From: Phoronis australis
Lineage: Eukaryota; Animalia; Phoronida
Reading direction: 5' to 3'
Length of the DNA: 47,545 nt
NCBI GenBank assembly: GCA_002633005.1
Contig: NMRA01000220.1
Span: 178,127-225,671 of the forward strand
In this document: piece by piece, positions 1 to 47,545 of the stretch
How positions within the stretch are numbered: the first letter of the stretch is position 1
How the letters are laid out: every line of letters starts with the position of its first letter
Notes under the pieces: model-generated
Seen by the model: the letters and a program-made list of their open reading frames with translations, nothing else
Databases searched by the model: none
Told to the model about the DNA's origin: nothing
Made by a program: the position numbers and the translations under genes

Positions 1-39
1 GGGGGGCGGGCCCCCTGGCCCCCCCTAAATCCGCCTATG
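1..39. mobile_element. Right end of a MITE of the same terminal type, cut by the window edge
   Basis: ggccccccctaaatccgcctatg resembles the 38810 terminus. Confidence 0.6.
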
Positions 40-2081
40 AAGTGAACTGAGTCAAAAGTTCAGTCACTTCAGTCTTGGATGGCCACTGATCGTCTGTCCA
101 TAACGGAATTCGACAGCAGCTAACATTAGAACCACAGCTGCCGTGGTCTAGTTGGCCAAATGTTAGAGCAAATGATCGTTGGCTCGCGTTTTGAATTGGG
201 GTTCATGGGCACTTTTACTGGAAAGGCTCTAGACTGGCGAATACGTTTCTTCGCAGCGTCCTCATGTGGTTACGAAGGCGCTGCAATTGTCTGCGTAATA
301 ACACCAAGATAGAACTCAATAGATTTTTTGATTCTCGGCTGAATTTACCTCTCACGGTTTGAATATACCTCTTCCATTTCATGAGATATTGGCACCTGCT
401 GGTCTGGCTGTCATTTAAAATTTTGTGCTGCTAGGCCAAGAATGGCATTTGCGAGACTTTGAACCAGTTCACAGTAAAAATTGTCAGTCATTTGCCCCTT
501 GGCCTACGTTTTGCTCACTCGTGGGTTTTCTTAAACCTTTACTGCTTGTAAACGGGAAATTGAAACTTAGCACACGCTTTGGATTTATAAAGCATCTAGT
601 TAGCATTCGACACCTATACAGTGTGCTTTCAAGTGAAATTTGGATGGTTGTCACTCCGAATGCATTGTCTCTTAAAGCTCAAATGGTGGATAAAACTGCT
701 GATTTGATGTATTTTGTTCGTTTTTAAGGAACGGGTTGGACTTACGGCGCGGCAGTTTTAAAAGATGGACTCACTTTGGAGTCGATTAGACTTTGTGCAA
801 CTGAAGTTTTTGGTCCAGTTGACCGTTCATATTTTGAGGTTCTGTACATCCTACGGCTAGAAAAGAAGGTTGGATCTCTCAAAAATTAGCAAAATCTGTT
901 ACGAGCCTCGGTCCCTAGGATTTCTGATGTGGTTGTCATTGCTCCTACCGGAGTTAATCGTCTCAGGACGTCGACATCAGTCATGGGGTCTTTACATTTG
1001 AACCAGGCAAGTGAATATACACATGTAGCACTAGTCAAACAGCATCTTCTGCCGCTCGCTCCAGAATACCCTTGAGTGCACTGATTACACTACAGAATGC
1101 ATTCCAATCGGACATCACCAGGAACACACGATACAGTCGCAAATCGAAAATCAACGTTTTCGCACAGCCTGTGGTGGGTAAAGACTAACCGACCAGTTTT
1201 GTGACCGCCTTCAACACTCGCCTTCACACAGGCTCTGAAGTTAGGAACACCTCTCCCTTTGTACATGGCGTGGCAACAGACGGAAACAATATTGCTGAGT
1301 TTTGCATGCTTCTGCGTCATAGTATTTGTAATGACCCAATGGAAGAATGTGTCGCATTCGACATTTGGTAACGACTTTAGCATAATGCACAACAAAAAGT
1401 GGCGCCTGTGGTACGTATGACTTGGCCTACAGTAGTCACTACCGTACCATAAAATACAAAACAACATTAAACCCTGTTTTGGTGATTCCATTTAAAACGC
1501 TTCTGTCACATGCTATTGCACGTTTGTGCTTCCTCTGACAACGGTTCTGCTGCGACACATTGTCACTGCGTCACGCAAAGTGTGTCATGTGGCTGTAGTC
1601 GCATGGGCCCATCCCGCTTGCAGATTTTGCAATTTTTGCAGGGCCGTTCAAACTTAGGCTACTTCGAGTGTTAAACTGCGTGTTGACGTGTCCTCTTTAT
1701 GCATAGGCTAACAACGCTCTGATCCATGAGCTCAGACTATCATAGCTAAACGTTATCTTTGTCTCGATTTGCACAGACCACCAGAGGCTCAAGCAGAAAT
1801 GCAAGTTGCCATTGATTCCTTCTCAGGTAAAAGTCCCATTAAGCAGACATTTTTGAAAACCATTATTTCATTTCATGTTTTGGGTGGTACCCTTCAATGT
1901 TTGGTTTTCTGATGGGTTGTGTTCTTAAATAATGATAAAACCACGTTCATGGATTGCTCCAGAGAAGAGTTAAACTGCCTTTAGACGGAACCTTTGTGTA
2001 AATTTAAAACAAAACAGTGTTGAGCTGTAGCTGGAGCAGTGGTACTAGCAGTAACAGTAGCTGTAGATGTAGATGTACTGT

Positions 2082-2200
2082 AGCAGTAGTAGCAGCAGCA
2101 TCAGCAGCAGCAGCATCAGCAGCAGCAGCATCAGCAGCAGCGTCAGCAGCAGCATCAGCAGCATCAGCAGCAGCAGCAGCAGCAGCAGCAGTAGCAGTAA
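2082..2200. repeat. Interrupted (CAG)n microsatellite
   Basis: GCA runs broken by TCA, with degenerate gtagca/gtaaca flanks. Produces poly-Ala, poly-Ser and poly-Leu ORFs in the track. Confidence 0.95.
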
Positions 2201-3582
2201 CAGTAGGTGTTGCAGTTGCGCTAGTAAAAAGATTAGGGAAAGGTTATCGAGAATAGTTACACACAAAGCAGTTGGGAATAGTATGCTCAAGTTCATATCT
2301 TTCAAAACAAACGTTCTTAAAGTAATTTATGACAGAAGATAACGTATGGGTTGAATTCTTTTAGAAACACTAAAAAAGAAGGTCATTAATCATATGAGGT
2401 AAGGCATTGCAAACTGAATCTTCTACAAATGATTTAGTAGAGCAAAGAGTGTGTAGATGTAGTTGACTAGTGTAATCTTCATGAACAGACCCACGGGTTA
2501 TTAAATTGATCGTGTTAAAAATGAAGGGAGGTAATTATGAATATATTTGTAGAAAAAATGACAATAGCAACAACATTGTTGCATCGTCTGGCATTGGTAG
2601 GGAAGTGGTGGTCTTGGACTGAAAACTGTCAATTTTGCGTTTGATGTCACTTTTTTCGGAGTCTGAGTTTCACACAGTATTCGACAGAGTGAAATAAAGA
2701 CAAGTAACAACAAATACTGCCTGGTCTGCCAGGCAATTCTCAGTTGAAACTATACATTGGCTCCACATGTTACAGGCGTGGTAAACAAAGATCCCGTTTC
2801 CAGGTTGCACTGTTTACAAGTTGAGGACGAAACGGTCAGGCAATGGAAACATTTTTGATCATGTTGAGTCAATAAGGATTAAACTCCTTTCTCAAATATT
2901 TACTATAAATTTCCTCTGAGTCAAAAAAAGCAAAGGCGCGCTGGCAACTAAAATAAGTTTCAACATCGCAGACCCCATGCATCAATTTCATAATAAATTT
3001 TTAAACAAGCGAAACCCCTTGGAGACAGCAACGCAAACTTTTTCATGTCTGCCTTTGTAATTACCTTCTGTTAACCATTTCGGTATGGAGTCAGTCAAAT
3101 TTGCTGGGGATTTGTCGGCCTTTCCCTGACCATTTGACCTAACACATATATTGACTTTTATAAGAGCTGTGCGTAAACACAATGGATTATTTCAGAAGTG
3201 TATTCGACGATGTAAAGTTCAAAATGTTTGAATAGTATGTGCAGAGCAAGGTGGTTGTTAAAAGGACGCCGAAGTAACGATTGTTAATTTGTGTGAGATT
3301 GTTTTAATTGCCGCGATAAGTACATGTAACTAAAAGAAGGGAGCGTCGAACATTTGCAGACACTCACCAAGTCAATGTGAGTGTCTTTGGATTACATGTA
3401 TGCTATCAACGTACAATTAGTGCACTTGCAACAATTCAAGTAATTTGCTCTTTAGACGTGTCAATCAAGCTGATAATTTTAGCCAATCTGGTAGCGGGAA
3501 CAACTAAGTTAGTCATCTTTTTTCTGCAAACATTAGTTGCGAGCGATTATCATTGGCCAAGCGCGACACAAGTGCTAACCAA

Positions 3583-3820
3583 GGACCCGTTCTAAGAAAA
3601 TTGACAAATCTTAAGTTTCAGTCAATTTTAAGATAGAACTTTAAGTTGTTGCCAGTCCGTTTCAAGAAAGAGATCTGCTGGTTTGACCTAAATTTTCGAC
3701 AGAGGTTTTGTCTCAATTTTAACTGTCTTAACGGATGTGGAAATTTCGGAGTTCTGAAGTTGAGGCAAATCTTGGATTTGAGTCAAAAAAGAACTCGAGT
3801 CAGTTCCTGGGAACAGGCCC
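3583..3820. mobile_element. Degenerate MITE with Harbinger-like GGGCC termini
   Basis: ggacccgttctaagaaaattgac vs reverse complement of the right end, gggcctgttcccaggaactgac. TSD not clean. Confidence 0.45.
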
Positions 3821-3950
3821 TATGTCTGTCACCAATGCAACGGTATCTTTTCTACGTGTGGCCTACATGTACATGTAACTGCTTTTGTCAGAACTATCCT
3901 ATCAAGTAACTCCGGTGTGAGCGGAGCGTTGATGCGAACTGCGAAATTAA

Positions 3951-4640
3951 AGGTGCTATTTGTAGCAAGCCACATTGTGACTTCCGGGAGGACTGTGTGT
4001 ACGAGTATAATCAGGAAAAGAAACACGTTATCAATGAAATACGGATTTAAAGAAAACACCACAACTGATACACTTAAAACAAGTGTGAACATATAGAAAA
4101 CCCTAGTAATTCCAAACATTACGCAATCGTTATTTGATAACGAAATGAACAAATGATGAAAAATGTGCCTTGTTGTATTAGGGTAACGATGACATATTAC
4201 CTTACTCATTTACACAATTTAATGAGACATAACATCTTTAAAGATCCTATGTCTCATTTAACTGTGAATATGCAAATGAAGTAGGCCTACTAGTTTCACT
4301 CTCCAAGTCTTTCGGTGTGTCGGAAACAATCCGAGAACCAGTTACCATTACAATCTCGTCAAAGTCTCGTTTTGCGAGACTATTTTTATGAAGTATAGTA
4401 TTATGTCATCGATTACCCTAATAAAACAAGGCTCATTTTTATTATTTGTTCATTGCGCTATCAAAGAGTGATTGCGTAATATGTGGAATTACTACGGTTT
4501 TCTATATGTTTACACATGTCTTTAAGTGTATCATTTGTGGTTTTATCTTGAAGGGATTTTATTTACAAAATGTTTCTTTTCCTGATTATACAAGGTGGCG
4601 CTTGCTACAAATTTAAATACTCGCGGTTTTAATAGCATCT
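3951..4640. mobile_element. Foldback MITE with about 250-bp inverted arms and TTAA-AGG (Kolobok-like) ends
   Basis: ttaa|AGGTGCTATT ... AATAGCATCT|ttat. Arms of about 3958-4205 and 4390-4612 are reverse complements (e.g. atatagaaaaccctagtaattcca / tggaattactacggttttctatat). Confidence 0.75.
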
Positions 4641-5679
4641 TTATCTGGACCGTTCATACCGTCTTCGGTAGTTAAAGAAGAACACCACCCAAAAACAACC
4701 TATTTTGTATCAATTTAGAGCGAGTAGTTTCACTCGATAACAGCAAGTACAGTTCTTTTACCTGTCAGCTGACGGCAGACGGAGGTGTTGAAATTAACCA
4801 ATGACTTCAGAAGTTCGAATGCAGTCTGTTCAGCAGTTCACAACACGCTTAGTGGTGTCAGCTTATCGTTTGAATTCATTGTTTTACAGGAATAAGTCAT
4901 CAAAATTTGATGTAAAACCCTCGAGGTATTAAACAAACGTGTTGTTTTATTTCGCTGTTACGGATTTATAGGCATTTGAACGTACCGTAGCCTACAATTT
5001 ACCAAGGTCGGTCGCGGGAGTTTGGGGTCTGTTCGGTGATAAATTTGAATTATTCTTCCGTGAACTATACAGACGGGAGAACATAGCTGTGTGTTTTAAT
5101 TTTAGACTTGCGATTTTTTTAGTTCTGAACACACAAAACGCTTGTTATGCCGACTAGAGCTCGGAACCCGATCAGGCCGGTCGCGGCCGGACTGAAAACA
5201 TCACGAACACAAACCTGCCAAAGTTGGAAACTAAACTTTCAGTCACGAAAAGACAATACTAGTGAGCCAAAAACATAATGTGCACGTGATTATTTTGGTG
5301 AATTAGCCGCAAAATGCAAATCTACTTACTAGACCGTCGGGGGCCGCGAGCCAGGTTTCCCGTCCATAGAACCGTCAGTCAAGGGCAAAAGTTGTACAGT
5401 AACAATGATTCGAATAATGCATGTGAATATTTAAATAAAGATTCCCCTAACATCTGACCATAGGATACAAAATGGAGTTATTGTTTCACAACAGCTTTTT
5501 GTCAGCAAACACTGAAGTAGCATGCGCTCACACGGCCTCGGTGACCGGTCAATTAGTTTATTGCCTCTAACGCAAATTTTATTTAATGTGGCAGACATTG
5601 CTTCAGTTTTATCTAAGCATTGGTTAGGGTGACAAAAATTCATTTTGAAACAGAAAGCACAATGATAAACGTCAACGTG

Positions 5680-5929
5680 CATGGGCGCATCCAGGGGGGC
5701 TCGTCGAGCCCCCCCCAATTTGGCGAATAGGTAAAAAAGGTCCGCCTCAGCGAAACAAAAAGTCCGAGTAAATGAGACAAAAGTCCACAGGAATCCTGCG
5801 CGGATGCACAATTCGTAGGCTTGAACCTAGTGGTCCGTTTTTTTTTAGTCCTCGTTGATTTTTGTCAGTAAAAAGTCCGCATACCGAAAAATTCGAGCCC
5901 CCCTATACTTTAGGCTGGGTGCGCGCTTG
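5680..5929. mobile_element. GC-rich-ended MITE nested in the Kolobok element, 5-bp TSD
   Basis: CATGGGCGCATCCAG...CTGGGTGCGCGCTTG termini. ACGTG directly repeated at 5675-5679 and 5930-5934. Confidence 0.8.
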
Positions 5930-5931
5930 AC

Positions 5932-6360
5932 GTGGCAACTTGCAATCCCGACTTATACGAGTGCTCATATGACGAAGACTTCACAGGTCGATCGTTAGGT
6001 TTTACAGGCTATCAGTTCGAACCGCAATACACTGATCCAGAAAAAGTAGAGATGCGCCGTGAACCTGCACAGGTAACGGAACATATGGATAGTATAGAAA
6101 ACCGTTTGAATAACTTGCCATGGTGTCGGTGTACTAACTACACGCTAATGGAAAGGACTGGCGCTTGCGTTTGCTGCCACGAAATTCGGTAAGTGATAAA
6201 CCTCCTTCAGTTGGAGAAGCGCAGATGTGTCTCACGGACCGTCCTGATTTCGCACCCGCATCTGAACAGAGGTCTGCTTACGACGTTTTTTAGGGCTGGG
6301 AAAAAGAACTGGCGAAAACATCCTACACTCAGAGGACCAAACATAAGCTTGACGAACGAG
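5932..6360 (+). pseudogene. Degenerate KolX / P2X7 ballast-like gene
   Basis: GYQFEPQY..RL..WCRCTNYTLMERTGACVCCHE aligns with the 35588-35899 protein. In-frame TAA at 6190-6192, and a MITE inserted at the start region. Confidence 0.78.
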
Positions 6361-6424
6361 TCAGTCATCAAACAGGTTATATAACACGTTATGTTCTCAT
6401 GCCTTTAATTATTTGTAATATTTT

Positions 6425-6787
6425 TCATGGCCAACTACATTCTTCCATAAACGAAAACTGATCAACACCCGATCCGCGTTTCTTTGCCTCCTGCCTGCCG
6501 AACGCAAACACACTAGGAACAGCATCTGACCAATGCCTTAGTCTCATTTTCTGCCCTGGCATGACCTGTTTAGTAAGCCGGCATTCGAAATGCCGGCCGA
6601 AGACACGGAGAAGTTTCACGGCCTCATACTTGTTATTAACGGGATGCTTTTCATTCTTCACTGCCGCGAGCCTCTCCCGAAGCATTATGGGCTCTCGAGG
6701 AAATCGAGTAAACGATATACCCCACTTTCCTCGCCGCAGCTTCATCGTTCGCACAAGGGGGAACGATACACTACACCAAAGCGGCAC
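6425..6787 (-). pseudogene. Degenerate THAP domain (transposase N-terminus)
   Basis: MPLWCSV..SFTRFP..LRVFGRHFE..RL..DAVPSVF retains the FP, HF and AVP(T/S)xF boxes of THAP, but zinc ligands and the conserved Trp are mutated. Confidence 0.8.
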
Positions 6788-8368
6788 ACACTCTGCAAAA
6801 GAGCCACTGACTTCGCTGCGTCGTTTCTCACCTTCCTCACAGGTTAACGCGACACCTCTCGGCGACGTAAGATCGACTGTATACGAGATGATGTATATAT
6901 AGACCGATTAAGACGGTAAAAAAGACTAATTAAATCGGATGGCATTCTCCTTTAACGTACATCGAAGTAAACGTCATGTGACGCTGTGCCAAGTAATTGC
7001 ATGGTATTGCTGATGCATCACGTACACGCTAAAATTTTTTAAATGTGAAAATTTGGGAACATTTACATGTGGTAATTGACATAAAACTTATTTCTAATTC
7101 GATTGGTGATTATTCGAATAAGCAGCTATTAGCGTCGACAGAGTCCTTTAAATGTTGGCGAAAACAGTAGCCCCTGGCGATATCTTCGATGGGACCGTAG
7201 TTGACCGTTAGCACTGCACCTCAGCGTCGACGCTCCGCTGTTAAATCCTCTTGTTTACTGCAAAATTAACTGGTGCCGTTAACTTTGACCCAGGACTGAA
7301 GTTAACCGTTCTTACTAACCACAACTCCCCAAAACATCGACGGGTCGACTTTAAGGAAAACGTCTGAAATTGTGTAATAACTATGAGCAATTTTTGAGAA
7401 TCGAGATTACAAATAGAACACAATTCTTCACTAATTACAAACCTTTTGCGAATCTTTGAACAGTATCCTCACCCAAGCGTTTTAAAATGAAAATGTCGTG
7501 AGTTTATCTAGTGTCAAATGCATATTCATTCTTCATCTATCGTGGAAGCAATTGAAATTGGTATCGGAGTGATCCGCAAGAACGTACGTTCTTAGAGGCG
7601 GAAATTAAGTGGCACCCATATGTAGTCCTGTGCCAGACTGTAGGTGAATGGGTAACTAATCGACACCCGCAAAGTGAGCAAGTAAATGGTATTCATCAAA
7701 AGACTACTGGCTTCCACAAGGAAGGTTAAATATTACATAACCAGTTCTATTATATGATAAAATAAAATTATGAGCTATATCAATCTCTTCATTTCCTAGT
7801 GTGGCATTCATGTCATCAGACAGGCTACCAATTCAACTTCTGAATTGCCAAGGGCAAACCGCATCAAGCAAAACATAATCCATCGCTTTTACTGATCGAG
7901 TTGCTCCAAAATATTGCGGGACTTGAGAGAATATTTCCATGTATCGTGATATTGTCACCAGTTTGGGGAAAGTCCTTCAACAAAACTCACAACAAAATTT
8001 TTTGTGCAAGTCCAGTGCTACACTGCTAGAATGTGACGTCACAAACAAAATATTTTCACGCTTGTTTGACCACAAACAACCTCGCTGCGAATTTAGTACT
8101 TCCGAAAAATGTTTTGCTCATTTTAAGTGGCTATTAAGATCATGAAGAATTCTCATTATCCCTAAGATAACAAGAAAGTTGAGTAAACATGAATATCCCC
8201 AATCTGTTGATTATTGCCATGCTTCACAAAAACGACTATTAAAACAAGTACGCAACGCCCGCTTTCCTAACCACTTAGCTTAATTTATTAGAGAATGTGG
8301 CTAACGACTGTACAGCAGTGCACTACAGTTGTCTCTCCTGTTGAATTTATTTATTTCCGTGCATAAAT

Positions 8369-8488
8369 ATAGGTTATTGAATGGTTCTGGCGTTATTAAA
8401 CGTATTTTGAGGAACGAGATGATTCTTAGAAAAAACATCGAGTTCCTCATTATACATTTAATAACCCCAGAGCCATTCAGTAACCTAT
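8369..8488. repeat. Inverted repeat / hairpin with about 55-bp arms
   Basis: ataggttattgaatggttctggcgttattaaa...tttaataaccccagagccattcagtaacctat. Confidence 0.8.
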
Positions 8489-10170
8489 TTGTCCCTCACT
8501 TTTTTGTGATATAAATAACACTTGCCGTCGGGTAGAAACTTCAGTTCTTCCTTGAATATTGATGCTTTTGGAACTGCTTGAAGGACGTCATAGGTCACCA
8601 GGTCAACTCATGGCGACAAAAATACAGGAATATTTGTCGTCTGCTCGTCAAAATGGCTCATGAAGTCAATGAAAAAAATTGGCCAAGATTTAACATTGTT
8701 TTAACGGAATAACCGGACAAAAGATACTGTCCTCAGATGAAGTTTGAAGATGTGCGGGAGTTCGTGCAGTGGATAAATAAATGTTTGAAAGTTTCCTTTT
8801 TACGTCGAGTAATACTACACTCAAGTAATGCGTGTCATACATTGAGTATCCTTGCGCACAATTTCTTTATATACATTTTCAACTCTGCTTGTCGTAAGCG
8901 TGCCGTGGCTTATAGGTAACGGTAATTCTGAAACCCAAGTTGAAATGCCTCGCAAGTCAAGTTCCGAATCTCCCGCTAAATCGATGTATCACTCCATGAC
9001 ATAAGTAAAGTGGTTATTAAATGGTCATATGTCTAAAAACACAATAAGTGAGGAATAAAAGTCCAATATCACACTGTTAAAGCAAAATAAGCTGTATAGA
9101 CGTAATGGAATGTTCTCAGAAGAACACAGTCAGAGAGAAAACACTGATTTGACACTGGATGTAACTCATAACTGATGGTCCAACTAATCCGTGTGTCATT
9201 ATACTGACTTCGGTGACAAAGAAAATCACCTGGTTGACACAAATTCTTTCCTCGCCAACTCGATGTTGTCCAGAAAACTTCCAATTTTCTTTGATTCTTG
9301 AAACGTCTAAGGCCCAAAGTAATGATGATAGACACGTACTTTGTTATCTTTTTCAGCTGTCAAAAGCGACGGAAGTGAACAGGTACTACATACATGTATA
9401 TATAACTGTATCGTTTTGTTCGAGACATAATCTAAATTGAGATGTGGCAATCCGATGTACTGGTTCAAAAGTTTAGACATGAAACGTCCAATGCAAAAAA
9501 AACAACTTTCACATTCGTGAATGTTGCAATATAGTGGATTTTTCGTGGAGCCTTCACTGATTCTGCGGCTCAAAACACGGCAGACCTAGCCGGTCATTCT
9601 CAAACATAAATTGCTTTTACCACGTGAACCTAACGAGCAAGTGTGATAACTGCAATAATCAATAACAGTCGCAATAATTACTGAATTTTCCGCCTTTATT
9701 AAAACCACACAAGTAAACCGACTGTGTATTGGTATATTTTAGATTTAAAAAAAATAAGACTCATAAAATGTCTGACAGAATCGATCAATTTCATGGTCAT
9801 ATATTGTCAGCCAAATTAATCTCCCTAATCTCTTGATATTGCCACGATTGATAAATAACAGACAGCACCCCGACTCTTCTTTCAACTTAATGGCTCTTGT
9901 TGGCAATTAAGAATTAAAAGGACGTCAAATTCTGCGGCAGCGTCTAAACAGACATTTTAATACCACTAGATTACTTGTAGTCCTGGGAGAACTTGAAAAG
10001 TTTGGACCAGTTTACAAACTACTTTAATTCACAGTCCACAAAATCTGCAAAAGTTACGAAAGCTTCAGGCGGGAGAAACGCCGTCAGCAACGGAAAATTC
10101 AAAAGTCAATTGATGAAACCGGAGTAGACTTCAAGAAAGTTCTGTTACAATTAACTTAAAGAGGCAACAA

Positions 10171-10216
10171 TCGGAAATGTAATCCCATCAAACTCGGAAA
10201 TGGAATCCCATCAAAC
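10171..10216 (+). repeat. 23-bp tandem duplication
   Basis: tcggaaatg(t/g)aatcccatcaaac twice. Confidence 0.9.
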
Positions 10217-10478
10217 CAGATCAAAGTATGTTTTTCGACCTAATTTCTTGAAAATCAACGGAATATGCTCAACACCGCTCACAGTAAGGAAAATGTGCCA
10301 AATTGACCAGAGACGCTTTTAAAACTGAAAACATCCCCTTTAAATTTAAAGCATTTTTCTGCATTCTTCAAATCTAAAGTGTGACACTGTGAGTCACAAT
10401 GCAAACGCTGTGCGCTGAGCGGCTGAATGGCTGTAAGTTGCATTAGTTGTAATTCCCGTATCTCGAATGATTGCTTAA

Positions 10479-10811
10479 AAGGATACCAAACCAGGTTTAG
10501 ACGACTTTACCTAAAATTAGCTCCGTTACTTATATTTGGGTAATCTTTACTTCCACGTAATAATGAAAACATTGTTCAGGTAAAACACTCTCCTCACTGA
10601 CAAAATAGATTTGTTGAGTCGAGATACGCCGTCTCTCCCCACAGCCGTTCATTAACTCCTTCCGGAGCGTTAGTCACGTTAAACAATAGCATAGTTTATA
10701 AGAAGTTGTGGAACTTGAATTAAACTGCCAAGGAATGACGAAGGTCTAAAGAACATTTAGTTCGTTTGTATTCATATCCGTCGATGGCCAAAATCCGGGT
10801 TTAGTACCCCT
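10479..10811. mobile_element. Non-autonomous TTAA-flanked Kolobok-like element (333 bp)
   Basis: ttaa|AAGGATACCAAACC ... GGTTTTAGTACCCCT|ttaa. A related end occurs at 13384 (ttaa|agggatactaaatcaagttttggcc). Confidence 0.6.
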
Positions 10812-11154
10812 TTAAAGTGACAAGTTGTCATGTACCGAGGCGGAGATAAAAAATCGACGCGCGTCTCGTCGTCTAACCTCCAGTTTGAGGAATTACTACT
10901 TCTATAGATTTTATTTTAGGAAAATCGACAAAAGAGGTTCAAAATCATAGTTAAATGTAGCAAATTCCCCAGAAACGCCTTAAAAAGTTAAAATTGAGAC
11001 ATTTTTCAGAGTTAATTGTGACGGCTGCTCTGGCTAGCCCTTATTTGATTACCGTGTATATGCAGCTGTATGGGAAGCGATCCGCATTTTGATTCTGCTG
11101 TCACTCATATGAGCGAACACAGCCACCGAAGCAGACTTAAAATTGACAAAAATA

Positions 11155-11295
11155 GGTAAATTACGTGCGTGAATTAAATTCAATTTACGCCATAAAGAAT
11201 TAATTTACACTTTTAAAAGTTAATTCAAGGTTGATAATTAATGTACGCTATTAATAATTAATTTACGCATATAATTCACGTGCGTAACGTTCACC
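11155..11295. mobile_element. Small TA-flanked MITE
   Basis: ta|GGTAAATTACGTGCGTGAATTA ... TAATTCACGTGCGTAACGTTCACC|ta, with internal aattaatttac repeats. Confidence 0.6.
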
Positions 11296-11629
11296 TATGT
11301 GGCCAACGACACAGACTGGCGGATCGGACATCGCTCAATGGAGCTCTACGGAAGCAAGTGGCGGACTTGTTGTTTTTCCGTCATTCCACTTCATACAGGT
11401 GTATGTCCATTTGATATGTGAGCCGGGCTCAGGCCAACAGTGGTCTGAGGGTGACTACTGGAGAACAATAGTGAACGTAAACATAATCAGGGACTCGTGT
11501 ACTTGGCTAACCTAAAGCTTACAACGCTTGTTGAAATTGTTGTAGTGAGACATATATCTTTACATTGTGCGTGCTCAACAGAGATTTTCAGTAATGTATT
11601 TTGATGCAGAAAAACCTACAGATCGACTT

Positions 11630-11891
11630 TGACGTAATGCAGGTCTCGTGACATTTAGAAATTACCAGGAGATGTTATGGCCATTAAATTTTCTGAAAAG
11701 GTTTTCATACATGTAGTTCATAAATATCGCGAGACCAGTATTAGATGTATCACCCGTTTACGTCAGAGCCTATAGTGTATCTGCACCCAAACGGAGAACT
11801 GAAAATGTGTACGTCATCGAGTCACCCTGTATTTTGAGAAAAGCTAGAGCGCTGAGAATGTGACGTCAGCATACCCATATATATATATATA
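11630..11891 (+). promoter_or_regulatory. Candidate Pol II promoter: CRE/ATF cluster plus (AT)n TATA-like tract
   Basis: TGACGTAA 11630, TTACGTCA 11758, GTACGTCA 11809, perfect TGACGTCA 11861, then (AT)n at 11877-11891. Strong AG|GTGAGT donor at 12298. Confidence 0.45.
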
Positions 11892-13574
11892 CAATGACAG
11901 CACGATAACGACCGTGTTGTTAATCCATGCTAAGGAACGGAAAAGTCAATGAAATTGTCTGAACCTACAGACGGCTGGATTTCATCGCGTCGATCACTGG
12001 TATTGGTACCAATCGAAGTCAAATTAATTTGAAGACACTTGTGTAGTAAAAAATAAAAAAATAAAGAAAAGACGCGAGGAGGATACACAGACAACTGCGC
12101 GAGAGATTTTTTTAATTATCTACAAGCGCATTACGAGGTTACTATCGGAAGTTGTTATCGAAAGCACTGCTGTCGAATGCGTCTATAACTCTGCGGCTGC
12201 CTGACCAGTTCAGCACGCGAGGACAACCAACAAACGTTAAAACTGTATCTTATTGTTGTGGAGTAGTTTAGTCTCTCAACAACTTGGTGAATTTTAGGTG
12301 AGTAACCACTAAATGTTTAATTATATCATCGAGTCCATAACACTTTTAAGCAAACACGTGTGCCGTTATACTGAATGCATGTTCTAACTGGATTTCCAGT
12401 AGACGCTGAATGACTAAATTAGGTACAATGCGAGCTTGGATTAATTATCTCTGGTCTCCCAATGCAAACCTTGACTCTTGCCCGGCGGTGTATATGACGC
12501 TGTGGTGCGCGTGAATTGTTTTATTGATTACCGACTCGTTTGATGATTACAGCGTTAATGCTCAGATATTAGTCGTCTAAACGAATATAAATTCGTATGC
12601 ATTTTCAATTAAATGCCAAAAAGAAAGTGACACGTAATTTAGTGATATGCTATGGCACATAATTGTCAAATGAAATGAGCCGAAGCGGCAAAACAAAGAA
12701 AACTAATGACAATGATAACAACGGTGCATGCATTTCGGTATACCGTCAGCCATCTCCCATTCTTCACCCGCAAGCGGCACACGCACTCACACGCACACGT
12801 AAACGCACGCACACACACACACGCCTGGATACACATTCGCCTACCTTTGAGAAATATGACGTTTGTCACAGGAAAAACTTGCAGCGCATTCAACTCGAAA
12901 TTTGGGTTCATTTTAACTCACGGCAACTGTTGACCTGGATGAACGGTGAACAGTTACGAATTACATGTACGTCTACCTGAGTTCCAAAGTCTTTGAAACA
13001 CCGTAAACATTGTTCTTGCTACAACAGTTTAGGGTCTTTCACCCCTCGTGACAACAGGCGACCTCAGTGGCAACTCATTCGTTGGTAGTTTTGTGCTCCT
13101 AAAAACATTTGACAGAACTTGCAAAACGTTCTTGTGAACTGGGAACGTTACAGACCACAAGAAAAAAGCGTTCACTTGTCTTAACCTAAAGTTAGTAGCC
13201 ATTGCTGTCCGTCAACTACTATGGAAGCTAAGGATGGCTGTTAAAAGGCGTGCGTACACGTTGCTCGGGGTAGATTACGAACGTGATGAATGTTCTGTCC
13301 TACTAACGAGAAACCACGGCACTAAAATATATGAGTGTGCTTTGCAAGCTACTCACGTCAATGCACGATTTGGTTAGACTTAAAGGGATACTAAATCAAG
13401 TTTTGGCCTTCTATAACAGTTACTAACAATGCCTCTCCCATCCACATGTCCAAAACCAAACAAAGCTCTTTAGCCGTGGTCAACGCCCAAACGTTTATAG
13501 CAAATTTTGAAAACTCCATAGATTAAAGTCTGCTAAATGGGCAAGCATGACCTACATGTACATTCCAGGCAAGT

Positions 13575-13804
13575 CAGAGGCGGATCCACAAGGGGGTTCA
13601 AACGCCCCCCCTCGGGACAGGATCAAAAATAAAAATTGAAAAAAAAAATTCGCCAGAAAAACGAAACCAGCTACTAAAAACCACAAAAAAGCTTACACGG
13701 GAGTAGGGAAGCCCCCTCCCGACCTTCCGTACGTTCGGCGCTACGCGCCTCAGATTCGCTCGAATCCTAAACCCCCCTTACTGAAAACGTAGATCTGCCA
13801 CTTG
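13575..13804. mobile_element. CAGAGGCGGATCC-type MITE
   Basis: CAGAGGCGGATCC...AGATCTGCCACTTG termini, AAGT on both flanks. Confidence 0.65.
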
Positions 13805-16800
13805 AAGTTACACGAAGTGTGCGGAAAGACCACCCGCCAAAAACCACAATATCCACGTAGTGTGTCTAGTTTTAGTTGCATCTTACTTTTGTCACTCAAA
13901 GGATGCATCATTGTTGTGGTAGCATTGACACCATGTGGACTGGCGGTTGAAATCAACAAAACAGGGGTCAGTATCCTTTTAGGCAGGAATGTGGGACTGA
14001 TTTTTAAACTGCAATTTAGTGACACATCGTTTTCATGAACTCGCGTTCAGGTTCCGCCAAAGAAACGAACTTTTGAGTTAAACTACTTACTGCAATGGAA
14101 TTGGTCTCGGTTTGTTAGCATACTCAGAAGTGTGAGAAATCACTTCTGGGAAACCTGTTTCTTGAAAAAGGCTTAAAATTTAAGCCGCAAATTTCGATCT
14201 TACGCTCCACCCTACTATAATGAAAAATAATTTAATACCACTTTAACAAAAAATACACAGCCTTTTAGAATATGCCCATTTCGTGTGCATTTCTAGGCTG
14301 TGATGTACTAAATTACTGAGAAGTGAGTACGTGAGACAAAACTTTGACTTAAGTCTGCACTTGCAAAAAACTAGCAGTTCGTTATTCTTTGAGACCACAC
14401 ACGTCAATGAACGGTCACGTGATAATCCCACTTACATGTATAGAACCAGTGTTCTGACTCAAGACTTCAAAATCAGAAATTTTGACTCGCGCTCCACATT
14501 CCATTTCCAAAAGATAATTTTATCTCAGCTCGGCAAAGGTACACGGACTCTTGAAATGGACCGATAACTGCTAGCTATCCAGTTATTTCTAAATTGTGAT
14601 TTGCTAGCAGTTACATGTCAAAAATTTTTTATTCATTAATTGTGAAGTAGAACCTAAGTCACTTCTGGATGATGTAATCACAGTTTGAGACAAATTTTAT
14701 AATTGGTTTAAATCTCTGAGGTTTAAATCAAACGTTAGTTTTAGTGATGGTTTGCCGTAGCTCTAACGAAACAAAACCTATTTTTGCACATTTTAGAAAA
14801 AATATGTTTGTCTAGATGTCAGTGAATCGTAACAACAGCCAGCCACGAGAAACGTTGAAATCAACCAAATGCACGGATTATTTGTTTAAATTCTTTTGAC
14901 TTCGAGACACTTGACCCGTGGGAAGAGTTCGCTGAGCAAAAGCATTAAGTGGTGTTGTTGTATGTTGTCAAGAGTTATGCTGCGTGAAAAATTGGAGGAG
15001 ATCACCTAAAGATACAAAGTGATTAGCAGAAAACATTTAAATTCTTAAAAATCCCGTTATTAGTATTCTTTAAATCCAATAGGTCAACCCACGGGAAAAC
15101 AATTCATTTAACTATTTGCCATCTGCATTTTGTCAATTCAACCATAATGAAACAATCAACTAAAAATACAGGTCTGAGAGCTTAGAGGTATTTTTGAAGT
15201 GACGTCTTGACAATTTGTCAGATCTGTTCTAGCTGAGTAAATTATTTAACTGGAAGTGATTAATCAGCCAATAATTTGTCATAGTTAACAGATGAGAAAT
15301 GTGGGGCGCGACAGGAAAACGGTTCATTATTGGACATCTCCGACACTATGATAAATCTGAGTTAATTATATCCGCAAAAACCGGGTTAGCGCAATAGCAC
15401 CAGAGACCCATCCCGTGTTCGGGGACAAACTAATGTTCTAAACTCCTAACAACCATATTGCTTTCAAGGCAACTACTGTGGTGTCCCTTAGGGACATTTT
15501 TTCGCATCTACAGTGTAGATCTGTATCTCTTAAATTATAAACCCCTTGCAAGATGTTTTTGACATTTTGCAATTATATTCATTGACAGCAATTGGACGGA
15601 TTCGACTACCGCTATGGTTCCAAATGTCAGTTTGTTTTATTTTACGTTTGCTTTGTACCTTTGTAGTTCTTTTACAAATTTCCTTGCGATTTGGCAAATA
15701 GTTTTGAGAGATGACACCTTCTCATTTTTAGATGGTTTGAATGTATTTTGTGTCATCTAATGACCGTTTTTATGATACAAATAAACGCCACTAGAAGCAA
15801 CACCGTTTGCGGGGCAGTCGTGGGCGCATTTCAACTCGCCACGTTCTCTTTTTTCTTGTAGATTGAGGTTACGCCACAGAGGATACCAAAGTCATAGAAG
15901 AATGAAGGTGTCACTCATTACTCTTGGACTTGTTTCGTTGTGTTGCACGTATAGTAAGAATTTCTTTTATTATGTAGTTTAATAATAAACATTGACGAGT
16001 TTTAAATTGACATTATCGGCGACAATGTTATGTACACGAACTTGAGGTCAGCCCCAAGAGAGCAAACCCGCGACCTCAACGGTCGCATTCCGACGATATG
16101 CTGGTAGAGCAATGCGGCAAATAGCTGAGTATTTTGAGCGTATTCTAAGTGATAAGGTCACGTACCATGATATGCGAAATGTAACGAAATCACAAAAACA
16201 TCGGCACTTGGCTATTTTTGGCTCTGGCCAAAGCCAACAACTTCCAGAAGTCTATCCCACTGACCAGCAATGAACTGCCCTATAACCGACAGTGTCCTTT
16301 TTAGTTTGTTGGTTTCGGTTCACACGAACACTACATCTCCAGTACGTTGCCTACGTTTTATTGTTTTTTATGTAAACAACGAAACAAAAACACATTCAGT
16401 CCTTTACGTTCAACCTGCATCGATTAACCGCACTTTACCGAAAAGTGCAACTAAAATATTCGGTTAAAGTCAAGTCAACAACCATTTCGCTGTAAATAAC
16501 CGAGGACGCTTACTTTCCAGATTTTATATTTAAAAGATAATTTACCATCATTTTTAGAACTCCTAATGCATTCTTTGAAGTACTGTTGAATTAGTTTCAT
16601 ACGACAAAGCGAAGTGAATTGAATGCTGAATTGGGTGTCAAAAACCGGGAACGAACAGAAAATATGCGAACTTGCCGTTTCGTGAAACTTTATAACCCAT
16701 ACATGTACTTTCTTATAACGACTCCAATTTTAAATGGGTTGTTCAGTTTCAATATGAAGTATGATTAAATTTCCTAAAAAAATCAGAATTTCCACTTGCA

Positions 16801-19432
16801 GATTTATGTTTGTTTTTTATTACATGGTTTCTTATTTTCACATTCGTTGGGAAACGGTTCCGCCCTTGTTATAGTTAAACATTCAACAACTGGAGTTCAA
16901 ACAGGTAAAGTACAGGAATGTATTCGAAAACTTCAAAAAGACATTAATTGTTCTCAGAAGTGTAAAGGCATGCAGTGGAAGGTGCCTTTTGTGAGTAAGA
17001 GTTCCAGTGCATTAACCTTAGTGATGAATTAATGTTCGTATGTAATGTACGTGAGAGAAACCAAATCGATCCCATTTACACAAATATTAAGTGCTTGATT
17101 ACTGCAGTTTTAATTAGTACTTGACTCATATTGCCTGTAGGAGTCAATAAATCCTTTTTATTCCAAATGGATATCCGTAAAGCTCTATCAAAGACCTCAC
17201 GAAGCCATGTCTATATCAACATGGGTCTACATAACGTGTCGCCACAAACGCACTCAGCAGTTTAGTGCGCGCAGATCTGACACTTTTCAACTATAAAACA
17301 AATAAGCACTCTCTCACATATGATTTGGTGTATCAGGTGTAAGTCATTCTTACTACAACACTATCAAACTGTTGATGCACGGGAGGTTGCTCATTGCGAC
17401 AAGAATTCTATGCGCTGAATACGGTCTACATGTATAAATTTAACGATCTGTCAATTCCAAGCACATTAACCGCTTTTCGTCTGAGTTGGGAACAAGTAGA
17501 AACCAGCCAGTTTCATGTCTATAAGTGATCAAATCAAAAGGGTTTCTAGTCATAGCTAACCATACACACAAAAATTCTTCTTACTGAGCCCTAAGATATG
17601 GTATGTCACAAAACTGGCTTTTATGTGAAATTCGCTGCCCGAATCCAGTACTCAATATCTGACTATATGCAAGGGTTGTCGAAATAATGCAACTCACAGT
17701 TCTATGATGACCCGTCATGTGAAAAAATAAAACTAATGACCTGTCCAAGACTTTGATACTAATAGTTCACGAGAAGAAATTAAAAAGGCAAGTGGATATG
17801 TTTGAGCGGAGTATCATTTATTTCCTATATCTTTTGCAAGTTCCATGAACCAGCGAGATGAAAAACAAATTTTAAGTACATTTTAAAGATGTTGTTTTCT
17901 ATCCGTAAGTTTTATAGCCACAAATCCGACTGGTTGTTTGGCTGAGCCATTCGAAGCAATACTAGAGCTACTACTTTAAAAGGTGCAGACTAAATAAACA
18001 TATAGTTATTTCAAAGATCGTCTTTATTAGAATGAAGAGGATCTGTAAATAAACAAAAGCAGGTCTTAGCCTAACGATATGATAAAGTTCTACTATGTGA
18101 AATACGACTTACAATAGTCTTATTTACCAATAAAAGAGTCCGACAGCACAATCGTGGGTTGGAGCGAGTAGCGGAAGTACGTCAACGCCAGAAATTTGTA
18201 ACATTCTTGATCCGCTAGGTGACTCTTCGCGCAATGTCCCTAACCAATCATAACAACGCATAGTAAGGTTAAAGGTCAGGAAGCTTGCCGGGCTCTATCA
18301 GAGTAAGCCGAAGTCAGTATGTAGTCTGCAGAGCAACTACTTGTCAAGTTTACAATAACAGTATTTGGAATTTCTGGAATCCCACGGTCTACAGTATGAC
18401 AGTGCTAGCTGGGTCACCTGGTCACAGCTCTTGTACACATAACCACAACAAAAGTGAACTGAACGCCAGCCAGCCGGGTGTGCTTGCATTGACTTAAAAC
18501 GGGCTGCCAAAGCGCTTTTTATTATTCTTCAAGTGTTTACCAATACATATTTGTGTCCGGAATCCACTCCAACGTAACAGTATTGAATTCAGACGAAGGA
18601 CAACGTACTGAGGATCACAAAAAACGAAACAGCATTTTGAAGATAACTATAGTATCAACTACTCACAGCTGGCGAAACCTATAGTTGCATAAAACTGTAT
18701 AAAATCCGACTTTTTCAAACTTCGAAAGTATTTACAAACTCATACCGGATGAGAAAATGAACATAACAGTTTCTTACCAATTCTGAGCCAATCTCTCATC
18801 TACAGAGTGCAAATTTCATTGCAAGACAGCCAAGCGATCGGCAACATTTCATCACAGAGCACTGTACGTAAGAGACGTGGAAAAATTTTCGAAAAACAGC
18901 GTGAAATTTGGATCAACAACCTCTGAGTACTCCTGGTAGTCACCTAGGCTATCGGCAAATCCGCTGGCAAAATGAATTCAGCCACAAACTTGACTTTAAA
19001 ATGAGCCATGCGCTCAAATATTGGCTTCCGGACGATCGTTAACATAGGCCTGAACGGGGAAAACTTCAAACTTCAAGAGACGTAGAAAAATTTTCACCAG
19101 TGACGCTGATATTTGGCAGTAACAAGTCTTAAGATATACTCTATGCGACAGGCTATCGGCAAATTGTGTAGTTATCTCCCCTCACTTATAAATACCTGAT
19201 TATAGCCTGTTCTTGTGTATTTCTTAGGAGGGCTGCTGGCAAGATTTAGCGCATGCGCAGTAGTGCATGTTACAAATTTCTGGCGTTGTCCTATAGCGAC
19301 ACCTATCGTTCGCCGAACAAAGTATTCTCTACAGACATAAAGCAAAACAACCGTTGTGTCTTTGAGATTTTATTTCAAATCGCCAGGCCGGCGAACTTAC
19401 CAGTTACTACTTCAATTATCGAATTTGTGGTT

Positions 19433-19500
19433 TAGCTCGTCGGCAGCGCTTTTTTGGTACCTGCCATCAAGAAAGTTCCGGGTTCGAATCCGCTAGGGGG
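19433..19500 (+). other. tRNA-derived segment (Pol III A and B boxes), not an intact tRNA
   Basis: TAGCTCGTCGG at 19433-19443 and GGTTCGAATCC at 19481-19491. No convincing cloverleaf, and a T6 run lies between the boxes. Confidence 0.5.
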
Positions 19501-21140
19501 CGGATTTCAGAAAAGCACTTTTCTCATCGATAGTGTTCCTTTAACCATTACTCAGCGGTACTCCCGACGGGCACATTTGTTCGTCCTTAAACTAGATTGA
19601 ACCGTGTCAATAGCGTGTCTGAAAAATGAAACGGGATTTTTACTCATCCCTTGGCAAAAATCCTGGTGTTTTAAACTATTTCTATCCTTGCTTAAATGTC
19701 TGCGCATTAAAAACACAAAAATGCACGAAATATAGGTTGAAATTGAAGCGAGTCAGCGTTTTTTTTCCTTTTTAGTTGGTGAGCTCAAGTCTCAAGATGA
19801 GTTCAACTAAAGACTAGAGCCTTCTTTCCTTTTTGGCCTTGTCACACAAAATGATCAGTATTTCGTATGAAAAAATACAAACTCAGCTATGTTAAATCTG
19901 GAGGTTTTTCATTCCCCAAAATTCTCTTCCGCATCATTTTAGCCCTGACATCGTCACGGTTGACAAACGTATCATTTGCCCAGTTTCTCTGTTATTGGGT
20001 CATAGCATTGTTAGACAATTGTAATATTTTGGTGTTGCTCTCTGACGAAGTCACTCTGCATAATGTTATTCAAACGCGTGACCCAAAGTGGAGCGGAGTG
20101 AATAAACCGACGAAAGACGTATTCTTTTTATAAACTTGTTATGGGCCAGTAGAATGAGAGTACGCGACTGACCATGACTTGGTATGCGTCGTTCTTGGCG
20201 TCATTGCGACAAGGTTGTTGCACCGACGAGGGAGTTGTGCGGCAAAAAACGACCGGCCGTCGGCAAAAAGGCGATAATCGGAGCTTTGTGAGATAAATAC
20301 ACAAAACGTACCGAGATTGACGTACATTAAGTAATATCTCGCGAGACTTTACTCCGCGTATCGACCGAGACCGAAGGTCGAGGTCGGTACGCAGAATAAT
20401 GTTGTTTTAGATGTATCACTTCATCTAAGCCAATCGAGGTGCGTTTTGCATTTATCCCATACGCTTCGAATTCCTAAGTTTCTTTCATTTTTAGGCATAA
20501 TTTTTATATACTTCACTGTTCACGTGGCGGATCATCTTGCGCGTTATGTTACAAAATTTCTCTAGTAAAAGAAACACTTATAAAGTAACGATTTATTACT
20601 TGATAAGAGATAACGAAGAAGAAAACAACGGTAATTGTGCATTGAACTAGTTACATTTCCTTAAAATAATTAAATAGCAATAATATTTAGCATTGTAGAT
20701 ACCGAGGAATCGACGGTTGCGTTGCAGACGATAAAATATTTCGCAAATAAAACTAAGACAGAAGTGTCATATAATTAACAGTTTTGTACCAGACGTAATG
20801 TTTGGGATCTGATTGCATGTTGAGTGTTATTTATATCTTTAAACTATTTTGGGAAGTTTTGATGATCGAACCGACTAATGACGCCGAGTCGACACTGACC
20901 TACCTTTCGAACTTTCCATGTTAGACAGCTATTAAAGTAGTCCCGGAAGTGCAATATGGTAAAGAATACCACGCCCTCAACCTTTTCAACGCGGATGGGG
21001 TTAAGTAATATATTATACACATCAGACGGAAGCACAACATGCAATATGCAAATTGCTAAGGACGCGTCGTATTTTTCGTCGCTATGATAGCGATGGCTTT
21101 TGAAGGATGCGTCTCCATTTTAGTGGCCAAACCAAGGTTT

Positions 21141-21583
21141 CAAGGTAGGCTACTTAAACTACACGGTTAACGGACTCATGAACACGGCCCACGTCGGACG
21201 CATGAACACGACTCACGGACCTGCAAACACCGTCCACTGACTCACAACACAGGAACGGACTCAGAAAACACGATCCACGCACCCAAATACACGGGACACG
21301 GACTCATATTCCCTAGTAAACACGGTTAACGGACCGCCAAGCACGGTTTACGGACAAAATGGCGATGTCAGCTGACCCAGGAAGCCGATGAGTCCGTGAC
21401 CCGTGTTTGTCGGTCCGTTAACCGTGTTTCCTCTTGAATATGAGTCGGTGTTCCGTGTATTTGGGTGCGTGGATCGTGTTTTGTGAGTCCCTTCCCGTGT
21501 TTGTGAGTCAGTGGACGGCGTTTGCAGGTCCGTGAGTCGTGTTCATTCCTCCGTGCCCGTGTAGTTTAGGTACATGTACCTTG
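21141..21583. mobile_element. Foldback element with arms built from about 21-bp subrepeats
   Basis: Left arm (about 21141-21355) and right arm (about 21390-21583) are reverse complements. Recurrent aacacgg..cacggactca units. Confidence 0.85.
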
Positions 21584-23687
21584 GGTTTGTGGGCTTTTTG
21601 AGCACTGCCTAATTCATCGCCAACATTTAATTACATGTACAGTACGCATAGCCCTTAGCAAACCATGGCATTTCAAACTTAACTTACCCTAACGCTTACA
21701 TATACGTATCTTTGTGCTGCTTTTGTTAAAAAAAAACACTACACGGTCTCAAAGGAGTTGGGGTTCAGACCAGACCCATTTAATATGTTTTTGGGACCCA
21801 ACGTTATTGTGCCTCCAGATTGCAACGTTTCCTATATTTGTGAGAAACAGGTCGCTTTGTGACGAAACAGCGTATATCTGTTATACTCGTTGCTGCGACC
21901 GCACTAGAAGCTCCGAGTCATTAACAATTTCTAATCGGAAAGCAAAAAAGTATTTTTTGTTATAGTATGCTCTACTCGAAATTAGGAAACCTGTAATGAG
22001 GTAAAACGATATACACGGAAGTTATCAGTATGGTAGCATTTCGGAAGATTATACTTGAAATATATAAGTGCAATAGGAAATTGCATGAGATCACACATCA
22101 ACGATAATCTTGCAGACAGAGCAAAACTCGACATACGGCCATGTTCGAGGATGAGTAAGTTCTCAAACTGTATGTTGTCCAGACGTTCGAAGTCCGGCCA
22201 AAACTTTGAGAAGTATGTCTTCTAGGTTCGAAAGGACTTGAGTTTAGAGTCCTCATCAGTTCTAGTAAGAGAGCCCTTAGCTGTTTTATCCGAATGGAAA
22301 CGGGACCAATCCGAAAAACAGTCTACCAATTGCTAGCAGACCGACATTACAGACTACAACACGAACTCTCATTGCCTATTTTAAATACAGCGAAATTCGA
22401 GTGTCGCTGTGCAATTCAGGACCACCCTTTTGAGTTATTTACACTACCCACATTTACCTGGGCAATCCAATTGAGAAAATGGTAGGCTCTAAGGACTGAG
22501 ACAATACCAATACCTATCACCCGATCGCTTCCGTACTCCCTGAAAACCTTATGCAACTCGGGGGATCAGAATGAGAGTACCTCAAATAATTATAAATAAT
22601 GATGAAATGCAACTGGATTAGAAGAAACTAATTAAGCTAACATTTCAATAAAAATATTGTTGTTTTCTTTGCTCTCAGCAATTCTCGTCTGTCTGTCTCT
22701 GAATTGCGCAGTAAGAACGTACATGAAAGTTAGCCGTTTGTCAAAATACACTGTGAAGCTCATGTTAAGTTTGTTCAATGACCGGTCGGACGATAAGGCT
22801 GTCTTTAATTGGTGTTCGTTCTTGTAATTTGCAGAAATTATGCAAACAATATTTATTTCTGGTTTGTCAGTGCAGAGTCAATCTTCACGGTTGCTACAAA
22901 ATGGGAAATATTGCATCACGATTTATAAGCACTTGTGAAATTGCAGCTACATACACGTATACGCTATTGAAGTAAAGGCAAGTAGATTAATGAAAGCGGA
23001 AGGAAATAATCACGCATTGATTACAAAAACACACGTGTATTTAGTAATCTGCGTCCTTGAATTGAACATTTGCAAAATTTTATGTGCGTTGTCGTTCGGT
23101 AATGTACTCTTTTGGAGTCCGCGTTTTTAACAACATACATAAAAACAAGTTTACAGTTACCCGGAGCATTTTTCATGAAAGAGGTCCACTACCGTTTTTA
23201 GTGTCATTTTTGGTTGTCCTAGATAAATGTTCAGATTTATTTAATTCCCCGAGGAGACGTTTACCACCCGAACCATTCATGCCAGCTTTGCTTATGCCCG
23301 TCGGAATGTGTTCGACATCGGATGCGTCATTGAGCGTGTCCTCGGTTTCAAAACAGAACGTTATTCGCCTTCCTGCCAGTCTTATTCAGTATGCCTGGAA
23401 GTTGTTACGTACCAAGATGCAAGCATCATGAGCACTTAAAAAGTGTACGACAAGATCCATCGGAGATGGCTTGTTCTTGTAAAAGAATACAGTGTTGCCC
23501 ATTCCCGCCAATCTGGCTAAAGCGAGACAAAACTATGGTGTGTGCGGCAAACATACTTTAACATCCGTCGCCACCAGGAGTGGTTCTTTATACGCGAAGC
23601 GTCGCTAGCTGCAGCCACTGTATAGTAGCAATCGAGGCCACGAAGTCACCCCTGCTTGTGAACAACCCGGAATGCCCACGGCCAACA

Positions 23688-26600
23688 ATTAGCACAACTT
23701 CACCATGTAGACGATTCGTCTTTTGTGATCGCCGACTCCGACATTTCACATGTATTGCAAATATATCAAAGGATAAATCCCACTCAACTGTTAATTCAAT
23801 CTAGGGTTGCCCAAGAACACTCGTTCAACGCAAATAATTTAAGAAATAGAGTATAAAATCAATAATTTCCACAATGAATCGTCGCTGAAACAATTAAATT
23901 AAAGCTGGCGATGAACGTTTAAGTTACGCCTCGGTCAATTCTTTTTGGGGTCTGAAAACAAACATACTGACCTCGGTCATAAGCACATTTTTAGGTCCGG
24001 AAACCAAAAAAATTAACTTTGGTGAAAATCAATAATTGTTTATGATGCACCCATGGCTTGATTTTTAATCACTCCTTGAAAGTTCTCTTTAAATACACGT
24101 TGCATATGCAGCACTTTATGGATTTTTGTACAATTTCAATGAAATAATGACGCCTTGTTTTTGGTGTACATGTACGTATAAAATGCGCATCTGAAAATCT
24201 ACCATGAAGAACGTAAATAAAGCTAGAATTCGATGTCACGTCTCATCGAGATCAGTTTACGTATAATTTTACCACGCCATTGGGAATACCTGCACTGTAC
24301 AAGAGCCTTACTTTGCTTTAGCTAACTCGCGCATTGTGGAAGTACATTTATGTCTTTCACAAGTTCTTAACCGTTGCGAGCGAGTTATTCAACCGAGACA
24401 GTATTAATGTAGCCCCACTAGTGACCAATCTTATGTCGGTTTCGTCAAACTTTAGTCCACACACACGTGTAACCCGAATCGATCGTCAGTGCTTCAGTGC
24501 CGACCCCAGTGCCGACCTAGCTATCGATTGCTGACAGACCGTTGCTTGTTTGGTCTGAATCGGTCGGCGACCGATCACCGACTCGTTGCTGACCGGTCGG
24601 ACAAAAATTGGTTACATGTGCTTTGACATGGAAATTTTATCTTAAAGTTTCCAGTTTATTGATAGGCAGATGTTTTAAATGTAAAAATTTCTAGCGTTTA
24701 ATGTTGCCCATGTACGTGTAATTTGCCAATGAATTGGGTGAAAAATGACGAAATAAAATCGTTTATCCTAACAGGCACGTTAAAGTACTGTTTGACAGAT
24801 TAAACAAAAGAAACGAGCAAAGTAGGGGAAAATAGCAACATAACAAGCTTCTTAAAAAACCAGTGTGCAACCCAGTGGTGCAATATAAAACTAAGCTGAA
24901 CCATGTTGATGTTAATACTTAACAAGTTATGAATTATTCATCACTGAATTATTTAGGTTTTCAAGCTATTTCAAATGAGAGTTTGTGAAGGAGGGTGATA
25001 TTTTGTTAACAAATAGTTCGATGAAGTAGGAATTGTGTGGCAAAGAGAATGAGAAGGTAGGAGAAAATCTGCTTTACTTATCGTAGACGTATAGCAGACA
25101 TACAGTACTCGCCCCATATCACTATCAGTACTCACCACAGAGAGGTACACATCAAAGTTAATTTCTTCCAACTCTGGCCTCATGATTCACCAGTTTGCAG
25201 AAAAGTAAAATGTCATTTGCAATCACGAGCACTTCTGAAACAATTACAGTGAGCCCCGTAAAAATATTATGAAGAGTAAAGTTGTGTTAGATCATTTTGG
25301 CACATGAACTCCCTGAGTTAAAGATGATCAATATTTATTTTTTTGCGGAAAGCGCGGCGTTACAGCCGTTTTAAGTTATATCCACACATGATGTTGTTAA
25401 TGTCACTATTTTTAGTCCTTTGCGTGTGTGTGTATTCCAAGTACACCACACTCATCAGAGGTGGCATATCGTTCACCAGTCCCACATTTTCAGAATCCCA
25501 CGCTAACTTGATGAGGTCATCTTGTTTGACCCTAGATACCAGCATCGGCAAACATTTTGGTGATCATGGTTTATGTCATTATAGCCGCTTCATTAACACA
25601 GAGGAAAGATTACCTGAGGTGCAGCATTTACTTCATATGGACGTGTGTAATTACTATAGTTTTACACCTCAGAGGTTTGACTACAGTAGGACCATACGCT
25701 GATTAACCCCCACGGATGTTTTCAAAAATTCATGCTCGTCCTCGTCAATTTGGAAGTCGCGAAAGTTCATCGCCACTTTTAGGACTCGCCTGCGCTGGCG
25801 AAATTCATATTTCAGCTTGTGGGTTTGTGGCTTGTCGCCAAAAATGCCAAAGTTAGTAGAAAAATATTTTTTTTGGCGGAACAATAACAGAAGATGCACC
25901 GAAGGCCCCGCGGCAGGATGTACTTTCATAGCTTGCGCTGTTGGCGCATGAAAGTTGATTCAATACTCTATACAGCCTTGGCAGGGAATGTTGACTGAAT
26001 TGTTTTTCACGGTGTACCGCTGCTTTAAATCTCCAGGGCAATTCTTGCTCGGAAAACAGTGCAGTTGTTTCTGGAAAGCACTCACCGCTTGACGTCATGA
26101 CAGCTACTGGGTGCTGTGAATCTTAGAACTACTCTCAAAATGTAAACTGTTTATCATGTACGTAACACACCATGGATCACATTAAAATATTCATTACTAT
26201 TAGTCTGTGCTTTAGTCTCTCTAGGGCACGTTAGCAATGTTGAAAAGCCACGCCATTAATCATTGTGTTGTTTACGCGCTAGAGAGGTGATCGATGAAGA
26301 GCCACGAACCTGTGGATGTCGTCAAATAAACAATGTAGAATGCCAGGATTGGAAACAGTTGACACAGCGCCATGTTACGACGGTTTTCATTGGCTGCCTC
26401 TTGGGAATATTTAATCACGAGGTTGGTTAGCTTGCAAATGCGTACACGGCAAAGCAAGTGGTATACGACAGAACGTCGAATCTCTCTGATGAGCTGTCTA
26501 TTTAAATTGCTATATTATAAACGATTTGGGCTGCAAGGAATGTAACTGTCGATTCCTTATAATAAAAGCAAAATTAATTAACATTGGGCCCAGTCTTTCA

Positions 26601-27150
26601 CTTGGCATTCTCCTGGATCCTTGTGAATCAAAATTATGTTAGGGCCCATATCAGAACGGTGTTAGCCAAATGAAATCCCTTACGTACGGAGAGCCACACC
26701 TGAATCAATCTGGTATGGCCAGGTACCCGCATGAAGTTACTTACAGCGATTAGCGACAGCCAGTGCTCGAGCTCTGATATGGTGGACCTTTGATATTTTG
26801 CAAACGTCGAAACGGTAGTTTTCGCTAAGCCCCTTGGACTCTGCTTAACTAGGGGGGTGGGAAATCTGTGTACACAATGACGACTCTCAGCTCTGTTTCC
26901 AAGATCAGACCGAATTTGTATACCAGAAATGAGGATCATGGCCCTGACGGTTACTCACAATTAGAACGGGACCAAAATTCAGATGTAATGTGGTCCAGAA
27001 AGAGAACGTTCCCGCGTTACCCCCTGTCAAATTTTCAAACCGGGCTTGTTAAACGAGTGATAAAGCCTCATTACATACTCGGATTGAAATATTTAATCGG
27101 GAGAATGATCGACTTGAATATTTTGATCTGGTTGTATTTTGCGTGTTACT
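23688..27150 (+). repeat. Duplicated segment, copy A
   Basis: Colinear and near-identical (a few percent different by eye) to 31888-34533. Paired ORFs in the track (25343/32834, 25853/33264, 26868/34251). Contains 780 bp (24503-25282) absent from copy B. Confidence 0.95.
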
Positions 27151-28140
27151 GAACTTGCTTACAACGTTGGGAATGGGATCAACCTACTATCCCACAGGTT
27201 CACTTCTCTGAAGGTTCACTATTCCGAAGGTTCACTAACTCTAAAAAAAAAATATAAAACTTCGGACTTGGGTGTATCAGATATACTTTTACCTGCAGAA
27301 ATAAACGACACTTCGGTTATCAGATAAACTTGGTGGTGTACCTACATGTATGTTCAAACAACGCCCAAATTTCATGCGTATGCGAAATTGCCAGCATGTC
27401 TTTCGAATAAGGAAAATAAATACGAACTCAAATTTTTAAAAGAACATGAAGTAGGAATATTGATGAGTTATCAATAGCGATATATTCATCAAATCCATGT
27501 CAAGATTTTTGAGCAACGACGAAGGACTCACTATGTTGAACTTAATTATTATCCGTGTGCACTGAATTTAAAAGAATAGAAACACCGTCACACACTCAAG
27601 TACACGCATGCATGTCATCTACCAATCCACAATCTAAGTGGAAATTTGAAAATGTCTACACTTTACTGTACTCTGTCACTATCAAAATGGCAGATATCAA
27701 ACCTAGCTACCATCTGCTATTTTGTTTTTGGTCGATTTTAAGGAATTCACGAGGGACTACTTTTTGAAAGCACTCTTGCTGCTATATAGCCTAGCTAGGT
27801 ATAGACATTTAGTTCCAGACCTCCCGTGTTACCCAATGTTGGAGCCACCACGCGCATTCAGTCCCTATGAATAACATAAACCCTCCTCTAATCGTCTGCA
27901 AATCCTATCATCAAGCACCATTCGGGCGAAGTTGACCGGGTGCGGCCCGATGATTACGTGAAGTAAATTCAAAATCATTACTGACTTAGTTATCATTGTA
28001 GTTAGAAGTACCACTGAGTAGGTGCAACAATTTTGTTGTTGATGTCCATCTGCATCTCATCTTTAACGGATAGGCCGGGGCTGTACCTTTTCCGCTTGGG
28101 TTCGATCGAACCCCCCGAACCCCCCCTGGCTACGGGCCTA

Positions 28141-28495
28141 GACCTATAGCCAGGATTTTAAGTGACGGTTTAACTGACGTACCATTTAGAACACAGCATT
28201 ATTGACACACCTTCGTTTCCAATCCGACATTTTACCTGACAAACAACACCTTGCCGGGTAAAACTTATTGTTTGTTAGGCGACATTACGCAAGGGGGCGG
28301 AGCTTGCGATAGGTTAATTGACCTATAGCCAAGATTTTTAGTGACGGTTTAACTAACCACTTAAAGCGCAGCATTATTGACACACCTTCGTTTCCAAGCC
28401 GCCACGTTACCCGACAAACAACACGTTGCCGGGTAAAACTTATTGTTTGTTAGTCGACATTACGCAAGGGGGCGGAGCTTGTGTTGGGTCAATTG
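28141..28495 (+). repeat. Tandem duplication of an about 178-bp unit
   Basis: Units 28141-28319 and 28320-28495 both begin gacctatagcca and end shortly after gggggcggagcttg. Confidence 0.92.
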
Positions 28496-29569
28496 TTACC
28501 AATGAATGATGGATACGGAGAGTCACGGCCCTGCACTTGCGCTAAGTCAGGAATAGTAGATTTTTTCCTTCAGGTGTTGATGGATGAAAGGCAGAGTCTT
28601 GTTATTGGCAAAACATAAACATCAACACAGAAATAATGAATAATGAATATCATATCGCACTATGTTTACTCTTAACGTTGTGAGTTTCATGTTGCGACAC
28701 CAAAGGAAAATGATTTAAGACAGCCAGTCAGATTAAGACTTTTAGGGCCCTGCTAAAGGAGGTTTCAGAGTCCACTGTGACAGGTAATTTAAGCTGTCCT
28801 ACAATTTTTACTCTTCCTCCGGTCTAAAGGATATTCTTTCGCCTAACCACCGCAATTTTTTACCCTCCTACGGGCGCCACAAGATTCGAGCTACCCTCGC
28901 ATCGCCATGAATTTCCATAGACGTTTTACAGAGTTGGATTCTATGACTTTAAGTGCCACCAACGCTCAAATCGAGGGCCAGAAGACATTTAGAACATCTT
29001 GGCTAGTTTCATATAGCCTTAAATTTCTCCTTCTGGAGGTGAGTGTAACCTGCTCATTTGGAAACTCAATTATCGTACAAATCATGTGACTTTCAAACTG
29101 GAGAATCATTAGCCATATGACTTGAGTTCTCACACAGGCTAAAAACATTCACTGCCAGTTAGTTTCGTAGATTTAAAGTTCCCTTTGAAAGTGAGTTCTA
29201 TCTGTACGTGTGCCAACTTCCTTACCTAGATTCAAAGTTACATGTTATGTAACCGACTGAAGCCCGCACAAGTGCACATAGCGTTCACTTTCGAGGGGAA
29301 ATTTGAGGCTACGAAAATACCCGAGGTCTTCCGGATTCTCCACGGGTAAATTTGACGAAATAATGACTTCCTAGGTATTCCAAATGGGCCCCAAGGTTCA
29401 GCTAAATGTGTAATCTAGCACTGGAGGAATGCCGCCATATCGACAGCAGACCCGAAAAGATAGCCATTTGTACGAAATTCAAGTCGTTTGGTAGAATTTT
29501 TGTTCCAAAAGCAAGAGCTAAATCCACAGACTTAACCTTTTCGTAGAGATTCTTGAGCGCCTTTCGTAC

Positions 29570-29990
29570 TAACGTCAACCCGTCGATGTTTTGGGGAGTT
29601 GCGGTCAGTGTGAACGCTTAACTTCGGTCGTGGATCAAAGTTATCAGCGTCAGTTAACTTCGCACTAAACAGGTGGACTTAACAGCGGAGCGTCGACGGT
29701 GCGGTGCAGTATGAAATGTCAACTTCGGTCCCACCGAAAATATCGCCAGGTGCCACTGTTATCGTCAACAATTAAAGGGTAGTGTTGTCGCTAATATCTG
29801 CTTATATTATATTTTGCTCGAATGATCACCAATCGAATTAAGAATAAGTTTTATGTTAATCGGCACATGTAAAAGTTCACAAATTGTCACATTAAGCGTG
29901 CAACTCTACCTTGCGATTTCTTCGATGAAAACAGCGTCACCTACCGTTTAGTTCGATGTTCGTAACTACCGAAGCCGGTATGAAAGGTTT
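29570..29990 (-). repeat. Dispersed repeat; inverted, uninterrupted copy of 4645-4675 plus 6956-7355
   Basis: Shared blocks such as cgtcgacgctccgctgttaa, aactccccaaaacatcgacggg and ataaaacttatt. Confidence 0.85.
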
Positions 29991-31289
29991 AGTTCCCATA
30001 TTGTCAAAAATGAATATGTTTACCTTCTAAAGTTTTAGGGATACAGATATTGAAAACCCTCCTGCCGATTTTGTGATAGAAAAAAGTCCTCTGCAATGTT
30101 TTCCACTCCCAAAGTAAAAACTGCTGTATCAACGGGAGAAGATGTCATTTGGTAGAAATTTTGCAAAGGCATTTTTGTCGCAAATCGGCATTGTGGGAAA
30201 AATTCCTCTGAGCGTCATGTACCGTATGTACTTGTAACTTCAGCAGATGGGTAACTCTGTAAGCATTTCTATCGATGAACCTTTCTTGTCAATGTTTTCA
30301 GGAATGCGAGAATGTTTTTTATAGACAACTAATGCACTTAAATATTGACCCTAATACATTATACTGTCATGTTTGTTCTTATATTGAACCTTTGCATATG
30401 CTGGCAGCAAATTTTCGTTGAAGCAAATGGTATTAATTAAACACTACAGTTCTGTGAACTCGAGGCTTGTCACAAATTATTAAAAATTCTGCATATTGTA
30501 GATAAAAACACTGCAAACGAAAGTATCTTAAGTCTTTTTCATCTGACATATACCGTTCAGTAATTTCTTTACATCTGCAACATGAGTGACCCGTTTTGAG
30601 AAAGTGCCAATGTTTCCGCTAGTCCATCAAAGGGATTTAACAATACATGTCGCCAGGATTTTATTGCATATTTCTTTCTTGGACATCGTACCAGGAAACT
30701 TGCCGTCTCCTGCCACTCCATCTCTCCACTAAAGTATAAAAAAATCGTGTATCAATATCAGCATACACAAGCAGAGATGAAACGAGGTGACGTTTCTCTA
30801 GACTTCACACGCGGTCATAGTTTGTATCTGGAATGTCGCTCATATTGTCAAGATCCGCTGACATTCCAAACTTCAAAATCACAGGCCTTGGAATTCTAGC
30901 ATGTCTGAACACTTCGTGCAGTCTTAATGATTTTTTAACGAATCTCACCTAGTTTTAAATTTAACAACTTGTAAATTTCGCTGTTGTATTTACAGGCTTT
31001 ACGTCACAAAGCTTGGTAGTGCAGCTGGAAGTTGTTGCAGTGGTCCAATTTCTAGTAGTGACGCCAGATTCTTCAGCTGAAGTATGATTTACACAAGAGT
31101 CTACACATTTGCGAGACTTGTTAAATGACAATATCGTTTCGATCCTTTCAGCTACGTTGATCCGTATTAGCTCATTCAACATGGCAACAGTATTACTAGG
31201 TGGTCCAGTAGAAACACGACATTCAACGATGTCATCGTTTGACCCCAGAAGAAATAAATCGCTTGCTATTTCATCTAAAACTTCTTTAA

Positions 31290-31578
31290 AGGCGAAGGCA
31301 ACCTTTTTCCATGTCATTTTGAGCTGAAATAAGGTTGGTTGGTTATCCTAGGCATATTTTCCACTTAATTACAGCTTTTCGTAATTTTATTAATTACTCG
31401 TCCGCTACTCCGGAAGTGACGTTTTAGGAGGCAAGCATTTCGCGCCAATTTCTTTTCATATAGTCTGAATGTGAGAGCTGCCGAGTCAGTCATTGTTCTA
31501 CCTCGGTTGTGTTGAGTTCCGTCGTCGTTTGCTTTCATTTACTAGTCAGTCAACATGCCACACTGTTGCTGCGTACAA
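31290..31578 (+). mobile_element. Second copy of the left end of the 34537 Kolobok element, running into an assembly gap
   Basis: TTAA at 31286-31289, then 289 bp matching 34537 onward with about 8 substitutions, including the ATGCCACACTGT THAP start. Stops at the N run. Confidence 0.93.
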
Positions 31579-31621
31579 NNNNNNNNNNNNNNNNNNNNNN
31601 NNNNNNNNNNNNNNNNNNNNN
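31579..31621. other. Assembly gap (43 N)
   Basis: Run of n characters. Confidence 1.
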
Positions 31622-31887
31622 GCATCCACACACTTTTTGTCAGTTAGTTGACCCTGTTGACCGCAATTGTCCACAAATATAGTAACCTTAGGTCTTTTGG
31701 GAATTTGTGGCCACCTGTCGAAGACTTGCACCACGGAAATTAGCAGTAATAAGGCTTAGCGCGACGACGTATTTTGATAAACATTCCATCTTTTACCAGT
31801 TGTTTACATGCAGATAGCCACGCATGCGCAATTCAATCACCACTAGTACAGCAGCGACACCCCGAGGAGAATTCTCCGAATAGCCCC

Positions 31888-34533
31888 ATTAGCACACCTT
31901 TACCATGTAGACGATTCGTCTTTTGTGATCGCCGACTCCGACATTTCACATGTATTGCAAATATATCAAAGGATAAATCCCACTCAACTGAGTGTTAATT
32001 CAATCTAGGGTTGCCCAAGAACACTCGTTCAACGCAAATAATTTAAGAAATAGAGTACAAAATCAATAATTTCCACAATGAATCGTCGCTGAAACAGTTA
32101 AATTAAAGCTGGCGATGAACCTTTAAGTTACGCCTCGGTCATTATTCTTTTTGGGGTCTGAAAACAATCATACTGACCTCGGTCATAAGCACATTTTTAG
32201 GTCCGGAAACCAAAAAAATTAACTTTGGTGAAAATCAATAATTGTTTATGATACACCCATGGCTTGATTTTTAATCACTCCTTGAAAGTTCTCTTTAAAT
32301 CCACGTTGTATATGCAGCACTTTATGGATTTTTGTACAATTTCAATGAAATAATGACGCCTTGTTTTTGGTGTACATGTACGTATAAAATGCGCATCTGA
32401 AAATCTGCCATGGAGAACGTAAATATAGCTAGAATTCGATGTCACGTCTCATCGAGATCAGTTTACGTATAATTTTACCACGCCATTGGGAATACATGCA
32501 CTGTACACGAGCCTTACTTTGCTTTAGCTAACTCGCGCATTGTGGAAGTACATTTATGTCTTTCACAAGTTCTTAACCCCCGAGACAGTATTAATGTAGC
32601 CCCACTAGTGACCAATCTTATGCCGGTTTCGTCAAACTTTAGTCCACACACACGTGTAACCCGAATCGATCGTCAGTGCTTCAGTGCCGTGTGTTAGATC
32701 ATTTTGGCACATGAACTCCCTGAGTTAAAGATGATTAAAATTTATTTTTTTTTACGGAAAGCGCGGCTTTACAGCCGTTTTAAGTTATATCCACATATGA
32801 TGTTGTTAATGTGAACTATTTTTAGTCCTTTGCGTGTGTGTGTATTCCAAGTACACCACACTCATCAGAGGTGGCATATCGTTCACCAGCCCCACAGTTT
32901 CAGAATCTCACGCTAACTTGATGAGGTCATCTTGTTTGACCCTAGATACCAGCATCAGCAAACATTTTGGTGATCATGGTTTATGTCATTATAGCCGCTT
33001 CATTAACACAGAGGAAAGATTACCTGAGGTGCAGCATTTATTTCATATGGACGTGTGTAATTACTATAGTTTTACACCTCAGAGGTTTGACTACAGTAGG
33101 ACCATACGCTGATTAACCCCCACGGATGTTTTCAAAAATTCATGCTCGTCCTCGTCAATTTGGAAGTCGCGAAAGTTCATCGCCACTTTTAGGACTCGCC
33201 TGCGCTGGCGAAATTCACATTTCAGCTTGTGGGTTTTGTGGCTTGTCGCCAAAAATGCCAAAGTTAGTAGAAAAATGTTTTTTTTGGCGGAACAATAACA
33301 GAAGATGCACCGAAGGCCCCGCGGCAGGATGTACTTTCATAGCTTGCGCTGTTGGCGCGTGAAAGTTGATTCAATACTCTATACAGCCTTGGCAGGGAAT
33401 GCTGACTGAATTGTTTTTCACGGTGTACCGCTGCTTTAAATCTCCAGGGCAATTCTTGCTCGGAAAACAGTGCAGTTGTTTCTGGAAAGCACTCACCGCT
33501 TGACGTCATGACAGCTACTGGGTGCTGCGAATCTTAGAACTACTCTCAAAATTTAAACTGTTTATCATGTACGTAACACACCATGGATCACATTAAAATA
33601 TTCATTACTATTAGTCTGTGGTTTAGTCTCTCTAGGGCACGTTAGCAATGTTGAAAAGCCACGCCATTAATCATTGTGTTGTTTACGCGCTAGAGAGGTG
33701 ATCGATGAAGAGTCACGAACCTGTGGATGTCGTCAAATAAACAAAGTAGAATGCCAGGATTGGAAACACATTGGCTGCCTCTTGGGAATATTTAATCAGG
33801 AGGTTGGTTAGCTTGCAAATGCGTACACGGCAAAGCATCTGGTATACGGCAGAACGTCGAATCTCTCTGATGAGTTGTCTAATTAAATTGCTATATTATA
33901 AACGATTTGGGCTGCAAGGAATGTAACTGTCGATTCCTTATAATAAAAGCAAAATTAATTAACATTGGGCCCAGTCTTTCACTTGGCATACTCCTGGATC
34001 CTTGTGAATCAAAATTATGTTAGGGCCCATATCAGAACGGTGTTAGCCAAGTGAAATCCCTTACGTACGGAGAGCCACACCTGAATCAATCTGGTATGGC
34101 CAGGTACCCGCATGAAGTTACTTACAGCTATAGTAGCCACAGTCAGTGCTCGAGCTCTGATATGGTGGGCCTTTGATATTTTGCAAACGTCGAAACGGTA
34201 GTTTTCGCTAAGCCCCTTGGACTCTGCTTAACTAGTGGGGTGGGAAATCTGTGTACACAATGACGACTCTCAGCTCTGTTTCCAAGATCAGACCGAATTT
34301 GTATACCAGAAATGAGGATCATGGCCCTGACGGTTACTCACAATTAGAACGGGACCAAAATTCAGATGTAATGTGGTCCAGAAAGAGAACGTTCCCGCGT
34401 TACCCCCTGTCAAATTTTCAAACCGGGCTTGTTAAACGAGTGATAAAGCGTCATTACATACTCGGATTGAAATATTTAATCGGGAGAATGATCAACTTGA
34501 ATAATTTGATCTAGTTGTATTTTGCGTGTTACT
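31888..34533 (+). repeat. Duplicated segment, copy B (possible second haplotype)
   Basis: Starts at attagcac like copy A and ends at gcgtgttact directly against the Kolobok TTAA. Lies just after the N gap. Confidence 0.95.
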
Positions 34534-34801
34534 TAAAGGCGAAGGCAACCTTTTTCCATGTAATTTTGAGCTAAAATAAGGTTGGTTGGTTATCCTAGAC
34601 ATATTTTCCACTTAATTACAGCTTTTCGTAATTTTATTAATTACTCGTCCGCTACTCCGGAAGTGACGTTTTAGGAGGCAAGCATTTCTCACCAATTTCT
34701 TTTCATATAGTCTGACTGTGAGAGCTGCCGAGTCAGTCATTGTTCTACCTCGGTTGTGTTGATTTCCGTCGTCGTTTGCTTTCATTTACTAGTCAGTCAA
34801 C

Positions 34802-35591
34802 ATGCCACACTGTTGCTGCGTACCAGGATGTACTAATTATCGGCTCACGCGCGCTTTGGGAGTACCTTTGTATCGCTTTCCGATGGATGACACACTTCGC
34901 CGTACTTGGCTCGTTCGTGTGAAGAACGCAGCGTTACCCGTCCACGCAACGTACAAAGCAGTGGAGAATTACCGTGTTTCAGTGTGGCAAGCACTTTCTG
35001 CCGTCCGATTACGAAAGGGATTTGTACGCTGAACTGATGAAGGTCCCTGCGAAACAACGTCTGAAGAAGGATGCCATTCTGTCTGTGTTGATTCCCGGCA
35101 GTGCCCCGTCGCCACCCCCGAGAAGTGCGTTTTTGAAGCGAGAAGCCTCGCGAGCTGTGGCCAGTACAGTGACTGGAGCCAGTGGAGGCACTTCATCTAC
35201 TGTCACCCGTGCCTCCGAACGTACCCCAGAGCGTGCAATTCCTGGAACCAGTAGTGATTCGCCCTGTGCTGTTTTCTCCAGCCCAGAGCCTCTAAGCAGC
35301 CCTGCAGCGATATTGAGTAGTGGGAGTGATTACAGGCTCAGTTCGACACCCAGTGAAGAGGACAGTTCGTCGTCCAGTGAACAGATCGGTGAGCCAAACT
35401 TTGATAAGTTTATTGTGGACTTGTCTAAAGTGTTGGAGCTATTTAGAAGGTGCCAGGTGTGTGGCGAGGGAGTCACACGACACGGTGTAAGCAGTTTGGG
35501 TGCTCAGGTCACCATCCAGTGGGAGTGTGTCGCGGGACACTCTGGCAAGTGGGACAGTTGTTCCTCTGTCCGTGGTATGCCGGAGGTTCAC
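34802..35591 (+). pseudogene. THAP-domain transposase, frameshifted and truncated
   Basis: MPHCCCVPGC..LYRFP..W..YRV, frameshift (apparent extra tcag at 34979-34982), then CGKHF..RLKKDAILSV completes a C2CH THAP finger. Followed by a Ser-rich linker and KFIV..LELF..CQVC..C.AGH..W.S zinc-finger-like block. No DDE core remains. Confidence 0.88.
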
Positions 35592-35899
35592 TTAACCATG
35601 TCCAGTAGTGGCTTGGCCTCGTCGAACTCTGAACAGCACAAGCATTCCATTGAGGTAGGCATAACAACGCACACAGTGCATTTGCACCAAGATGTGTCAC
35701 CACGTCTGTCCTCAGTAGCCGCCTCGTTTCTCTCAACAGCTGCCTGTGCCTGTGCGTACTCTGCCTCGTTATACTCGGGCTCAAACATGTACCCACCCAC
35801 TGAATGTCCGTGAAAAAATTCCTCGTCACCACTGCTGTGAACAAGGTCTCCGTCACTCACACTACTGTCACTGTGATACGGGTCACCGACTCCAGCCAT
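35588..35899 (-). pseudogene. KolX / P2X7 ballast-like Cys-rich protein, N-terminal fragment
   Basis: gaaaATGgct start, acidic N-terminus, YMFEPEY, then WCKCTVCVVMPTSMECLCCSE, the WCxCxxCxxMxTxxECxCCxE pattern of the P2X7 C-terminal zinc-binding region. Truncated at the internal deletion. Confidence 0.85.
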
Positions 35900-37462
35900 T
35901 TTCAGCTTACAACACACTAAACAATCCCTAAATCCAACGTAGTTGAGTTCTCTACTAACCTATCTTGCCGCAGAATACTCGCCGATGGAAAGTGGTTGCG
36001 ACAATTGTTGAAAAACAGCACAAAACAAAAGTAGAATAGAACAGATTCGCACGGTAAAGTCAACGCCAAGTGGCGGGAAATGCTTGCCTCCTAAAACGTC
36101 ACTTCCGGAGTAGCGGACGAGTAATTTATAAAATTACGAAAAGATGTAATTAAATGGAAAATATGTCTAGGATAACCAACCAACCTTATTTTAGCTCAAA
36201 ATGACATGGAAAAATGTTGCCTTCGCCTTTAAGTGTCATATCATCGTAGATTGATTCCACGGAGGATTTTACAACTGCTTGTCCGTCTCTGACAACTGTG
36301 AAACATAACACAAAAGTGCCGATTGAGGACTCACACATGAGGACACACAGGACGCAAGAACTGTTTTTTTAGTTCTGATAGTCGGACACTATCGTGTGTT
36401 TACGACCGTCGAAAATTCAAATGGAATGCAAATGACCAAATTATTAAAACGTGTAATGAATTTATTTTGAAATTATTAAGGCCACGAGCATTCTTTTGTT
36501 CGTCTTTTGTAATTAAAAACAAACACTAAGACCGCTGTTCGGAACTTTCAGAATGTAGCACCTCCGTCAGACATAACATTTTTGACGTTGTTGTGACGTA
36601 TATGATAAGCAATCCTTTCAGATTTTGTTGTTATTTGCTGACCAACGATGAACAAACTGAGTCCTGTACGAGACTCGTCAATGCACATCATTAAACGAGT
36701 TTTCATCTTCCCGTTACGTATTATTCCCTTGTACCGTTAATTCCCAACATCACGATCTCATCTAGTTTCACGTTGGATTCATCTTAACAAACTAGCCTAT
36801 TGTGTTGATACACAATGCTGTGGTAGTAAGGAGTGTAGTACACACTCCTTGGTGGTAGTAAGCAAGTCACAGCTTACAATCACACAAAGGAATCAGCAAA
36901 TGAAAGTTAAGTCTAATGTCTCTGAAAGTAAATCGTTTCGAAGTTTTTGGTGATAGTATTTCATACAAAAACACCTTCTTCACTTTATTTGTTGAACGTC
37001 GTTTGCAGTAGCCTCAGGCGAGCTGTTTACAACATAATTGCTGGATTACATGAGCTTATCAAATGAGCCCAAACAATGAGAGAGATGGACTACACAAAAA
37101 TTGGTTTTCCAATGTTTTTCTTCTTGCTATCGCTGTCAAACTGATAACGACACGGCTATATCCCGACTAGCCAATCATTGAAATCGGGATACTCGTCCCA
37201 CAGCGCGGGTGCGTAACACGAGGATCGCATGCCGCAAGCCGCCGCATGCAGATGCCTTTAATAGTTTGTACTCGCGAGCTTATAAATAGTAATAGGGAGA
37301 GAGGGAGGGAGGGTAGTGTATCGGGAAATGGCTATTGGAAACGTGAACCAAAAATATCTATTCGAAATGGCCAAGCAACCTGATTTTCGACAGTGCGGAG
37401 AAAAGTCGTAGGTTTTCGGATTGTGATTTATTTTATAACCCTATGATGGCTCTTTGTTTCAG

Positions 37463-37602
37463 CAACTGAAGGTTCAAAGATGGAGGTACAGCTAATAAAA
37501 TATCTGATGAACGGCTATGAAATCAGTGCAAGACCCGTGGAAGAATTCAGTGATGTAGTGAACGTCACGATGGATGTCGCACTGAATCAGATATTTGACC
37601 TA
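37463..37602 (+). CDS. nAChR exon (140 nt): TEGSKMEVQLIKYLMNGYEISARPVEEFSDVVNVTMDVALNQIFDL
   Basis: Acceptor ttgtttcag, donor gtaagt. N-terminal helix, RPV motif and beta1 strand of nAChRs. Phase 1 start, phase 0 end. Confidence 0.93.
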
Positions 37603-37958
37603 GTAAGTTATAAAAAAGTCACGTTGTACGGCTATAGTCCTTGACAAACAGATGTCCAAAATGTCCTTTCCACGCACCGATAACGTAGAACGTTACGGTG
37701 TCTAACAACTTTCGTCAGTTTGGTACTCACTTCATTTGACTCGGTTGTAACTCGCAAAATTCAGTCGAATTCGTCGCAACGTCGACTTTGTACTACATGT
37801 AGGTCACCAAAGGAAATATGCAAGCATACATGTAGCACGTACTTTCACTCACGAGGATTGTGCGTTGCGCATTGTCTGCTTGGGCTCATGGGCGAATGTA
37901 TACAGAAGTTTGACATATTTCTGCTCCATTTACATACGTTGTTTGTCTTCTTTTGCAG

Positions 37959-38003
37959 GACGAAAAGAATCAGATTCTGAAATCTTTGATTTGGCTCAGA
38001 CTG
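37959..38003 (+). CDS. nAChR exon (45 nt): DEKNQILKSLIWLRL (loop D Trp)
   Basis: Acceptor cttcttttgcag, donor gtaggt. DEKNQ motif and the 45-nt length typical of this nAChR exon. Confidence 0.95.
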
Positions 38004-38642
38004 GTAGGTGCAAGGCATTTGCATAATGATAAAACGTCAAAACATTTTTAAATGTCTTAAAAGACTTATCAGACTGCTTTAAACGGTGGTAGGATTCACT
38101 AAAACATTGACTCATTATGTTTAGGCCTAATTCATTTAAATCAAGTTAAACATATCCACTCGCGATTGATGACTTAAAAATTCCAAAATCAACCAACTTA
38201 TATTTACCGTGTATGCGCGTATTTACGCACGTGTGCCAATATGTAAAACTGTGCCTACATCCGGAATTTTGTTAGTTTCCAAGCAACAACCCATGGAAAC
38301 AGCATTGGGCCTCCTAGTTTTGGTTCTTGGTATCTGTTTCAATGTAGAAAACGTTCTCAGAAACTTCGTGAAATTTGTCGTGCAACTTTTTATTAGCGAA
38401 ACGATGGCGACTGCATATTCGCAGGGGTCAAACCCGTGCTTTGCCTCCGGTGCAGATAGTTATTGGCGCCTGCAGATTTCTGGTGAAACGCATTCAGGAT
38501 CGAATTGATGATAACGATGAGAACATGGTGGGCTGTGGTATTCCGATGGATCGGGTAAATTATTGCAAATATGCATCAATATGTACCAAGTTATTGTATA
38601 TCTTCATAAACAAGGCACAGAGTGCCATATAGCTAACACTCA

Positions 38643-38810
38643 CAGGGGCGGATCCAGGGCTTAGAAGGGGGCAGGCTAGAGTATTACCCAGTATAACCCA
38701 GGAAATTGCCCGACAGATATTCGTACAGTACCCCCCGAACTGCTAAATGGAGTCTGGGAAAATTTTATGGGGGCCATGGCCCCCTTGGCTCCCCTCTAAA
38801 TCCGCCACTG
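38643..38810. mobile_element. CAGGGGCGGAT-type MITE in nAChR intron, 5-bp TSD
   Basis: CAGGGGCGGATCCAG...CTAAATCCGCCACTG termini. ACTCA repeated at 38638-38642 and 38811-38815. Confidence 0.8.
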
Positions 38811-39875
38811 ACTCATGGGAAGACACTTGTCCCTGTAAATCGGATTAATGATCCATCGCCTGCGATTGTCTTAATTTTATTTCAGCGAAACACCATAAAA
38901 GCTCGTTCGCTTGTTTTTGACTTTAATTTTCTGGGGCCACTGAAACTTAGCCGACATGTTTTGAAATCAAGGCCGCAACCGCTAATGTGCTTTTGAATTC
39001 CATTTGCCTACTGCTGCAATTATAAAGTTTGACGTCCACCAAGTCAAGCGACTCATGCTCATTAAATTCAGATCGTATGTTTTTATTAATGAGAAGATGT
39101 CGCTCACCAATTTTTAGGACAATTTCCGCTGTGGCCCACGAGCCTAGTTGGAAATAATGTAATACCGCGTTCATACGTGGACTTTACATTTGCAGGTCGT
39201 CTGTTCGGAAGGGAGATCCACTTCTTATAACGAGCCTTCATGAAGGCATCCGATCAACATCTATGGTTTGGCTAGTGATTACCTTAACATTAAAACACGG
39301 AATGTTAATATTTTGACCAATCACGTGCGATCGTGGGCGAACAGAGCCTATACACAAACGATTGAGGTCTGAATCTTACAGTATGAAGATAGGTTTGCCG
39401 TCTGATTTTGGGACAGGCGACAAAAAGACAGACCATACTTCTGACAAGCATTTTCGGACGTCCGATGTGCCCTCGGATCTAAAGCGTTAAACGGTCAACA
39501 AGCGCAAAATTTGTTATTTTGTGTCAGAGCCATACCATAGTTACATAGACAATTAAAAGTGAATCTCAAATATGACCACTAGAATGGGTTTTGATTTAGT
39601 TTGACTTTCTCATAGAATGGCTGCTAAATCGGCAACGGCACCCTTTCGTAGGAGAGTCTGTGATTGAAAGGCACACTTTCATTGGGAAACTGGTCGTGAA
39701 AAAGTCACTCTTCTTAGCAGCACGTCCCGCATACCTCTTCTTTATGGGAGTACTCCCCTCAAGCAGTCATTCAAAGTGCAGTTGCTAAAGAGACACCTTT
39801 TGGAGAACTCTAAGACTACAGTATCATGGACACATTCGAGATTATTCACATATCCTTGCATTCTTTTGGGTACAG

Positions 39876-39985
39876 AATTGGAGAGACGAAACGTTGAAGT
39901 GGAACACTTCGGCTTACGAGGGTCTTGACTTAATCACGTTGCCGTCTTCCCGAGTATGGTTGCCAGACTTGGTTGTTTGGAACAC
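39876..39985 (+). CDS. nAChR alternative exon 4a (110 nt): NWRDETLKWNTSAYEGLDLITLPSSRVWLPDLVVWN(T)
   Basis: Acceptor ttttgggtacag, donor gtaagt. Open frame, phase 0 to 2, W.D..L.WN and WxPD loop-A motifs. Confidence 0.93.
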
Positions 39986-40032
39986 GTAAGTGTGACTTCC
40001 AGCTTTATGACTGGTCGAAGTTTTTGTTGCAG

Positions 40033-40142
40033 AATTGGATCGATTACGGTCTGAAATGGAATTCTTCAAAATACGAGGGATTGAAAGACATCACTATTGC
40101 ATCCACTAGAGTGTGGCGCCCAGACCTAACTTTGTGGAATAA
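40033..40142 (+). CDS. nAChR alternative exon 4b (110 nt): NWIDYGLKWNSSKYEGLKDITIASTRVWRPDLTLWN(N)
   Basis: Acceptor tttttgttgcag, donor gtaagt. Same length and phases as 4a, 23/37 identical residues, no stops. Confidence 0.93.
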
Positions 40143-41842
40143 GTAAGTCCGCGAAAATGCATCCGTCATCGGTCGACAGGATACATGCTTAAAGTTTTGA
40201 TCCAGAAGTACGGTAACAAGACGTAGAAGTAGCTTTAGCACCCTGTGTACAACCTTAAAGCCCTACCCTGTTCGTTGTACCTTCAATTCTATAGCAATAA
40301 CTGAAAACCAAAATGCTTTCCATTTATTGGTTGCTTTAGTGATCAACAATATAGCCATACACAATTAAGCAGCTATGCTTTAATGCAAGTGTATTAAAAG
40401 TACATTTCTGCTGTACTGGCACTCAACCTCATGAAATACAACTAGATTAAAAATAATAATTTCAAGGATGACAGATAACCGCACAGGATTCACCTAACGG
40501 GCACATTATGAAGCATTAAGTTTCGCGACCGAATTCCTGCGAAACACATAAGTTTAGCGTTTTTACAGACTCAGGAGGCACAGAACTGTTCTCATTGGGG
40601 TCTGCCTAGCATACGTCAATGAACTTTTCACCTTTTTTTCACTCTAAAAAATGAAAAATTTTGCTTTATTTCACAAAAAACCTTACAGATGAGCACCGAA
40701 ACTTTATTTTGGGTAGTTGCATATTTGAACTTTCACGCCTACTGAAAAGCAAGGTAGGAGCAAAAACCACAAAACTGGAACTTTTCACCTCAAAACCACC
40801 TGCCGATGTGTGACTTACAAGCTCCAAAAATATGGTCCAATTCTGGGTTGTTTGAAGGTTACCTGAAATCGCAGCAGATTTCTCAATCACTACGCAGAAA
40901 TACAACTAGACTGTAGTGGACTGCCATCTTGAAGAATAGTGGATCTACAGCCGAGCAAGTGCAAAGTCTACCCCAAGAGCCTCAAATCTGACCAAATCCT
41001 AGAATTTATTTTTTGGCACTGTAAATTGGCCGCAGCTGCAGCCTCACTGTTTATTGCAAATTCAGCTCTGTTTCATGTGGCGTCCGGGAGACGCAAATAT
41101 AGCATATTTTAAAAACACGTGCACCGACCTCAGCCACGTGATTCACGTTTTTGTGAATTTGAACTTTGAAACTTGAATACGATACAGCTGCAGTTTTTCA
41201 TTGAGCTGTCTTGGGATGATTACTAAAGAAAGCAAGCACGTTTAGCTAAAGATGTTGTAGCGTCGATTCTTGAGATTGGGATCATATTAATTTTCTGTAT
41301 ATTATGGATTTCTCCACCTCCAAAAATACTGAATTAAACCATAGACAGCAGATGCACAACTCCAACATTTTCTTGCGTAGTATCCTAGAGGAAGCGCCAC
41401 TCTCTTAAATTACTAATTTCCCGTTAGTGTATTGTGACGGAAAATCGTCGCATCTATTTTACTGTCCAGTACAACGATAAAAATAATTTCGGCATTGAAA
41501 CGCTGTTTAAAGTCTTTCAATAATAGAATTGTTGGTATCGTGAATTTTTTTAGCACCAGACCACACAGCAGCCGACCAGGATTAGCAGACGACATACTTG
41601 CCGGAAGTAAACTTGCTAATTTTGCCAGGTGTCGCTAGTGAATAATGACGTCTGGGCTTCTTCGTAAGATCACAGATTTGGTCCACTGAAAATATACGGA
41701 GTTGGCGGACCTTGTACTCATAGTCTATGATTAAACAGACGCACAAATGTTCACGCGTTTATTAGCAATGACAAGCGTATAACGCTTGTGTGCGTTTGAA
41801 AAAAAATTCCACTGAATATTGAAGATGATACGTTTACTCTAG

Positions 41843-41978
41843 CGCTGCGGATACGTTCGCTCTTGGCCAAGACACACAAGTAAAGATCAAAAGCGACGGC
41901 TCCGTTACTTGGAACACGCCTGCCACGATAGAGAGCACATGTGCGGTTGATGTCAAGTACTTTCCATTTGATGAACAG
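41843..41978 (+). CDS. nAChR exon (136 nt): AADTFALGQDTQVKIKSDGSVTWNTPATIESTCAVDVKYFPFDEQ
   Basis: Acceptor tttactctag, donor gtaagg. Phase 2 start matches both 4a and 4b. Loop E and most of the Cys-loop (YFPFD). Confidence 0.95.
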
Positions 41979-43597
41979 GTAAGGCTGCGTTCCGTATCTA
42001 GAGACCATTTCTTGTGAGAAAAGGGCAACCATGCAAGTATGTACGATGGCAAAAGATTTTTCTCGCATTATACCTTTCTTCGGGACTACACAGCCACTTT
42101 CCTTGCTCCTTTTCTCGGTTTATTTTGTGTGCTTGCAAGCAGAATACTCACAATATACAAAATGCTTAATGAGTCTCCGAATACGTATTCTAGGGTAATG
42201 CCAAAGTCCTATTTTTTATTCAATTCGACACGTTAATCATCGTATCCAATTAGTATCTGTTCAGCTCGTGAAAGTCGAAAATCCAGCCCAGATTTAATTT
42301 CTTGTTCAAATTTTCAAAAAATGAAAAGCAAAAATTATAGTTATAAATGCAATAAGCGCATTTTAGCATTGTCACTTGTGACGCGTTATACAGTGCCAAT
42401 CACCTGATTCACCGAAGATGAAGTTAAATCTAGGTCAGCTGCCGGAGTCGTGCCACCTTCGGGAGCCATTTCAGACAACGTTAGTATGATCTCGAAACTA
42501 CGTAGAAATTTTTGGAGGGACAATTTTTACCAATTTGAAGTTTTCGGGAACTCATGGCGTCTTTTCTCACGCTCGCGCTGGTGCGACCGAGAATTTCCAA
42601 GATTTCGGCATTTCTTGAGTTCAGTTCTGACTAGAGCAGCGACTCGAGTCTCGCATTGTGTCGGCTTACACGTGAGCTTCATCCAGTCTGACACAAAACA
42701 TACAGAGTTTGATATTTCCGTGGCCTAGTAATGAAAAAATGCGCAATCTTTCCAAGCGATACTAAAGACAATTGATTCTCTCGTCGTAGCAGGTGGGTTC
42801 TTTACTGACATTTTGATCTCAACTCCCAATGACAGAGTTTTCAAATCGAGGCTAATTCCAGTTTTCAACCTTGTCCATTGCGAAACGTTCCCGTGGTGGT
42901 TTTGTCCGGCATCAACTTGCAAGCCAACTGTCTATCACCGTCCAAAAAGGCGAGGAAGCCAAATGGAACTACTTATAACGGATAACATAGAACCGGAACC
43001 TAGCGCATATATTTTCGACATATTTCTTCGCGTAAAAATGTAATTTTAGCCAGTGTTTGATTGTGAACACGTAGCTAATCCGGTACATTGCTGGGCTCTA
43101 TACAAAAGAAACTTCAGCGTTTCCGATAAATATGTTTCTTGAAGACAGCGCTTCTTGTACAAATCTATTGCCCTAAAATGGCCCTAGTTTCAAATGTAAG
43201 AAACAATGGCCTTTGCATTGGGGGGGGGGGGGGGNGGGATTTTTGTACGGAATTTGACTGGACAGGTTGCGCGTGTTCATGCCAGCTTTTCAAAAAGTGC
43301 CGATTTTCATTGGAAAATAACAACTGTTTGTATCCAAATATTTTTTTAAACCCTTTTGTATTTGCCATAGTTTTAAAACAACTATATTTCTGATTGGGGT
43401 ACACGAAGCCTTAAGCTTTTGGTTCAAGTGTTTAGATAAGGATCACTATTTTAACTTTGTGGCCTATCAACTTCAATATTCGTAGCAACGGCCAACTGAC
43501 CTTTCCATCAACTACGTCTCACGTGTTATTACGTCTTCGAATACACATAGTTATTGAGATTGAAAAAAATATTGTATAATCACGACATTGAAGCTAC

Positions 43598-43642
43598 CAG
43601 CAGACGACAGCAGACGGAAGCAGACGACAGCAGACGACAGCA
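43598..43642 (+). repeat. 10-bp tandem repeat (cagcagacga x4.5)
   Basis: Read directly; about 60 nt upstream of the 43702 acceptor. Confidence 0.9.
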
Positions 43643-43701
43643 ACATTTAATAACAACGAGCGATTCATCATTCCAATCACTTTGATCATATTTCCTTTCA
43701 G

Positions 43702-43795
43702 ACTTGCATTCTCAAGTTCGGTTCGTGGTCATTACATGGCTTGCAACTCGATTTATTTTCAAAGAACGACACTGGTGACACGGCTTCGTTCGTTG
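43702..43795 (+). CDS. nAChR exon (94 nt): TCILKFGSWSLHGLQLDLFSKNDTGDTASFV(G)
   Basis: Acceptor tttcctttcag, donor gtaaga. Second Cys-loop cysteine and loop B (FGSW). Confidence 0.95.
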
Positions 43796-44569
43796 GTAAG
43801 AAAAGCTTTTCCTAAAGGGACAATGTGTGCTTTCGAGTATACATGTAGACAACTAAAATTTTGTAATGTATAGAGCGCGCAGCTTTAATTTCGTTTTCCG
43901 CCTGTTTTGAAGGGGTTTTGTATACTCACGTGACAGCCTTCAGTTTAGCAGCCATTTTGGGAAAAGATGAGAAGAACGGATCCAAAATTATAAAGCAAAA
44001 GCGAGAAATGGAAATCCCGGTGTCGCGAAAGTAACACCATCGGTTGATTTAATTACAATATATGATCATTAAATCTTGAAGTGAACATCAGCTTCTGTAA
44101 CAGTTATTTTTTGAGTCTTCAACTGAAAGTCACACTAAACGTTTTCAAGAGCTGGACTTGTTTTTCACATGGAGTTTAGTATTGTGATAGTAAATAAATG
44201 AAATTTTAAGGGTTTTGAGGGGCGAGACAACAGTAGCATTCAGTAATGCGGTCTTAGATCGCAAAATAAAAAATACCCCTCCTTTCATCACAACCCCCTT
44301 CCAGTCTTAAGGTTCGTCTTTCCAGTTGCAGTCCGTCATTCCCATTTTTTGTCAGTCCATCCCACCGGCAGTCCAAATTTCATATTGAATAATAAAATCT
44401 GTGCCTGGAGCATGTTTTGCTCGTCGTCCATATCATGATGTCTTTTCGATGAACAGCGGCAATTCAAAGGTAGAGTGGAGGTAACTGTGTCAGAAGAGAT
44501 AAAATGATCGATTTTGGCATTTTTGCCAATCATGTATCCCGTCTTCTTGCACGTAATTTTTGTTTTCAG

Positions 44570-44706
44570 GTAACGGTGAGTGGGAGTTAGTAAAGTTTCC
44601 GGTCAAGAAAAATGTGGTGTTCTACACATGTTGTCCGGAACCTTATCATGACTTGTCCTACGAAATAGTCATCAGGAGGAGGTCATTGTACTACGTGTTC
44701 AATTTG
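44570..44706 (+). CDS. nAChR exon (137 nt): [45 protein letters not shown]
   Basis: Acceptor tgttttcag, donor gtgagc. NGEW, loop C YxCC..PY.D and pre-TM1 RRR.LYY. Visible in ORF 44560..44751. Confidence 0.96.
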
Positions 44707-47545
44707 GTGAGCTTCATTGTTACGTCGAAAAGTAATATAAAAGTAAAGTAATCCCGCTTACGCTCGTATTCTCCACAGGAATACGTGTGGTACACGTGCT
44801 CTTTTAGCTAGGCTTACCATGGTGCATTTCGAGTGACAGCGTAAGGAAACATTTTGTCTCGGTTTAGTAGAAGTTCTTGTACACCGAAAGCAGGCTAATA
44901 TAATCTAAAAAATCTTTTCCTTAGTCTGAAATGTTTTGATGTGCAAGGTCCAAGCTAACCGCGATTCCGTCAAAGCCCGGGAGCATCTAATCTAGCAGTA
45001 GTGACTCATAACAAATAATGAGAATGGAGAATGATTTGATGGCCACAACCGTTTTCTTTGCGCAAGTCATTGTTTTTGTGAGTGGAAAAAGACTGACCGA
45101 GTAGCAGACCACCCAGTCTCGTCTCCAATCAAGTAAATGAAAGTAAACACCGACACGACACTTTGAGTAAACTGACATGTTTCCGCTTAATTTAGAAGTT
45201 ATATGTAGTTATTCGCGTTCAGTACTTAAACGTAAACTTTCGTGTTGGTCTTGCATTTACTTCGTAAGTCAACACTAGCACATTATCAGGGCAGGTTAAT
45301 ATCCACGGTGTTGGCAGATGAAAAAACATGAAGTTATGTTGAAATATCAGGCATACATTGTAAAAGCAATGGCAAACGACCATAGCTTCTCTTCCTTCAT
45401 TTACTTGTAAATTGTCTCTTTGCCAAACTACTTTTTAGTGTACTCGCGAAATGTCGCCAATTTCCACGACTTGTGATTTGGCAGATCTAGTGAGCATCTC
45501 ATAGATGAGACAGTCTCGCCACCTGGTGACTGATTGATCCTAATTGTTCCACGTCAGGATGAAACCATGTTTTATGTTTCGAGCAAACACAAAAGCATAC
45601 CGTAACTTCAAATGAATTCTAAATGCAGCTAGAAAGCATCATTGATTAACGGACTTACTCAGTGGATAAATATTCCTAAAAAGAAAGGGCACTGCCTGCC
45701 AATCGACATAACACGGATGCTGATGAGAGCGAAATCCAAATAGGCCGGGGTGTTGACCTACATGTACATGTATATCTCTGTAATTATTACATGTAATCCA
45801 CCATGAACAAAGTCGCTCCTGGGTCAAACTAACTACTCGTGCATTCATTGCGTCATAGACGTAATAATTCAGTTTCAGTTCAAGTCGCATATTTGTATAA
45901 TTTATGTGAACATGACAATTACAAAAGTTACCACAATGATCCAACGAACTCGCCTGAGAAGCCTATCAGACACTGGTGTACATTATGAGATGGTTGGGGG
46001 TCTATGCAATAATGTTGACGCGTGACTTTCCTAAAGTGTCCGGCCTAACGCACCATGGCTTGCAAACCACAATATTGATAAAACTTAGCTTATTCACCCA
46101 TACATTCAATGCTCCGTGAACAAAATAATTCTCAATTGAAGTCGCGTACTTGTAAAACTGATGAACATGACTATCAGCAGAAGAATACCAAAGAAAATTG
46201 ACCTAGTTGAACAGCGAGGTCAGGCTGAACTCGTCAGTATCAGAAAAAATACTAACTGTGGGTGGATTTTTTTCGTTAAAAGACCATTATGAACTGAAGT
46301 TAATGCGATTAAGGAGTCTGGCATTAGATTCCAACGCGAAGTGGTTGTGTTTTACCGGCAACGCGCGCAGGCAAGCCTCCAATGCGGTTTGCACACCATG
46401 GCGCGTTTGGCCAGATTTTTTTACGAATGTCTCGCACCAACATTTCTGCATAGCTCTAACCAACTCACTGTCGACACCGATTGTGCAGTAGGCCTCCCCT
46501 GCGGTTCGTTGGCAATGCGAAAATTATCTTGAGGAGGTCAATATTTGAACTGGACGATTGCGTGCGTACAGCTCACACGTTACACTGGATACAAAACCAA
46601 GGACGAATACATAGGAAATAGGAAGACGTAAAATATTGTTTTCATGGTCCGGGGTGTGTGCAATGAGGAAGTACGCGAGACGTTGGCAATCATGTCCGAT
46701 TTTGTTTTGTCAAATTCAAAATTGCGAAGTGCTTTTCTTTTAAAATATTGAAAACATAAAACATGAGCGATGTATTGGAAAAATTCGGACAGCGAAGCCA
46801 ACAGATGATTGAGAATGCACAGATCTTGCAGCATTTTGTCCCGGCGCCGGTTCTCGAAGATAATATTTTTTTCCAAAAAATCTGCCAGACTTTTTTTTCG
46901 AAAATTGACCTCTCACGACTCCGTATGTTCGAGTAGTGGCCGGTCCGGACTCTCCTGGACCCGTGCCTAGAGTGAGCGGGTAGCGACTTGGCTGGGGAGT
47001 TGTCAGTGGAGACAACCAGGGGAGGGGGTTGAAAAACGGTGAGGGTGGAATTCCTGCCTGCAGTTCAGGAAACCTATATCGTAGTGCCCACGCACCCCAC
47101 AAAACAGCCACGTCTCAAAACAACAAAAATCAAAATAAACGACATGGCCATTGAGAGTAATGAGGGTACCAAGGCAACATACATATTACGACCCAATGTT
47201 TTGAGACTAAATTGTAAAAATCGACATCGTCACTCAGTGCAATAAGGGTTTTCCAAGGTTCTGTAGTGCACCCATCGATTAAATATAATTTAAACTATGG
47301 CGTTGTCATAACACCGAAATAGCCGCCGATGTAGGGCTCAACATGCCTTTAAAGGAACATTTCCTTTAAATACACGTCCTATATGTGGCAATTTATAAAC
47401 AAGTTACCAAGGCATACAATTAAAATTATGTCACTGACTGTTCAAACCATGAGAGAAAATTAACTCGAACTGCATTCAAGTTGCACGAAAATGAACTGGT
47501 GTCAACGCATCTCCGCTATATACTGTATCTTTGTGTTCTGTTTTG

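Follow-up and report, generated by a model that had tools for sequence, protein, structure and literature searches.

The window analysed here, that is, the whole stretch of 47,545 nt of Phoronis australis contig NMRA01000220.1, carries on its forward strand the exons encoding the ectodomain of a nicotinic acetylcholine receptor (nAChR) subunit (Table 1). Exons 2 to 7 yield an open 220-residue ectodomain of the PF02931 family with a Cys loop, loop C displays vicinal cysteines, and the transmembrane exons fall outside the window, past exon 7. The place of exon 4 is occupied by two homologous exons, 4a and 4b, overlain by a spliced antisense RNA. The other introns of the gene measure 356-2029 nt.

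Table 1. Coordinates of the receptor exons and of the antisense transcript in the window.
Feature	Position	Strand	Evidence and remarks
Candidate exon 1	33583..33640	+	Sequence only: 19-codon signal-peptide-like stretch, phase 1, weak donor
Second copy of candidate exon 1	starts at 26172		Sequence only; in duplicated block
Exon 2, 140 nt	37463..37602	+	Junction 37602>37959 in 9/8/2 reads (X1/X2/X3); Pfam PF02931; 5' end from acceptor sequence
Exon 3, 45 nt, loop D	37959..38003	+	Junction reads on both sides
Antisense exon 2, ~530 nt	39520..40050	-	Depth up to 135/87/0; 3' end ragged
Exon 4a, 110 nt, alpha1 residues 59-95 (beta2-beta3 loop to loop A)	39876..39985	+	Junction reads
Spacer, 47 nt (4a donor, branch region, 4b acceptor)	39986..40032	+	No listed junction removes it
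Exon 4b, 110 nt	40033..40142	+	Junction reads
Antisense intron, 812 nt	40051..40862	-	Canonical GT..AG; joint 40050^40863 in 94/57/0 reads
Antisense exon 1, ~200 nt	40863..41065	-	5' end approximate; peak minus-strand depth 108/84/about 1, <1 beyond 41065
Exon 5, 136 nt, loop E plus greater part of Cys loop	41843..41978	+	Junctions from 4a and 4b; Pfam; PDB matches
Exon 6, 94 nt, loop B	43702..43795	+	Splice sites, open frame, tblastn with relatives; no Pfam match alone
Exon 7, 137 nt, loop C (vicinal cysteines)	44570..44706	+	Sequence, tblastn, Pfam

Comparison of the ectodomain with 390 proteins retrieved vertebrate alpha10/alpha9 and invertebrate alpha9/10-like subunits as the best matches (45-49%), among them those of Lingula (XP_013406738.1) and Ptychodera (XP_070543627.1), and two quick ectodomain trees placed them in the same group as the gene under study. 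The first, built on the 56 rows left from 169 stretches after removal of near-duplicates, assigned an SH-aLRT of 98 to a nine-row alpha9/10 group; the second, with 53 hand-picked rows, gave 91 for a 23-row group. The gene sat on a long branch in both trees, the rows of neither included a named vertebrate alpha7, and the insect alpha4-like row fell each time in another clade. Together with the loop-C cysteines, these results support the earlier assignment to an alpha-type, alpha9/10-like subunit, and the gene is likely a divergent, long-branched member of this class, whose identity outside vertebrates is itself uncertain according to the available text of a review (PMC8634148). Orthologue searches retrieved none (best match 49%), and a word search with exon 5 produced seven candidates without a match.

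Exons 4a and 4b are both open in frame 0, run from phase 0 to phase 2, and possess their own CAG acceptor and GTAAGT donor. They share 23/37 residues and 65/110 nt, third codon positions being alike in 14 of 36, and chance resemblance is excluded by a shuffle control in which the best of 100,000 permutations reached 11/37. Each exon matches positions 56-91 of PF02931 above the curated cut-off. The net charge is -2 for 4a and +1 for 4b, and both keep an N-x-S sequon. Within the spacer, a putative branch A at 40010 is separated by 25 nt from the 4a donor and by 23 nt from the end of the acceptor. Translation revealed that either exon alone keeps the frame open from exon 3 into exon 5, and that a premature stop arises when both are included (inside 4b), when neither is, or when both are included along with a retained spacer. 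Exon lengths, phases, splice sites, identity, charges, sequons, and the candidate branch A were thus all reproduced as the earlier note had described them, as was its claim that inclusion of both exons or neither disrupts the frame. A search of the window uncovered no third copy of exon 4. Around the pair, docker/selector-type repeats did not exceed short chance matches, long-range pairings were not above chance, and Rfam returned no family for 37900-42000. A hairpin between the spacer and the start of 4b was considered and rejected (z -1.1, equalled by 20 of 200 shuffles and 20 of 508 GC-matched windows).

Exon usage was scored in three stranded raw-read RNA runs with the same species label (X1, X2, and X3), 18-19% of each being used; a further small contig set (X4) did not extend over the pair. 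All four junctions expected from alternative use of the two exons between the same flanking exons were read, on the sense strand in every one of the 46 instances. In X1, X2, and X3, respectively, exon 3 was joined to 4a (38003>39876) in 2, 5, and 0 reads (7 in total) and to 4b (38003>40033) in 4, 4, and 5 (13), and exon 5 was joined to 4a (39985>41843) in 4, 3, and 2 reads (9) and to 4b (40142>41843) in 2, 6, and 9 (17). These counts are small, and mates and reads spanning two junctions may have been counted twice. By contrast with the 46 single-inclusion reads, neither the 4a to 4b junction (39985>40033) nor the double skip (38003>41843) reached the listing threshold of at least three reads from two starts in a run, so that double inclusion and skipping are absent or rare within this limit, under which up to two 4a to 4b reads per run could be hidden. 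In the 60-nt bin spanning the spacer, sense depth (0, 0.37, and 1.23) did not exceed what its 13 nt of 4b explain. All three samples used 4b and at least some 4a, the 4a share of junction reads amounting to 6/12 in X1, 8/18 in X2, and 2/16 in X3. The exon pair is therefore real and spliced in an either-or fashion, at modest read depth, as the earlier note had predicted from the letters alone. On the basis of the RNA, we infer that one gene likely gives rise to two forms of the receptor ectodomain at the protein level.

The same reads contained four variants inside 4a and 4b, three of which alter a residue, at 39942 (4a, position 81), 40054, and 40096 (4b, positions 66 and 80). Two of these three shift toward the residue of the other exon. 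Gene conversion between 4a and 4b was dropped as their source because the bases between variants remain 4a-like.

Collectively, these data are best explained, with a probability that we put at about 0.8, by an old tandem duplication followed by either-or splicing into two ectodomain forms, with exclusivity probably imposed by the spacer and backed by nonsense-mediated decay (NMD). Duplication of a 110-nt exon ending in loop A would have left two intact copies, of which one at a time is spliced into the mRNA of the alpha9/10-like subunit. Across ~25 nt, joint assembly of U1 on the 4a donor with U2 on the branch point of 4b would be impossible, and any frameshifted transcripts that leaked through would be removed by NMD.

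A steric lock by the 47-nt spacer is plausible from the arrangement of its signals, given that every spacer adenosine, the putative branch point included, lies less than 50 nt from the 4a donor. A donor-to-branch distance of ~50 nt is the limit proposed in vertebrates for joint assembly of U1 and U2, as set out in the accessible text of PMC7969005. Similar distances, below ~50 nt, separate the homologous exons of alpha-tropomyosin, OGDH 4a/4b (PMC7969005), and C. elegans egl-15 and let-2 (PMC4165533), as far as these sources are available. In those systems, the same texts report mapped branch points or introns shorter than 40 nt, whereas here the spacer measures 47 nt and the branch point is predicted. 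They further differ from the present pair in exon length, because 4a and 4b are not multiples of three and NMD could do the same job. Indeed, with exons of 3n+2 nt, double inclusion shifts the frame, so that steady-state RNA cannot separate a steric block from NMD. Exclusivity might exist at steady state only, the spacer being spliceable and the double-inclusion transcripts being destroyed through their early stop. The spacer does have a consensus donor and a usable acceptor, and the available part of the C. elegans study describes introns spliced down to ~40 nt, shorter than this spacer, and 14 of 19 non-3n clusters that rely at least partly on NMD (PMC4165533). On the other hand, the 356-2029 nt introns of this gene are unlike those of a compact-intron genome, albeit no measure of the species minimum, and the distance from branch point to donor is far below the vertebrate limit, which is likewise not this species' own (PMC7969005, accessible text). 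We consider NMD without a steric lock possible yet doubtful; the size of the other introns makes us lean toward a steric role of the spacer, short of proof.

The comparison of substitutions between 4a and 4b that the earlier note had suggested gave a pS of 0.84, which is saturated, versus a pN of 0.29 (Fisher p 6e-6 on rounded counts), a pattern indicating that purifying selection has acted on both copies. Saturation of the synonymous sites implies that the duplication is old, and alignable sequence has been lost from the introns around the two copies (17/47 and 14/47). This record bears on the alternative that one of the exons is a leaky, decaying duplicate without a role and that a single receptor form matters. 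The low 4a share in X3, the non-synonymous variants segregating in both exons, and the fact that the pair was confirmed in no relative would all suit such a scenario. Against it, frames, pairs of splice sites, and family-conserved residues have stayed intact in both exons despite synonymous saturation, and in X1 and X2 roughly every second junction read comes from 4a. We therefore regard decay of one copy as very unlikely and retain two maintained exons as the preferred reading.

With residues numbered according to muscle alpha1 matches (residues 2-36 of the exon corresponding to 60-94), both exons place a tryptophan at the loop-A position of Tyr93, and none of 342 homologous stretches has tryptophan there. 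The closest relative of each exon is the other one (23/37), any of 308 full-length homologous stretches reaching at most 20/37 in a set rich in bird and fish alpha10. The shared Trp93 and this order of similarity argue that the duplication likely followed the divergence of the gene, being specific to its lineage and later than its Tyr93-to-Trp change. Unlike the alpha9/10-like relatives, the gene combines a long branch with tryptophan for Tyr93, and the exon pair is absent from their annotated isoforms: no alternative at the place of exon 4 appeared in 20 annotated isoform segments from six groups of non-orthologous relatives (21 proteins, one without the segment).

Tandem duplicated, mutually exclusive nicotinic exons that change functionally relevant regions are likewise found in insects, where alpha4 carries exons 4/4' (loop E and Cys loop) and alpha6 carries exons 3a/3b (loop D) and 8a/8b/8c (TM2), according to the accessible portions of PMC2064938, PMC8505678 (Table 1 therein), and PMC1919356. 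In contrast to these, as far as the same portions describe them, the phoronid case comprises a 110-nt beta2-beta3/loop-A exon of an alpha9/10-like subunit, its two copies lying 47 nt apart and being overlapped by an antisense RNA. The pair does not belong to the insect alternatives, since it covers alpha1 residues 59-95 in a gene of another clade. The independent origin put forward in the earlier note is supported by the mutual proximity of 4a and 4b and by the fact that the alternatives of insect alpha4 and alpha6 are other exons. A search of titles and abstracts of mostly open-access papers found no duplicated loop-A nAChR exon, and a term search of the available text of a lophotrochozoan nAChR survey found splicing in a reference title only (PMC6896357). 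With the pair, the nicotinic receptors gain a further site of mutually exclusive splicing, confirmed by RNA and outside insects, and the searches turned up no described alternative for this exon.

The swap between 4a and 4b alters 14 residues, at alpha1 positions 61, 63, 64, 69, 71, 76, 77, 80, 81, 83, 87, 91, 92, and 95. Residues 61-83 take in the main immunogenic loop as well as parts of the subunit interface and of the surface contacted by peptide ligands. From these roles, the two forms are predicted to diverge less in the acetylcholine pocket than at the subunit interface and on the outer surface, with effects on assembly, choice of partner, gating, or peptide ligands and sensitivity to them expected over effects on the agonist pocket. 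W86, P88, and D89 of the W-x-P-D motif are identical in both exons, as is residue 93. The earlier suggestion that the swap switches ligand is weakened because the pocket residues W86, D89, and 93 do not change between exons. What results is a natural exchange of 14 residues round an unchanged pocket, a clean test of the beta2-beta3 loop and the flanks of loop A.

The aromatics of loops B, C, and D appear present in the alignment, and the canonical aromatic box is broken at loop A, where both exons encode Trp93. The loop-A tyrosine hydroxyl is crucial for acetylcholine recognition as stated in the available text of PMC4006026, and Y93W alters the binding pocket and the speed of opening in that of PMC3923797. 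Both isoforms are therefore probably atypical in the same manner, owing to Trp93, which makes the shared substitution of interest in itself. Like the antisense RNA described below, it escaped the earlier note. A second deviation close to the binding site was noted in loop B (exon 6), where W-S-L-H-G takes the place of the W-x-Y/F-x-G of relatives.

The minus strand of the region yields a real, spliced, and apparently non-coding RNA. Its acceptor lies 18 nt inside 4b, and its second exon covers these 18 nt, the spacer, and all of 4a. The longest ATG frame in that exon spans 39 aa, Rfam produced no match for the RNA, and no loose read ends at the first exon pointed to a further one. An unspliced form was sought and minus-strand depth over 40106-40225 was zero. 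In X1 and X2, where each sense junction position had 6-9 reads, the antisense joint was read 94 and 57 times, respectively; in X3 it was never read. Linked variants at 25-46% indicate that the RNA is made from both haplotypes.

The antisense joint could also stem from a genomic deletion of 812 bp at a repeat of 7 nt, or from an artefact of assembly, inasmuch as seven letters fit both of its sides and the joint is known from RNA reads only. Its ends are nonetheless canonical on the minus strand, and both haplotypes show the joined form only, yet the same runs contain 4b sense reads. Since a deletion on both haplotypes would remove 4b, splicing is favored, and we deem a deletion or artefact extremely improbable. 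The spliced antisense RNA is provisionally taken as a separately controlled transcript.

Several further features were noted along this transcript. Over 37871-39505, low minus-strand depth extends through intron 3 to exon 3; seen in X1 and X2 and absent from X3, it suggests antisense read-through. A 40-nt insertion at 40958 in the first antisense exon (9 and 8 reads), with a sequence found nowhere else in the window, is probably part of a second haplotype together with a 6-nt deletion at 40904. Just upstream of the end of antisense depth, a TATA-like stretch and two CACGTG boxes occupy 41095-41141 of the minus strand.

The position of the antisense RNA raises the question of whether it sets exon choice, with transcription from a promoter in intron 4 slowing the sense polymerase or altering chromatin and thereby favoring 4a. 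The RNA lies precisely over the cassette, both haplotypes produce it in spliced form, and its junction reads far outnumber those of the sense strand, as given above. The 4a share was also higher in the runs with antisense RNA (6/12 and 8/18) than in the one without (2/16; Fisher p 0.026 on all reads). This association is weak: p was 0.08 by distinct starts, 0.11 and 0.22 for the two junction sides, and 0.18 with counts halved. Besides, three samples are involved, of tissue not given, and X1 and X2 share alleles that differ from those of X3, so that two genotypes are probably compared. Bulk RNA does not imply co-occurrence of both RNAs in the same cells. The mature antisense RNA would cover the splice sites of 4a in addition to the 4b acceptor, so that a rise in 4a is not what plain masking would lead one to expect; an effect, if there is one, would more probably be kinetic or act via chromatin, as with asFGFR2. 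The latter, at FGFR2 IIIb/IIIc, offers a precedent, and the available text of PMC8005942 describes it and the ZEB2 NAT as, likewise, intragenic antisense long RNAs at alternatively spliced regions. For these two RNAs, the same text reports a demonstrated effect on splicing, whereas the phoronid locus provides overlap and a weak three-sample association. We found no antisense RNA at nAChR alternative exons in the mostly open-access main texts searched. Control of exon choice by the antisense RNA is, on these grounds, unlikely; if true, it would constitute a compact invertebrate counterpart of asFGFR2. The fuller proposition, in which the antisense RNA spliced at the cryptic acceptor within 4b would be the switch of a sterically locked pair, favoring 4a wherever it is transcribed, so that its promoter would select the loop A of a Trp93 receptor whose ligand properties would be unusual, we hold to be quite unlikely.

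Elsewhere in the window, a block of ~2.7 kb occurs in two copies, at 23688-27150 and 31888-34533, which align in three pieces at 95-98% identity, flank an N gap (31579-31621), and both contain the candidate exon 1. It may reflect either tandem duplication, giving two first exons, or a haplotype that was not collapsed. The presumed first intron hosts an element at 34531-36234 with 167-nt terminal inverted repeats (95%) that encloses a minus-strand frame resembling P2RX7_C (Pfam E 4.6e-5); one end of the element is copied again at 31286-31576. A THAP-domain frame on the minus strand at 6425-6907 (Pfam E 5.6e-6) is probably of DNA-transposon origin, and a long imperfect CAG/CAT triplet repeat extends over 2023-2224.
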